Shown: positions 1-64,000 of the stretch, piece by piece
Numbering within the stretch: the stretch's first letter is position 1
Layout: every line of letters starts with the position of its first letter
DNA from: Eledone cirrhosa
Taxonomy: Eukaryota
Length of the DNA stretch: 64,000 nucleotides
Direction of reading: 5' to 3'
NCBI GenBank assembly: GCA_964016885.1
Contig: OZ024743.1
Location: forward strand, 115,630,001-115,694,000
The notes under the pieces: model-generated
What the model was told of the DNA's origin: nothing
Databases searched by the model: none
What the model saw: the letters and a program-made list of their open reading frames with translations, nothing else
Position numbers and translations under genes: made by a program

Positions 1-309
1 TTCCAGTATTGCCAGTGATTTGTTTCATCAAATCTCAACATTTATATACCACACATAATAATATAATAAATTTAAAGAAGAAAAGGACGTAGAGCGAATT
101 GGAGATATAAGAGAGGGAGTAAACAAGAGGAGATGCATGAAAAAAAGAATAAAAATAAAAAAATAAAAAATTACATATATAAATATTTAAATGAATAAAT
201 AGATGGGTGAATAGAGGGAGAAATATATATAAAAAAAAGAAACAGAAGAAAGAAGAAATAACGAGAAAAGAAATTATGGAGGGGGGGGGGGTATGTAGAA
301 AAAACCGTT

Positions 310-2400
310 GTAATCCAGGACTTCATACTTTTGCCCAAAAACTGTCTGATGTTATCTGCCACCTTGATGATCTCTAGGCTTTTGGTGATCCAAGAATGGG
401 GCACCATGTCAAATGCCTTTTTGTAGTCTATCCATCCCATGGCAAGACCAGTGTGTCTCCTCTTGCAATTCCTCATTACCATCTTATCAATAAGTAACGG
501 GTCGTTTTTACAACGGGACTTCTTTCGGCATCCTTTCTGTTCGTACGGTAACAAGTTGTTTGTGTAGAGGTGATGGTAGATTTCCTCAGACATAATGATT
601 GTCAAACGTTTCCACATTACGGACAGACATGTGATAGGTCTATAGTTGGTAACATCATTACCCTTGATTCAGTCTTTCATTACCAGAACTGTGGTACCTT
701 TTGTCAACCACTCTGGTACCTCACCTGACATCAAGCAGTCATTGAACATGCTTGTCAGTTTTGGGTGGAGGGATGTTATATTTTTAATCCAATACCCCTG
801 CACACCATCTGGGCCTGGTGATTTCCAGTTGGTTAGTGTTTTGGCCTGCCCCTTAAGAGTTTCAACTGTGATACTCAAATCAGTTTGTTGGTGTGCCTGT
901 TCACTAATCTCCTTTTGTACTGTCTCAATCCACATTGCCTGGTCATTATGTTTAACATCCTGCTCCCATATTCCTCTCCAGAATGTCTTAGTTTGTTCCG
1001 CCTCAGGGATCAAGTCGTTGACTCTTACTTTCCCTTCAAGCTGTTCAAACAGCATCTCTGGTTGTTGTCAAACATGCGGTTCTGTCTATACTGACTGACT
1101 CTGCTCTCGTATCGCTTAATCTTTGCACTCTTTGCTACAATGCGTTGCTTCAGTTCCTCTATGATAATATTTAGCTTTTTCCTCCTAGATTTGTACTTTA
1201 TTTCCAGTCTATTTTTAGTGTCTATGTTTTTAGTGTCCCATTCAGTAGGGACTCAAGCTTTCCAATGTCATTTCTCATTTCCCTGATTTGACCATTCAGT
1301 CGTTTCTTCCACCAAGGCTCTGATCTTTCTTGTTTGTTGTTTCCTCTCGCTTTTATACCAAGTAATTTCCTCACTGCATTTGCTGTTGCTTTGAGGATAT
1401 TGTTGCCCTGGTTAAGGCTCCTCGCCTCAAGGTATGGGATGACTTTGTTTACCTTAGCTGTTGTTTCTTTTAACTTTTTCCTGTTTACAAATCTTAGGTT
1501 CATAGGTTTCCCACTATCATTATTCAATTCATCTACCACTAAGTTTAGGATATCAACCAAATCTTGTCCTAGCCCGTCAGCATTCATCTCTTCAATGGCC
1601 GTATCTTTGTTCCAGGTATTATTTATTTCAGCAAGGGCGGTGGATTGGCAGTATCGGTAGATTGTCGGACGCCATGCTTTCCAGTATAGTTACGTCCCTT
1701 TACGATCTGAGTTCAAATCCCGCCGAGGTTGACTTTGCCGTTCATCCTTACGGGGTCGATAAAATAAAGTACCAGTAATGCACTGGCTAATTGCTGTCCT
1801 TGTGCCTAACGTAGAAGCAATTATTTATTTCAGCATTCAGATCATTGTCTGCTTCGGATGGTTCCTCCGTTCTGTCAACCTCTTCACCTTCATTTCTCAC
1901 TGGCTCGTTTGCCTGGCATACTCCACTCTCCATTTCCAACCTAATATCTCTGCTCAATTCCTCCAGTTCCAGCTCGCTTATCCACCCATTAGTTCTTATT
2001 ACCCGAGCCTGCCCGGCCAATTTTTGTTCATCTAATTTAAATAGACCAATTTCGTTCCGATGTTATGCATCCGTTTCCTATAGCCTTTCTCCTTGGGGTT
2101 ATTCTTCAGATAACATTGCATAACAGTTCTATTCAATTCTTTCGTCCAGTTGGTTCTGGTACATTTCCTTCTTCTTCTTCCTCCGACACCAGCAGTATTT
2201 GGTTGACAGCCAGGTCCCTGCTGCTGAGCCAGGGAGCACCTACTGGGTGAGAGTCTGTCACATGACATTCCAGTCTCCACTTCACCGTTATTCGAACTGT
2301 TTAGGTTCGACATTTAAACACTCTTATCGAGGATTGGTGAATTTATGGTTACATAACCACCGGTGATTTCATCACTCCCGGTGATTTTTGTGTGGCGCTA
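310..2400 (-). mobile_element. R4/Dong-like non-LTR retrotransposon family A, degenerate 5' half (5'UTR, N-terminus, RT domains 0-3), interrupted by a SINE
   Basis: ORFs 2032-2313, 1787-2020, 1222-1587, 669-1055 and 171-617 are frameshifted pieces collinear with the 7524-10772 protein (KSPGPDG, WIDYKKAFDMVPH). This copy extends further 5' (MSNLNSS start at 2313) and breaks off inside RT near 310. Confidence 0.93.
1634..1835 (+). mobile_element. tRNA-derived SINE (family S1) with 16-bp target-site duplication
   Basis: A-box-like TGGCAGTATCGG, B-box-like GAGTTCAAATCC, conserved body ..TTCATCCTTACGGGGTCGATAAAATAAAGTACCAG. ATTATTTATTTCAGCA occurs at 1618-1633 and 1820-1835. Confidence 0.92.
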
Positions 2401-2699
2401 TCACGCTGTAGACGAACATAAATAAACAAACAAACAAATAGGTAAAAAAAAAAGCCAAAAAAGAATAAGCATAAGTTTCATTGTAATGTAATGTTTGAAT
2501 GTCTGACTTAGTTTTTTTTTCTCCTTCTCTGTCTGTCTGTTTGTTTTTCTTCTCATTTTTCTTTTCTTTACGTTTTTCGTTTTTGCTGTGCTGCTTTGAT
2601 TTTGATTTTTGGTTTTTTGATTTTTTGACCGGGTCATCAAATCAGTCTATTTATATATTTTGATGCCTTCCTCTTTTAATGGGGACACTACGATGCATG

Positions 2700-2970
2700 T
2701 CTTAGCAGGAGGTAGTGGGAGAGAATAGTGGCGGTAGTGATAATGAGGCAGTGGTGGTGGTGGTGGTGGTGCCGTGCTAGTAGTACTTAGCAGGAGGTAG
2801 TGGGAGAGAATAGCGACGGTAGCGATAATGAGGTAGTGGTGGTGGTGATGTGATCGTAGTACTGTAGTGATGGTGTTGAAGTTGAAGTAGAAATAGAAGT
2901 TGAGGTAACTTGACTAGAGTTTTTAGCGTGGTAGTGGTGATGGTGGCGGTGGTGGTGTTGGTGGTGAAAT
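2700..2970. repeat. GGT/AGT-rich low-complexity repeat with a short tandem duplication
   Basis: CTTAGCAGGAGGTAGTGGGAGAGAATAG occurs twice, alongside (GGT)n runs. Confidence 0.7.
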
Positions 2971-3171
2971 TATTTTTCTGTCTGTCCACTTAGCCATTTA
3001 GCTATTTAGCTATTTAGCCATTTTGCCATTTTCCTCTTTTTCGACTATAACATTTCTGATCCAAAATTAAATATTAAAAATATTGGGATCCTATGCCGTA
3101 AAGTGATGCGTTATGGCTTGCTGAGCGTGAAAACTGTAATCTTATTGTTCATTTGCAATTTCAGGTCATTA

Positions 3172-3357
3172 TGGATTGGCAGTATCGGTAGAGGGTCAGA
3201 CACCATGCTTTCCAGCATAGTTACGTCCCTTTACGATCTGAGTTCAAATCCCGCCGAGGTTGACTTTGCCTTTCATCCTTACGAGGTCGATAAAATAAAG
3301 TACCAGTAATGCACTGGGATAATTGATGGCCTTGTGCCAAAAGTAGAAACAATTATT
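3172..3357 (+). mobile_element. SINE family S1
   Basis: Near-identical to 1634-1820. Confidence 0.9.
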
Positions 3358-3359
3358 AA

Positions 3360-4500
3360 AACAAATTCTATAATTACTTTCTTTACTCTATTTAATTCGC
3401 TATTATTATTTTTTCCACAATAAATAATATGCCGTCTCTATACAAACCACCGATAATCTCCGGCAGTTTTCTATTTATCATGTTAAGGATGAAAATTCAC
3501 ACAAGATCGGTAACTTGCGCCGAATCAGACGAGCCCATAGTAATGTCAAAGTTTTTCAGCCTATCGGATCTAGTCCAAAGATCATTATTAAATTCTATCA
3601 ATTTCGCCTTGCAGTTAAAATAATATTTATCTCATCACTAGATAGATCCGTGTGCTTATATGCATATGAAGCGCCTTATTTAGTAGGTTAGAAGTTATTG
3701 AGGAATAATAACTCGCTATGTCCATTTGAATGAACTTATGATTTTTTTTATTTTCGATATTATTGAACCAATCTATGACTTCGTTAGTGCCCGTACACAG
3801 GTTTAGCTTTGACCTAAATTTAAGCGTTGGTAAAATCCTATCTATAATGTTTTTACTAATTATTCCGAGATCTGATTTGAAGGTGCAATAAGTCTAACAG
3901 GTAAGTCTTCTTGAAAATTAATTTTATTTTCTTTAAAATTTATCCGTGGTTGCCTTGGTATGAGGGGTTCCGTTTTCCGCTCTATTCCGAGATTAGTGAT
4001 AATTTCAAATGCATCATTATTAATATCCACAAATCTTCGCTTGGGGCCTTTTTATAATTTTTTCTCAATTCTTTTAAAATTAAGTCGTTATATTTTGTTC
4101 TTTCAATCCCATATATATTGTTTGTTTTGTCTGATTTCACTAATATTTTATTTACTTTCTGTATGTCATTAATTTTTCCCTTTAGACCTCTAACGTATTC
4201 TTGGCTATATGTTTTTTTAATTAAATTTTTTATTCCTTAATATATTTATAATTTCGTTTTCAAAATTCGCCAAGAGTTTGTTGTAAGGAGGATTTTTCCT
4301 AGATTTAAAAATATGCTCGAAATTCTGGTTGGTGTTTTTCTTATCCGCTTTCTCTTTATTTTCAAAGTGAAAAGCACGCCACCGCAGTCTTCTTATAAAG
4401 GAGTTGGTTTGTGCAATAAAGTTTTTTATATATTCTCCGTTAGATGGTAAAGGTATATCTTTGAGAGATGAAGAAATCCTGAAGAACTCCATCACTTATT
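3360..4500 (-). pseudogene. Penelope-like element reverse transcriptase, degenerate (N-terminus to catalytic motif)
   Basis: ORF 4217-4495 SLKDIPLP..FIRRLRWRAFHF resembles PLE N-termini. Minus-strand translation near 3430-3555 gives FDITMGSSDSAQVTDLV*IFIL..GGLYRDG, matching PLE RT motifs MGS and YRDD, with stops and frameshifts. Confidence 0.8.
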
Positions 4501-4914
4501 AGCAATCTAATGCAGAAGAAGCGCTCAACCTTCAGGGAGCTAAATATGACCAAATATTAATATGGTTCATTGATTACTCAATGAATACGGTTTTACAATA
4601 GATTAAAAGCACTCAACAAATAAATATTCCTGGAGTGTTAATATTATTCAAAATACTAACAAATGAAGATATTCACATAATCAAAATATATGCTTTATTA
4701 TATATATATCATAAAACATGTCTATAGAATCACAAGATAAAATATATACTATTTCCTCTCCCAATTAGCATAATTAACTATATAAAAAATCGAATAGACC
4801 AGGCTATAAGAATGAGGCTTCTATGAAGGAATCTCCGACAAATAACCAAAACTAGCGCTTCGCGTCGGCTGTAGTGGAATATTTATCGAATATTTCGACA
4901 GCGTAATTGCCTAG

Positions 4915-4967
<53 letters not shown>

Positions 4968-4974
<7 letters not shown>

Positions 4975-5516
4975 AGAAAATTCGAAGTAGTATCAGATGT
5001 TAAAGTACTTTATTGGTAATGCTGTGATATATATTTCAATGGCAGCAGTGGCCACACGATTCTGTGTACCCAGTGCCGTGACATCATCAGACAGCTTCTT
5101 ATATAATACGGTTACGTTCCCAAGGCAATCCAAATAGAAACGACAAGGCGTGTGTTCTTGAATCGTCTGCCCTTTCCCCTGTGGTCAACAATTCACCTCC
5201 GCGATTCTGCGCAGGCGCAAACGAAAGCTGGCTATCCACTACACCAAACTCACTAAAAACTAGCCTAGGCATGTAAACCCCACCCGCCCCTTCCAACCAA
5301 AGAACTTTCCCGTCCAGGTTTCTAATATCACACTGTTAAAGTATACTGCGAGTGACAGATAGCCGAAATCTGGTGGTGATGGCAGAGTATGAGTTTCAAT
5401 AGGCCTTAATGCTACCCCTAATCTACCCCTATTGACTGTCGTCATTGAAATATGTATCACATCATTACCAATAAAGGAATTTAGCATCTGATACTACTTC
5501 GCATTTTCTCATTTTA
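4968..5516. mobile_element. Penelope-like inverted pseudo-LTR pair next to (TA)n
   Basis: 4968-5043 is the approximate reverse complement of 5441-5516. Each arm carries the 3' half of a hammerhead motif followed by AATAAA. Confidence 0.75.
5021..5095 (-). ncRNA. Minimal type I hammerhead ribozyme motif
   Basis: Minus strand reads GCTGT-CTGATGA-[long imperfect stem II]-GAAA-TATATA-TC-ACAGC. Stem I GCTGT/ACAGC is perfect and loop III is palindromic. Confidence 0.75.
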
Positions 5517-5794
5517 AATATACTCCGTTTTTCCTATGTGGAAAAAATGCGTCGAATGCTTGATTTGAATTGCAACAATATTTACCGTAAGGTTATATAT
5601 ATATTTATACATACGTGTGTAGGTGCGGGTAAGGATATGCATATGTGCATGTATGTGTGAAAGGGACTAAAAGTATTTACATGTAGTTCTGGTTGAAAGT
5701 AATAACCTGCAACTAGCTGCATGTCAAACAATCTGCCGATTATGTGCACACACACACACACACACGCGCATATATATATATATATATATATACC

Positions 5795-5881
<87 letters not shown>

Positions 5882-6486
5882 GTATATATAGACTTTTCTT
5901 GTTTTCTGTCTCTCCCTTGATAGATAAAAGGCTAAGGGCGCGTTACGGATATATGTATAGATATAATGCGCCGAAACATCCGTAGTTAACTACTGACGAA
6001 GAGATACTGTCCCTCTCTTATTTGTGTCTCCTTACCTTCTAACACCCGTTTTCAGTAACCACACAGCCTCTCCTCTCAAACTCTCTCTCTCTATATATAT
6101 ACATTTCAAGGAGACAACAAACAGTGGTACAAAAGTATTGGTAGTTTCGCGCTCTATATTTTGTCAGTGTTTGTGTGAGTGTGTGTGTGTGTGTGCGCGT
6201 GTGTGTGTGTTTGTATGTGCGTGCGTGTATGTTTGTGTGTATGTGTGTGTGTGTGTGTGTTCATGCGGGTGTGTACTTCCTTTTTGTCATTGAGTAATAA
6301 ACCTGAAATCAATGCACTGTGATACAAACTAAAGTAATAAAATATCTTTTATAAATGACATCTGTTTACTAAAATAATTGCTGACTTTACAGGCTCACCA
6401 AAATTCAATTCTAAATTTAATAATCCGAAAAGAGGGCCTACTATACCTACAATAACTCCAACTGCTTTCGATATTATTATTATTTT

Positions 6487-6678
6487 TGGTAGATTCGCAG
6501 TATCGGTAGAGGGTCGGACGCCATACTTTGTAGCATAGGGTTACGGCCCTTTGAGGTCTGAGTTCAAATACCTCCGAGATTAACTTTGCCTTTCACCCTG
6601 ACAGGGTTGATATATTAAAGTAGCAGTAATACACTGTCACAATTGCTGGCCTTGCGCCAAAAGTATAAGCAAATATTA
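6487..6678 (+). mobile_element. SINE family S1, diverged; its tail runs into (TTA)n
   Basis: GCAGTATCGGTAGAGGGTCGGACGCC..GAGTTCAAAT..CTTTGCCTTTCA. Confidence 0.85.
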
Positions 6679-6719
<41 letters not shown>

Positions 6720-6720
6720 T

Positions 6721-7110
6721 TCCTGATTAACTTTTTCAAATTTCATTTGAAAAGGAAAATCAGGGTAGAGAGGGAAGTGCTCTCTTCCCAGCATTTTGTT
6801 GAAAGATGGGTGAGAGAAGCAAGTATGGCCCGAATGAATGGGCCTTCTCTGAGTATGTGTCTGTAAATTAAAGGTGGAAAACTGGGAGAGGGCACTTGCC
6901 CTGGTGGTCAGGGCCACTGTGGTCTTTTAATGGGCTTTCTCCACAAATGTCCCTTGGAAGTCTCCCCCCTATTGGGGAATTTTTCTTTGTTATTTTATTT
7001 CAACCTCTGTTTTTTTACACGCAGAAATGCCCATTTGTACCGTCCTGTATTGTCCTGTACTGTCCTTAATGTCTACTTTATGTGAACCCTTGTGGTTAAT
7101 AAAGAAAACA
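6721..7110 (+). mobile_element. L1/Tx1-like element, 5'-truncated 3' end, flanked by (TTA)n on both sides
   Basis: Matches 16835-17233 and 29800-30190 (FFKFHLKRKIRVERE end of ORF2, 3'UTR, AATAAA). Confidence 0.9.
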
Positions 7111-7122
7111 TTATTATTATTA

Positions 7123-7162
<40 letters not shown>

Positions 7163-7164
<2 letters not shown>

Positions 7165-7412
7165 CTTGAATCTCAGTCATTGATGTTGGTTAACTGGAAA
7201 GTCCGTTGGATTGAATATCAAGCCACTACCTGCAGCCTCATATATTCAGGACGTATCGGAGGGTTCTTGCCGTTCCAAGCAAGCATGCCTTTTGAAGCGT
7301 TCCAAAAAGCGTGAAGGGGCCGATTTTCTTTAACCATCCCTGGAAACCTTTGGAGATAGTCCCCAGTGCGCCTATGACAATCGGGATCACTTTGACTTCA
7401 TGGCAGTTCCAA
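7163..7412 (-). mobile_element. R4/Dong-like family A, 250-bp 3' fragment between (TTA)n runs
   Basis: Essentially identical to 7449-7698. Confidence 0.93.
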
Positions 7413-7448
7413 TATTATTATTATTATTATTATTATTGTTATTGTTAT

Positions 7449-10400
7449 TCCTTGAATCTCAGTCATTGATGTTGGTTAACTGGAAAGTCCGTTGGATTGA
7501 ATATCAAGCCACTACCTGCAGCCTCAGATATTCAGGACGTATCGGAGGGTTCTTGCCGTTCCAAGCAAGCATGCCTTTTGAAGCGTTCCAAAAAGCGTGA
7601 AGGGGCCGATTTTCTTTAACCATCCCTGGAAACCTTTGGAGATAGTCCCCAGTGCGCCTATGACAATCGGGATCACTTTGACTTCATGGCAGTTCCAAAT
7701 CCTTTTCACCTCCCACTTTAGGTCCTGGTATCGGTTAATTTTCTCCCTCTCCTTCTCTTGCACTCTCGTGTCGAACGGGCAGGCCACATCCACAATCAGG
7801 CACGATCTTTTTTCTTTGTCCACAACCACCAGGTCAGGTCTATTGTGTTCCAGTTTTTTGTCCGTCTGTATCCTAAAATCCCACAGCACCTTCACCTGAC
7901 TGTTCTCCATCACCGCCTCTGGCCTATGCTCATACCATTTCTCAGAATGTGGTAGATTGTTTACTTTGCACAGGTGCCAGTGGATCACCCTGCCCATCAC
8001 ATCGTGTCTCCAGCCCTTATAGTGGGTCTGGGCTAGGTGTTTACACTCGGACACAATGTGAGCCACAGTCTCCTCTCTCTCTCCACAGATCCTGCACAGT
8101 GGGCTAGCCTCCTCCTTGTAGATATGGTGCTTCAACCACTTCGTTTTGAGGGCCTGCTCCTGCGCAGCCATTAGCATTCCTTCTGTAGCCTTTTTGAGGT
8201 CTCCTCTTCTCAACCAGTTCCATGTCTGTGGATCTCTAAATTCAGTTTTCTCAAAGAAGGTACTATGAAGGGATTTTCCCTTAAGGCTGCTCTTCCTCCT
8301 TGATGTTATTTCCTCCTTGGGTATCCCCTGGCCTACTGTCCCCTCCTTCAGTACAGCTCTGAGCATTGGCTCCTTACTATAGGTCACGTATTTGTATAGG
8401 TTGTTTTTCTCCATCTGAACACAGTCCTCTATGCTGATAAGACCTCTTCCACCCTCAGATCTCCTTAGGTAGAGTCTATCGACATCACTCCTCTTGTGGA
8501 ACATGTTGTAGATAGTCAATAGCTTCCTAGTCTTCCTATCCATTTCTTTTTGTTCAGCAACATTCCATCTCAGAATTCCCGCACTGTACCTAATAATAGA
8601 CACAGCTCGGGAATTTACTGCGCTTATGGCATTTCTGCTGTTCAGATGTGACTTCAATACGCTCCTTACTCTCCGAATGTATTCAGTTCTTAACAATTCC
8701 TTCATTTTTTTGTTCTTTATGCCATCAGCCTCCAGAACGCCCAAATACTTGTATCCTTCCTCAGAGTCAATTTCCTTTATCATCTCACCTGTTGGTATCT
8801 GGATCCCGTTACTTCTGCTCAACCTACCCCTCCTCATCACAATGACTCCACATTTACCAATACCAAACTGCATACATATATCACTGCTGAAAATACGGAC
8901 AGTGTCAACAAGCACATCCAACTCCTTCTCACTTTTCCCGAAGAGCTTAAGATCGTCCATGAAGAGGAGGTGATTAGTGGTAAGCTCTCCCCTTCCCAAC
9001 TTGTATCCTGCTCTCACTTTTCGCAGCATAATGGTCAAGGGCATCAGGGCAAGGACAAACAACAGAGGGGACAGGCTATCTCCCTGGAAGATACCTCTCT
9101 TGATCTTCACGCTTCCCAAGGATACTCCAGTTGATGTCAACTCTGTCTCCCAGGACCCCATACTCCTGCCCAGCAACTGTCTGATGTTATCTGCCACCCT
9201 GAAGATCTCCAGGCTTTTGGTGATCCAGGAATGAGGCACCATGTCAAATGCCTTTCTGTAGTCTATCCATCCCATGGCAAGATCAGTGTGTCTCCTCCTG
9301 CAATTCCCCATTACCATCTTATCAATAAGCAACTGGTCCTTTGTACCACGTGACTTCTTTCGGCATCCTTTCTGTTCGTCCGGCAACAAGTTGTTTGTGT
9401 GGAGGTGATGGTAGATTTCCTCAGACACAATGCTCGTCAACAGTTTCCACATTACGGGCAGACATGTGATAGGTCTATAGTTGGTAACATCATTACCCTT
9501 GATTCGGTCTTTCATTATCAGAACTGTGGTACCTTTTGTCAACCACTCTGGCACCTCACCCGACACCAAGCAGTCATTGAACATGGCCGTCAGCTTCGGG
9601 TGGAGGGATGTTAAATGTTTAATCCAATACCCCTGCACACCATCTGGGCCTGGTGATTTCCAGTTGGTTAGTTTTTTGGCTTGCCCCTTAAGAGTTTCAA
9701 CTGTGATACTCAAATCAGTCTGTTGCTGTGCCTGCTCACCGATCTCCCTCTGTACTGTCTCAATCCACCCTGCCTGGGCATTGTGTCTAACATCCTGCTC
9801 CCATATTCCTCTCCAGAATGTTTTAGCTTGTTCCGCCCCAGGGATCAAGTCGGTGCCTCTTTCTTTCCCCTCAAGCTGTCCAAACAGCATCTTCTGGTTG
9901 TTGTCGAACATGCGGTTCTGTTTATACTGACTGACTCTGTTCTCGTATCGCCTGATTTTGGCACTCTTTGCTACAATGCGTTGCTTCAATTCCTCTATGA
10001 TAATATTTAGCTTTTTACTCCTAGTTTTGTATTTTATTTCCAGTCTATTTTTAGTGCCTATGTTTTTTAGTGTCCCATTCAGTAGTGACTCAAGCTTTCC
10101 TATGTCATTTCTCATTTCCCCGATTTGCCCACTCAGTCGCTTCTTCCACCACGGCTCTGCTCTTTCTTGTCTGTTGTTTCCTCTCGCTTTTATACCAAGT
10201 AGTTTCCTCACCGTATTTGCTGTTGCTTTGAGGATATTGTTGCACTGGTGAAGACTCCTCGCCTCAAGGTATGGGATGACCTTGTTTACCTTAGCTGTTG
10301 TTTCTTTTAACTTTTTCCTGTCTACAAATCTTAGGTTCATAGGTCTCCCACTATCATTGTTCAACTCATCTACCACTAAATTTAGGATGTCAACCGAATC

Positions 10401-10828
10401 TTGTCCTAGCCCGTCAGCATTCATCTCCTCAGTGGCCGTATCTCTGTTCCAGGTATTATTTATCTCAGTATTCAGATCAGTGTCTGCTTCGGGTGGTTCC
10501 TCCGCTCTCAGGACCTCCTCACCTTCATTTCCCGCCGGCTCGCTTGTCTGGCATACTACACCCGCCATCTCCAAGCCATTCTCTCTGCTCAGTTCCTCCA
10601 GTTCCAGCTCGCTTATCCACCCATTAGTTCTTATTACCCGAGCCTGCCCGGCCAATTGTTGTTCATCTAATTTAAATAAACCAATCTCGTTCCAGATGTT
10701 ATGCATCCGTCTCCTGTAGCCCCTCTCCTTGGGGTTACTTTTCAGGTAGCATTGCATAACAGTTCTATTCAATTCTTTCGTCCAGTTGGTTCTGGCCCCT
10801 TTCCTTCTTCTTCTTCCTCCAACATCAG

Positions 10829-10830
<2 letters not shown>
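7449..10830 (-). mobile_element. R4/Dong-like family A retrotransposon, nearly full length, inserted in (TAA)n
   Basis: Single long ORF, 75-bp 3'UTR, (TTA)n at 7413-7448 and 10831-10895. Slightly 5'-truncated relative to the 310-2400 copy. Confidence 0.95.
7524..10772 (-). CDS. Reverse transcriptase + CCHC zinc knuckle + restriction-like endonuclease polyprotein (R4/Dong clade)
   Basis: 1082-aa uninterrupted ORF with YRPITCL, DYRKAFD, GIFQGDSLSP, LFMDDLKL, YKYLG, CRICGEREETVAHIVSEC, RHD and RPDLVVVDKEKRSCLIVDVACP..EKINRY (PD-D/ExK). Confidence 0.95.
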   Translation of the reverse strand: MNRTVMQCYLKSNPKERGYRRRMHNIWNEIGLFKLDEQQLAGQARVIRTNGWISELELEELSRENGLEMAGVVCQTSEPAGNEGEEVLRAEEPPEADTDLNTEINNTWNRDTATEEMNADGLGQDSVDILNLVVDELNNDSGRPMNLRFVDRKKLKETTAKVNKVIPYLEARSLHQCNNILKATANTVRKLLGIKARGNNRQERAEPWWKKRLSGQIGEMRNDIGKLESLLNGTLKNIGTKNRLEIKYKTRSKKLNIIIEELKQRIVAKSAKIRRYENRVSQYKQNRMFDNNQKMLFGQLEGKERGTDLIPGAEQAKTFWRGIWEQDVRHNAQAGWIETVQREIGEQAQQQTDLSITVETLKGQAKKLTNWKSPGPDGVQGYWIKHLTSLHPKLTAMFNDCLVSGEVPEWLTKGTTVLIMKDRIKGNDVTNYRPITCLPVMWKLLTSIVSEEIYHHLHTNNLLPDEQKGCRKKSRGTKDQLLIDKMVMGNCRRRHTDLAMGWIDYRKAFDMVPHSWITKSLEIFRVADNIRQLLGRSMGSWETELTSTGVSLGSVKIKRGIFQGDSLSPLLFVLALMPLTIMLRKVRAGYKLGRGELTTNHLLFMDDLKLFGKSEKELDVLVDTVRIFSSDICMQFGIGKCGVIVMRRGRLSRSNGIQIPTGEMIKEIDSEEGYKYLGVLEADGIKNKKMKELLRTEYIRRVRSVLKSHLNSRNAISAVNSRAVSIIRYSAGILRWNVAEQKEMDRKTRKLLTIYNMFHKRSDVDRLYLRRSEGGRGLISIEDCVQMEKNNLYKYVTYSKEPMLRAVLKEGTVGQGIPKEEITSRRKSSLKGKSLHSTFFEKTEFRDPQTWNWLRRGDLKKATEGMLMAAQEQALKTKWLKHHIYKEEASPLCRICGEREETVAHIVSECKHLAQTHYKGWRHDVMGRVIHWHLCKVNNLPHSEKWYEHRPEAVMENSQVKVLWDFRIQTDKKLEHNRPDLVVVDKEKRSCLIVDVACPFDTRVQEKEREKINRYQDLKWEVKRIWNCHEVKVIPIVIGALGTISKGFQGWLKKIGPFTLFGTLQKACLLGTARTLRYVLNI

Positions 10831-10895
<65 letters not shown>

Positions 10896-11637
10896 GTTCT
10901 TTGAGTCTCAGTCATTGATCTTATTTAACTGGAAAGTTTGTTGAAATGAATATCAAACCACTACCTGCAGCCTCAGATATTCAAGACGTAACGGAGGTTC
11001 TTGCTGATCCCAGCAATCATGCCTTTTGAAGTGTTCCAAAAAGCGGGGCTGGACTAATTTTCATTAACCATCATTGGAAACTCTTTGAGATAGTACCTAG
11101 TGTGCCTATGACAATCGGGACCACTTTGACTTCATGGCAGTTCCAAATCCTTTTTACCTCCCACATTAAGTCCTGGTATCGGTTAATTTCCTCTCTCTTT
11201 TTCTCTTGCACTCTCGTGTCGAATGGGCAGGCTACATCTACAATCAGGCACGAACTTGTTTCCTTTTCCAACACCACCAGGTCAGGTCTATTGTGTTCCA
11301 GTTTCTTGTCCGTCTGAATCCTAAATTCCCACAGCACCTTCCCCTGATTGTTTTCTATCAGTGACTCTGGCTTATGCTCATAATATGGTAAATTGTTTAC
11401 TTTGCATAGGTGCCAGTGGATCACTCTGCCCATCACATCATGTCTCCAGCCTTTATAGTGAGCCTAGACTAGGTGTTTACTCTCTGATACAATATGTGCC
11501 ACAGTCACCTCTCTCTCTTCACAGATCCTACACAGTGGGCTAGCCTCCTCCTTGTAAATATGGTGTTTCACCCACTTCGTTTTGAGGTCATGCTCTTGCG
11601 CAGCCATTAGCATTCTTTCTGTAGCCTTTTTAAGGTC
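10896..11637 (-). mobile_element. R4/Dong-like family A, older diverged 3' fragment between (TTA)n runs
   Basis: ORF 11071-11436 encodes the RLE domain (RPDLVVLEK..IVDVACP). Collinear with 7449-8200 but with many substitutions and indels. Confidence 0.92.
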
Positions 11638-12044
11638 TTATTATTATTATTTTTATTATTATTATTATTATTCTTATTGGCGACCTACGTAGGAAATCGT
11701 ATCATCGTGAACTCCGCAAATATTTGTTATTTTCAGTTGTTTAAAATTTCCATATACGGAAAATTTTTGTTTGTTAACTGTTTATATGTGCACATACATT
11801 GCTTTCTGAAAAGGACACTCAAAAAGATTCGGGCCTAGAGCCCAAAATTTAAACTTTTATAATTATCAAACAAAAAATTTCTTTTAAAAAAGCATGGACG
11901 ACTCACAGTTACACCAAGCAGCTGAGAGCCTTCCTCACAAACTAACACCTCACAGCAACACCACCATTGTAAATATGACTACGTTTGCCAAGACTAAAAA
12001 TATAAGCAGTAGCAATAATTTAAATTCATTTCCCGCCATTACCA

Positions 12045-13621
12045 ATGACTGCAGGTCTTGAAGCCGCCACCCCAACCACGGCAACAACAGAAACAAAAGA
12101 AAAAAATAAATTATCTCATGACATGGAAATTCATTCACCCAGAATCGACTCTTCCACACCGAACACCACTGACGCTACCACCACCACAACTGAAACTAAA
12201 AACAACAATAACAAAAAAAATAACAATAACAACAGCAAAAACAAGAATGAGAATAACAACACCGTGTCGTTTGCCAAAGCAGCCAAACAATGCGAAACAA
12301 TCCAGCAGGAGTTAGATGAAGCCAAGAGAATGGTAAAGAAAGATGGGTACAGGGCCAGCCCCCCCACCCCCCTCCACACACACCTAATAAAATGGACCAT
12401 CGGCGCCTATGCACCGTGTCTTATCGGACGATTAACATAAAATCGCGCCGAGTGGAACGGGCATCCGAGTTCCAAATCCAAAAACTTTGGGACATGTGTG
12501 GGCAAAAAAACCCACATCAGACGAGGGCAGAAATATGGAACCGTGGGCGTGTTCTTTGGAACACAGGAGGCCAGAGAGCACTCCATGGCCCTATTAAGAA
12601 GCGACGACTTCACACCCGTCCCAAACTATTTTGGCCAGAGACTCGTAAAGATCAGGGTGACCACGTTCAACCGGCCATCGAAATTCCCTGGCTAATGGCT
12701 GGCATCCTCGCCGGTATCGAGGCCAGCACCAAAATAATAGAAATAGCAAAAGAAAAGTAGGAGAACTGGTCCGGATCTGGGATGTAGCTCCTGATCCAAG
12801 CGGACAAAAAAGCACTGACGGCAGCCACCTCACCGTAATCATCGAGGGTAGAAGGCCTAGGTGTGTCGTTTGTGGTGAATGAAACCACCTAAGGGCTCTC
12901 TGCACTCAGGCTAAAAAGTAGAGGCTACTCCTCTTAACCACCAGCAGCAGAAATGGCAGCAACAACTGTAGCAGCAAAAACAGAAGCAACTGTACCAGCA
13001 AACAACCCCAGCAACAGTTGCAAAACCAACACCACCACCACCCAAAGCGCCAGAACTAGCACCAGCGCCTACACCATCCACCACGCCACAGCTAAACTAA
13101 CGCCTGTGGAGGATTTTCCACTCCCCGACCTATCGTAAAAAAAGAAAAAGAAACCAAAACAAGAAAAAATCCTATTCCTTCCCCCTCCAAAAACAAATAA
13201 GGTATCAAACAAAAAAGTTAGGACAGCTATGCCACCATCCACACTAGCATCACCAACCCCATCACCACAAACACCAACACCATCACCATCATTAACCCCA
13301 ACACCACCATCACCAACACCACAGAAGTTACCAAAAAGCGAAACAGAATAAAACCCACAACAAACGCAAACAAAACAAAACAACCAAAACGATACACACT
13401 TCACACCATTAAATTTGAACAACAACCAATTACTACACTACATCCAACACATCACCAGCATCACAGAAAAAGACTACACAACACCCCAAAAGTTCACACC
13501 ACAACCACACTCACATCACACAGGACTCTCCAGGAGGATTTATAAGGATATCCTTCCGGAGGAGGTCACAAGCAGTGAAAAGGATGCAGAAAGCATCCTT
13601 CCTGTACGAGAAGTAAGGTAA
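12045..13621 (+). pseudogene. Tx1-like ORF1 (gag-like), frameshifted
   Basis: Pieces SFAKAAK..ELDEAKRMV and CTVSYRTINIKSRRVER, a decayed CCHC near 12863-12903, and the end ..ILPVREVR*. Homologous to 24673-26717. Confidence 0.8.
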
Positions 13622-13655
13622 GTGGTCTTTCCCATCTTTTCAACTCCATTTCAAC

Positions 13656-16600
13656 ATGACTTCACTCAGAATAGGCAGCATAAATGCGCCTGGCTTGGGG
13701 TCGTCATGGATGCAGGGCCACTTGCTCAACGACCTCAGGTGACTAAACATAGATGTAGTGGCCATCAGCGAGACCAGAATCTCCGAAGCACGGGCCTTCG
13801 CACCTATCTTCGGTGGCTACGATGTGTAAGCATCTCCCAGCCGTCCTGGATCGGGGGGAAGAGTTGCTGTGCTTTTTCGGAGAGGTTTGGATCTCGCCAT
13901 ACGGGCCATCTTCCTGGACTCAGAAAGGAATTTGGTGGTGCTGGACGTGACAAGCGGAGACGGGCAAGCTTTCAGGTTAGTGGCCGTCTATTTCCCGATA
14001 GGAGCAGGGCGGCCTGATTTCTTCCTGCGTCTGGAAACCTTTCTTGGAACATCTCGTTCTTTACTGTTAGTGGGCGACTGGCACGGGATCATAGATGCAC
14101 GCTGGGACTGTGTGGGATTAGTGGATAGGAGAGGAGGGTGTAAAAGCCTCGCAAACCTGCTCAGACGTTTTCAATTGTCTGACAGGTACCGTCTGGATTT
14201 CCCAAATGTGCCAATGTTGTCATGGACAAACCGCATCGGGTGATCCAGATCATATTTAGATAAAGTATTTTGTATGGAAATAGATAGATCTAGCATAGGC
14301 TGTCCACAGTTCAAGATAGTAAGCTACACGGACCACAAATTCGTGATATGTGTGCTTGACTTAGACAGGCTTCATAGACGAGGACCCGGCTACAGGAAGC
14401 TAAACGCGTCCCTATCAGCGCGCAAGGCCTACAGCGACCGGATTAGCGAACTAGTTAAGCGGGCGTTGATATGCCATCGTCATCAAAAAATAAAGCAGAG
14501 GGAGAACTATTTAGAAAATTAGACGGGGCGCTTAGCAAATGCATTGGGGCCGACGTACTTGCGGCGAAATTTGCCCTTGACCAATTCTTCAATGCAAAGC
14601 ACGAAGGCTGCGTTGTCAGAGCTAGGGTGCGTTCTTTCAGACACCAGGGTACGAAAGCCGTTCAATGGGCCCGATGGTGGAGCCGTGTCGTGGTATCAAA
14701 GCCACGGTCTGGTCTTTGGTGGACCATGACGGGCGCTTGCTACTCGATCCCGGGAATATGTGTGAAACTTTTCAGCGACACTTCGCTCAGCTGTTCTGGG
14801 GCAGCGGCGGATCGGATCGAGGGATGGACTCTAGTGTCTACCTCGAAGGACTGCCGCGGCTCTCGGCCGCTGAGGCGTAGCGTTGCGAAAAGCCGATAAC
14901 AGCAGCTGAAATACGGGAGGAAATGACTGGCTGCACAAGGAGTGAATTGCCTGGTTTTGATGGTCTGCCCTATGAACTTTACGTACAGATTCCAGACTTG
15001 TTCGGAGGCCTCTTGGCGGACGTCTACTGCAACTGGTAAAAGAAACGGGAGAATTCCGAGCTCTGTGAGCCGAAGAGCAGTGGCGCTGCTGAGAAAGGAT
15101 CCGAACAAGGGGGATAACATAGATGATTTCAGGCCCATAACTCTGCTAAAGTTCAAGATTTTGGAAAGGGGCTAGCAAAGAGGTTGGCGCTTGTCGTTGA
15201 TGGTCTGGTGGGCCAGGCGCAGACGTGCGCCATTCCCGGCATATCCATCCAAGACAACCCCCACATCATGCGATACATCGTGGTGTGGGTAGCTAGGGAA
15301 CCTGGCACGGGTCGGTCCTTGATCAATTTAGATTAGTCGAAAGCTTTCGATAGGTTCGACCATCGTTACCTAAAGGCAGTCCTTAGGGCGGCTGGATTTG
15401 GGCCCGTCTTCAGAAGCTGGATCGCTGCCATGCACAGCGACATCTGCTCTGTGGTGAGAGTGAACGGTCACGTTTCGGAACCGTTCAACATCATGCGCTC
15501 GGGCCGCCAAGGATATACCCTCTCGTCCCTCTTGTACATATTGACTCTCGAGCCATTACTGCACAAAGAGGGAACGTTGAGGTGGATCCTGCGCGAAGTA
15601 GGATGCGGAAGATTCGTGTTAGCATATGCGGACGATGTCACCGTAATGGTGTCGAACGCCAAACACATCGAGGCGATCGGCTCTACACTTAGAGAATACG
15701 AAGCGTTGACAGGAGCAATGTTCAACCAGGAAAAGTCAGTGGGCCTGCAGCTCGACACCTGGAGACGCAGGTCCATGCCGTCCAACAGCGTCGTCTGGCG
15801 CTGGAAGGACGGACCGGTTAAATTGTTAGGGGTCTGGTTCGGTCCGGACCTCCAGACGGACAAAAACATGGACGAGGTAACGAACAGGGTGGCTTCTCTC
15901 ACCCAGAAATGGGCGGAGAGGAAGCTATGCCTGAAATGTCGAGCGGAGGTGGCTAACGTGTACATCGCGCCCGTTATCTACTACCGCCTGACCGTCGTAT
16001 CTTGTCTTAAGCCTCGCCTGACTACGCTGGAGCGTTTGCTGTTTCGCTTTTTGTGGAATGGACGCGCTACATGGTCAGGCTGTCAACACCCACTACGTGG
16101 AGGGCTGGGCTTGCTGTGGCTGAAGATGCGCAGACACGCGCTCAGGCTACGACATCTCCACCTCTTCCTTGACGATGATTAGGTGTGGTGACCGTTTGCT
16201 AGACGCGTCTTTCCCCAGCTCGTCTCCTTGATGGAGCTGCAGTCCTGGGTCAAGCGAAGACCGAGAGGGAGCGCTTGGAGACTGGAATGTCTTCAGGCGC
16301 TCACAGCCTTCGACCAATCGGGCAATGTGATCGGTGGAAACTGCACCTTGACGTCCTATACAGGATTATTTGAGGGGAAGAGCGACGACGTACTTGTGGA
16401 AATTCTAGGCGTCGACGAAAATCAACTAGCCAATCTCTTCGGAAGAACTTTCGGGCCGGGGCCTATGGACAACTTCCAGAAATCCCTGGCCTGGCAGTGC
16501 TATCGAGGAGTTTTGCCAGTTCGGTATAAACTCTACAGGTATGGAGGTACGGTCAGCCGGGCATGTCTGAGATGCGCGCAGGGCGACGAAACCGTCCTGC

Positions 16601-16972
16601 ACGCACCCGTCCAGTGTCCGAGCATTGCTGACTTGTGGGTTTATGTCGAACACCTGCTGTCGCGAGTAGGCGGATCCAGCTATCAGCTGAGTCGATCGTG
16701 AGGATTGCCCCACCCTCTTCCTTTAGCCGGGAAAGGCAGGCAGTTTTTATCTGTCTGGCAGCCATGGCGAAAGAGATAGTATGATTGACACGTTTGAAAG
16801 GGCTGAAGACGAACACTTACCTCTTCGGTGATGCCCTGATTAAATTTTCAAATTTCATTTGAAAAGGAAAATCAGGGTAGAGAGAGAAGTGCTCTTCCCT
16901 GCAGTTTGTTGAAAGATGGGTGAGAGAGTCAACAATGGCCCGAGTGAATACTCTGAGTATGTGTGTGTGTAA
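13656..16972 (+). pseudogene. Tx1-like ORF2 (APE endonuclease + RT), frameshifted
   Basis: Starts ATG-ACT-TCA-CTC-AGA-ATA (MTSLRIGSIN). ORF pieces 13869-14243, 15430-16182 and 16228-16701. Confidence 0.9.
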
Positions 16973-18034
16973 ATTAAAGGTGGAAAACTGGGAGAGGGCA
17001 CTTTCCCTGGTGGTCAGGGTCACTGTGGCTTTTTAATGGGCTTTCTCCACGAATGTCCCTCGGAAGATTCCCCCCCCCCCCCTATTGGGGAATGTTTTCA
17101 TTGTTCTATTATTACATCCTCTGTTTTTTTTGATTTTTTTACACGCAGAAATGCCCTTTTGTACCGTCCTGTATTGCCCTGTACTGTCCTTAATGTCTAC
17201 TTTATGTAAACACTTGTGGTTAATAAAGAAAGTATTATTAGTGTTATTATTATTATTATTGTTATTGTTTTGTTGTCGTTATGTGTATTTGTTTTATTGT
17301 GTGTGTACGTGACGTGTAGCGTTAAATCTCTATGTATACACAGGTTATATGCTGGACTATCTGAAGATCATAAAAAAATATATCCCTTGATGTTACATAT
17401 TAAATTTATGGTATACTCGTCACGACATTTATTAATGTGTTTTTTTCATTTCGGGCGTAAGATGTTATTCTGTTGGGATATAAATAGAGGTATAATTTTA
17501 ATACAATTTGAATCTAGTGCAGGTTTTATATTGGCTATTAACTCTCTCAAGTGTTCTTGTTCTTTCATATTTGTTCTTTGGTTCATTAGTGACAGATATT
17601 ACGTAGATGATGAATGTACATATGGAACCCTAACTTCTGATTAATTCATAGGGTCGCTATAATGATATGCAGCGAGTCATGAACATTTTAATCATGGCAG
17701 AGCCATCTTTTCTCCTTCTCCAGATTTATTCAGTAAAGGAGAGAGAAAGAGATAGATATATAGAGAGATGAGAGAGAGTGAGAGAGTAATAAGAAGTAAG
17801 CGAACAAAAAAAAGCATCCTTACTAGCCTTTTACCATTCATCGACCTTAAAACGAGGAAATTATAACTGCACATGATTTGAACTCAGTGTTGACTGTTGG
17901 CACGAATACCAGCAGTCAACACTTTGTCGATTTGCAACCCCATGTTGATGCTATTGTCGAGAATATTGTGGACTTTTGAAGAAAAGAGAAGCAATCCACT
18001 TGCTACAGTAAAGTGAGAGTAACATTCTTAATAA

Positions 18035-18222
18035 TAATTGTTTCTACTTTTGGCACAAGGCCAGCAATTACCCAGTGTATTACTGGTACTTTATTTTATC
18101 GATCCCGTAAGGATGAAAGGCAAACTTAACCTCGGCGGGATTTGAACTCAGAATGTCAAGGGCCGTAATTCTATGCGTCAAATCATGGCGTCCGAGCCTC
18201 TACCGATACTGCCAATCCACCA
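18035..18222 (-). mobile_element. SINE family S1
   Basis: Reverse complement of the 1634-1820 unit. Confidence 0.9.
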
Positions 18223-18737
18223 ATAATCTATATCAGACATCGTCGTTTATAACTTTTAATTAGATATTGCCAATGAGTATCGGATGCCTGCTTACGCCAA
18301 ACACTCATATCTAGAGACAAGCAGAATCAATGAATCGTAACTTAACTATTAATTAGTAAGGGAAAACGCAATGAAATTAAATTTGCAAATTCATACTAAC
18401 ATACTTTCAGCCTATTTAACATTATTTTTCTGAGTAAATTCAGAATAATCATACTATAATTTGTACATGGACAATTTGTTGAGGTTAAAGAGCATTTTGA
18501 ATTTTCTTTTCTTTTCTTGTTAGCCAAATTTTGTTTGAAAGTAAGAATTTACTATTCAGTTTATACAATTTGGTGAATGATGTTTGCACATGAATGTTTG
18601 AGGTAATTGACTAATTGATTCGGCATGAGATTTTATAGACGGCGATTTAATTAGTTAAGAAGTAGTATCAATGAATGTAAACCTAATGTGCAGTATACAT
18701 TCAAAAAAATATACGATTGAAATTAAGTTATATTATA

Positions 18738-18923
18738 TGTGGATTGGCAGTATCGATAGAGGGTCGGACGCCATGCTTTCCAGCATAGTTACGTCCCTTT
18801 ACGATCTGAGTTTAAATCCCGCCGAGGTTGACTTTGCCTTTCATCCTTAAGGGGTCGATAAAATAACGTACCAGTAATGCACTGGGTAATTGCTGGCCTT
18901 GTGCCTAAAGTAGAAACAATTAT
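18738..18923 (+). mobile_element. SINE family S1
   Basis: Near-identical to 3172-3357. Confidence 0.92.
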
Positions 18924-18934
18924 ATACATTAAAG

Positions 18935-19220
18935 CAGCTGTTCTCAAACTTTTCCCCTTGTGGAACGCTTGAAATTGGTTTCATTTCTCAGAGAACCCCT
19001 GCATAAGAAATTGTTATATTCTATTATTAATATCAATCTCTTTTATAGGGACAAGTAACGAACAAGTTAGAAATTAAATCATAAGCACAGGTTTTTTTCC
19101 GAAAATATACCGTACGTGTGTATTGAAGTTAGGAAAAGGAAATTAAACATAAATCAATGAAAACTACATTAATTATATATGATACTTTTTCGTGGAAACC
19201 CCAGCGACCTTTTGCGGAAC
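18935..19220. mobile_element. Possible hAT-type non-autonomous DNA transposon fragment
   Basis: Begins CAGCTGTTCTCAAACTTT, resembling hAT/Charlie termini. No second TIR seen. Confidence 0.35.
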
Positions 19221-19221
19221 T

Positions 19222-19428
19222 CATTTTTTTGTTCTTGATGTCATCAGCCTCCAGAACGCCCAAATACTTGTATCCTTCTTCAGAGTCAATTTCCTTTATC
19301 ATCTCAGTATTGGTACCTGGATTCCGTTACTTCTGCTCAACTTACCCCTCCTCATCACAATGACTCCACACTTACTAATATCAAATTGCATACATATATC
19401 ATTGCTGAAAATACGGACAGTGTCAACA
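19222..19428 (-). mobile_element. R4/Dong-like family A internal RT fragment abutting (TTA)n
   Basis: Collinear with about 8703-8909 (EEGYKYLGVLEAD region). Confidence 0.88.
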
Positions 19429-19480
<52 letters not shown>

Positions 19481-19482
<2 letters not shown>

Positions 19483-22400
19483 AGTTGCATTTATCTTGCT
19501 TTATGTTCATACGAGTTATCACCAAGTCACAACCAGTGACCTCAAGAGACAAAAGGTCCGCCATGTTCAAGAAAGAACATACATACTCACACATGCATCT
19601 TTAGTGTTTAGACTTGTGATGTACTTATATTGACAGAATCTTCCTTAGTATATGGGCAGTTCCCATTAGTACTATCTTTTGTATTTCTCCTATACGCGGG
19701 TTTCCTGGGATTTGCGATAAGTAATCATTAGACCCCTTAGGTATCATACCCAGAGCGCCTACAACCACTGGTATTGTTTTAGTTCTCAATTTCCACATTT
19801 TTCCAATTTCTATCTCCAGGTCCTTATACTTGCTCAATTTGTCAAATGTTTTTATAGATACGTTCTTGTCTATTGGAACAGACATATCAATTAGCAGGCA
19901 TACCCTCTTTTTAAAGTCCTTCAATATTATATCAGGTCTATTTGCATCTATTTTTCGGTCTGTTTGGATGCTAAAGTTCCACAAGATTGAGATGTGATCT
20001 TTTTCAAGTATGGGAGGTGGTTGATGCTCCCACCAATTCTTTTGATGGGGCAGGTCAAAATGCTTACACATTATCCAATGTATGTATTGTGCAGCTCTGT
20101 CATGCCTGTTTAGGTATTCGGTTGGAGCTATAGGACTGCACATTGAAATTATATGGTCAATGGTCTCTGGTTGTGTTTTGCATACACGGCATAATGGGCT
20201 GCATCCATTTTTTATTATGTTGGCGTGGTAATTTTTTGTTCGCAGACACTGATCTTGTGCTCATATAATCAGTCCTTCAGTCTCCGATTTCCATCCAGAG
20301 GATGCCAACCACTGATGGGTTAAGGTTTTGTCAACATCAGGATTGTTAGCTCGCTCTGGGTATTTTCCATACAGAGGCTTTTCTTGCCATTTCTTAGCCA
20401 GTTTCTGTGGCAGTTCTTTCTTTGCAGTTACTTTTACCTGCTTTGCTTTTTCTGTGTTTTCCATTTCAGCAGTAAATGGGACTTCTGAAATTTGTCGTCC
20501 ATTACTGTATCTTTGTGCATCTTTTTCTAATGGAATATGATCTTTTGAAGCTTTCGTGTTTCAAAACGAGTTTGATCATCCAATCATGTGATTCCCTTAG
20601 ATATGTAGATAATCCAATTGTTGCAGTTTTCAACGCAATGTCTAACTGGATTAACCCACGTCCTCCTTCTTTCCTAGGGAGATATATTCTATCTATATCT
20701 GCCTTAGGGTGATGCATTCTGTTCATGGTTAAGAGTTTTCGAATTTTTGTATCGAGCCTACGGATCTCTGTGCTTGACCAGTTGATGACATTGTAACTGT
20801 AGGTTACTACTAGTATGGCAAGCGTGTTTATGGCATCCATCCTATTCCTTGCATTCAATTCCGTTCTTAAGATTGCTCTTACTCTGCGGTAACACTCCTT
20901 CCTTATCCTTTCCCTCATTGTCGAGTGCTTGATTCCGTCTCCTTCACAAACACCTAGATATTTGTAAGTTTTTTCTTGATCAAGTTCTCTTATCACGTTC
21001 CCCCGATCAAGATTAATGTCTGAACTCTTCAGCAGCTTTGTGAACGTTTCTCTGGCGCATTTATCTAGTCCAAACTCCATTTTAATGTCATCACTGAACT
21101 GCTCCACAGTGGATAATAGCCCTTGCAATTGTTCATCATTTTTTGCAAATAGTTTCAGGTCATCCATATAGAACAAGTGATTAATGGTTTTGCCATAGAC
21201 TTTATATCCGTGTTTTGTTTCATTGAGCATTTTACTTAATGGTATAAGTGCGATGCAGAATAAAAGCGGTGATAAAGAGTCACCCTGAAAAATTCCACAA
21301 TTAATATTAACTTCTCCAGCTGCCAGTGATTGTGTTTCACTATTCAAAAGGAGTGTCGTTTTCCACTGTCTTCATACTGAATGACAAACACCTCCTGACA
21401 ACGGGGGATATTTTGAAAATCTCTAAACATTTTTCTATCGAACTGTGTGGCAAACTATCGAATGCTTTTTTATAATCTATCCAAGCAATCGATAGAATTT
21501 TGTGTCTATTATGACAATCTTCCAGTATCATTTTGTTAACCAGAAGCTGATCCTTACAGCCATATGAGCCTCGTTTACACCCTTTCTGCTCAATGGGAAA
21601 TAGGTCATTTGTTATCAGGTGGTCATATGTGTATTCAGTTAGGACTGATGTTAACATTTTATACATTGTTGCGAAGCAAGTTATCGGTCTGTAATTTTGG
21701 GGATTGTTTGTCTCATCATTCTTCGGAAGCAGGAATGTAATGCCGTTAACTAGCCATGATGGTATCTTTTCTGGCTCCTTAACTATTTCATTGTAAAGTT
21801 GGGCTAACAGCTCATGAGACTCTGAGAAGGCATTTATCCAAATGTTTTGTAATTTGTCTTTTCCTGGGGATTTCCATTTGCTGGTTTTTCTTAGAACCAA
21901 GCGCAACTGTTCAACTGTTATATTTTCCCATATTTGTTCCTCAAGGTGAGCTGTATCTTTCATTTGTCTGTCTATCCATGGGGCATGTATATTATGAACT
22001 TTGTCTTCGGCCCAGATCTTTTCCCAGAATTCTTGCACTTCCTCCTTGGGTGGTATTGATTTAGCAGTTATTGTTGACTTACCAATTTTTCTGTAGAAGT
22101 TTCTTTGATTGTTTTTGAACATATTATTGTCCTTATAGAATCTAGATCGTTTTTCAAAGCGCCTTATACGAGTACATTTGGCCGACACTTTTTGCTTGAT
22201 TATTTCTATCAGCATGTCTATGTCACTTGTTGATATTATACTGTACTTTTTTTTCAATTTTCTAAGTTTAGTTTGTTTAACATGTTCACCTACTTTATAG
22301 TTTGTTAAAATTTCTATGTCCCATCGGAGAAGGTTTATTTGGCGATTGATGTTCTCTTGCCAAGTAGATTTCTGCTGGGAATTCCTTTGTTTTTTTTATC

Positions 22401-23430
22401 TTCACTCCACATAAGTGAGTGGTGACTTTAGCCGATGCATAATAGAGATGATTTTAAATCAGTAATGTTTAGTTTGTTTGTGAAGATAATATTTTTTGAG
22501 AATTATGTTAGTCTTGTGTATTATCTTTTGGAGTTCTGGCTCTTAGGGAAGGTGTCTCGTTGCCCCATGTCAGATTCTTTCATTTTCATCCATTCGATCA
22601 TAATTTCATCCTTCAAGTTAGCAAGTTCATTCTCATTCATTTCTTTATCATTTACGATCTCATTATTTTCATTTGGAGTTTCATCTTGAGCATGCACTCC
22701 CTCCACTTTTTCGATCCTTTCTTTAATTTGTTCTGTTGCCAGTGATTCCGCCCCAGCCCTGGGATTCGAAGTGTTACAATTTACCTCGTTTTCACTGACA
22801 CATGTTTCATTTCCCCATCGCTGACTTTGTGCTAATAGCTTGATCTGATCAACTTGTATATCAGTTAGTAACTTTTTTCTTACAATATTTCTTCGTATAT
22901 TGGCTAGTTTGTTACTGTCAATATAGCCTCTGTTTTCGGGATGTTTCTTTTTCCAGTTGATATATGTCTTTTCTGTATTCGATGTATTTGATGGGTAGTA
23001 CATGGCAGTGTAGAAAGCCTCAAGGACTTCTTTATTATCTTCCCTTGACCATTTTTCTCTCTATTTCTTTGGATTTCTTGGTGTTGAGCATGGAGGGCCA
23101 ACAGTAGGAGTATTCCGGTTATGGGAGGTTTCCAGCTCCGAAGTGATGGGAAGGTTTGAACCATTAGCTGCTTTTTCGACCCCAGTCTGGTTCCTCTCGG
23201 AGGGACGCGGCCCTTTTTTACCCGGGTGACGGCCGATCCGGTATGAGATTTTATCATTAGACATTTACTTTATTTTGTCGCATTTTATCCATATCCGCCA
23301 AGGGGTAATCATTTCGTGTTACCACTTCTAGAACGAGTGTCAATCAAGACTAGAGGGCTCGTTCTCCCCTAGAGACACGGCTATTCGCCGCCGGCCGCCA
23401 TCCCGGTATTTCTTGGTCACGGGGTTTTCT
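19481..23430 (-). mobile_element. R4/Dong-like family B retrotransposon, apparently full length but frameshifted, with (TAA)n tail
   Basis: ORFs 23061-23264, 22521-23003, 21340-22257 (YRPITC, DYKKAFD), 20502-21347 (QGDSLSP, FYMDDLKL), 20261-20464 and 19625-20143 (RHD, RPDIILKD..LIDMSVP). (TTA)n at 19428-19480. The protein is clearly distinct from family A. Confidence 0.93.
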
Positions 23431-24405
23431 TTTTGTTGTTTTTTTTTAAATTGTTATTATCATGAGTGGTTCCTTAATGTGAGCATTGCGTGGCTTAAGA
23501 ATGAAATTATTAATAATTGTCTCCACTCCAGGCACAAGGCCAGCAATCACCCAGTGCATTACAGTAATATAATATACTTTTTGCTGAAGTTGCCTGTTTT
23601 TGTTGTTGGCTATGTCGGTGGCGGTGCTGGGGTTTTTTATATTGTTGGTGAGGAAGGGGTGAGCCAGCAGTGCCATAGATGTTGCCGTTTGGCCGGTGGC
23701 CAGGTCACTAAGTCAATCTATTTATATCTTTTGCTAGCCTCTCCCTTGTCTAGTGATACCGCCACCTTCCCCTTTCTCAAGTTAACAGGGGAATAGTGGT
23801 GGTAGCAATGAAGGAGTGGTGGCGGTGGTGATGGGATAGTGGTAGCAATGATGGATGGAGTGCTGGCGGCGGTGGCGTTGTCGTTACTGAGTTTTGTGAT
23901 ATGTAGTATCTATGAGTTTGTGTCGCGTATGTTTAATATATATTGTGTTGACATATTCCCGTAAAATTGGAATTAAACATTTTGTTAAAACTTGAGACAA
24001 TAATAATAGTAATTATTATTATGATGCTGGGATTGGTGGTGGTGGTGGTGGTGAAATTGCCGTTATCTGGCTGTTATATTTAGTGTGATGGGGTAGGTGG
24101 TGTATCAAGTTTCTGGTGTTGGTGAAATTGCTGTTATTTGGCTGTTCTATATAGTATAGACAGAGGGTGATTTCTTCCATTTATAACCATTTTCTTTTTT
24201 GAATACAAAATATATAATACAAAATTGAATATTTGAGCGATATAACAATATAATATGGATCCGAAATTTTATGGGACTTGATTCGGTGGTTAATGCAACA
24301 TTTGTACTCAGAATTGTTATTTTACAATTGATTTAAATATGTTAAAAATCAAAAACTTACGGGAGCGATTTCATGACCTTCTACCACCACGTGCGTCTTC
24401 TTCCC

Positions 24406-24458
<53 letters not shown>

Positions 24459-24672
24459 GAATGCTATGGTTGACGGAGGCTCGGCTCTGTAAGGAATTGT
24501 AAATTTTGAACGCTATAACAATTGTAAATTGTTTGAAACTTTAACGAACTTGTAGACAAAAACACCCTCCTCCTCGTGAGAGGGGTCTTTCTGCCCGTTA
24601 TTTGGCCCTTCGGGGTTAAGTAACTGCTTATTGGGGTTTTGTGCCAATATTTATTTTAAACAAAAAAACAAC

Positions 24673-26717
24673 ATGGCTACGAAAAAGAATTTTCATAGGT
24701 CACTCCCACTCATTCCGTTTTCTTCTTCCTCAATCATCACTACAGCAGAGAGAAGATTGTCTCTCCCCCTCCCTTCTTTAAATGTGTCTCTCTCCCTCCC
24801 TTCTCTTTCGCAAGCGACGACAGAAAAGAAAAGTCTCGTGCAAAGCGTGCAAGATTTCACCACAACGACGACGACAACGACGAAACAGGTGTGCGGGAAA
24901 TACGAAAACCCATTTCATTCGTCTGACGTCAGGAATAATAGCAGTAGCAGCCGTAATAACAACAGCAACAGTGACAATGAAAACAACAGTAGCAGCCGCA
25001 TAAACAACAACAGCATTAGCAGCAGCAACACCAACAACAACCACAGCAACAGCGGCGGAGACAGTAGTCGTAGTACCTGCAGCAACAACAAAAGTAACAG
25101 CAGCTCTGACGACAACAACAACAACAGCAGCAAAGAAAAACCAATCTCGTTTGCAGGTATCGCGAAGAACCTGGAAACAATCCTCATAACAAATGAGGAA
25201 TTAGAGGAAGCGAAGAAGATGGTGACAAAGACCGGACACCGAGCAATCTGCAAGGCAGCGGAAACATTTTTCGAAACCCAACAGCACTGTACGGTCACGT
25301 ACCGTACGGTAAGTACAAAATCCCGTAGGGTTGAAAGACCCACAGAGGCTCAAATACAAAAAGCCTTGGGTCTGTGTGGCAGCGGAAAACGCACATCACC
25401 CGAAGCAAAAAATATGCCACCGTAGACGTACTTTTTGTCACACCCCAGGAGGCAAAGGCTCAATCCGTAGTGATCCTAAGGAGCGAGGAAATGGTGTTGG
25501 TGCCCTCCTACTGCGGGCAAAAAATTGTGAGGGTCAAACTCACCCACGTCCCACCCGGGATGGCCCCTTCTTGGCTGGCCGCGTCTGTCCTCGTCGGAAT
25601 CGAGAACAAAACAACTGTACTGCAAGTACAGAAAAAAGTAAGGGAAGATTGGGTCGGCACCTCCATTGAGATGTTAATCCAAACCAACCAGGAGTGCATC
25701 GAAGCTATCCCGGATGTGATAGACTTCGATAACGGCACTCAGCTGCCCATAAGTGTTGAGGGCAAACGCCCGAAATGCTTTCGCTGTGGATCGAAGACTC
25801 ACCTCAGGGCCTTCTGCAACGAGAAGACCCTGAGAAAGGAGAAAACCCCCCTCCTTCCGAAACTGGCTCCACGGCTACCAGCAACAGGACAAGCGGCAAC
25901 CAGGAACGATAGGTCCGTGGCACCCATACCTACGCCACGGAAATCAGCAGCAGTGGAAATATTAACAACAACAGCAGCAATACCAAATGCAGTTGCAACA
26001 GAGACTCCAGTGCAAACATCACCAACAACAACAAGTGAAAGAGTGGAGCTGGTACCTCTCCCCGACCTCACAGAATCAGACATGGAGTGTGAGGTGGGAG
26101 AGGGATGGCAAAAGGTCGTAAGAAGGCACAAACGCAGAAGCAGCGCTTCGTCGCCTTTGAAAAGGGAGGAAAGAAATGATAAAATGGTAAAGTCTACTGC
26201 AAAGAGACTCACAGCAACAACACCACCAACACCATCACCACCCACACTAGCACCACCATCACCACCGGCGACAAACCCACCGCCAACAACACCTTCAACA
26301 CCACCACCACAAGCACCAACATCGCAAACACAACAACAAAACACACACACCCAGCAACAACGACAAGAAAATAGCAGAACCACACCCCACCCCCAGAAAA
26401 ACAAATGCACGGCAATAAATACACACAACAAGAAACTAATGACTTACATAATTGAACACACAGACATTTCATAACACGACTACATAATACCAGCACTAAA
26501 AATAGCACAGAAACAATACACAAACATTAAAACGAAATTCCCCAACGCAGTTGGTGATTTCAGGGACCTAGGAGGAACTAGCAATCGAAGAGTATATTCG
26601 GACATACTCATAGAAGAGCCGACGACCAGCCGAAGGGACGATTCAACGGTCCCTTCACCAGACGATCAAGTGAAAAAGGATGTAAAAACCATCCCTCCTC
26701 TACGAAAAGTACGGTAA
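24673..26717 (+). pseudogene. Tx1-like ORF1 (gag-like, CX2CX4HX4C zinc knuckle), one frameshift and one premature stop
   Basis: ORFs 24631-25425 and 25374-26474 (CFRCGSKTHLRAFC). The same frame continues past the TAA at 26474 to ..IPPLRKVR* at 26717. Confidence 0.85.
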
Positions 26718-26752
26718 GTGGTATTTCCCATCTTTTCCACTCTATTTTAAAC

Positions 26753-29700
26753 ATGACCTCACTCAGAATAGGCAGCATAAATGCGCGTGGCTTGGGGTCG
26801 TCATGGAAGCAGGGTCATCTTCTCAACGAACTCAGGTCACTAAACATAGATGTAGTGGCCATCAGCGAGACCAGAATCTCCGAAGCACGGGCCTTCGCAC
26901 CGATCTTCGGCGGCTACGATGTGTACGCATCTCCCAGCCGTCCTGGATCGGGGGGAGGAGTTGCTGTGCTTTTTCGGAGAGGTTTGGATCTCCCCATACG
27001 AGCCATCTTCCTGGACCCAGAGGATAAGCTGGTGGTGCTGGACGTGACCAGCGGAGACGGGCAAGCTTTCAGGCTAGTGGCCGACTATGCCCCGACAGGA
27101 GCAGGGCGGCCTGATTTCTTCCGGCGTCTGGAGAAATTTCTTGGAACGTCCCGCTCTTTAGTGTTAGTGGGCGACTGGAACGGGATCTTAGATGCACGCT
27201 GGGACTGTGTGAGATTAGCGGATAGGGGTGGAGGGTGCAAGAGCCTCACCAACCTGCTCAGGCGTTTTGAACTGTCTGACAGGTACCAGTTGATATTTCC
27301 CGAATGTGCCAATGTGGACTTGGTCAAATCGCATAGGGTCATCCAGATCATATCTAGATAGAGTATTTTGTAGGGAAATAGATAGGTCTAGCATAGGCTG
27401 TCCACAATTCAAGATAGTCAGCTACACGGACCACAAATTCGTGATCTGTGTGCTTGACTTAGATAGCCTTCATAGACGAGGACCCGGCTACTGGAAGCTA
27501 AACGCGTCCTTACCAGCGCGCAAGGCCTACAGAGACCGGATTAGCGAACTAGTTAAGCGGGTGTTGACGGGGGCCATCGTCAACAAAAGTGGTGGTTTGC
27601 TCTGAAAAGAGCGATTAGAATAGAATCCATTAGGTTTAGTAAGGCTTTAGCAATAGAGAAAAATAGAGCAGAGGGAGAACTAGATAGAAAATTAGACGAG
27701 GCGCTTAGCAAAGGCATTGCGACCGACGTGCTTGCGGCGAAATTGGCCCTTGACCAATTTTTCAATGCAGAGCATGAAGGCTGCGTTGTCAGAGCAAGGG
27801 TGCGTGCTCTCAGACACGAGGGGACGAAAGCCGTTCAATGGGCCCGAGTGGCGGAGGCGCGTCGTGTCATCAAAGCCACGATCCGGTCTTTGGTGGATCA
27901 CGACGGGCGCATGCTACTCGATCCCGGGAAAATGTGTGAAGCTTTTCAGCGACACTTCGCTCAGCTGTTCGGGGGCAGCGGTGGGCCGCGTCGAGTGATG
28001 GACTTTAGTGTCTACCATAACGGACTGCCGTGGCTCTCGCCCACTGAGGCGAAGTGTTGCGAAAAGCCGATAACAGCCGCTGAAGTAAGGGAGGCAATGA
28101 CTGGCTGCACAAGGGGTAAATGGCCAAGGTGCTAGCAAAGAGGTTGGCGCTTGTCGTTGGTGGTCTGGCGGGAGAGGCGCAGACATGCGCCTTTCCCGAC
28201 AGATCCATCCACGACAACCTCCACCTCATGCTATACATCGTAGAGAGGGTAGCTAGGGAACCTGGCACGGGTCGGTCCTTGATCAATTTAGATCAGTCGA
28301 AATCTTTCGATAGGGTCGACCATCGTTACCTAGCGGCAGTCCTGAGGGCGGCTGGCTTTGGGCCCGTCTTCAGAAGCTGGATCGCTGCCATGCACAGCGA
28401 CATCTGCTTTGTGGTGAGAGTGAACGGTCACCTGTCGGAACCGTTCAACATCATGCGCTCGGTCCGCCAAGGATGTCCCCTCTCGTCCCTCTTGTACGTA
28501 TTGACTCTCGAGCCATTACTGCACAAACTGTAGACGTTGAGGGGCGTCCCGCGCGAACTAGGATGCGGAAGATCCGTGTCAGCATATGCGGACGATGTCA
28601 CCATAGTGGTGTCGAACGCCAAACACATCGAGGCGATCGGCACTACACTAAGAGAATACGAAGCGGTGACAGGAGCAATGATCAACCAGGAAAAGTCAGT
28701 GGGACTGCAGCTCGGCACCTGGAGAGGCAGGTCCATGCCGTCCAACAGCGTCGTCGGACGCTGGATGGACGGCCCGGTTAAATTGCTAGAGGTCTGGTTC
28801 GGTCCGGACCTCCAGATGGACAAAAACTGGGACGAGGTGACGAGCAGGGTGGCTTCTCTCACCCAGAAATGGGCGGAGAGGAAGCTATCCCTGAAAGGTC
28901 GAGCGGAGGTGGCTAACGCATACATCGCGTCTGTCATCTGCTACCGCCTGCCGTCGTACCTTGTCCTAAGCCTCGCCTGACTGCGCTGGAGCGTTTGCTC
29001 TTTCGCTTTTTGTGGAAGGGACGCGCTCCGATGGTCAGGCGGTCCATCTGTTGTCAACACCCGCTACATGGAGGGCTGGGCGTGCCGTGGCTGATGATGC
29101 GCAGGCACGCGCTCAGGCTACGACATCTACACCTCTTCCTCGACGGTTATCAGGTGTGGTCGCCGTTTGCTAGACACGTATTTCCCTAGCTCGTTTCCTT
29201 GACGGAGCTGCAGTCCTGGGTCAAGCGAAGACCGAGAGGGAGCGCCTGGAGACTGAAATGTCTTCAGGCGCTCACAGCCCTCGATCAATCGGGCAATGTG
29301 ATCGGTGGAAACTCCACCTCGGCGTTCTATAGAGGATTAGTGGAGGGGAAGAGCGACGACGTACTTGGGCAAACTCTAGGCGTCGACGAAATTCAACTAG
29401 CTAATCTCTTCGGAAGAACTTTCGGGCCAGGGCCTATGGACAACTTCCAGAAATCTCTGGCCTGGCAGTGCTACCGAGGAGCCTTGCCAGTTCGGGATAA
29501 ACTCTACAGGCATGGAGGTGCCGTCAGCCGGGCATGTCCGAGATGCGCGCAGGGCGACGAAACCGTCCTGCACGCACTCTTCCAGTGTCCGAAAATTGCT
29601 GACTTGTGGGTTTGTGTCGAACACCTGCTGTCGCGTTTAGGACGGATCCGGCTATCATCTGTGTCCATCGTGAGGATTGCCCCGCCCTCCTCCTTTAGCC

Positions 29701-29939
29701 GGGAAGGGCAGGCAGTTTTTATCTGTCTGGTGGCCATGGCGAAAGAGATAGTGTGGTGGACACGTTTGAAAGTGTTGAAGACGAGCACTTACCTCTTCGG
29801 TGACTTTTTCAAATTTCATTTGAAAAGGAAAATCAGAGTAGAGAGGGAAGTGCTCTCTTCCCAGCATTTTGTTGAAAGATGGGTGAGAGAAGCAAGAATG
29901 GCCCGAGTGAATGGGCCTACTCTGAGTATATATCTGTAA
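26753..29939 (+). pseudogene. Tx1-like ORF2 (APE + RT + C-terminal Cys motif), frameshifted, with internal deletion
   Basis: MTSLRIGSINARGL..ISETR..VGDWN..SYLDRV..YTDHKF, then DQSKSFDRVDH, RQGCPLS, AYADD and CPRC..ETVLHALFQC. It lacks the segment matching about 14950-15165 of copy 1. Confidence 0.92.
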
Positions 29940-30218
29940 ATTAAAGGTGGAAAACTGGGAGAGGGCACTTGCCTTGGTGGTCAGGGTCATTGTGGCCTTT
30001 TACTGGGCTTTCTCCACAAATGTCCCTCCGAAGTCTCCCCCCTATTGGGGAAATTTTTATTGTTATTTTTTTGTTACATCCTCTGTTTTGTTTTCCACAC
30101 GCAGAAATGCCCATTTGTACCGTCCTGTATTGTCCTGCACTGTCCTTAATGTCTACTTTATGTAAACCCTTGTGGTTAATAAAGAAATCATTATTATTAT
30201 TATTATTGTTATTGTTAT

Positions 30219-30770
30219 TCCTTGAATCTCAGTCATTGATGTTGGTTAACTGGAAAGTCCGTTGGATTGAATATCAAGCCACTACCTGCAGCCTCAGATA
30301 TTCAGGACGTATCGAAGGGTTCTTGCCGTTCCAAGCAAGCATGCCTTTTGAAGCGTTCCAAAAAGCGTGAAGGGGCCGATTTTCTTTAACCATCCCTGGA
30401 AACCTTTGGAGATAGTCCCCAGTGCGCCTATGACAATCGGGATCACTTTGACTTCATGGCAGTTCCAAATCCTTTTCACCTCCCACTTTAGGTCCTGGTA
30501 TCGGTTAATTTTCTCCCTCTCCTTCTCTTGCACTCTCGTGTCGAACGGGCAGGCCACATCCACAATCAGGCACGATCTTTTTTCTTTGTCCACAACCACC
30601 AGGTCAGGTCTATTGTGCTCCAGTTTTTTGTCCGTCTGTATCCTAAAATCCCACAGCACCTTCACCTGACTGTTCTCCATCACCGCCTCTGGCCTATGCT
30701 CATACCATTTCTCAGAATGTGGTAGATTGTTTACTTTGCACAGGTGCCAGTGGATCACCCTGCCCATCAC
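30219..30770 (-). mobile_element. R4/Dong-like family A, 550-bp 3' fragment between (TTA)n runs
   Basis: ORF 30294-30770 matches the C-terminus of 7524-10772. I see only two nucleotide differences from 7449-8000. Confidence 0.95.
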
Positions 30771-30792
30771 TATTATTATTATTATTATTATG

Positions 30793-30845
<53 letters not shown>

Positions 30846-31723
30846 GTTTGAGTAGTCGTAGTGAAGAATGCTTCAATCATATTACCATAGAGAAAAGAAA
30901 TGTGATATTTCGTTTTAAGTTGAAAGTAAGATTCGAATCATAGATTTATACTGCCTCTGTGTGTGCGTGATTCTGTTTTTTTTTACATTCAAAATTGTAT
31001 CCTATCGAGGTCAGATTTTCTATAAAATGTATAGTCGTAGTGATAGAGAAGATATACGCTCCAGTTATTAATATTATGCTTTTGAAGAACGAGAATTATT
31101 TGAAAGTCTATGGCTGTTTCCGAATAATATTCGGCCCACAAAATGGATAATGTAAACAGCCCACATAAGCACGATGTCAAAACGGAATATATAATTCAAT
31201 CATTTTACAGCAAACGTATCAATTCTTACATATATTTCATTCAATTTATGGAGCTATATATGATGTAGTTGGTTCCGAGGAAGAAAATATATTACGTAGA
31301 AATAATAATGTTACTTAATACAGTTATATTTCGTGAGTTAAAAACCTTATGCGAGCCTTGAGGTTTTGTAATACCGGGACGAAGGTAATGTTAGTTTCTG
31401 TACACTATCAGAATTTTGATAGAAGCATAATATTATATGGTTACGTGATCTACATGTGAATCGATTGCCGAAAGCAATTGCATGTTCAAATCAATGAAAA
31501 TGATGGAACAGAGTAAGCCACGTAAGTACTCTCTGTTGAAATTGTTTTAGTAAAATTGCTGTTAGTACTTCTGGTGCTGCCGGCTCTGGTGCTAGTTCTG
31601 GGATGGCATGCGTGTTAAATAATATATAATCTAAACGACATTATAAATAAGTATAATATAAATAATCTTACACTGACACACACACATATATATAAATGTA
31701 AGTATGCTCACGTACACACGCAC

Positions 31724-31860
<137 letters not shown>

Positions 31861-31901
31861 TATGGAAATGTACGTATGGGTTATATCGAACATTAATGAT
31901 A

Positions 31902-31951
<50 letters not shown>

Positions 31952-31996
31952 ATAGATAAATATACACGGGTGTGTATGGTTGTGTATAGAAGATTA

Positions 31997-32353
<357 letters not shown>

Positions 32354-33009
32354 TTATATATAATAAAATAAAATTTCGCGCTACATGGCTGAATACAATA
32401 AATGTAATCTGAGGTTTTGGAATATTAATAATAATATTCGATTCGTTTGCAATTATGCAAACAAGCCTCACTTTTAAAGCCATGTCAGTAGAATGAGCCC
32501 CTCATTCTTGCTCTTGTGTTGTCATGTAAACAGAACTGCAAACACTAATATTTCTGGGTATTACCCTTCATCAGTACATTTCACTGTGCGTGTTTGTGTG
32601 TCAGTGTCTGTCTGTCTGTGTGTGAGTGTGTGTTTGTGTATGTGTGTTTGTATGTGTGTGTGTGTTTGTGTAAGTAAGCAAAACTTAAACAGATGACAAC
32701 GGATCGAGAAGATTCTTCCGATGAAGATATATATTCGTTTATGTAAGAGGAAATGAACCTTAAGATTTCGGTCTTTAGTCCTTCATTAGAAAATAAAATG
32801 AAAATTAAAAGAAATAATAGAAAGATAGAGGGTAGAAAGGAAAAATCGGAAAACACGTGTGTCTTTTGTGGGCAATTATACATTTACTTGGTTTTCTGAG
32901 CTATTATTTATTACGATCAACCTTTGTTGCTGCTATTTCTACGTTTCGAATCCCCCCATTTTACACACATACACACACACAAACACACACATTATATATA
33001 TATATGTAC

Positions 33010-33058
<49 letters not shown>

Positions 33059-34685
33059 CGTGCATGCGTGCATGCGTGCGTGCGTGTTGACGAAATGTAC
33101 CTCAGCACAAGACTGATATTTTATTTTATCAGGCCTGGGAGGATGTAAAATAGTCAACAAATATCTCAATGGATTTTTATCTGACGTTCTAACAATTCCA
33201 CTCATTTCACGACCTTTTATGGAAATCGTTTTGGAATTTCACCATTCGGTGTTGCTATAAATATTCTCTTATGTACAGGGTTCAACGATTTTTTTATTTT
33301 TCTAACTAAACTATTTCATACTTTGTTACGAGAGAAAAGCTTGTTTCATTTTGAATCATTTTATTAGAATATATTCAAACTTTTCCTGCTTTTATACACG
33401 CAGACTCACACATTTCTGTTTAACTTGATAAACACTTTTTGCTATGTGTCCCAAGAGAACCCTATCACAGTCCAGTCGGTATTTTGAGAACTCCAATGTC
33501 ACCATAATTTGACACTAACAATTGCGACATTATCAGTGTCTTCCCTTAAAAGCAGTAATATTACTACAAGCTATAAACAATATCTATATTAACACTATCC
33601 TATACTATTGTCAACTGTTCTATCTCGATCATCTACAAACAGCACGAACTAGATATTAACAATAACTGGATTAATGTCACTATTCTTCGATAATAACTGG
33701 AACAGCTGCTATAGCACCTTCGTTTATAAACAAATGGAATGTCCTCACCATTCTTCAGTAATAAATCAACAACAAATGCAATTCTGCCACCATTATTTAG
33801 TAATAACTATAAGACTACAACCGTAATATCCCTTCAAACTCTTAATAGTAACTGCAATTTCACCAAATATCATAAAACACAACAAACCCACGTAAGACAC
33901 CATTCTTCATAAATATATCATTGTGTTACAGGTTACTTTTATAAATGTTTTCCTTTATGTTAATTGCGAGATTATTACAAACATTATTTCTAATATAGGT
34001 TCAAGGCCAGCAAATATTTTGGTTAAGGGCAAAGTTAATTAAATCCACCCTAGTACTTGTCTAGTATTCCGTAAGGTTGATAGGCAAAGATGACCTCATT
34101 CAGGGGGAAAGAATGTAAAGAACATAACAAATATCATAATGGGATTTACCCCACACACTACCAATTCTGCTAACCCACCATACAAGAAATTGTTATATTA
34201 ATTTTCTCAGAAATAACAGGTAAAAGCAAATAAATCTCTCAATAATAAATGTATTTTAGAATGTTTTCCTATTGCGAATTATTCCTCTTTACATGTTTAT
34301 TTCCATTTGCATTCACCCTTCAATGTGAGTTAAAAATGACCAGCAATTACGAAATGTCAGTACATTCTATATTAAAACATTGAATCATCCATTTAGTTGA
34401 AAAAAAAAAGAACCAACAGACATTATTTTCAATTATTTTTTCTTGTCTGACATTTCGTGAAAACCTGCGTGTTTATCAAGAAACAAACAAGTAATTATTT
34501 ATAAAATTACATAAAATTATCAAATGACAGTTCATAATTTCTCTCAGTCATTACATTAAGCTGCTTTTTGTTTTATAATTTGGAAATTGTTTTACATTCG
34601 TGCATATCTGTGTATCTTTATTTTTTAGTTTCAATATTGATCCCTTGTCATCGTTACTCATGTAAATTATCCGAATGGGAATACC

Positions 34686-35706
34686 TACCCGGTCACTATA
34701 TCTGGTGGAAATAAACACCAACTTTTCCTCACTCCCAAAACCCCTACTTATGGTTTTTTATATAGGCATAAGACCAGCAATTTTGGGGGAGGGGAGGTCG
34801 ATTAAATCGACCTCAGTGCGTGACTGGTACTTTATTTTATCGACCCCGTAAGAATGAAAGGCAAAGTTAACCTCGGCGGGATTTCAACTCATATTATAAA
34901 GGGCCGTAACTCTGTACTGCAAAGCATGGTGTCTGACGCTCTACCGATACTTCCGATCCACCGCCCTCCAACACTCTTAATTATAAAAAGCCGGTATATT
35001 ATATAATATGACCATATATACACAATGGCTGTAAACCTTTAGACGTACCTAGTGTCAAATAAAAACTTTAACGAAAAGCATGAGTGTTCAAAGAAGGAGT
35101 CTTTCCAGTGCTATCTTTTATAAAAAATAAAAATCAATTTTCCCCCCAATCCACCTTCCTACATTATATATTACATATTTTGGTCATATAGAGTATATGA
35201 TGGTAAATTGGAGGGATGATCTACCTGGAGCTAAAAGACATCTGAAACAAATAAGATGATAGATGAAAGACATCTTCATAGCATGATCCTTTTTTGTAGC
35301 TAGTTAAATAACGTGTAAAACAAGCCACTCGTCTTCGCAAGTGTCCCTCTTGTCAACCCAATTTTTCCTTCCCCTCCAAACTTACGACTATCTTAAATTC
35401 ACAACAAACTGTCATATACACTATATGACCAAAATCTGTAATATATTTCCGCCTATCTAATGTAGGAAGGGTGGACTTGGGCAAAAAATGATTTTTTTCC
35501 CCCAAGTCCACCCTATAAAAGATATCACTGCGAAGACACCTTCTTTGATCACTCATGCTTTTCGTTACAGTTTTTAGGTACGTCTAAATATGTACAGCTA
35601 TTGTGTAAATATGGCCACATTATGTAATCTACCGGCTTTTTATAATTAGGAGTGTTGGGAGTGTGGAAGAGTTGGTGTTTATTCCACCAGATATAGTGAC
35701 CGGGTA
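34686..35706. mobile_element. Long-TIR MITE/fold-back element with a SINE inserted in its left arm
   Basis: Termini TACCCGGTCACTATATCTGGTGGAA and TTCCACCAGATATAGTGACCGGGTA. Inverted similarity continues for about 300 bp once the SINE is removed. Confidence 0.8.
34755..34966 (-). mobile_element. SINE family S1 (variant 3' end)
   Basis: CTGGTACTTTATTTTATCGACCCCGTAAGAATGAAAGGCAAAG..CCACCGCCC. Confidence 0.88.
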
Positions 35707-35879
35707 TTTTGGTTGGCTTTTTTAGGGGGGGGGGGGGTATATTACTCTGTTGTAGTAATTTAATTGCGGGAGAAATAATAAAACTTCGCACCAAGGAATA
35801 TTGTTTTAATAAATAGTTAAAGCTTAACTGTGTCAATGATGAAATAAAACATATTTGCCGTATACAGTTTCTTGTCAAT

Positions 35880-36420
35880 ATTAAGGTGAATTCAAATCCA
35901 CCAATGTCAACTTTTCCTTTTTATTCACGGTCAATCGAATAAAGTACCAGTCAAGTACTGGGGTTGACATGGTAGACTCTCGACTCCATAGGAATTGCTG
36001 GCCTACATTTGAAATACTTAAGAGTTTTGGATTGATAGAATTGGTAGAGCGTTGGTTAAAATGGCATTGCATTATTTGTTATGACTCAAATTCTGATGAG
36101 CTCAACTTTCTTTTCATCATTCCAGGGTCGGACACGCAAATTACTAATAAACACTAAGGTTTATTTAAACGACTTTTCACTTCCTCTAATTTGGTGGTCT
36201 ATTGGACTTGAAGAATCAGCAGGGCAATGGATAAATACCCATTCTCGTAGTATGTTTTCTAGCTTATGACATTCTGAGTTTAAATTGCACCGGGATCAAA
36301 TTGCCTCTTATTGTTCTGGGTCGGGAAAATAAGTACCAGTCAAATAATTGGTTGATTTAATCAACTTTGCCTTTCCACCAATGTTGCTGGCTTGTGACCA
36401 TATGAAAAATTAATATTAAA
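35880..36420 (+). mobile_element. Cluster of three old, diverged S1-like SINE remnants
   Basis: Repeated TTCAAAT..CAACTTT..GTCG..AAGTACCAGTCAA motifs. Confidence 0.6.
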
Positions 36421-37849
36421 ATAACGGGATGTAGGTAATCATAATCAAATATTGAGAGCTGCAAATGAATGCGAACACCGACATTAAAGTATCTGCATTT
36501 GTTTCCTGATAAGATGACAATATACACAGCATATTCACACCAATTTTAACTCCCTTATTTCATTGGTATAATGTTTAAAGAAACAGTATACAAATTATAA
36601 TCAATATCATATTTGAGATAGCAACGTCCCTCTTCGTTGTCGGATCACTTTCTGAAAATAGGAGTTATATATCGTTTGATCATAAATAGCGCAATTAGAT
36701 ATTATCCGGGAATATTACATACAACGTTTGGTTATTTCCATTGTGCGGAGGCCTACGTACATGATCTAGTACATGTTTATTGTAATGTTAATGATTAATT
36801 AAACCAGCAGAAATGTATGTCAAGATTGGGATTTAGGTCATCCCAGTTGGGAGAGTATTTAAAGCAGTGAGTGTCACGTATAATGGTTCTCTTTATGTAC
36901 AAACTTGTATATTGTGCTACTTTAAATTGTTTTAAGAGTGATTAAAAGAGTGCATAATGCATGATAAGCTATATGTATGAACATATGTATGTATGAATAT
37001 ATGTGCGTATGTATATATGTATGTGTATATAGGTATCTCAGTATGCATGCATGTGTGTGCATTCGTGAATGTATGTATGTTCTTCGGGTTTTATAATTTC
37101 ACAAATGTTTGCCGATAGAGAGAGTGTCGGTTTCTAACATAGATACAAAACTCTCTCATTGGAATTTACACAACATCAACTAGGTAGATATGTATGCATG
37201 TCTGCATGCATGTGTGTGCAGGTATGGGTGTTATTGTATGTGTGGATATGGATGTTTTGAGTTTTATGTGTGCATGTGCATATGCTTTGTGTCTGTACAT
37301 GTGTATATGCAGTTATTAGATGCAGAATTTTTGGAATGTTTTACATATTTTTACTGTTCCATTAATGGATTGTACTTGTAATTCCTAACTAGTTTTGTTC
37401 TTTCTGTTTCTGTGAGGCGCAGCTTCTCAAGATTTGTATTGAGGCAGTTACTAACACATCCCAGTGCCCCAATAATCACAGGTATATGTATGTATGTGTG
37501 TATGTACGTATTCAATTGTATGTGTGCGTGTTAAGTTTAACCATGCATTAACACTTTCCTTGAATGAGACCTTTTTATATATAGAATTGACTTTTACAAG
37601 GTAAAGGTTGTCAGAATCATCGTATGTCTGACTATGGATTCTTTTCTTAAACAACTTAATGATTATTATGTATCATGAACATTAACTTTCACGCATTTTG
37701 TAAATAGCACTTCACACTCATTTGCAAACACACACACACAAACACACACATACACACACGTATATGTATAGTTAGTGATGAGCGATATATATATAAATAT
37801 ATACAACATAGCCCATTCGTATAACAATGGACTTTGCACCTAGAGTGTC

Positions 37850-38126
37850 CAGCTCTGATGCAAAAGCCCGAGCAAGGTGGGGTTTTTTTGTAGAAGATCA
37901 GCAGCCCGACATGCATTATAGTTCTCCGTATTTCTTACACCCCTGATGTTGTCCAAAAGGAAAGCATAGGCTGCAATAATGGCAACAGTGTCGTTCCAAC
38001 ACATTTGTCCTGCTGAGTGAACTGGAACAACAGGAAGTAATGTGTCTTCCTCAAGGCTACAACGCACCATACGGTCCCCTAAACTAAGTAACATCATCGT
38101 GATTGTGAACCCGACGCCCTAACCAA
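37850..38126 (-). mobile_element. Second tRNA-type SINE (CORE-like body); head locally duplicated at 38244-38284
   Basis: Minus strand reads TGGTTAGGGCGTCGGGTTCACAATCACG..CCTTGAGGAAGACAC..CCAGTTCACTCAGC. A related element lies at 56790-57085. Confidence 0.6.
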
Positions 38127-38205
<79 letters not shown>

Positions 38206-38295
38206 GTATGTATATATATATATATATATATATAAGTATATAAGTAACATCATCGTGATTGTGAACCCGACGCCCTAACCAATGTGTGTGTATAT

Positions 38296-38330
<35 letters not shown>

Positions 38331-38336
38331 AGTATG

Positions 38337-38432
<96 letters not shown>

Positions 38433-38550
38433 CATATGTGATTCCAGTTCCTTTGCTGACTAACAACACACACAGGAGCTGAACTTATCGATGAATTACA
38501 GGGTAGAACCTATTACAACATGTTTTCCTGTTATTATGCCTTAATTCTTA

Positions 38551-38603
38551 CTGCCTGATGAGGTCACACCCAATAATGGCTGTCACTGAAATAAGTATAC
38601 CAG
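38551..38603 (+). ncRNA. Degenerate hammerhead motif (Penelope pLTR remnant)
   Basis: CTGC-CTGATGA-[imperfect stem II]-GAAA-TAAGTA-TA-CCAG, with one mismatch in stem I. It lies just downstream of (TA)n. Confidence 0.5.
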
Positions 38604-38961
38604 CGAATTGGAATACACTTTAACATGTTTGGCTTACACTAATTATTTTACATTTTCGGAGTGAACAAACCAACCTGCGCACTTCATTTAGTGCTCCTAC
38701 CTGCACACTGAGTTCTCGGTAAACAACCAACACATACTCAATATATCGTGTCGGTTGTCACAAACAGTCATGACCGGCATGGGCCGGGGTTTGGATTCTG
38801 TCGATCGATTGGTTATTGATTAGGCGATACCCGCTGATGAAGTCTACCCACACCCGAATATTTTCACTCTCGTTAAATGTACATAGTACCTGCCGAACAC
38901 ATAGACATATATACATACTAAATTCATCGGGGATGCTTTCTGCTTATACTATGCTCTTTCA

Positions 38962-39143
38962 TAATTGTTTCTACTTTTGGCACAAGGCAAGCAAATACAC
39001 AGTATGTTACTGGTACTTTTGTTATCGACCACGTAAGGATGAAAGGCAAAGTTAACCTCGGCGGGATTTGAACTCAGTCAGAAAAGGGACGTAACTTTGC
39101 TGCAAAGCATGGCGTCCGACCCTCTACCGATACTGCCAATCCA
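38962..39143 (-). mobile_element. SINE family S1
   Basis: Reverse complement of the S1 unit. Confidence 0.88.
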
Positions 39144-39872
39144 AACGGATATGTATATTAACGTCGTAAACTGCAACTTCATTTATCACCGTACATTCGT
39201 TTTTGCATATATACACACAGAAATGGGTCGAGTTGTATTTTAGGTTTTTTAACGTTATAAATGTTAAATCGAAAATAATATAACCGGACGGTGCGGAGTT
39301 AGATTTCTACATATGTATTTTCTTTTCACATCTGTGTAACTGGCAAAGAATAAATGGGGAAGTGAAAGAAAATCGGATGAACTACTATTTGAAAGAATTA
39401 CACACACATATATCTAAGATATATTAGCTAACATAAACTAATACAAGGAAACCAATATACACAATATATTACATTCGTGAAGTGTTGCTCTGTGGCTAAC
39501 TACACTAGAAAGAATTGAAGCTTTACTATTACAAATTTAATAACCAGCGTTAACAGATTATATGAACTAATTTTATCGATAGAAATATTTTACAAGCTGT
39601 TTCCGTGTTGTTAAATATGACTCAAGAGAAATACACGTAATGAATAAGACAAGTGAAACCAAATCGACTTTCGTTATTGCATAGTGCTTATATTGAATAA
39701 GTGTTGAAGAACATTGAGAAGTAGAAAGCGGATAAAGAATATGGTTTTGATGGTAATAACAATAATAACAACGAAAATAATAACTTATGTGATCTCTGTC
39801 TCCGTTCTCTATATCTTTATAAATATATATATATATATATAAATATATATACTGCATGTATTTATAATAAAT

Positions 39873-39964
<92 letters not shown>

Positions 39965-40669
39965 ATATATACAAGAATAATATATGGACAGAAGAAATGA
40001 TGTCTTGTGCAAGTGAGATTCTATAACTCTTAAACTTTCACAGTAGATAAATTATATTGTTAATATTTCCATCATGAACACTATGTAAAATATTCGATGC
40101 AATTTGCAGAGATATTCTCTACAGTCCAAGATCAATTTGGGATGTGATAAAATAAACATTTAGTTATCGCTAAGAGTTTCTGATCGACAGCTCTTAACAT
40201 GAAGTAGGAATTTCATTTCTATGATAGTTGTATAACTTATGTCAAATGTGAAGGTCATTAAACGATTTGATACTCCGCTATAATGGGTTTGAAAGAAATT
40301 TATTGGTAAAAGCTATTTACTATATTTGGATGCAATACCAGTCAAACAATGCATGAAAATAACCCTGGCAACTACTGATCGCTGAATTCCTTTAGGGGGA
40401 TGGCTTGTGATTAAATAAATCAGATTTGTTGATGTGTCAGCGAAAAATACACAGCTGTCCATAACGATGGATACAATCAGAAGGAAAAAACACTAAAATT
40501 TATCACTTTCATTTTAAAATATCTGCTTGCTTTTCGGTTTATGCAGTTGGGAAATAGACTATATACATTGGCGTGACTTAAATTCGAAATTTATTTTGGG
40601 AAGATTTTTGTAGCGATGGTATAGTAAGAAAATAGAGACTGAACATTTAGAGACGTTTTCGAGAGTTTC

Positions 40670-40868
40670 GTGTTTATTTACAATAGTTTATAACTTTGCG
40701 TATTAATCCGTATGGTGAGACAATGTGGTCGCACGTGCTGGCCTCCCTACAGCCCCGGCGCACAGGATGGAGAAGGCGTTTCCCCGGAGGATGGTAAGGG
40801 CGATGCCCTGGTAGAGCCATTCCAACTCGCGAGGCACACCCCTGCGGCTGGCTAGCTCAGAGCCTATG
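40670..40868 (-). mobile_element. CRE-clade non-LTR retrotransposon 3' fragment
   Basis: GC-rich island whose minus strand translates as IGSELASRRGVPRELEWLYQGIALTILRGNAFSIL, resembling the terminal QR.S..I.RGNA motif of CRE-type RLE proteins. AATAAA lies downstream. Confidence 0.7.
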
Positions 40869-42452
40869 GTGGTGAATAGGAATACAGCTTTTGAGATGTT
40901 CTTGATTATGACGTAATACTCTTACTACTTTCGGATATATTTATGAAATACGTGGAAAAACGCGTAACTTTTACTTATTCCTCCAAGTTAATTGTTTCTT
41001 ATCTTTAACCAACAATTAAATGCATGGCAGTAATAAACATATGCATAATTCAATTCGTAAAATTAGTAAGTTTGTTTAGTAGTAGACGACGTTTCTAAAA
41101 GTCTTATCATTGCAGAACAATAAAAGATCTTGTTTCGATTCCTGTTTGTAACCGCTATACTTAACCCCTGGCGCAAAAATAACAACTATATCCAATAATA
41201 TATACTTCATTACATTAGTAGAATCTGCTAAGTGGTATCTCAATAAGAAACCCGCAACACGGCGGTAGCATGAATGTAAAACACTTCAGCGAAACATTCT
41301 ATATTAATATTGCAGAATACCACAATTTTATCGTTTACATTTTTGGAATTGATATAAGATACGTAGTAATAAACATATTTTTTTAATGCGTGACTTCATT
41401 CATATTATGAAAAGAAATGGATGCTGCGACGACCATAGACGGCTTCATATCATTAAAAATATAAATGAAGGAAACATTTTGAAAACAACATTCTGTAATT
41501 GACTTGTACCAGCAAGTAGGAGCCACAATTTACGACGCCTGGTGAGCAATTTATTGATAAGTCATATATGGAAAAATGAAATATAAAACATCACAAAAAA
41601 TTAAGTAACAGATGAGTCAAACATTTAATAACAGTTTTTAATTTTTATAACCATTACACTAGATATGATGAGGCAACGGATTGGCAGACTTGTTAAACCA
41701 TCATATAGAATGTTTTACAGTATTCTTCCGATGCTCTTCACTCTCAGGTCAAATTCAGCAGAGGTCAACTTTGCCTTTCACCCTTTCAAAAAGTCTCAGT
41801 TCAGTACAATGTCGTTGTTCTCTTCCTCACCTCGCCCCCCCCCCTCCCCCAACATTATTTGCCCCTCTTTCTTTCTCTCTTTGTGCAATATTTCATCTGT
41901 GTTAAGATCTGGAGAGAGGATGTGCCAGGTTTAAAAGGCCCAAGACAAATAGTATGTTTCTACAGTGCCCATACGATTCCCTCGCGGGTCAGGATACATA
42001 GAAACACTCATACGTTAAATATGATAATTATACGGTAGAGTTAATATAATATAATAGTAGCTGAACCAATTGAAATACCACTCGAGTACGTTTCACCCAA
42101 ATACGTTTTTATTTAGTTGCATATTTCCGGAAGGTAACAGTTTCACTTACGGTATATATTGGGGTTCCGCCAGAGGTTAAAATCCCTGTGTATATGCGCA
42201 CCTGTGGATGTTTCGTTTTCAAATGTTACTAAATTATTCTCGTTTCACCTTTTCATCTGGCAGAGTTTCAGTTGAAGATGAAATAACCATTATGGAAACT
42301 TTAAAATACCTGCCATTGGAACCTACATATCACATCTTGAACAATGAAATTCTGCAAGGAATTACATGACATTGGTTGTGTTAACGTGAAATATCCCGTA
42401 AATTATAAATCAAAATAGTGGAATTAAGCATTGGAGTTGATTATCAAGATAT

Positions 42453-42492
42453 TTCTTCTTCTTCTTCTTCTTCTTCTTCTTCTTCTTCTTCT

Positions 42493-42527
<35 letters not shown>

Positions 42528-43362
42528 TCCTCCCACTTATAACTCAGCGTGTCGTGGGAGCAGACTCCTCTAACACTTTCCAGCGGGTATTGTCAGAACA
42601 ACCGTCTTCAACAGATCCGGTTAGATTCCCAAGCGAGACAAGACAAGCTCATGGATGTTATCCTACCATCTTGCTCGATGTCTATTCCAGCGTCTCCTGC
42701 TGGTTGGTTTTGCCTGTAAAATCTGTCCAATGATTCATCCCGAATCGTTCTAATTACATGCTTTGATCTCTCAATTCAGAGGAATAACGGCTACCTGGAA
42801 TGACTGTCTGACCGCCGAGCGACGCACACTATCGAGTAAAGTTACCCCAAAGACCATTTGAAAGAATCCCATTTCAACCGCTTGTATTCGCAATCGTTTT
42901 CTCTCAGTCAATATACAAGATTCATGACCATAGGTGAGGGTTGGCACGAATGCCGAATTGAAGATGGCCAGTTTGGCTTTTACAATTACTCCATTCTTCT
43001 GCTTGCCGAATGCTGAAGCTAGTGCATTACTACGAGAGCGCCAGCAATTCTTGCATTTAATTCAGCCTCCTGCCTTCCATCACTCCTGAACAAGGCCCGA
43101 TATATTGAACTTCTTCACTTGCTTCCACGGAACCCCATTCACATGTAGAGTGCACTGCATTGGTTTCCATTAGAGGACGAGTGTCTCAATTCTCGCAGCA
43201 CTGGTTTTCATTCCAGCCATGTAGCACTCGGCATGAAACCTATCGAATTTGATAACACCAAATCGTCTGCAAATTCCAGTTGACTAATTTTCCCGGCAGC
43301 CTATGTCAATTCTGGTCATGAAAATAATGAACAAGAGAACTCACAGTACACGCCATTGGCGT
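42453..43362 (-). mobile_element. RTE-clade LINE 3' portion, degenerate, with (GAA)n tail
   Basis: Minus strand gives EFADDLVL, KF.Y.G and PTLTYGHES. (CTT)n at 42453-42530. Confidence 0.75.
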
Positions 43363-44561
43363 TTATGTTAAAAGAAATTGGGGCTAAAGCGAAACCACCA
43401 AGAAGAATGAAGATTAACTTAGCGTTAAATATTATGCTACATTGAAACCCAACCGTTCCTTGTGAACAGGTGAGTCTTTATTTTCGCGTAACAAGGAGAA
43501 TTAGACAAGTTACGATCCATTAGACTAAACCTCTAAATGATATGAATAGACACAGCTGTGTAGTGATATAAGTATTTCGGTGGTTCTCCGTTATCTCTTA
43601 GAACAAAATTAATCAACCATAAAGTAATCTTGTGCTTTCTCTCAAGCAGACGCTGACGTCAACAGGTTTCTCAGTAATTCAATCTTCCATAAACATTCAC
43701 ATTATTACATAGTGGTGAACAAAGGCTAATGTATAATTGAGTGTAAAGAAAATATATGATGTTAATTTCCTCTCAAACATTACGTTGCAAAGAGATTTGA
43801 AATGGCTTCCGTCATATACAATTTTGCATGCCTTTTGTGATATATTTCATTGAAAGATATTTGTACGGTTTTCTATTAATTTACTTCATTCTGTAATCTA
43901 TTCGGGTTTCTCATCATTACAAAGCAAACATTAAAGCATAACCCGTAACCCAATTTAATGCTGGAAATATGACTTTTGCCAAAACTTATTTTAGATCAGT
44001 GGTGTCAAACATTTCGTAGTATTATAATATCTATAGTGTTGGATTGGCAGAATTGATAGAGCATCGAATAAAATACGATTCTGGTATTGTGTTTTTCTGG
44101 TTCATTACATATTAAGCTCAAATCCCACCGAGGTCAAATTTGCCTTTCCATATTTCATGCGTCGATAGAATAAAGTAGTAATATCGAACTAGTGCTGGTG
44201 TGAATTGACCTTTCCATACACCAAAATTGTAGGCCGTGACATAATCTAGAAATTAATATTATACTTGTGCCGACATTTAGAACTACAAAGCTAAGCATAA
44301 TTTTCATCTTCACCTTTCGACTAGGATATATAAAGCCAAATATTATGTTAAACGTCTCAATTTAGCAATGGGATTTAAAATCAACGTAAATGTTAATGTC
44401 TCTATTCTGTGTGCTACAAATATGACTCAGTCACATGTTTAGACACATAGTCGAAGACATATTGTGTTTAACCGAAATACTGACACGGAGATAATGGCGA
44501 CCCATACACATACAAACAGACACACACACACACGCACACACACACACATAATATGTATGTA

Positions 44562-44617
<56 letters not shown>

Positions 44618-44627
44618 TATATATATA

Positions 44628-45650
44628 TCATCATCATCATCGTTTAACGTCCATGTTCCACGCTTGCATGGGTTTGGACGGGAGTTTTCCCACTTGAGGC
44701 AAGAGTGGTTATCATTGCTCGCAGGATTGTCTGGTGGGTTTTCTACAGCTGGATGCCCTTCCTAACACCAACCACATTTACAGTGTGGGGCTGGGAGGTT
44801 TTTACCGTGTTGCCTAGACAGCTACATTACAGCGTGGACTGTGTGTTTTTTTTTTGTCGTGACACCTACACGATCTCATTTGTTTCGGCCTGGATGTTGT
44901 AGCACCAACATAACTTTACATTGAAAGGGGCGGTGTGGATGGGGTGGGGGAGGTGGGACGGGGTGTATTTTGTTAGAGATGCCTACTGACTGTAGTAGGT
45001 TTTACTTTGTATTTAGGTAAGGCGGGTCTTCTCTATTACTGAGTACCGCCAACGGTCTTGGTCCAGTGACATTGTCTTGGAGAGATGTAAGCGTGTGAGG
45101 TCGGAATTTATCAGCTCGTCCCAGGTTTTTCTGGGTCTGCATACTCCGTGGCTACCGTCTATCTTTATTGCCCTGCACTTTGTTATACAGCTGTCGTCTT
45201 TCATGCGCATCACATGACCATACCAACGTAGCCTTCTCTCGAGTAAACAACATCTGATCCCTCTTATTTCTAATTTTTTCCTTAGTTCGTTTATGCTTTG
45301 CCGTTCACGTATATTACTATTACACATCCAGCGGAGCATACTAGCTTCGTTCCTCTCTAGTCTGCGTATATCCTCTGCACACAATGCCCAGGTCTCACTG
45401 CCATGCAACATTGCTGTTCGTATGCAGGCATCATACAACCTGCCTTTCATTTTTAGGGAGAACCCTTTAGCGGCTAATAGTGGTATAAGCTCTCTGAACT
45501 TTTTCCATCCAGTTCTGACTCTAGCTACTGTACTTTCAGAGCACCCTCTCCCACTGCTAATTTTGTCACCCAGGTAACGGAAGCTGTCCACTATTTCTAT
45601 AGAACCCTCTGCGCAATTGAAAGAGCTAGTATTTTGTGGGCACTTGCTGC
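44628..45650 (-). mobile_element. RTE-clade LINE, 5'-truncated, inserted in (TA)n
   Basis: ORF 45013-45744 contains FRYLG..ARVRTGWKKFREL..AMLHGSETW..RLRWYGHVMRM..RPRKTW. The 3'UTR ends in (TGA)n at 44628-44641. Confidence 0.9.
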
Positions 45651-45654
45651 TACT

Positions 45655-45723
<69 letters not shown>

Positions 45724-45955
45724 GTAATAAACAACATAAGGCAATTATTCCATTTACCAGTGGTTTCTTAAAAGCAAAAGGTTTTGCTTTCAATCCTCAG
45801 AATGAAAAAATCCTGGTTTGTTTATTGAATTTGGATCTTAAAAAAACAAAAAAAGCAAGCTATATGAAAGTGAGGCTGGAGAAGGAAGAAGGAAAGGAAA
45901 AATAAAATAAGATAAGACAACACATACAACCACACATACACGAAAAAATATAAAA

Positions 45956-46059
<104 letters not shown>

Positions 46060-46181
46060 ACACACGCATGCACACACACGTTATTCCGGGTTGAATCGGA
46101 GGCAGCCACAGTAAGCAAGGCACTCAGTACACCGCAGAGCATGAAGTTTTAATATAGATGAGAATCTGTATATGTATACAA

Positions 46182-46233
<52 letters not shown>

Positions 46234-46254
46234 GCGCGCATGTGTATGCGCGCA

Positions 46255-46324
<70 letters not shown>

Positions 46325-46357
46325 TATAGATATATATATGTATATATATATATCACA

Positions 46358-46527
46358 AAAGAAACGGAGAATCAGTGTTGCAACGAATAAAATTTATTAG
46401 ACATATTACAATCTTTTTTCTGGCGACCAGCTCGAGGAAAGATCGTGCCTCGTGCTGGTCGCCAAAGAAACGATTGTAATACGTCTAATAAATGTTATTC
46501 GTTGGAACACTGATTCTCCGTTTCTTA
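46358..46527. repeat. Fold-back palindrome built from the 3' half of a hammerhead-bearing pLTR
   Basis: Arms of about 80 bp centred on TGGCGACCAGCTCGAGG-loop-CCTCGTGCTGGTCGCCA. The right arm continues GAAAC-GATT-GTA then AATAAA. Confidence 0.85.
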
Positions 46528-46919
46528 TTTCATATCATACTCTGCTCTGTAAGAGCATCGAGGGCTAAAACATCATACAGCTTTAAGCATCCCGCACCAA
46601 TTATATATATATATATATTAATATAACAGATTAAAGTTTAAGCATCTTCTGAAACTCCTTATATATTATACATGTGGAGCCCTCTTCGGATTTCAGTCTT
46701 GATATTTATTATTATTACTATATATATATAAGTATGTATATGTACATACATATATGTATACAGACGTACAGTAGTATGTATATGCACACACATATATGTA
46801 CGTATGGGTTTACCGAACATTTATAATAATGCTCAGTTTGTTTGTAAACAAACAGCCAGAATTAAGCCGTACACTGTTTACCAACCATCGTTGCCCTTTT
46901 GTTCAACACTGACAATGGA

Positions 46920-46962
46920 ACGATGTACTAGTTTCAAGCTTATTAGCTATCGTCAGCATCGT
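46920..46962 (-). ncRNA. Minimal type I hammerhead ribozyme (family P1), best-preserved copy
   Basis: Minus strand reads ACGATG-CTGACGA-T-AGCT-AATA-AGCT-T-GAAA-CTAG-TA-CATCGT, with a 6-bp stem I and palindromic loop III. Confidence 0.85.
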
Positions 46963-47440
46963 ATACCTTCCTGCCAGATGATTGAACGTCTGAAAGTATA
47001 TACATTCCTTATGCATATTAACGGCTGAGCATCCTAATTTGCATATCGAGTGAGTTAATCGGCCGGGCGCACCTAAAACGATAAATGGAAAAAATGAAAC
47101 GAAATTTCATTTCTCACTCTTAGTACGGCTGTTTATTAAATATATGTAAGTATACGTACATACATATATTTATACAGACATACAGTAGTATGTATATATA
47201 CATACATGCACACACATATATATATATATATACGTATGGCTTTACCGAAGATTTATTACAATGCTCGGTTTGTTTGTAAACAAACATCCCGAATTAAGCC
47301 GTACATTATTTAGCAACCATCGGTGCCCTTTTGTTCAACACTGACAAAAGAACGATGTACTAGTTTCAAGCTACTCAGACGTTAATATGCACAAGGAAAG
47401 TATATACTTTCAGACGTTCAACAATCTGGTAGGAAGGTAT

Positions 47441-47483
47441 ACATTGCTGACGATAGCTAATAAGCTTGAAACTAGTACATCGT
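47441..47483 (+). ncRNA. Hammerhead motif (family P1), stem I partly decayed
   Basis: ACATTG-CTGACGA-TAGCTAATAAGCTT-GAAA-CTAG-TA-CATCGT. Confidence 0.7.
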
Positions 47484-47629
47484 TCCTTTGTCAGTGTTGA
47501 ACAAAAGGGCAACGATGGTTGCTAAACATTGTACGGCTTAATACGGGATGTTTGTTTAAAAACAAACCGAGCATTATAATAAATGTTCGGTAAACCCATA
47601 CGTACATATATATATATATATATGTTTGC

Positions 47630-47670
<41 letters not shown>

Positions 47671-47772
47671 CTACTGTACGTCTGTATACATATATGTATG
47701 TACGTATACATACTTATATTTAAGTAACAGCCGTACTAAGAGTGAGAAATGAAATTTCGTTTCATTTTTTCC

Positions 47773-47815
<43 letters not shown>

Positions 47816-48124
47816 TGAGTGTGCATGTGTGCGCGTGCGTGTGTGTGTGTGTGTGCGCGTGTGTGTGTGTGTGAGTCTGAATATAAACAAATCTACAACA
47901 AACTAATGTTATCCACGTGCTCAGTCAAAAGCAATCCATACATTTACGTTCGTCCCAACTCCGCAGAACTATGCAGCTTAAAATTCTCACACATTCACAT
48001 CATAAAAACATTCCAGGCAAAATAAGTTTATATTGAATAAGTTTCAAGTTATAAGACTTGTCTCAGCTATTACACAACATGAATGTTTGTGGGTCCGTCG
48101 TTGTAATATAACTACTTACTATAT

Positions 48125-48208
<84 letters not shown>

Positions 48209-48254
48209 ATAATAATAAATTTGAAGACTAAAATCCAAAGAGAGCTCGATATTT

Positions 48255-49107
48255 ATATATATATGTACATAAAATGAGATTAATATACCCACAGGTACTA
48301 AGTCCCTACGGAAATATATAGGGTGTCTATAATACAATCGGGGTTCAATGGTACTAATTTGAGAGACCAGAACTATAAAACTGAGATGAGCGAAACAAGC
48401 AAGCATTAGACAACCTTTTAAATAAATTAAAATACGATTTAAATAACCACCTGTTCAAAATGCTGTTACCGACGGTTCACTTCACAAAAGATTGGAAATT
48501 CAGAGAATTTCCAATGGAAAGATCAGTTCTTCAGACAGCTATTTGCATTCTATAGGGCATAAAGCCGTACAGTTTGCAAATATATCACTTATTGCCCTAT
48601 GTATGAGGTCAGGCCGTTAAAGTGACCCACACATAAACAGGCCGTTAGTAAAAGCGGGAATATTATAGACTTGTTGTCTATCACGCTACTAAAAAAATAG
48701 CAGAAAGATACAACAATTTTTTCTCTGCACAGAGGGAGAATATACATAAAATGAGATTAATATACCCACAGGTACTAAGTACCTACGGAAATATATAGGG
48801 TGTCTATAATACAATTGTTGTTCAATGGTACTAATTTGAGATACCAGACCTATAAAAATGAGATGAGCGGAACAAGCAAGCATTAAACAATCATTAAACA
48901 AGCGATATATTTACAAACTGTGCGGCTTTATGCCCTATAGAATGGAAATAGCTGTCTCAAGAACTGATCTTTACATTGGAAATTCTCTGAATTTCCAATC
49001 TTTTGTAAAGTGAAACCGTCGGTAACAGCATTTTGAACAGGTGATTATTTAAATCGTATATTCATTTATTTAAAATATTGTTTAATGCTTGCTTGTACGC
49101 TCATGTC

Positions 49108-49110
<3 letters not shown>
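48255..49110. mobile_element. Penelope-like pLTR family P2: partial tandem plus inverted copy between (TA)n runs, with hammerheads at 48462-48539 (-) and 48951-49029 (+)
   Basis: Direct repeat 48265-48410 / 48745-48890 and inverted repeat 48390-48585 / 48905-49105. Consensus GCTGT-CTGAAGA-long stem II-GAAA-CCGTCGG-TA-ACAGC. Confidence 0.8.
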
Positions 49111-49144
<34 letters not shown>

Positions 49145-49251
49145 CGTTTCTGAATTTGTTTAGCAAGATTCTTTATCTGAAATCGTGTGTTTCTTATTGG
49201 CAACATGACCCTCCCAAAGTATAACAATATATATATATATATATATATAAA

Positions 49252-49287
<36 letters not shown>

Positions 49288-49304
49288 CTATATATATATA
49301 TATA

Positions 49305-49546
49305 TAAATTATTAGAAATGTTAGCTATCGCCGTATTTTGACTAAAGCAATTAAAGAAATTATTTAGCCTGATTGTGGGGTTAAGAACCCTTGGAGAAAT
49401 GGGAAAAGATGAGTATTGACGTACATGGGACGTCAATACTCATCTTTTTCCATTTCTCCAAGGGTTCTTAACCCCAGAATCAGGCTAAATAATTTCTTTA
49501 ATTGCTTTAGTCAAAATACGGCGATAGCTAACATTTCTAATAATTT
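49305..49546. repeat. Fold-back palindrome (arms about 117 bp) between (TA)n runs
   Basis: Centred on GAGTATTGACGT-ACATGGG-ACGTCAATACTC. Confidence 0.9.
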
Positions 49547-49578
49547 TTCAAATCAACTCGCTGTTTCGAAACTATTCT

Positions 49579-49619
<41 letters not shown>

Positions 49620-49623
<4 letters not shown>

Positions 49624-49830
49624 GGAATAGTATGAAACGAAATTTCATTTCTCACTCTTAGTACGGCACTTACTTAAATGTAAGTATGTATGTATCTATG
49701 TATGTATACGTACATACATATATGTATACAGACATACAGTAGTATGTATATATATACATACATACACACATATATATATGCACGTATCGGTTTGCCGAAC
49801 ATTTATTATAATGCTCGGTTTGTTTGTTTG
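49620..49830 (-). mobile_element. Partial family P1 pLTR
   Basis: ATGAAACGAAATTTCATTTCTCACTCTTAGTACGGC.. as at 47095. Confidence 0.8.
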
Positions 49831-50816
49831 TTTGTGAAGGTTGCATTCTCAATACCTTTTCTCAAATATTTTGAGACATATCCACCTGCTTCAATTACCA
49901 TCGTTATAAATACCAAGATATAGATAGGGTGATGTATGTGCAGATTCCTCTTTAGTTTAACACGGACGTATGTATGTATGTATGTATGTATGTATGTATG
50001 TATGTATGTATGTATGTATGTATGTATGTATGTATATATGTTTGTATGTATGTCATGAGAAGTGTTAAGAAATGTTATGCACATAGATTAACACCAAATG
50101 TCTTCAAACAAATACTCACAAGTCCTCTCTATTGCCGAAACTTCACATCAACCATTGAGATGTACAGTCACCAGAGGGGGCACATATGATGACCATCGTC
50201 AAATTTCGATAGAAAACACAAGCATTGGATAATCGTTAAAGTAATTAATAGAATGCTTGCTTTGCTGCGTTATTTCCGACTCTGTGATCTGAGGCCAAAT
50301 CAACTGAAGAGGAGTTTCAGTTACATCATTTCCTGAACAATAAATCAAATACCAGTCTCGAACTACGGTGGATTATTCCTCCATATTGCTTTATACTTTC
50401 CCTCTATCACTTTCTCGCCCTTTGTGTGTCTCTCTCTCCAAGAAATCATATGTGTTCGGAAAAGGAGTCGGGATCTGTTCTGCTAAGTTTAATATGTCTC
50501 TGTATCACTCCTACAACTTCACCAGATGTAAGGGTCCATACATACATGCATGTACGTATGTATATATGGACGCATACTTGTGTGTATTTCTATGTTTTTA
50601 GCGAATTAAAATGTTCAGTAAATATAGTGACCAGTGAATATATTACTGGTGTAAATCATCGGACTGTGCAGGCCAGCTTCAATCTTTCCAACTGGTTTGA
50701 AGGCATTGGTATCTGTAAGACAACCACGCTTCCAGTTTTTTAAATATATTCTTACTCTACAGTTAAAGTATATCATCCTCTCTATCTGAGAAGAAGTATT
50801 ATGTTGTTCAAATAAC

Positions 50817-51001
50817 TGTTCTACTTAAGGCACAAGGCCAACAATTACCCAGTGCATTGCTGGTACTTTATTTTATCGATCCCGTAAGGATGAAAGGCAA
50901 AGTCAATCTCGGCGGGATTTGAACTCAGATCGTAAAGGGACGTAACTATGCTGGAAAGCATGGCGTCCGACCCTCTACCGATACTGCCAATCCACCGCCC
51001 C
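50817..51001 (-). mobile_element. SINE family S1 with 15-bp TSD
   Basis: TGTTGTTCAAATAAC occurs at 50802-50816 and 51002-51016. Confidence 0.93.
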
Positions 51002-51353
51002 TGTTGTTCAAATAACCCCTTGTTATATGTGTCGGTGTATGCATGAGTGTCTGTTATATATCTACCAATGACATCGTGTTTGTTTAAGTTCAAGAAAACA
51101 TGAAATCAATAATAAAATTACGAAAATATAGAGAAAATTTGATTTGTTGTGACTTTAAAAATGATTCGGTCACTAAGGAAAAAAGCGAAATTAAAAGAAA
51201 ATATTTTGATTATTATATTTTACATTACCAGAGTTAATGCATTCGTTTAAATCGATTGCTTATCACTATATATTTTGGCTATATGTTCGTGTGGGTCTGT
51301 ATTATATTACGTTATATATATATATAGAGAGAGAGAAATACACACACACACAT

Positions 51354-51409
<56 letters not shown>

Positions 51410-51413
<4 letters not shown>

Positions 51414-52530
51414 ATAGTTTGGGAGGATCATGTTGCCAATAAGAAACTCACACACCAGTGTTTCACTGCAATTTATTATAAATTAAATTATAACCGGACG
51501 GTTGTTCATATATTGTCAAAGTTCTTTCGTCACACATTATGTGATCTCTTCAGTTACTGGGATTTTTTTCTTTGTTTTGTGCCTCTCATTTGTTCTGTCT
51601 TACGCCATCTGGTTGTTGTGTGTGTTGTGTGCTTAGTTTGCGCATGTGTTACATCTTGGTGTCTGTGTGTTTTTATTTGTTTATTTATTTGTTTATTTAC
51701 ATGTTACTAGTTAGTTGTTTGTTCTATGTGTGTGTGTTTTCATTTTGCCCTTAATTGTAAGTTGTGATGTTGCTATTCCATTCATGTTTTCTATTTAAAT
51801 TTGGTTGGAGTTCATTTATGTTTATTGCCTCTGTGATTTGTCTAAACATTGCGTATTTTCTGTGTAGATTTTATTTTTATTTCTATGTTCTCTAATTTGC
51901 CCGTATGTTCTATTTTAGCATGTTGGTGGAGTACTGATGATTCTTTCTATCTTGTAGCTCTCGCCAGTATTCATTTAATCGTTCTCCTATGCTACGAGCT
52001 GTCTCACCTACGTACACTATATTCTTATATTTACATTGTCCTTCAGTACATCTTATGCTATATACTATATTTCTAGTTTTGCAATTAATATAGGCGCTTA
52101 GTTTACAAATTATGCATTTCCTATCATTAAAGGGAGGTTTTGAAGAGAGTTTTTATGGAGGTACCTGGTCTTTCTACTATCTTAATATTTAGTTTAAGCT
52201 TATCTAGGATCCTTCTAAATTTGTAAGCTAGGGGTTGTATTTATGAATTGCAATAAATACCAGAGTTTAATATTCAACAATACCCCTTTTTTTAAACTAG
52301 ATGGCGTAGGACAGAAAAAAGGAGAAGCACAAAACAAAGAAAAGAATAACCAGTCACTGAAGAGGTCACAACATGTGTGACGCAAGAAATTTGACAACAT
52401 ATGAATAACCGTCCGGTTGTGGAACCAACCAACCAACCGGACATATAATTAAATTTATAATAAATTAGAGTGAAAGCAAATGGTGCGTGGGTTTCTTATT
52501 GGCAACATTACCCTTCCAAAGTATTACAAT
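51410..52530 (-). mobile_element. 5'-truncated Penelope-like element: GIY-YIG endonuclease end, 3' pLTR and inverted pLTR copy
   Basis: Minus strand 52086-51750 reads NCKTRNIVYSIRCTEGQCKYKNIVYVGETARSIGERLNE..HQHA..RQITEAINI..PNLNRKHEW. 51410-51610 is inverted relative to 52300-52530, and both arms carry CTGAAGA..G(A/C)AA hammerhead remnants. Confidence 0.88.
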
Positions 52531-52605
52531 ATCGGTTTCATCACACGTTTTCAGATAAAGAAGCTTGCTATATATATATATATGAAATTTCCTTTCATTT
52601 TTGCC

Positions 52606-52683
<78 letters not shown>

Positions 52684-52832
52684 GTGTGTGTACGCATATA
52701 CATTAAACAATCAAAGAATAGAAAAGACAGTAAGGTAATTATTTGGTCGTTAAATATGAAATGTGTAGAAAATTGTAGAAAAAAAACTGATTTCTACAAA
52801 TTTCATACTTGACGGCCCAATATATATATATA

Positions 52833-53460
52833 TGGACAAAATGAAAAGAAATTTCATTTCTCACTCTTAGTACGGCTGTTACTTAAATATAAGTATGTAT
52901 ACGTACATACATATATGTATAGAGACGTACAGTAGTATGTATATATATACATACATGCATATATATATATATGTACGTATGGATTTACCGAGCATTTATT
53001 ATAATGCTCGGTTTGTTTGTAAACAAACACCCCGAATTAAGCCGTACAGTGTTTAGCAACCATCGTTGCCCTTTTGTTCAACACTGACAAAGGAACGATG
53101 TACGAGTTTCAAGCTTATTAGCTATCGTCAGCACCGTATACCTTCCTGCTAGATGATTGAACGTCTGAAAGTATATACTTTCACACGTTCAATCATCTGG
53201 CAGGAAGGTATAAGGTGCTGACGATAACTAATAAGCTTGAAACTAGTACATCGTTCCTTTGTCAGTGTTGAACAAAAGGCCAACGATGGTTGCTAAACAC
53301 TGTACGGCTTAATTCGGGATATTTGTTTACAAACAAACCGTGCATTATAATAAATGTTCGGTGAAGTCATACGTACATATATATATATATGTGTGCATGT
53401 ATGTATATATATACATTCTACTGTACGTCTGTATACATATATGTATGTACTTAAACATAT
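52833..53460. mobile_element. Family P1 fold-back palindrome with two opposed hammerheads (53095-53137 minus, 53212-53254 plus)
   Basis: Arms of about 290 bp, with the symmetry axis inside GAAAGTAT|ATACTTTC near 53174. Confidence 0.88.
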
Positions 53461-54156
53461 ATATACATATATATTTTTATTCAATTCCCCCCATTACTTT
53501 TTTGTCCATTTAAGACTCTGAAAATCGATGTGTTTAATATTTGCATAATTTTCAGGAAATTTAACTTTTCCCACCATTTTAGAACCTTAGCATTATATAG
53601 ATAGGAAGTTGCATTAATTTTGCTTTGATTTAAAAATAATTTTAAAATACAGAATTATTAATATCTTCTCGCTATATTACACTTAAATTATAAATTGTTT
53701 CATTCGGATTACCTCGCAAATTTTCTTACATGTTTGGTGTAACTGTAATGAGGCAATGTGTTAAATCCTTTAGAAGTAATTTCTACAGGAGGTTTTTGCA
53801 GCCTATGACAGTTAGTATCAGAGCAAATTCTATCATGTGAGTGAAAACAAATATTCATACAAATATTCATACCTCTAATTGCACCAAATAGACTCTATGT
53901 ATTCTATTTCATGCCTTCCAATATAATATTGCAATTTATTATTTTATCTTGTTTTGCCGATCAGCAATATATTGTAGGTGGCGGCGAATAGGTAGGCATT
54001 AGAACGTCGAGTGGAATTCTTTTCGAATATCTGATCCTCCCCACCATTTCAAATCACACCGAGGTCAGCTTTGACTCTCATCTATTAGACATCAATAAAA
54101 ACATACCTGTTGAGTACTACTACTACTAATACTACTACTACTACTACTACCACCAC

Positions 54157-54191
<35 letters not shown>

Positions 54192-54509
54192 CTAGTAGTA
54201 GTTCTTCTTCTTCTTCTTCTTCGTTTCTCTCTCTCTCCTTTTTTGCTTCTCTAGAAGAAGTCAGTTGTGTTTTGACCGTAAGAGGAAACATGCTCTGCCT
54301 TATTTTGAGTGTCCAATGAACGTCATGAGTCACAACAGCATCGTTAGGACTCAATCAGGAGTACACGCATAACATATATACGTTATGCTCAATGAAGATA
54401 CAATTAAATGTATTTCAAAAATTATATATTTTTATTATGTCTCAGGCAAATAAATATGAGAAATAAGATATTAAGAATACGATAAGTGAAGAATCTATTA
54501 ATATATAAT

Positions 54510-54691
54510 TGTTTCTTCTTTTGGCACAAGGCCAGCAATTATCCAGTGCATTACTGGTACTTTATTTTATCGACCCCGCAAGGATGAAAGGCAAAGTTAA
54601 CCTCGGCGGGATTTGAACTCAGACTGTAAAGGGACGTAACTATGCTAGAAAGCATGGCGTCCAACCCTCTACCGATACTACCAACCCACCG
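54510..54691 (-). mobile_element. SINE family S1 with near-perfect 16-bp TSD
   Basis: TCTATTAATATATAAT at 54494-54509 and TCTATTCATATATAAT at 54692-54707. Confidence 0.9.
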
Positions 54692-54944
54692 TCTATTCAT
54701 ATATAATGCTCTTGAGTGTGTGTACGTCACGCAAAGGGATGTAACTCATCTATGTTTCAGTATTTAAATATAAATACATAAATATGGATACATACACATA
54801 CATAACTTTATCAAGATTATAAAAAGACCGCAGTTGAAAGATATATACAAATAAACATCTACCCTTTAGTCGTCATTTTTGACGGCACGAGGCCAGCTAG
54901 TGAATAAATAGACTCCATAGACATGCCGTTGTATATTAGTTTTG

Positions 54945-55330
54945 GAGTTAGCATATATTGCATTGTATCTCATAGTATATGTTACACTGAAGCACATAGT
55001 GTGTATTACATTGTAGACTTTAGTGTATAATACATTGTATAAGTTATTATTAGATACATTCTTGGAGTTAGTATATAATAAATTGTTGGAAGTACTATAT
55101 ATTACATTGATGCAGTTAGTACATATTACATTGTAACAGTAAGTAAATATTTTAGTGTAGTAGTTAGTATATATTACATTACCAAAGTTATATAATACAT
55201 TGTTGAAGTTATCATATATTGCATTTTTGAAGATTCGCATAGTATATTGTTGGTGTTAATATATATATATATAATATTAGTGTTAGTATATATTACATCG
55301 TTGAAATTCTATACATTATAGTGGGGTTAG
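54945..55330. repeat. Decayed 24-bp minisatellite
   Basis: Recurrent TAGTATATATTACATTGTTGAAGT-like units. Confidence 0.75.
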
Positions 55331-56386
55331 AATTATTTGATTTTAGTTGCAGCTTTATATACATTATCAGTTCATCATATACGCGCCAAAAGAAAGTATA
55401 TTATATTTAAGAGAGCCTTCTGGTAGTATTATATTAAACATTCGATTGCATGTTTCCAATATTTAATGCATATTATAGTTGATTAATTCATCAGGATAAT
55501 TTGATTACACACAGCCTAAGCGAATAAGTATGCTATAAGTTTTAAACGTATCCAGTCAAAATATATTCTAAATGCCTGCGAAACACACACAATTCTTGTA
55601 AAATTGAATTAGCTATATATATATATATATACATAAGGGGTTGTAGGTGGAGTAAGAAAATAGGGAATAATAAACACCTTTCTTTGTGAAATTATACAAC
55701 AAATCTCCATTATAACATACATGACAGCATTGTAAATATTTTTCCTGACTCGTGTGTTTATATAGGTTCTTCCTTGCATATATATTAGGATAGGTTTATC
55801 TATCTGTATATATGTGTTTTCTCATATCTGTAGGCTAGAAAAAATATCAGTTGCAGTTGCGTTATTACTGAATAAGACTACCAAATGTTATTGATAGCAA
55901 AGCATATTTACGAAATACTCAAATATATACAGATATACACAAAGGCCTGTACACACAGCATCTAACACGCAATTACACATGTAAATTCTAAGCAACTACT
56001 GCCAAATAATTATTTATTCATTGATATATTCAGTTACAATGCAAATATCTTGCACGAGAACATAGCAGATTATCAATCTGAAGCAAATATAGGAATATAG
56101 GAAATTAGCTATAAATATCAAATCGGAGTAAAACACCGTAAGTGGTATCTGTCAGGCCATTGAAGTGAACGATACTGTTATACAACGTTTGAATAAACTA
56201 TATTTACGCTATGATTTGTTAAAAGCTTTCTCATACAAATCTTCTTTATTTCATGCAAGATATAGCGCGAACTCAGCAACATTATGGAACTATACAATTA
56301 TACAGGAGGAAAGTTATTATCTATAAAATGGGCTGGATTCTATAAATATAAATGAACGTAAGATGGAGGATCAAAGTGTTATTTCT

Positions 56387-56538
<152 letters not shown>

Positions 56539-56544
56539 TGTATA

Positions 56545-56578
<34 letters not shown>

Positions 56579-56789
56579 ACCATTCTATGGGAATTGTAAA
56601 AGCTTCTTTGCCCTATGCAGCGGGTAGACTAGTGAGGATATTTTATTTAATCAGATAATACAGACAGTAAGATAGAAAGGCACACAGAGACACGCATCAA
56701 TACACACGCATACATCACACAAGTCATGCATATACGTATATATCATCATTATCATTATGTATATGTATATATATTTATATATACCAAGT

Positions 56790-57085
56790 GAAGGCGTGGT
56801 TCTAAGTGGTTAAAGCGAGCGCCGCTTTCACGATCATGAGGTTATGAGATTGATTCCCACATGATCCCTGGATATCTTGAACAAGAGCCTTTATTTCAGG
56901 CTCCTCAAGTTCAGTCAGCTGTAGATATGACTTTCGTTGCCACTGGTGCCAAGCAGTATCGGCCTTTGCTTTTCTCTTGAAAAACATAGTTGGCGTGAAG
57001 AAGAGAGACTGCTACAAATGAGCGACTGCTAATCTTCCTCAAAAGCATCTTGCCCGGAATTGTCTCTCGAAAGGGAATCTTTGTA
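56790..57085 (+). mobile_element. tRNA-type SINE, CORE-like family
   Basis: GGCGTGGTTCTAAGTGGTTAAAGCG..GATTCCC..TTGAACAAGAG..AGTTCAGTCAGCTGT. Confidence 0.55.
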
Positions 57086-57148
57086 GGTGCAAATCCCATG
57101 TAGGAAAAGAGTTATGGCCCCGGCGGCTGAGCTCTGGCCGCTTCGACA

Positions 57149-57540
57149 GCTAGAACAGCCGTTAAAACGGCTCTACATGTCAAAATATGTCAAAATACTA
57201 TCAAAAACAGAGGTGGGCGAAGATGCCTCAGATGACAAAGACCAGAGGCCAGTGGTCAACAGAGAAACAATCCGCAAGGTGGCTAAAAGCCCGAGGAAAT
57301 ATGAAAAAAAAGGAAAGAGGAAGGGGACAAGTGTGTTCGTGCAGAGAAGTGACCGGAAGAGTCTGTGCGTCGATACAGTTCTTGCTTTTCCTATTTGAAT
57401 CTTTTCGATATTTCTTTTGTCTGTCGGCCACATTGTGGATTGTCTTTCTTGTTACTACTAGCCGCTGGTCTCTCACCTCGGAGGCATTTTTTCCATCACT
57501 GTCTTTGATAGAATTTAGCTGTTTTAACGGCTGATCTAGC
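57149..57540. repeat. Imperfect inverted repeat element (arms about 150 bp, spacer about 90 bp)
   Basis: GCTAGAACAGCCGTTAAAAC.. / ..GTTTTAACGGCTGATCTAGC. Confidence 0.75.
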
Positions 57541-57604
57541 GATGAATTTTCTCATTTTTATATGTATTCAAACACACTCCGTCAGAGACAACATTTTTTT
57601 TTCA

Positions 57605-57639
<35 letters not shown>

Positions 57640-57640
<1 letters not shown>

Positions 57641-58410
57641 CTCGCCTGACAGCTCCCAACCCCTTGACTGCTCTTTTCCTCCCTTCCCTCTCTCGCACAC
57701 TTCGCCCTGCCATCTCCACCCCTTGTCTTGACCGTCTTGACCACTTCCTGTTGCGCACACCTCACAACTTTCGACTTCCTTCTTACCATTTCCACGGACC
57801 CTACCACTTTGGTTATACATTCGGATATCTACGAAAATTACTACCCGGAACCACGCCATCATTCTACACACACACCGGAAAACCATTCCGGAACACAAAC
57901 ATACACAAACACTTACACCATTTTCGCCCACACGCAGACATACATTCCCACGTATCCACACCACACAGACTTACACTCCACCCCAACGAACACAATGGGT
58001 TTTCCAAAACCCAAGCATGCACCTCCGTCTCGCCCAGACTCTCACACTTACATCCACGCATACACACACACACACGTACACCTACACACACACACACATC
58101 ACCTTCCGCCCTCCCCACTCGGACCTCTTTTTTCCTGCTCCCCCTCCCTCCTCTCTATCCACCCACCACCTCCACACGCCTCACTTCTTTTCACCACTTG
58201 TTTTTAATTTTTATTTTCCACTTCATGTTATTTTTCCCCACTAACTTCCCCCTCACTCCCTCTCGGAGTTCCTCCTCCTTCCCACCACCCTCCTGATGAG
58301 GGACGTATGCCCGAAACGTCGCACCCACACACACCCACTCTCAATAAGCGTGAACCTAATACCTTTCGTAATTGTACTCCTGTGTTGTTGTTTTTTACTT
58401 TCCTCTATAT
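57640..58410 (+). mobile_element. Possible degenerate Penelope-like remnant with hammerhead core near 58294-58320
   Basis: Follows (TA)n. The weak RT C-terminal-like stretch FDFLLTISTDPTTLVIHSDIYE and CTGATGA-GGG-ACGTATG-CCC-GAAAC are present, but there is no stem I partner. Confidence 0.45.
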
Positions 58411-60573
58411 ATACGTGTGTGTGTGTTTGTGTGTGCGTGTGCTTGTGTGATAACTGTAAATCTGCTATCAAGCCTGTCCATATTTCAAACTTGTTTATGT
58501 TATTGCTTTAGAGTTGTACTGCTTCCTTGAAACACATGTGCCTGACTCCACCAACGCTAAGACGAGATGTCTGCTGTATCTTTTTTGTTCGAAGAATTTC
58601 GCTTCAAATTATGCTCTGATGAAAAAGGACATACAAATTGATCCATACTTTCTCTGTGTGCTATATTCCATACCCATTCTTGCCATCTGTTTAATCACAG
58701 AGACATAAAATCATTGACCCGATTAACACTTGATTTGCTGTGCACTCTCGGTGATTGAATATCTCACTTAACCGAACCGTTATTGTTCTGGGTAGATAAG
58801 TGTATGTACTTCTTTATATGCGTGTGATTTGTGTGTTTCTGTGAGCGCTTGAGTATTTGTTTGTATGAATGTGCGAGTGTATGTGAGATCCAGTATAGTT
58901 AAATGACTGCTAATATACTGTAGGAAGGGACAGGGATCTTCATTTTCAATTAATTGAAATTATAATACAAATGAGAAAGAAAGAAAATGGCGTCAGTGAA
59001 AATTATTCTGAATAGAGGCAAGCCTGCAATCTATCGTTTTATCAACAATAAAACTTCAATTTTGATTCTATTAAATGCGTGAATAACCTCTTTTAACATA
59101 AGTTTGTCACTTCAGTATATTGATTACGTGAGCCCCAATCAAATGTGATAGGAGTTGAGAATGCTCGTAGGAAACTACAACTCATGAATTGTTGCAAGTA
59201 ATCTTTGGTAGGGTCGTTAAAAGCTTTGCAGCATTGGTTCCGGATCTCTGCGCTCTGTGTTCCCCTCCCGCCAAGGACAAGTTTTGAGGTAGACTAAAGG
59301 ACTCCCAATCCGATACTGGTATCGATTCTTCCTCTATATCTCTTTCTCACTTCCACAGCCCACACATTTACTCCTTCTATGGTAGAAATCAGCTGTATAC
59401 AAATATGATGATCCGATAGTCTATGCCCGATTAAAAAATGCGCAAGACACGACATACATTATTACGCGTCCTACCAACTGTATCAGGAGTTGCGGTTGCA
59501 TACATACATGCATACATACATATATACACATATAGTGACAGACATTTTAAGAAATGCTAGATGTAATTATTATTCATGGCTGAGTAAAGTGTGAAACTGT
59601 GGAAAAATGTGAATATATTTTAACACCATTTGACAATTCCGTTTTAACCGTAGACAAATGAACCAGATGTGTTTGAGGGTTCGTGGTTCTATTGTTAAAA
59701 TAGAAACGGTATATTACTTTTCATACTGCTTCGCGCAAATGTAAGGATTTTATTCTTTACAACGTCTGATACTCAGTTCGAGGCGGCAAGTATATAAGCC
59801 AAACTTGTGACAATAAAAATCTGAGTAGAATGACAATATGGATTAAAAAAACGGGGTATTATCGAAAGAAAATTAGAGGTCATATTATTTGGTGTAGTTA
59901 TATTGGTAGTGGATTCAACGATTGCACGATATACACATCTCATTGTATTTATAGACATGTAAATTCGGTTAGAATCGTAGTGACAGACAGCGTGTCTTCG
60001 CATAGAAACCTGGGCGAACACATCTCTCCTTCTCCAGGACTTAACACAGCCGATACCAGAGGTAGAGAGTTAATGAGTGAGGGGGATAGATGGAGAGCTA
60101 TGGCTGTACTGGACAGATAATCTTTGTTATTGATCTCGAAACGTTGAGAACAAAATTGACAATTGCGGCGTTTGAATTCATAGTACAGCGAACCAGATCG
60201 AATATTGCAAAGCTTTCTATCGAACGTTCCAGCGACTCTGCCAATTCACCGACTTAATATTATATATATGGTTTAGGTGGAAATTCATCTAAAAGACATT
60301 TGCTCGCATGATATTAATATATAAAAACATATATTGGACGTTGGATTTCGTGGACCAATGTTTACATAGATTCATAGATTTATCAAGAAGGTTGTAGACG
60401 TTTTCTTATTAAAGCCCTGCAAAGGAAGGTAAGACAATATAATTACAGAGCATAGAAAATGTTATAGCAATTTCTGAACATAGAGTTATATTCCATAGAA
60501 ATACTTGATGCGTATTGCATTAATATAAGTTCATTTATATATATATATAATGTTTATATGTATATAAGTATAT

Positions 60574-60648
<75 letters not shown>

Positions 60649-60691
60649 GCTGTGGGTGTCTACGTATCTATGCAAACATAATATATATGTA

Positions 60692-60737
<46 letters not shown>

Positions 60738-60772
60738 AAAAAATAGAGGTGTGACACACGAGTTGTGATATA

Positions 60773-61136
60773 TTAGTAAAAAGGAAAAGAAAATGGTGAC
60801 AAATTTTTCCCAGTGAAAAATAGTTTAATTAGGAATAAGTATAAATTAGTAATAAGTATTAGTTAGTATTCAGTTTTAGTTTTAAGTTTATACCGGTTGC
60901 GCATTTCTTATGCTTTTCAAAAATAAGTTTGAGATAGAGTGCTCGTGATTAGAGCAAAAATCACGAGCACTCTATCTCAAAATTATTTTTGAAAAGCATA
61001 AGAAATGCGCAACCGGTAAAAACTTAAAACTAAAACTGAATACTAATTAATACTTATTACTAATTTATATTTATTCCCAATTAAACTATTTTTCACTGGG
61101 GACAATTTGTCAGCATTTTCTTTTCCTTTTTCCTAA
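60773..61136. repeat. Fold-back palindrome (arms about 178 bp) between (TA)n runs
   Basis: Centred on GAGATAGAGTGCTCGTGATT-loop-AATCACGAGCACTCTATCTC. Confidence 0.92.
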
Positions 61137-61256
61137 CATATATATATATATATAAATATATATATATATGTGTGTGTGTGTGCATATATATGTATGTGTG
61201 TGTTTGTGTGTGTATATATATATATATATGTGTGTGTGTGTATATATATATGTATA

Positions 61257-61362
<106 letters not shown>

Positions 61363-61857
61363 GGTGTGTGTGTGTGTATATATATATATATATGTATATG
61401 TGTTGTGTGTATGCATGTGTATATACGTTTGTGTATATGCGTGCGATCTACAGGTTCATCTACGTGAGTATGCACGATATGTTAAAGATAAATAGGTAGC
61501 ATATGTTTTGGTAGCATATGTTTTGTACGCATAAATTTCATCTTAATTTAGAGGTGCGTACTATATTATTATTTTATCATATTCAAAATAAATATTAGAA
61601 TCTAAATGTAATATATTAGATAGAATGTATTAAAAACAAAAAGAATAGCAAATAAATGGATATATAGAACACTATTTCACGGAGGTGGATTATGTAATAT
61701 TTCTCACCCTCATTTTGCGTCATGTTTGCCATGGGATATCAATATTTATTTCCATATGTTTATGTATATATACAGACACTCATGCATATATCTATATACA
61801 CAAGGGTAGAAGTGGTAGTTCTAGTTGGTAAACCATAATGCATCAAATCAATCAAAG

Positions 61858-62599
61858 TTCAACGACTTGCTTTAGCTGTTGCTCGCACCAACCGGAGGTA
61901 TATGGTCTTTAAAGCGATGAAATACCAATGATGGTTGGAAGATCACTGATGAAGGGTAACTTTATTCATATGTAACCCATTTGCAACCACGCAGCACGTT
62001 TGTTTTCATATTCACACATATATTTTCCCCCGCTGTGACCCGTCTATTTCGTTCTTACTGCTTCCTCTTTCTCTGTATCTTTATCCTCTCTAACAGTCAC
62101 TCTCTCTGTTAGCCTCTTCCTCACTCTTCACTCACTCACTCTCTGCTAATACCTCTCCTACTTCCTCCCGTTTGACCTGTGCGTAATTCTTTTCTCGCGC
62201 ACGCTTGAACAGGCTGGTTGTTCCTTTTTTCTCTCTGGTCTACGATTTCACAGAATTTATGTTCATCGAATTCAAGGACTCGACTCCTTCTTCCTCCCGT
62301 TTGACCTGTGCGGAATTCCTTCCTTGCTCACATTTCGAGTAGGTTTGATGGTCTTTATTCTCTCTCGTTCACGATTTCACCGAATTTATATTCATGGAAA
62401 TCTGGGACTTGACTCTTTCTTCCTCACTTTTCGTTGCTTTACCATCTTTGTTTGTTTACATTCTCGCTCGTTCCCCTTATTTACGTGTCCCAACGACTTT
62501 CTTTAGCCGTTGCTCGCACCAAACGGAGGTATATGGTCTTTAAAGCAATGAAATACCAATGATGGTTGGAAGATCACTGATGAAGGACTAACTTTATTC

Positions 62600-62604
<5 letters not shown>
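61858..62604 (+). repeat. Direct repeats of about 115 bp (61858-61972 and 62490-62604) flanking a pyrimidine-rich interior with an internal tandem unit of about 130 bp; pLTR-like
   Basis: Both repeats end ..GATCACTGATGAAGG..TAACTTTATTCATAT. CTTCCTCCCGTTTGACCTGTGCG occurs at 62161 and 62290. Confidence 0.7.
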
Positions 62605-62684
<80 letters not shown>

Positions 62685-62984
62685 TTAAACAAAAATAACA
62701 ACACAAACAGTACAGTATATAGAAGGGATATATTAGGTTAACGCTTGATATAGCTATATGTATATAGACATATGTGTGTGCGTGTGTTATGTATGTATTT
62801 ATATACTTCCATATGAGAATGTGTGTGAGTTATATGTGTATATAGATATATTTATGAGTGCGTGTGTATGTATACATAAACTTATGTAAACAAATATTTT
62901 TATTCCATGGCAAATATATATACAGGACCCGCTGGGAGGTGAGTTTGAGAACTCCGCCACCACGACCCACTAAAGATTACGTGG

Positions 62985-63123
62985 AAGAAGAAGACGAAGA
63001 AGAAGAAGAAGAAGAAGAAGAAGAAGAAGAAGAAGAAGAAGAAGAAGAAGAAGAAGAAGAAGAAGAAGAAGAAGAAGAAGAAGAAGAAGAAGAAGAAGAA
63101 GAAGAAGAAGAAGAAGAAGAAGA
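62985..63123. repeat. (GAA)n microsatellite
   Basis: Seen directly in the sequence. Confidence 0.95.
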
Positions 63124-64000
63124 TATATCTATATTATACTAAGCGTTTTTGTGCTAGTGTAATTGAAATGTTAAACAATCCATATAATGAGTTTGCTGCT
63201 AGATAAATAAATGCTCTACAATGGAACAATGGAAAACCGCACACAATTGGTTTATCTATAAAAAAAGGAGTTCATGAAGATATGCATACTTGTCTCATAA
63301 TTAAAGGAATGCAATTCGAAATAATTTGTTTTAATAGCAGGATTTTGCTTTACCCCTTTACTTTTCAATGTGTAATTTGTTGCGATCATTTCTATCAGAA
63401 CTAGAAATACTAATTAATCCAGATGATAGTGCTTGCAGTATCGTCAAGTAATTTCCTTTTAAATAGACGTTTAAAGTTTAAAACATCGTTTATATTCCTA
63501 CTTGAACTACTCTATGTGGACGATTAAGATCCTCGTCAGATACCTACGAAACAATCTAGACATTAATAAAGTATTTGGAAGATTCGCTTGTAGCCTCCCT
63601 ATGTTTTACATTTATTTAGAAATATTTATGACCAAATTCCAACTCTATATCTTTCGAGAATGCTGTAACAAGGCCTACACTTCCATATCTTCCGAAAACA
63701 AGCTATGTGTTAGGATAATGTCTCCTGCCTCATATGGCTCAATTACCTACCACTCATATCTTTATGTATGTACTTTTATGTATACAAACATATACATGCA
63801 TAAATTTATATACGCATGTATGCGTTTTAGTGTATGTATATATTTATGCATGTATGTTATGTTTTGAAACGTTCTTTTTTTTATTCTCTATTATTTCTAC
63901 CAATTTTCCTATAACCATGCTTTGGATTTTTATCTACACGATAAACTTGCTTTGATGGAATTTAGTTAAAAACTGAAGCAAAGTGTTACATGGTCAATTT

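Follow-up and report, generated by a model that had tools for sequence, protein, structure and literature searches.

We analyzed a 64,000-nt window of the Eledone cirrhosa genome, which measures 3.0 Gb, and identified two copies of an L1/Tx1-type LINE, both on the forward strand. Copy 1 (11679..17233, subfamily A) is full-length but broken, and is flanked by (ATT)n-type repeats. It comprises an ORF1 remnant (11894..13621, with an inferred start, homology from 12264 and the stop codon TAA at 13619-13621), an ORF2 with APE endonuclease, RT and a zinc motif (13656..16972, also broken, from ATG at 13656-58 to TAA at 16970-72), and an AATAAA poly(A) signal (17222..17227) located before an (ATT)n-type tail. 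Both ORFs carry stops and frameshifts, and the copy is dead; young intact copies of the family were found elsewhere in the genome. Copy 2 (24459..30189, subfamily B) has its ORF2 at 26753-29939 and AATAAA at 30178. Named relatives came from Octopus sinensis and Argonauta hians, which fits an octopod host.

On intact copies, ORF2 contained the Pfam domains PF03372, PF00078 and PF13966, and its best PDB match was human L1 ORF2p (E 9e-53); no integrase was present among the Pfam matches of the element. ORF1 is separate, 697-699 aa long, and has a CCHC knuckle visible in its sequence. A Pfam search with ORF1 gave nothing above cut-off, Atlas matches were zf-CCHC and RBD_ZCCHC3 (0.92-0.93), and a protein search with the ORF1 C-terminus, which was a weak search, gave no match. 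The simple-repeat flanks are (ATT)n or (TATC)n/(TA)n, representing either the target or the element's own tail, and tandem arrays of copies occur with a spacing of 5.8-6.2 kb. The poly(A) signal and repeat tail indicate a non-LTR anatomy, which places the element outside Ty1/copia. The preliminary description of a Tx1-like LINE was borne out by the APE-RT-zinc ORF2, the CCHC-type ORF1 and the simple-repeat association; judged by domains, ORF1 type and repeat association, the element is a Tx1-type LINE of the L1 superfamily. Using divergent queries, we collected 16 lineages (A, B, C, C', D, E1, E2, E3, E3p, F1, F2, G, H, H', I and J), among which identity of the ORF2 N-terminus is down to 55% over the first 80 residues. 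Thin lineages are H' and J, with one copy each that has both ends, E3p with one and I with three. Metagenome scans for relatives returned none that was usable (L261 was a false bacterial match), and our statements on conservation cover one genome.

The end of ORF1 contains a match to the 5' splice site. In copy 1, the letters AG|GTAAGT (13616..13623, forward strand; GT at 13618-19, phase 2) overlap the stop TAA at 13619-21, exactly as first reported. A counterpart of the form G|GTRRKT was present at the ORF1 end, 28-53 nt upstream of the ORF2 start, in 16/16 lineages. This motif is crossed in phase 2 in A, B, D, F2, H, H', I and J, in phase 1 in C, C', E1, E2, E3p and F1, and in phase 0 in E3 and G; with three reading phases, protein constraint cannot account for it. 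Protein queries, rather than donor queries, gave 120 loci, the ORF2 start being present in 116, and 104 of these 116 had G|GTRRKT 10-65 nt ahead of that start, the other 12 having point changes, deletions or a 5'-truncation. Positions -1..+6 had the commonest letter in 110/112 cells, compared to only 6-13 of 16 in the flanks; since sites were located by the GGTRRKT pattern, it is the presence of the motif (104/116) and not this cell count that serves as the test. The variants GTGAGT, GTAGGT and GTAATT all remain splice-like (lineage G has GTAGGT in 4/5 copies, and the copy displayed has GTAAGT). ORF2 four-fold sites were 40-60% different between A/B/C and E, in a table without lineage D rows, as the D copy is frameshifted. 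The donor was the best or tied-best sense-strand U1 match in 8/8 elements scanned, and the ORF1 stop was always 3' of the cut (at +2..+4, +6..+8 or about +28..+39). On these comparisons the donor match is more than chance and appears selected. Conservation across copies, which the preliminary description had proposed as a check, held in part: the donor is kept in 16/16 lineages while its flanks diverge, and the CAG then taken as its acceptor and the splice phase are not kept.

Downstream of the donor lies a pyrimidine-rich spacer (13624..13655, forward strand in copy 1), which has a C/T content of 76-84% in nine lineages and is predicted to pair with the donor. Both G's at the cut (G-1 and G+1) were predicted paired in 17/17 folds, a result that is largely explained by composition; the natural order clearly beat 300 tract shuffles only in C, C' and E2 (3/17). 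The C and C' spacers contain a 9-nt complement of the donor, which we take to resemble the U1 5' end. A conserved hairpin as a selected feature was rejected because the registers differ by lineage. By analogy with retroviruses, a donor that is partly hidden, combined with a weak acceptor, may fit an element that must retain unspliced RNA.

Candidate acceptors were found at the far end of ORF2. In 13 lineages, ORF2 terminates in CTRTAG, mostly followed by G, and by a crude home-made score this TAG ranked within the top 16% in 13/13 of them, 0-40 of the roughly 260 AGs scoring higher. Read in the donor's frame, a join of the donor to the ORF2 TAG would reach a stop after 0-3 codons in 11/13 lineages, namely C (9/10 copies scored), C', E1, E2, E3, E3p, F1, F2, G, H' and J, and in F2, H' and J the spliced ORF1p would equal the unspliced one. 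Permutation of phase labels gave p 0.004, and 6/8 fits with p 0.02 after collapsing to 8 groups, both values being optimistic because the idea is post hoc and the lineages share ancestry. Between F1 (phase 1, AG|GT TGA) and F2 (phase 2, AG|G TGA), a single-base difference is present at both ends of the 3.4-kb span. In E3 (phase 0), the former phase-1 stop is gone in 5/8 copies and the phase-0 stop is kept in 8/8. Among lineages met once the idea existed, J fits and I mostly does not: the rule fails in 2/3 copies of I. Lineage H, which is young and abundant, has no near stop, as it mostly comes after 41 codons (in others after 38-78 or not at all), with two older copies in which it is nearer. 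C, H and H' have a weak acceptor, with 12-40 sites scoring above it.

A different arrangement was observed in A, B and D, which share one branch in trees computed for the two ends of ORF2 (limited to the 29 copies in which both are present). This branch combines phase 2, TAA replacing TAG, and a T-tract/CAG 160-177 nt downstream of the stop, after which 19 codons and a stop precede the poly(A) signal. The downstream CAG is exclusive to A/B/D, with no AG at the matching place in C, C' and F, and ranks 1st-2nd or tied 1st of about 250 by a crude acceptor score, by which a coding stretch about 250 nt upstream of the ORF2 stop in A/B/D is its equal. Ten-base repeat slips in the A/B/D tail shift the frame in some copies (L235, L237 and L238). 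In copy 1, the predicted acceptor is a T-rich tract and CAG in the 3' UTR (17119..17148, forward strand), and the predicted last exon (17149..17209, forward strand) would consist of a single base that completes the split codon, followed by 19 codons and TAA; the predicted ORF2-removing intron would span 13618-17148 (3,531 nt). The 3' UTR CAG of copy 2 ends at 30104 (forward strand). The 3' UTR CAG was rejected as a universal acceptor, because C, C', E1, F, G and H lack it.

We tentatively suggest, with a confidence somewhat short of even, that the donor splices to an acceptor at or just past the ORF2 stop, 3.4-3.6 kb away; this would excise the entire ORF2, and the resulting mRNA would carry ORF1 alone. 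The idea is a post hoc one. U1 would bind the donor, and the acceptor would be the ORF2 TAG in 13 lineages and the T-tract/CAG about 170 nt past the TAA stop in A, B and D, including copy 1. ORF1p made from spliced RNA would end 0-3 residues past the junction (20 in A/B/D). Nonsense-mediated decay is avoided when a stop lies at or after the junction, and the junction-proximal stop of the spliced RNA would be expected to escape it. The weak acceptor and donor-spacer pairing may hold part of the RNA unspliced, and this unspliced RNA would both give ORF2p by reinitiation and serve as the transposing template. Spliced RNA would yield no ORF2p in cis and would therefore seldom be copied into the genome. 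In a wider form, which we hold a shade more loosely, this one clade of Tx1 elements would treat the whole ORF2 as a facultative intron between two stops, with ends phase-coevolved across 3.4 kb; spacer-donor pairing (in lineage C, with a copy of the U1 5' end) would set the ORF1p:ORF2p ratio, and ORF1p would be almost unchanged. Against the model, H and I break the stop rule, and no ORF1-only genomic copy was found for the joins and loci searched.

Genomic copies of spliced RNA were searched for in several ways. With fixed 14-nt flanks, gaps of 0-12 nt gave 0 matches and gaps of 13-70 nt gave 1,224, and the upper bound on the intron-less fraction is near 0.25%. One report on human L1 found 116 of 6,609 full-length copies (1.8%) to be spliced and notes that L1 proteins favor their own RNA (PMC5860796); the human rate would predict about 22 spliced copies here, compared to 0 found, and precisely intron-lacking copies of the SpIRE type were not seen. 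For subfamilies A and B, a search for any jump past the exon end yielded 7 matches, each explained by a small indel or a point change (joins starting NT were excluded, and hence a weak AAG|GTGG site 7 nt past the A/B/D stop). The same search in E1 gave 0 matches, with no retained-count control. No ORF1-only copy of A/B joined to the 3' UTR CAG was found, and there was no ORF1-only copy among 391 loci, the sole search covering C, F, G and H. Thirteen 'F' matches for an ORF1-only join were rejected, because the motif used was loose and all 6 of those listed were unrelated sequence. In DNA-like contigs of runs X1-X3 (one sample), no joint at the donor was present among the 15 listed of 39 matches, nor among the 15 listed of 732 in a second search, a weak negative. 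A search of sequencing runs with a degenerate copy as query listed no run recorded as RNA, a result that speaks for neither side.

These counts bear on the preliminary proposal of a 52-nt micro-intron that would join ORF1 in frame to ORF2 as a gag-pol-like fusion. The letters of this layout were confirmed in copy 1, where GT at 13618 and the CAG put forward as acceptor (13667..13669, forward strand) have both ends in phase 2 and join in frame. Copy 2 has the same layout over 53 nt (GT 26714, CAG 26764-66), and this 53-nt length is a subfamily trait (27/28 other copies among those listed, plus the window copy). The first AG is in frame in A and B, some in-frame YAG lies within reach in 10/16 lineages, and one column, TAG|G at Ile/Val-Gly, is common to nine A-E lineages. 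However, just 5/16 lineages have their first downstream YAG in frame, which is chance level; no in-frame YAG occurs within the first ten ORF2 codons in 6/16 (F1, G, H, H', I and J); the phase is 2, 1 or 0 by lineage; and the donor-to-ATG distance is just 28 nt in H and H'. By its codons and distribution, the near CAG is not more than chance: it corresponds to an ordinary N-terminal Leu-Arg codon pair of ORF2, and most lineages either lack it or have it in another frame. If spliced RNA encoded a fusion protein, this protein should act in cis and copy its own template, so genomic copies would be expected, and the search for intron-less copies that had been called for gave 0 against 1,224 intron-retaining ones. 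Among 150 endonuclease relatives listed, a single N-terminus had ORF1-like sequence, and it is unspliced, since the spacer and Met are retained. The further argument that splicing restores the first APE strand adds nothing, because the unspliced ORF2 start is already at the relatives' usual Met position. We consider the micro-intron highly improbable, and the fusion was rejected as a family-wide mechanism, though less strictly for A and B taken alone, for want of a conserved near acceptor or phase and of any intron-less copy. From the earlier interpretation, the L1/Tx1-type LINE and the conserved 5' splice-site match at the ORF1 end survive, and the 52-nt intron and the ORF1-ORF2 fusion do not. 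This negative result is important in that a gag-pol fusion can be dropped as a family-wide mechanism.

Other explanations of the donor were also considered. U1 snRNP may bind the site with splicing being rare or never occurring, and either suppress poly(A) signals in the A-rich ORF1 end or stabilize full-length RNA, as at the major donor of HIV-1 and foamy virus, a retroviral precedent described in one report (PMC12789967). We regard this main rival as rather unlikely, although it agrees with a donor that is conserved without a universal acceptor and that stays intact even in H and I, which break the spliced-stop rule, with A[A/T]TAAA hexamers 100-750 nt upstream in 7/8 elements, and with the lack of spliced genomic copies; by our estimate the hexamer frequency is about that predicted from base composition, and both the phase-matched stops after the ORF2 TAG and the CAG exclusive to A/B/D are left unexplained. 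The donor may instead be spliced to a different acceptor or to more than one, whether nearby AGs that are out of frame, sites within ORF2 or host exons, and ORF2 output would be damped in this way. Independently, an ORF2-only mRNA may arise if a donor in the 5' UTR uses the YAG that closely precedes the ATG. In 7/16 lineages (C, D, E1, E3, E3p, F1 and F2), a YAG located 1-9 nt upstream of the ATG is the top or tied-top acceptor of the element, and donor-like GTAAG occurs near several 5' ends. However, this YAG is missing in the remaining lineages, including copy 1, lies just 30-48 nt from the donor, and such joins have no genomic trace in A/B and E1, and we judge the possibility improbable. 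We give similarly little credence to a motif that is not a U1 site at all, which would either act at the ORF1 stop in reinitiation or protein binding, or persist through descent and coding constraint. The motif partly overlaps the stop and last codons, its G-1 and G+1 are predicted paired in all 17 folds, and human L1 is reported to retain a donor for a transcription-factor site (PMC5860796); on the other hand, it survives three reading phases and TAA as well as TGA stops, its variants remain splice-like, and the hairpin registers are lineage-specific, with the shuffled-tract control clearly beaten in just 3/17. Under any U1-based reading, including the preferred removal of ORF2, thousands of young copies would bring a strong donor into host introns.

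Several known systems can be compared with this element. HAL1 elements are half-L1 elements with ORF1 only, and a copied form of the predicted spliced RNA would likewise give an ORF1-only element, but no such copy was found here. Translation of human ORF2 is AUG-independent. In lineage G of the present family, the start reads ATA. The HIV-1 donor is held in a hairpin, and the donor described here, also a strong U1-type site, is predicted to lie in one; the retroviral donor is promoter-proximal, whereas this one is about 2 kb in, between two ORFs. The major splice donor of HIV-1 and foamy virus is described as a strong U1 site with possible polyadenylation suppression (PMC12789967). In mammalian L1 and SART1, ORF2 is reported to be made by termination-reinitiation (PMC5972666), a mechanism without a splice donor; the bicistronic RNA and short spacer are shared, and this is the likely ORF2p route here. 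Human L1 also has a long-conserved donor in its RNA, and its spliced RNA (SpIREs) is reported to be retrotransposable (PMC5860796); in human L1 these sites lie in the 5' UTR and at the beginning of ORF1, and their use has left copies in the genome, whereas the site here is at the ORF1 end and none were found. The Tx1 clade (Tx1, Kibi, Koshi and Keno) is described with the same APE-RT-zinc ORF2, RRM/CCHC-type ORF1 and microsatellite association (PMC4494074, PMC5203782), but our literature search found no conserved ORF1-end splice donor in these elements. In O. vulgaris, 13 recently active L1-Tx1 families were reported, and splicing is not mentioned in the accessible part of that report (PMC13282606). 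The literature covered contained no description of L1/Tx1 elements in which splicing fuses ORF1 to ORF2 or removes ORF2 as an intron; Repbase reports and most subscription journals are outside this scope, and novelty is thus unproven.

LINEs require far more ORF1p than ORF2p, which is usually ascribed to inefficient reinitiation on one bicistronic RNA. The closest parallel to the predicted removal of ORF2 involves copia (Drosophila) and EVADE (Arabidopsis), for which a spliced subgenomic gag mRNA is reported, the unspliced RNA making the enzyme and transposing (PMC7197481). In both cases the structural gene has a donor close to its end, which leads, here by prediction, to an mRNA for that protein alone. 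We found a donor at the structural ORF end in 16/16 lineages, and phase-matched stops in 11/13 lineages are consistent with an acceptor that would remove the enzyme ORF and close the structural one, H and I failing in this respect. Copia, however, is an LTR element with a single gag-pol ORF and demonstrated splicing, whereas the element described here is a two-ORF non-LTR element in which the intron, from the ORF1 stop to the ORF2 stop, is a predicted one. If the model is true, removal of ORF2 as a conserved intron would provide a second route to ORF1p excess, convergent with copia gag splicing.

The two copies of the Tx1-type LINE in the window, which represent subfamilies A (11679-17233) and B (24459-30189), have an ORF2 N-terminus that is ~98% common to both, whereas only 36% of ORF1 is shared over the alignable part. 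This difference suggests a swap of ORF1 directly upstream of the donor (the G|GTRRKT match at the end of ORF1). A short 3' fragment of the same family was present at 6738-6863 on the forward strand. Other LINE sequences were on the reverse strand, including an element at 7524-10757 with a 1,077-aa ORF containing RT-like and C-terminal CCHC/PD-D-like motifs, which we read as a putative R4/Dong-like LINE, a broken relative (19625-23003) and a LINE 3' fragment (30294-30767). Elsewhere in the genome, head-to-tail arrays of 5–10 copies with 5.8–6.9 kb spacing were detected (G000:C1:423365215-423418066 and C1:55426671-55452870). Element tails were (ATT)n in lineages A–E and (TATC)n/(TA)n in F–H.

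Two predicted proteins contained element sequence. In P0098, a single reading frame runs through ORF1-like sequence, the translated spacer between donor and ORF2, and the Met of ORF2. It was rejected as an example of the proposed micro-intron fusion of ORF1 to ORF2, since spacer and Met are retained in frame; judged by its sequence, it is a read-through of an unspliced copy. In P0003, a 'tectonic-3-like' model of O. sinensis, the first ~60 residues correspond to the endonuclease of the Tx1-type family, and this protein is either a chimeric annotation or an exonisation. Junction deletions were observed in four single copies (L217, L297, L298 and L366), and their ends were not GT-AG. L298 lacked the donor, yet both ORFs were open; L297 lacked the ATG and had a long joined frame.

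All five lineage G copies examined (L267, L276, L288, L289 and L291) had an ATA instead of an ATG at the ORF2 start, overlapping the TAG stop of ORF1. Open frames of 626 and 1,145 codons were present in one copy of this lineage (full copy, L296). The ATA start suggests that ORF2 may be translated independently of AUG or that the copies may be mobilised in trans.

Additional splice-like sites were found. In lineages C, D, E1, E3, E3p, F1 and F2, a pyrimidine tract and YAG preceded the ORF2 ATG by 1–9 nt, and among the acceptor-like sites of each element this YAG ranked first or tied for first. It could partner a 5' UTR donor, giving an ORF2-only mRNA. Donor-like GTAAG(T) sequences occurred near the 5' ends of L294, L296, L223 and L158 (lineages H, G, E1 and B). 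The spacers of lineages C and C' (L091-L120, L312 and L234) contained a 9-nt complement of the donor, with which the donor is predicted to form a perfect hairpin. This complement resembles the 5' end of U1 snRNA.

Follow-up and report, generated by a model that had tools for sequence, protein, structure and literature searches.

A GT…AG segment at the ORF1/ORF2 junction of a LINE from Eledone cirrhosa probably comprises a stop codon, a short spacer and a start codon, not an intron

Does the junction between the two open reading frames of a LINE in Eledone cirrhosa harbor a very small intron? The question is raised by two copies of the element within the window, the whole stretch of 64,000 nucleotides that was analysed. 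In copy 2 the donor-like string GGTAAGT is located at 26713-26719 (GT at 26714-15) and a proposed acceptor CAG at 26764-66, enclosing a GT…AG segment of 53 nt (26714-26766). Its removal would join CCT CTA CGA AAA GTA CG/A ATA GGC AGC, which is read in frame as ..PLRKV-R-IGSINARGL, and the corresponding segment of copy 1 has 52 nt. The positions, the segment length and the in-frame join that the first-pass annotation gave for copy 2 are all correct. Overlooked there were the TAA inside GTAAGT, which is the stop codon of ORF1, and the in-frame ATG at 26753. It is very likely that the junction is the stop-spacer-start of a bicistronic LINE, in which translation of ORF2 begins at its own AUG, through termination-reinitiation or another internal start, and not as part of a spliced fusion. 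This junction type is already known as the ordinary bicistronic LINE arrangement. The features of both copies that are needed below are the following.

24459..24672, + strand: 5' UTR of copy 2, ~214 nt, directly after an (ATT)17 tract at 24408-24458; the layout of the undamaged copy L032 is alike
24673..26717, + strand: ORF1 of copy 2, decayed, with a CCHC knuckle (CFRCGSKTHLRAFC) and the end PLRKVR-TAA
26677..26694, + strand: candidate hairpin H1 of copy 2, at the ORF1 3' end; AGGAUG-loop-CAUCC here, AGGGAUG/CAUCCCU in young copies
26713..26719, + strand: GGTAAGT heptamer at the junction of copy 2, donor-like, holding the ORF1 stop TAA at 26715-26717
26718..26752, + strand: inter-ORF spacer of copy 2, 35 nt, pyrimidine-rich; copy 1 and lineages B and C have 34 nt
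26753..26755, + strand: ORF2 ATG of copy 2, in the reading frame of the APE endonuclease domain (MTSLRIGSINARGL) and inside the putative intron
26753..29939, + strand: ORF2 of copy 2, with APE endonuclease, reverse transcriptase and zf-RVT, interrupted by stop codons, frameshifts and deletions
26764..26766, + strand: proposed acceptor CAG of copy 2; its C ends ORF2 codon 4 (CTC) and its AG opens codon 5 (AGA, Arg)
29940..30207, + strand: 3' UTR of copy 2, with AATAAA at 30178 and an (ATT)n tail at 30190-30207
13617..13669, + strand: junction of copy 1, with GGTAAGT at 13617-23, TAA at 13619-21, the spacer at 13622-55 (34 nt), ATG at 13656-58 and CAG at 13667-69

ORF1 of copy 2 is damaged by a frameshift near 25330-25400 and by a private stop at 26472-74, position 26472 being a C in nearly all aligned contigs. 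The undamaged copy L032 has an ORF1 of 697 codons, a spacer of 35 nt and an ORF2 of 1,139 codons. The 1,139-aa ORF2 protein matches the Pfam families PF03372 (Exo_endo_phos, 5.2e-14), PF00078 (RVT_1, 1.1e-27) and PF13966 (zf-RVT, 1e-07), and Pfam also matches the ORF2 fragments of the window. ORF1 has no significant match in Pfam, and its translation holds a CX2CX4HX4C knuckle. An N-terminal APE followed by the RT, a C-terminal zinc-binding domain and a nucleic-acid-binding motif in ORF1, as in APE-type LINEs of the L1 superfamily, are therefore all present, and the element is a bicistronic L1/Tx1-like LINE, where “Tx1” is the label of the first-pass annotation and denotes a likeness by features. 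The Tx1 group of the L1 clade, which includes target-specific members, resembles the element in the order of APE, RT and C-terminal zinc-binding domain, in the CCHC knuckle of ORF1 and in the microsatellite tail. The resemblance extends to the siting, as copies adjoin (ATT)n tracts, lying right behind them, and form head-to-tail arrays; target specificity for (ATT)n is suggested. Among relatives with a name, the nearest are mollusc proteins without annotation, from Argonauta hians, Octopus sinensis and Patella caerulea, and a word-index protein search gave four matches only.

ORF1 ends at the TAA within GGTAAGT, and the ATG 34-35 nt further on opens the 1,139-codon ORF2. According to the preferred reading, ribosomes that have finished ORF1, or that join internally, would presumably restart at this nearby AUG, perhaps aided by the conserved hairpin upstream of the stop and by the 5' half of the spacer, which is likewise conserved. 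The AUG downstream of the stop is near, conserved and free in its phase. Reinitiation after an ORF of 697 codons would be unusual and is putative here.

The rival view, a real spliceosomal micro-intron of 52-53 nt, would remove the ORF1 stop as well as the ORF2 ATG and give an ORF1-ORF2 fusion protein with the junction peptide ..PLRKVRIGSINAR... GT and AG are indeed present in both window copies and join in frame, the indel between these copies falls inside the segment, downstream of the donor there is a stretch rich in pyrimidines, and AAG/GTAAGT of lineages B and C (13615-23 in the window) represents a perfect 9-nt donor consensus. Nevertheless this view is highly improbable. Both flanks of the junction were found 40-65 nt apart in 2,998 copies, all of them unspliced, with the 53-nt form in 621 of the 2,998 and the 52-nt form in 79 of the first 100 listed. 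Flanks 0-30 nt apart were found only once in the whole genome, and this match is an internal 29-nt deletion and not a GT/AG joint; the exact spliced joint, with up to two mismatches allowed, had no match in the genome. The search for any other acceptor, i.e., for the exon end followed by a base other than G, is blind to joins whose downstream exon starts with G and gave 75 matches (22 with the reversed pattern as control), consisting of 61 point changes, seven small deletions and seven continuations into unrelated sequence. None of the latter seven uses the donor: one is a 268-nt deletion with borders that are not GT-AG, one a chance match within a diverged relative and one a weak 31-nt match, and four have no match. 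The segment is thus retained in all retrotransposed copies found, with 0 spliced versus 2,998 unspliced, and no other use of the donor was met in these searches.

This argument follows the test logic of the human SpIREs, where spliced LINE RNA leads to an accumulation of spliced genomic copies (Larson et al., 2018; PMC5860796). In the part of that source considered here, spliced human L1 RNAs are reported to have become genomic copies in 131 of 6,609 full-length L1s (~2%), since ORF1p and ORF2p prefer their own RNA, compared with 0 of ~3,000 copies with the joint in the element described here. The human splice sites reported there lie in the 5' UTR or ORF1 and not in the gap between ORF1 and ORF2. 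Cis-preference, which the retrocopy argument presumes, is established for mammalian L1 and is an assumption for the present element. Rare or regulated splicing of the segment is possible. In four sequencing runs of unknown kind (X1, X4, X5, X6) the joint 26713->26767 was absent from the 8 joints listed, and single contigs of three of them (X4, 2,370 nt; X5, 1,412 nt; X6, 1,015 nt) cross the junction unspliced, which, given the unknown kind of the runs, is uninformative on expression. A limited search of the literature on LINE introns and fusions met no report of an ORF1/ORF2 intron among the titles and abstracts considered.

The diverged relatives of the element speak against the micro-intron as well. 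This set comprises 11 loci that are 75-81% identical to the query L097, itself one of the 11, and consists of single decayed copies. At ~25% divergence the TAA is present in 8/11, the ATG in 10/11 and the GT, as a micro-intron would have it, in 8/11, and the spacers measure 33-36 nt by hand count. However, the in-frame AG/A acceptor is found in only 1/11. It is missing in the other ten because ORF2 codon 5 is AAG (seven loci) or AAA (three loci) for Lys and not AGA (one locus), AAG and AAA being a synonymous pair in the ORF2 frame, and splicing at the shifted AG of these relatives leads to an immediate TAG. Hence the borders and the phase of the segment are not conserved in related lineages; GT…AG borders together with an in-frame exon join are present in lineages A, B and C only, and what puts the GT…AG pair in frame is solely the AGA that this lineage has at ORF2 codon 5. 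The ORF2 N-terminus of the diverged relatives reads M-A-S-L-K-I-G-S. Among the best 150 HMMER matches to ORF2, 69 cover query residues up to 10, and 58 of these 69 begin at most three residues from their own residue 1, with starts such as MASLK, MASIR, MVTLR, MVSL and similar. The longest N-terminal extension is 106 aa, and therefore no ORF1-ORF2 fusion occurs among those relatives. A start of ORF2 at the homologous Met is general among distant relatives, and the ATG and codons 2-5, which a micro-intron would remove, are conserved as coding sequence. Moreover, the pyrimidine run is located at the 5' end of the segment rather than ahead of the AG and downstream of a branch point. With no spliced copy against 2,998, an ATG of ORF2 inside the segment, an acceptor that is gone in 10/11 relatives and a donor whose T-A-A is the ORF1 stop, the intron proposed by the first-pass annotation is not upheld.

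That annotation had named young intact copies lacking GT or AG as the finding that would refute it, and this is partly what was observed. Two young copies, 83 kb apart and with unrelated flanks, have AT in place of GT and retain open frames of 700+1139 and 700+1091 codons, both frames being fully open in the former. GT is thus unnecessary for long open frames. The two copies have no further exclusive substitution in common, so both inheritance and separate change after insertion are possible. A GT-less sublineage, indicated by a starred clade of five AT copies in a FastTree tree, was rejected as a sampling artefact, since its marker CCGTCC defines lineage C (1,290 copies), which was absent from the controls. 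The many states common to three older AT copies (L082, L083, L086) are explained by their membership of A2.

Why the two window copies resemble each other at the junction can be explained by descent. A stretch of 1,615 nt that begins 46 nt before the ORF1 stop is 96.6% identical between the two lineages, whose ORF1 proteins are 35% identical. Since the homology starts 46 nt upstream of the stop, the junction was inherited with ORF2, and ORF1 was probably exchanged by recombination just upstream of this block, at whose 5' edge H1 is located. The statement of the first-pass annotation that the splice signature is kept despite a different ORF1 is therefore true as observed, but provides no independent test. 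In 30/30 young A-type and 30/30 B-type loci TAA and ATG are both present and separated by 35 or 34 nt. GGTAAGT is kept across lineages A, A2, B and C, and in the A2 lineage (180 copies) GGT is present in 98 of the first 100 listed. Between copy 1 and copy 2 the segment differs by five substitutions and one indel, as had been noted, and as TAA and ATG are separated by 34 nt in the former and 35 nt in the latter, the ORF1-ORF2 phases are unlike without splicing. The identical spliced phase follows trivially from an indel between two blocks shared by descent. We agree with the first-pass annotation that reinitiation tolerates this indel equally.

Its dismissal of a fixed frameshift or readthrough is likewise borne out. 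A programmed frameshift or stop-codon readthrough from ORF1 into ORF2 would be suggested by nothing but the proximity of the ORFs and has practically no probability: the comparison of spacer lengths across the family, as had been proposed, shows 34-nt and 35-nt lineages of unlike phase, each with hundreds to thousands of copies, the relatives vary as given above, and the 35-nt form contains another in-frame stop 10 codons past the TAA. Frameshift and readthrough are excluded by this variation in phase.

There is still the donor-like string itself, which falls on the stop codon with a chance of ~0.2% for GGTAAGT, as roughly estimated from base composition. The G ahead of the TAA occupies the third, synonymous position of an Arg codon. 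A further explanation is that the 5' splice-site string over the ORF1 stop serves as a docking site for U1 snRNP without productive splicing, with the prevention of premature polyadenylation or the control of nuclear export as possible roles. In lineages ~25% diverged, AGGTAAGTGG and the next ~15 nt are better conserved than the ORF1 codons just upstream, as U1 docking would require, but this conservation runs well past the 9 nt that U1 reads and is thus not donor-specific. Furthermore, the motif is at chance level in the window (GGTAAGT: 8 versus 7.7 expected; MAGGTRAGT: 3 versus 2.0 expected), i.e., the donor motif itself is not enriched there, and ~2% of the copies lack the +1 G (61 point changes versus 2,998 intact), a loss predicted under neutral decay. 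U1 docking is accordingly improbable.

A broader possibility is that the stop-region block is a dedicated RNA device controlling ORF2 output, which we regard as rather unlikely. It would consist of the upstream hairpin with compensatory changes, the stop inside a 5' splice-site string and the conserved pyrimidine-rich half of the spacer. Its role might be that of a reinitiation platform or of a U1 docking site; a facultative micro-intron in the lineage with the Arg codon is the least likely of the three. This block is kept across lineages ~25% diverged and moves with ORF2 when ORF1 is swapped. Covariation support for the predicted H1 is moderate, with eight pairs, 89.5% of cells paired and three pairs changed on both sides, and the z-scores of the junction fold range from -0.9 to -2.6. 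A second hairpin around the stop (GAAAAG/CUUUUC) was rejected with 55% of cells paired across lineages, as was a TURBS-like complementarity to the 18S rRNA of the host, for which the best Watson-Crick runs are 8-9 nt, the same as in shuffles (mean 8.7-9.0). A 16-nt run to 18S rRNA that allows G.U is found in B and C only, is absent in A and the diverged relatives, and was taken as chance.

For the preferred reading of a stop, a spacer and a separate ORF2 start there are known counterparts. Termination-reinitiation has been proposed for mammalian L1, with a 63-nt spacer, and for SART1, as far as the part of the source considered here reports (PMC5972666). Mammalian LINE-1 (Alisch et al., 2006, as cited in PMC5972666) for which the termination/reinitiation is described as unconventional, likewise carries both ORFs on a single RNA, separated by a short non-coding stretch, and has an ORF2 Met directly ahead of the APE endonuclease and a free phase between the ORFs, but differs in its spacer length (63 versus 34-35 nt) and in its poly(A) instead of (ATT)n tail. 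Unlike mammalian LINE-1, the present element has an ORF1 of 697 codons with a CCHC knuckle as well as long low-complexity tails, and its reinitiation is putative. The silkworm element SART1 (Kojima et al., 2005, as cited in PMC5972666), also a non-LTR element, couples translation of its ORF2 to ORF1 termination and needs a nearby RNA structure, according to the same part of the source. Its stop and start overlap in UAAUG with the structure downstream, whereas here 34-35 nt separate them and the candidate hairpin is upstream.

Translation of LINE ORF2 from bicistronic RNA is only partly understood, and a true intron between ORF1 and ORF2, if real, would be a new way for a retrotransposon to express its genes. 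The ~3,000 genomic copies represent a built-in record according to which RNA that is copied always retains the segment, and the evidence favors the simpler picture, in which a stop is followed, after a short spacer, by an ATG belonging to the element itself. What stays of modest interest is the conserved junction block with its hairpin, the clean swap of ORF1 upstream of it and the siting of the copies behind (ATT)n in head-to-tail arrays.

A single LINE family is represented in the window by two copies, copy 1 and copy 2, both decayed, which are 88-90% identical from 13574 and 26669 onward, respectively. In copy 2, the coordinates of GGTAAGT (26713-26719) and CAG (26764-26766) given in the first-pass annotation, which delimit a 53-nt segment between ORF1 and ORF2, are exact in the sequence, and the in-frame join across it, ..PLRKV-R-IGSINARGL, can be read as described. 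The corresponding segment of copy 1 comprises 52 nt and is bordered by:

13617-13623, + strand, GGTAAGT of copy 1
13667-13669, + strand, CAG of copy 1

The segment contains two features on which that annotation was silent. The TAA within GTAAGT is the in-frame stop codon of ORF1 (26715-26717 in copy 2, 13619-13621 in copy 1), which ends with ..PLRKVR*, and an ATG in the ORF2 frame is located at 26753 (copy 2) and 13656 (copy 1). From the ATG at 26753 ORF2 reads MTSLRIGSINARGL.., which is the beginning of the APE endonuclease domain (Pfam PF03372). The layout is therefore an ORF1 stop, a spacer of 35 nt in copy 2 and 34 nt in copy 1, and an ORF2 start; the element is bicistronic. Copy 2 additionally has private defects: a T at 26472 that creates a stop where almost all compared contigs have a C (CAA), and the lack of a 30-nt stretch after 26495 that is present in contigs of the sequencing runs X4 and X5.

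A pattern search of the 3.0-Gb genome that contains the window, requiring an exact match of the two flanks at a distance of 40-65 nt, revealed 2,998 copies, 621 of them with the 53-nt form. Among the first 100 listed, the segment measures 52 nt in 79, 53 nt in 19 and less in two. Thirty near-identical loci of the A-type lineage, which has the 35-nt spacer, show a frame open to the edge for ORF1 in 10, for ORF2 in nine and for both in three, and in one of five loci of 9 kb ORF1 has 697 codons and ORF2 1,139, with the 35-nt spacer between them. ORF2 has the Pfam domains Exo_endo_phos, RVT_1 and zf-RVT, and ORF1 carries a CCHC knuckle and has no Pfam match. Among named proteins, the closest relatives come from molluscs (Argonauta hians, Octopus sinensis and Patella caerulea). 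Contigs of X4 and X6, runs labelled as two other organisms, match the stretch at ~97-98%, so that either the source organism is not alone in carrying this family (or a very close one) or the run labels cover close relatives. The window also contains distant reverse transcriptase fragments with 26-28% identity to ORF2 (297-872, 8883-9707 and 21394-21921, all on the - strand).

The copies terminate in (ATT)n and start directly after an (ATT)n tract, of which the window has the following:

11640-11672, (ATT)n site
17246-17260, (ATT)n site
24408-24458, (ATT)n site
30190-30207, (ATT)n site

At L032, a locus with an intact A-type copy, positions 1-1440 comprise the 3' end of one copy, (ATT)n and the 5' UTR of the next, and many of the 2,998 matches lie 5.9-6.1 kb apart on the same strand, sometimes three consecutively. 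Taken together, this suggests that copies form head-to-tail arrays or were inserted into (ATT)n. At another locus (C7), two tandem units of ~460-500 nt (2564-3066 and 3030-3528; 88.7% identical) lie upstream of the 5' end of a full-length copy, with a matching unit upstream of the neighbouring copy, and may be 5' UTR monomers.

Since a LINE copies its own RNA, the genome is a record of the transposition template. In human L1, aberrantly spliced RNAs are reported to leave genomic copies (131 of 6,609 full-length elements), which is attributed to a preference of the proteins for their own encoding RNA (PMC5860796). Genome-wide, the spliced joint gave no match with up to two mismatches, and flanks 0-30 nt apart gave a single one, an internal 29-nt deletion that is not a GT/AG joint. 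The exon end followed by a non-G base, a search blind to joins whose downstream exon begins with G, gave 75 matches (22 for the reversed-pattern control): 39 G>A, 16 G>T, six G>C, seven small deletions and seven that run into unrelated sequence. Compared with the element, these last seven comprise an internal deletion of 268 nt without GT-AG borders, a chance match in a diverged relative, a weak 31-nt match and four without any match.

Several features would speak for a spliceosomal intron of 52-53 nt: the donor-like string is conserved and of old age, it matches the 9-nt donor consensus perfectly in lineages B and C, both with 34-nt spacers, and it is followed by a pyrimidine run. However, the conserved stretch of ~25 nt (AGGTAAGTGGYCTTTCCCAC) is wider than a donor alone, the pyrimidine run occupies the segment's 5' end and does not precede the AG, and donor motifs occur in the window at chance level (8 observed vs 7.7 expected, and 3 vs 2.0). 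A G>A change at the +1 position, which removes the GT, is silent in ORF1 (CGG/AGG to CGA/AGA) and retains the TAA. Young intact copies without GT, named beforehand as evidence against an intron, were found insofar as two very young A-type copies with AT have long open frames (700+1091 and 700+1139 codons). Separated by 83 kb on the same chromosome, in opposite orientation and with unrelated flanks, they belong to the youngest sublineage and have no other exclusive change in common; their AT was likely, though not certainly, inherited from a mobile GT-less parent. Elsewhere GT loss is sporadic, with 61 point changes vs 2,998 intact copies (~2%), and an apparent AT clade was rejected as an artefact of the control sample.

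The junction was also claimed to be kept next to a different ORF1. It is indeed present in both copies, but without an independent retention event. A-type and B-type copies (L032 and L050; copy 1 is B-type) share 96.6% nucleotide identity over 1,615 nt, starting from a point 46 nt ahead of the ORF1 stop, whereas for ORF1 itself the DNA gives no alignment and protein identity is as low as 35% (133/383); a recombination event immediately upstream of the junction thus exchanged ORF1. The ORF2 block that both lineages inherited includes the junction, and the "spliced phase" is equal because the indel sits between two shared blocks. A further locus, L075, is an apparent chimera of an A-type ORF1 end and a B-like hairpin.

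Each of 11 diverged loci found via the chance match, that query locus included, is a lone decayed copy from an older lineage, with 75-81% identity to the query and ~72-76% to lineages A, B and C. The TAA at the donor-like string is retained in 8/11, GT in 8/11 and ATG in 10/11. Their ORF2 starts with ATG GCC TCA CTC AAG/AAA ATA GGC (M-A-S-L-K-I-G), codon 5 being AAG in seven, AAA in three and AGA in one. Only loci with AGA (Arg) have an in-frame AG; with AAG the AG is shifted one base downstream and the join reads ..AGA TAG, and with AAA there is none. In the ORF2 frame AAG and AAA encode the same residue, and an exchange between Lys and Arg is conservative; the variation at codon 5 therefore follows ORF2 coding and not an acceptor. 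An intron between ORF1 and ORF2 is therefore not supported, given the absence of spliced copies, the in-frame acceptor in just one of 11 diverged loci and a TAA that serves as stop. The proposed comparison of spacer lengths yielded 33-36 nt in the diverged copies (hand count), so that all three phases are present, and this free ORF1-ORF2 phase bears out the exclusion of a fixed frameshift and of readthrough. A HMMER scan with ORF2 residues 1-300 matched 4,233 proteins; among the best 150, 69 span the first 10 residues of the query, and 58 of these start to match within three residues of their own first residue. The remaining 11 carry N-terminal extensions of 5-106 residues, none of them an ORF1-ORF2 fusion, and full-length matches of 1,140-1,270 aa are common. 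The N-termini (MASLK.., MASIR.., MVTLR.., MVSL.., MSLKI..) consistently show an ATG at the homologous place and only that, as gene callers impose a start codon.

The ORF2 AUG would be reached by termination-reinitiation or a related internal start, similar to what has been proposed for mammalian L1 and SART1 (PMC5972666). The last ORF1 codons, where the recombined block has its edge, contain a hairpin 22-45 nt ahead of the stop:

26677-26694, hairpin of copy 2
13580-13600, hairpin of copy 1
columns 17-37 of alignment A2, hairpin with pairing kept across lineages

It has eight pairs with 89.5% of cells paired and three pairs changed on both sides. The changes are compensatory or wobble: one pair is U-A in five, U.G in three and C-G in three, and two other pairs show G-C/A-U and G-C/C-G exchanges. 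Shuffles equalled the share of paired cells in 11/500 and the both-side-changed pairs in 35/500, and the pairing thus appears only moderately above controls. For a second hairpin around the ORF1 stop, pairing across lineages was not supported, and complementarity of the element to the host 18S rRNA did not exceed that of shuffles. The host 18S rRNA gene, present in at least 11 copies on four contigs, measures ~2,870 nt at one locus (L128) vs 1,831 positions of the model and therefore contains large expansions. Overall, the stretch between ORF1 and ORF2 is a LINE inter-ORF junction of the ordinary kind, and the family that carries it has been very successful. Minor leads are offered by the conservation of the junction block, the exchange of ORF1 and the arrays linked to (ATT)n.
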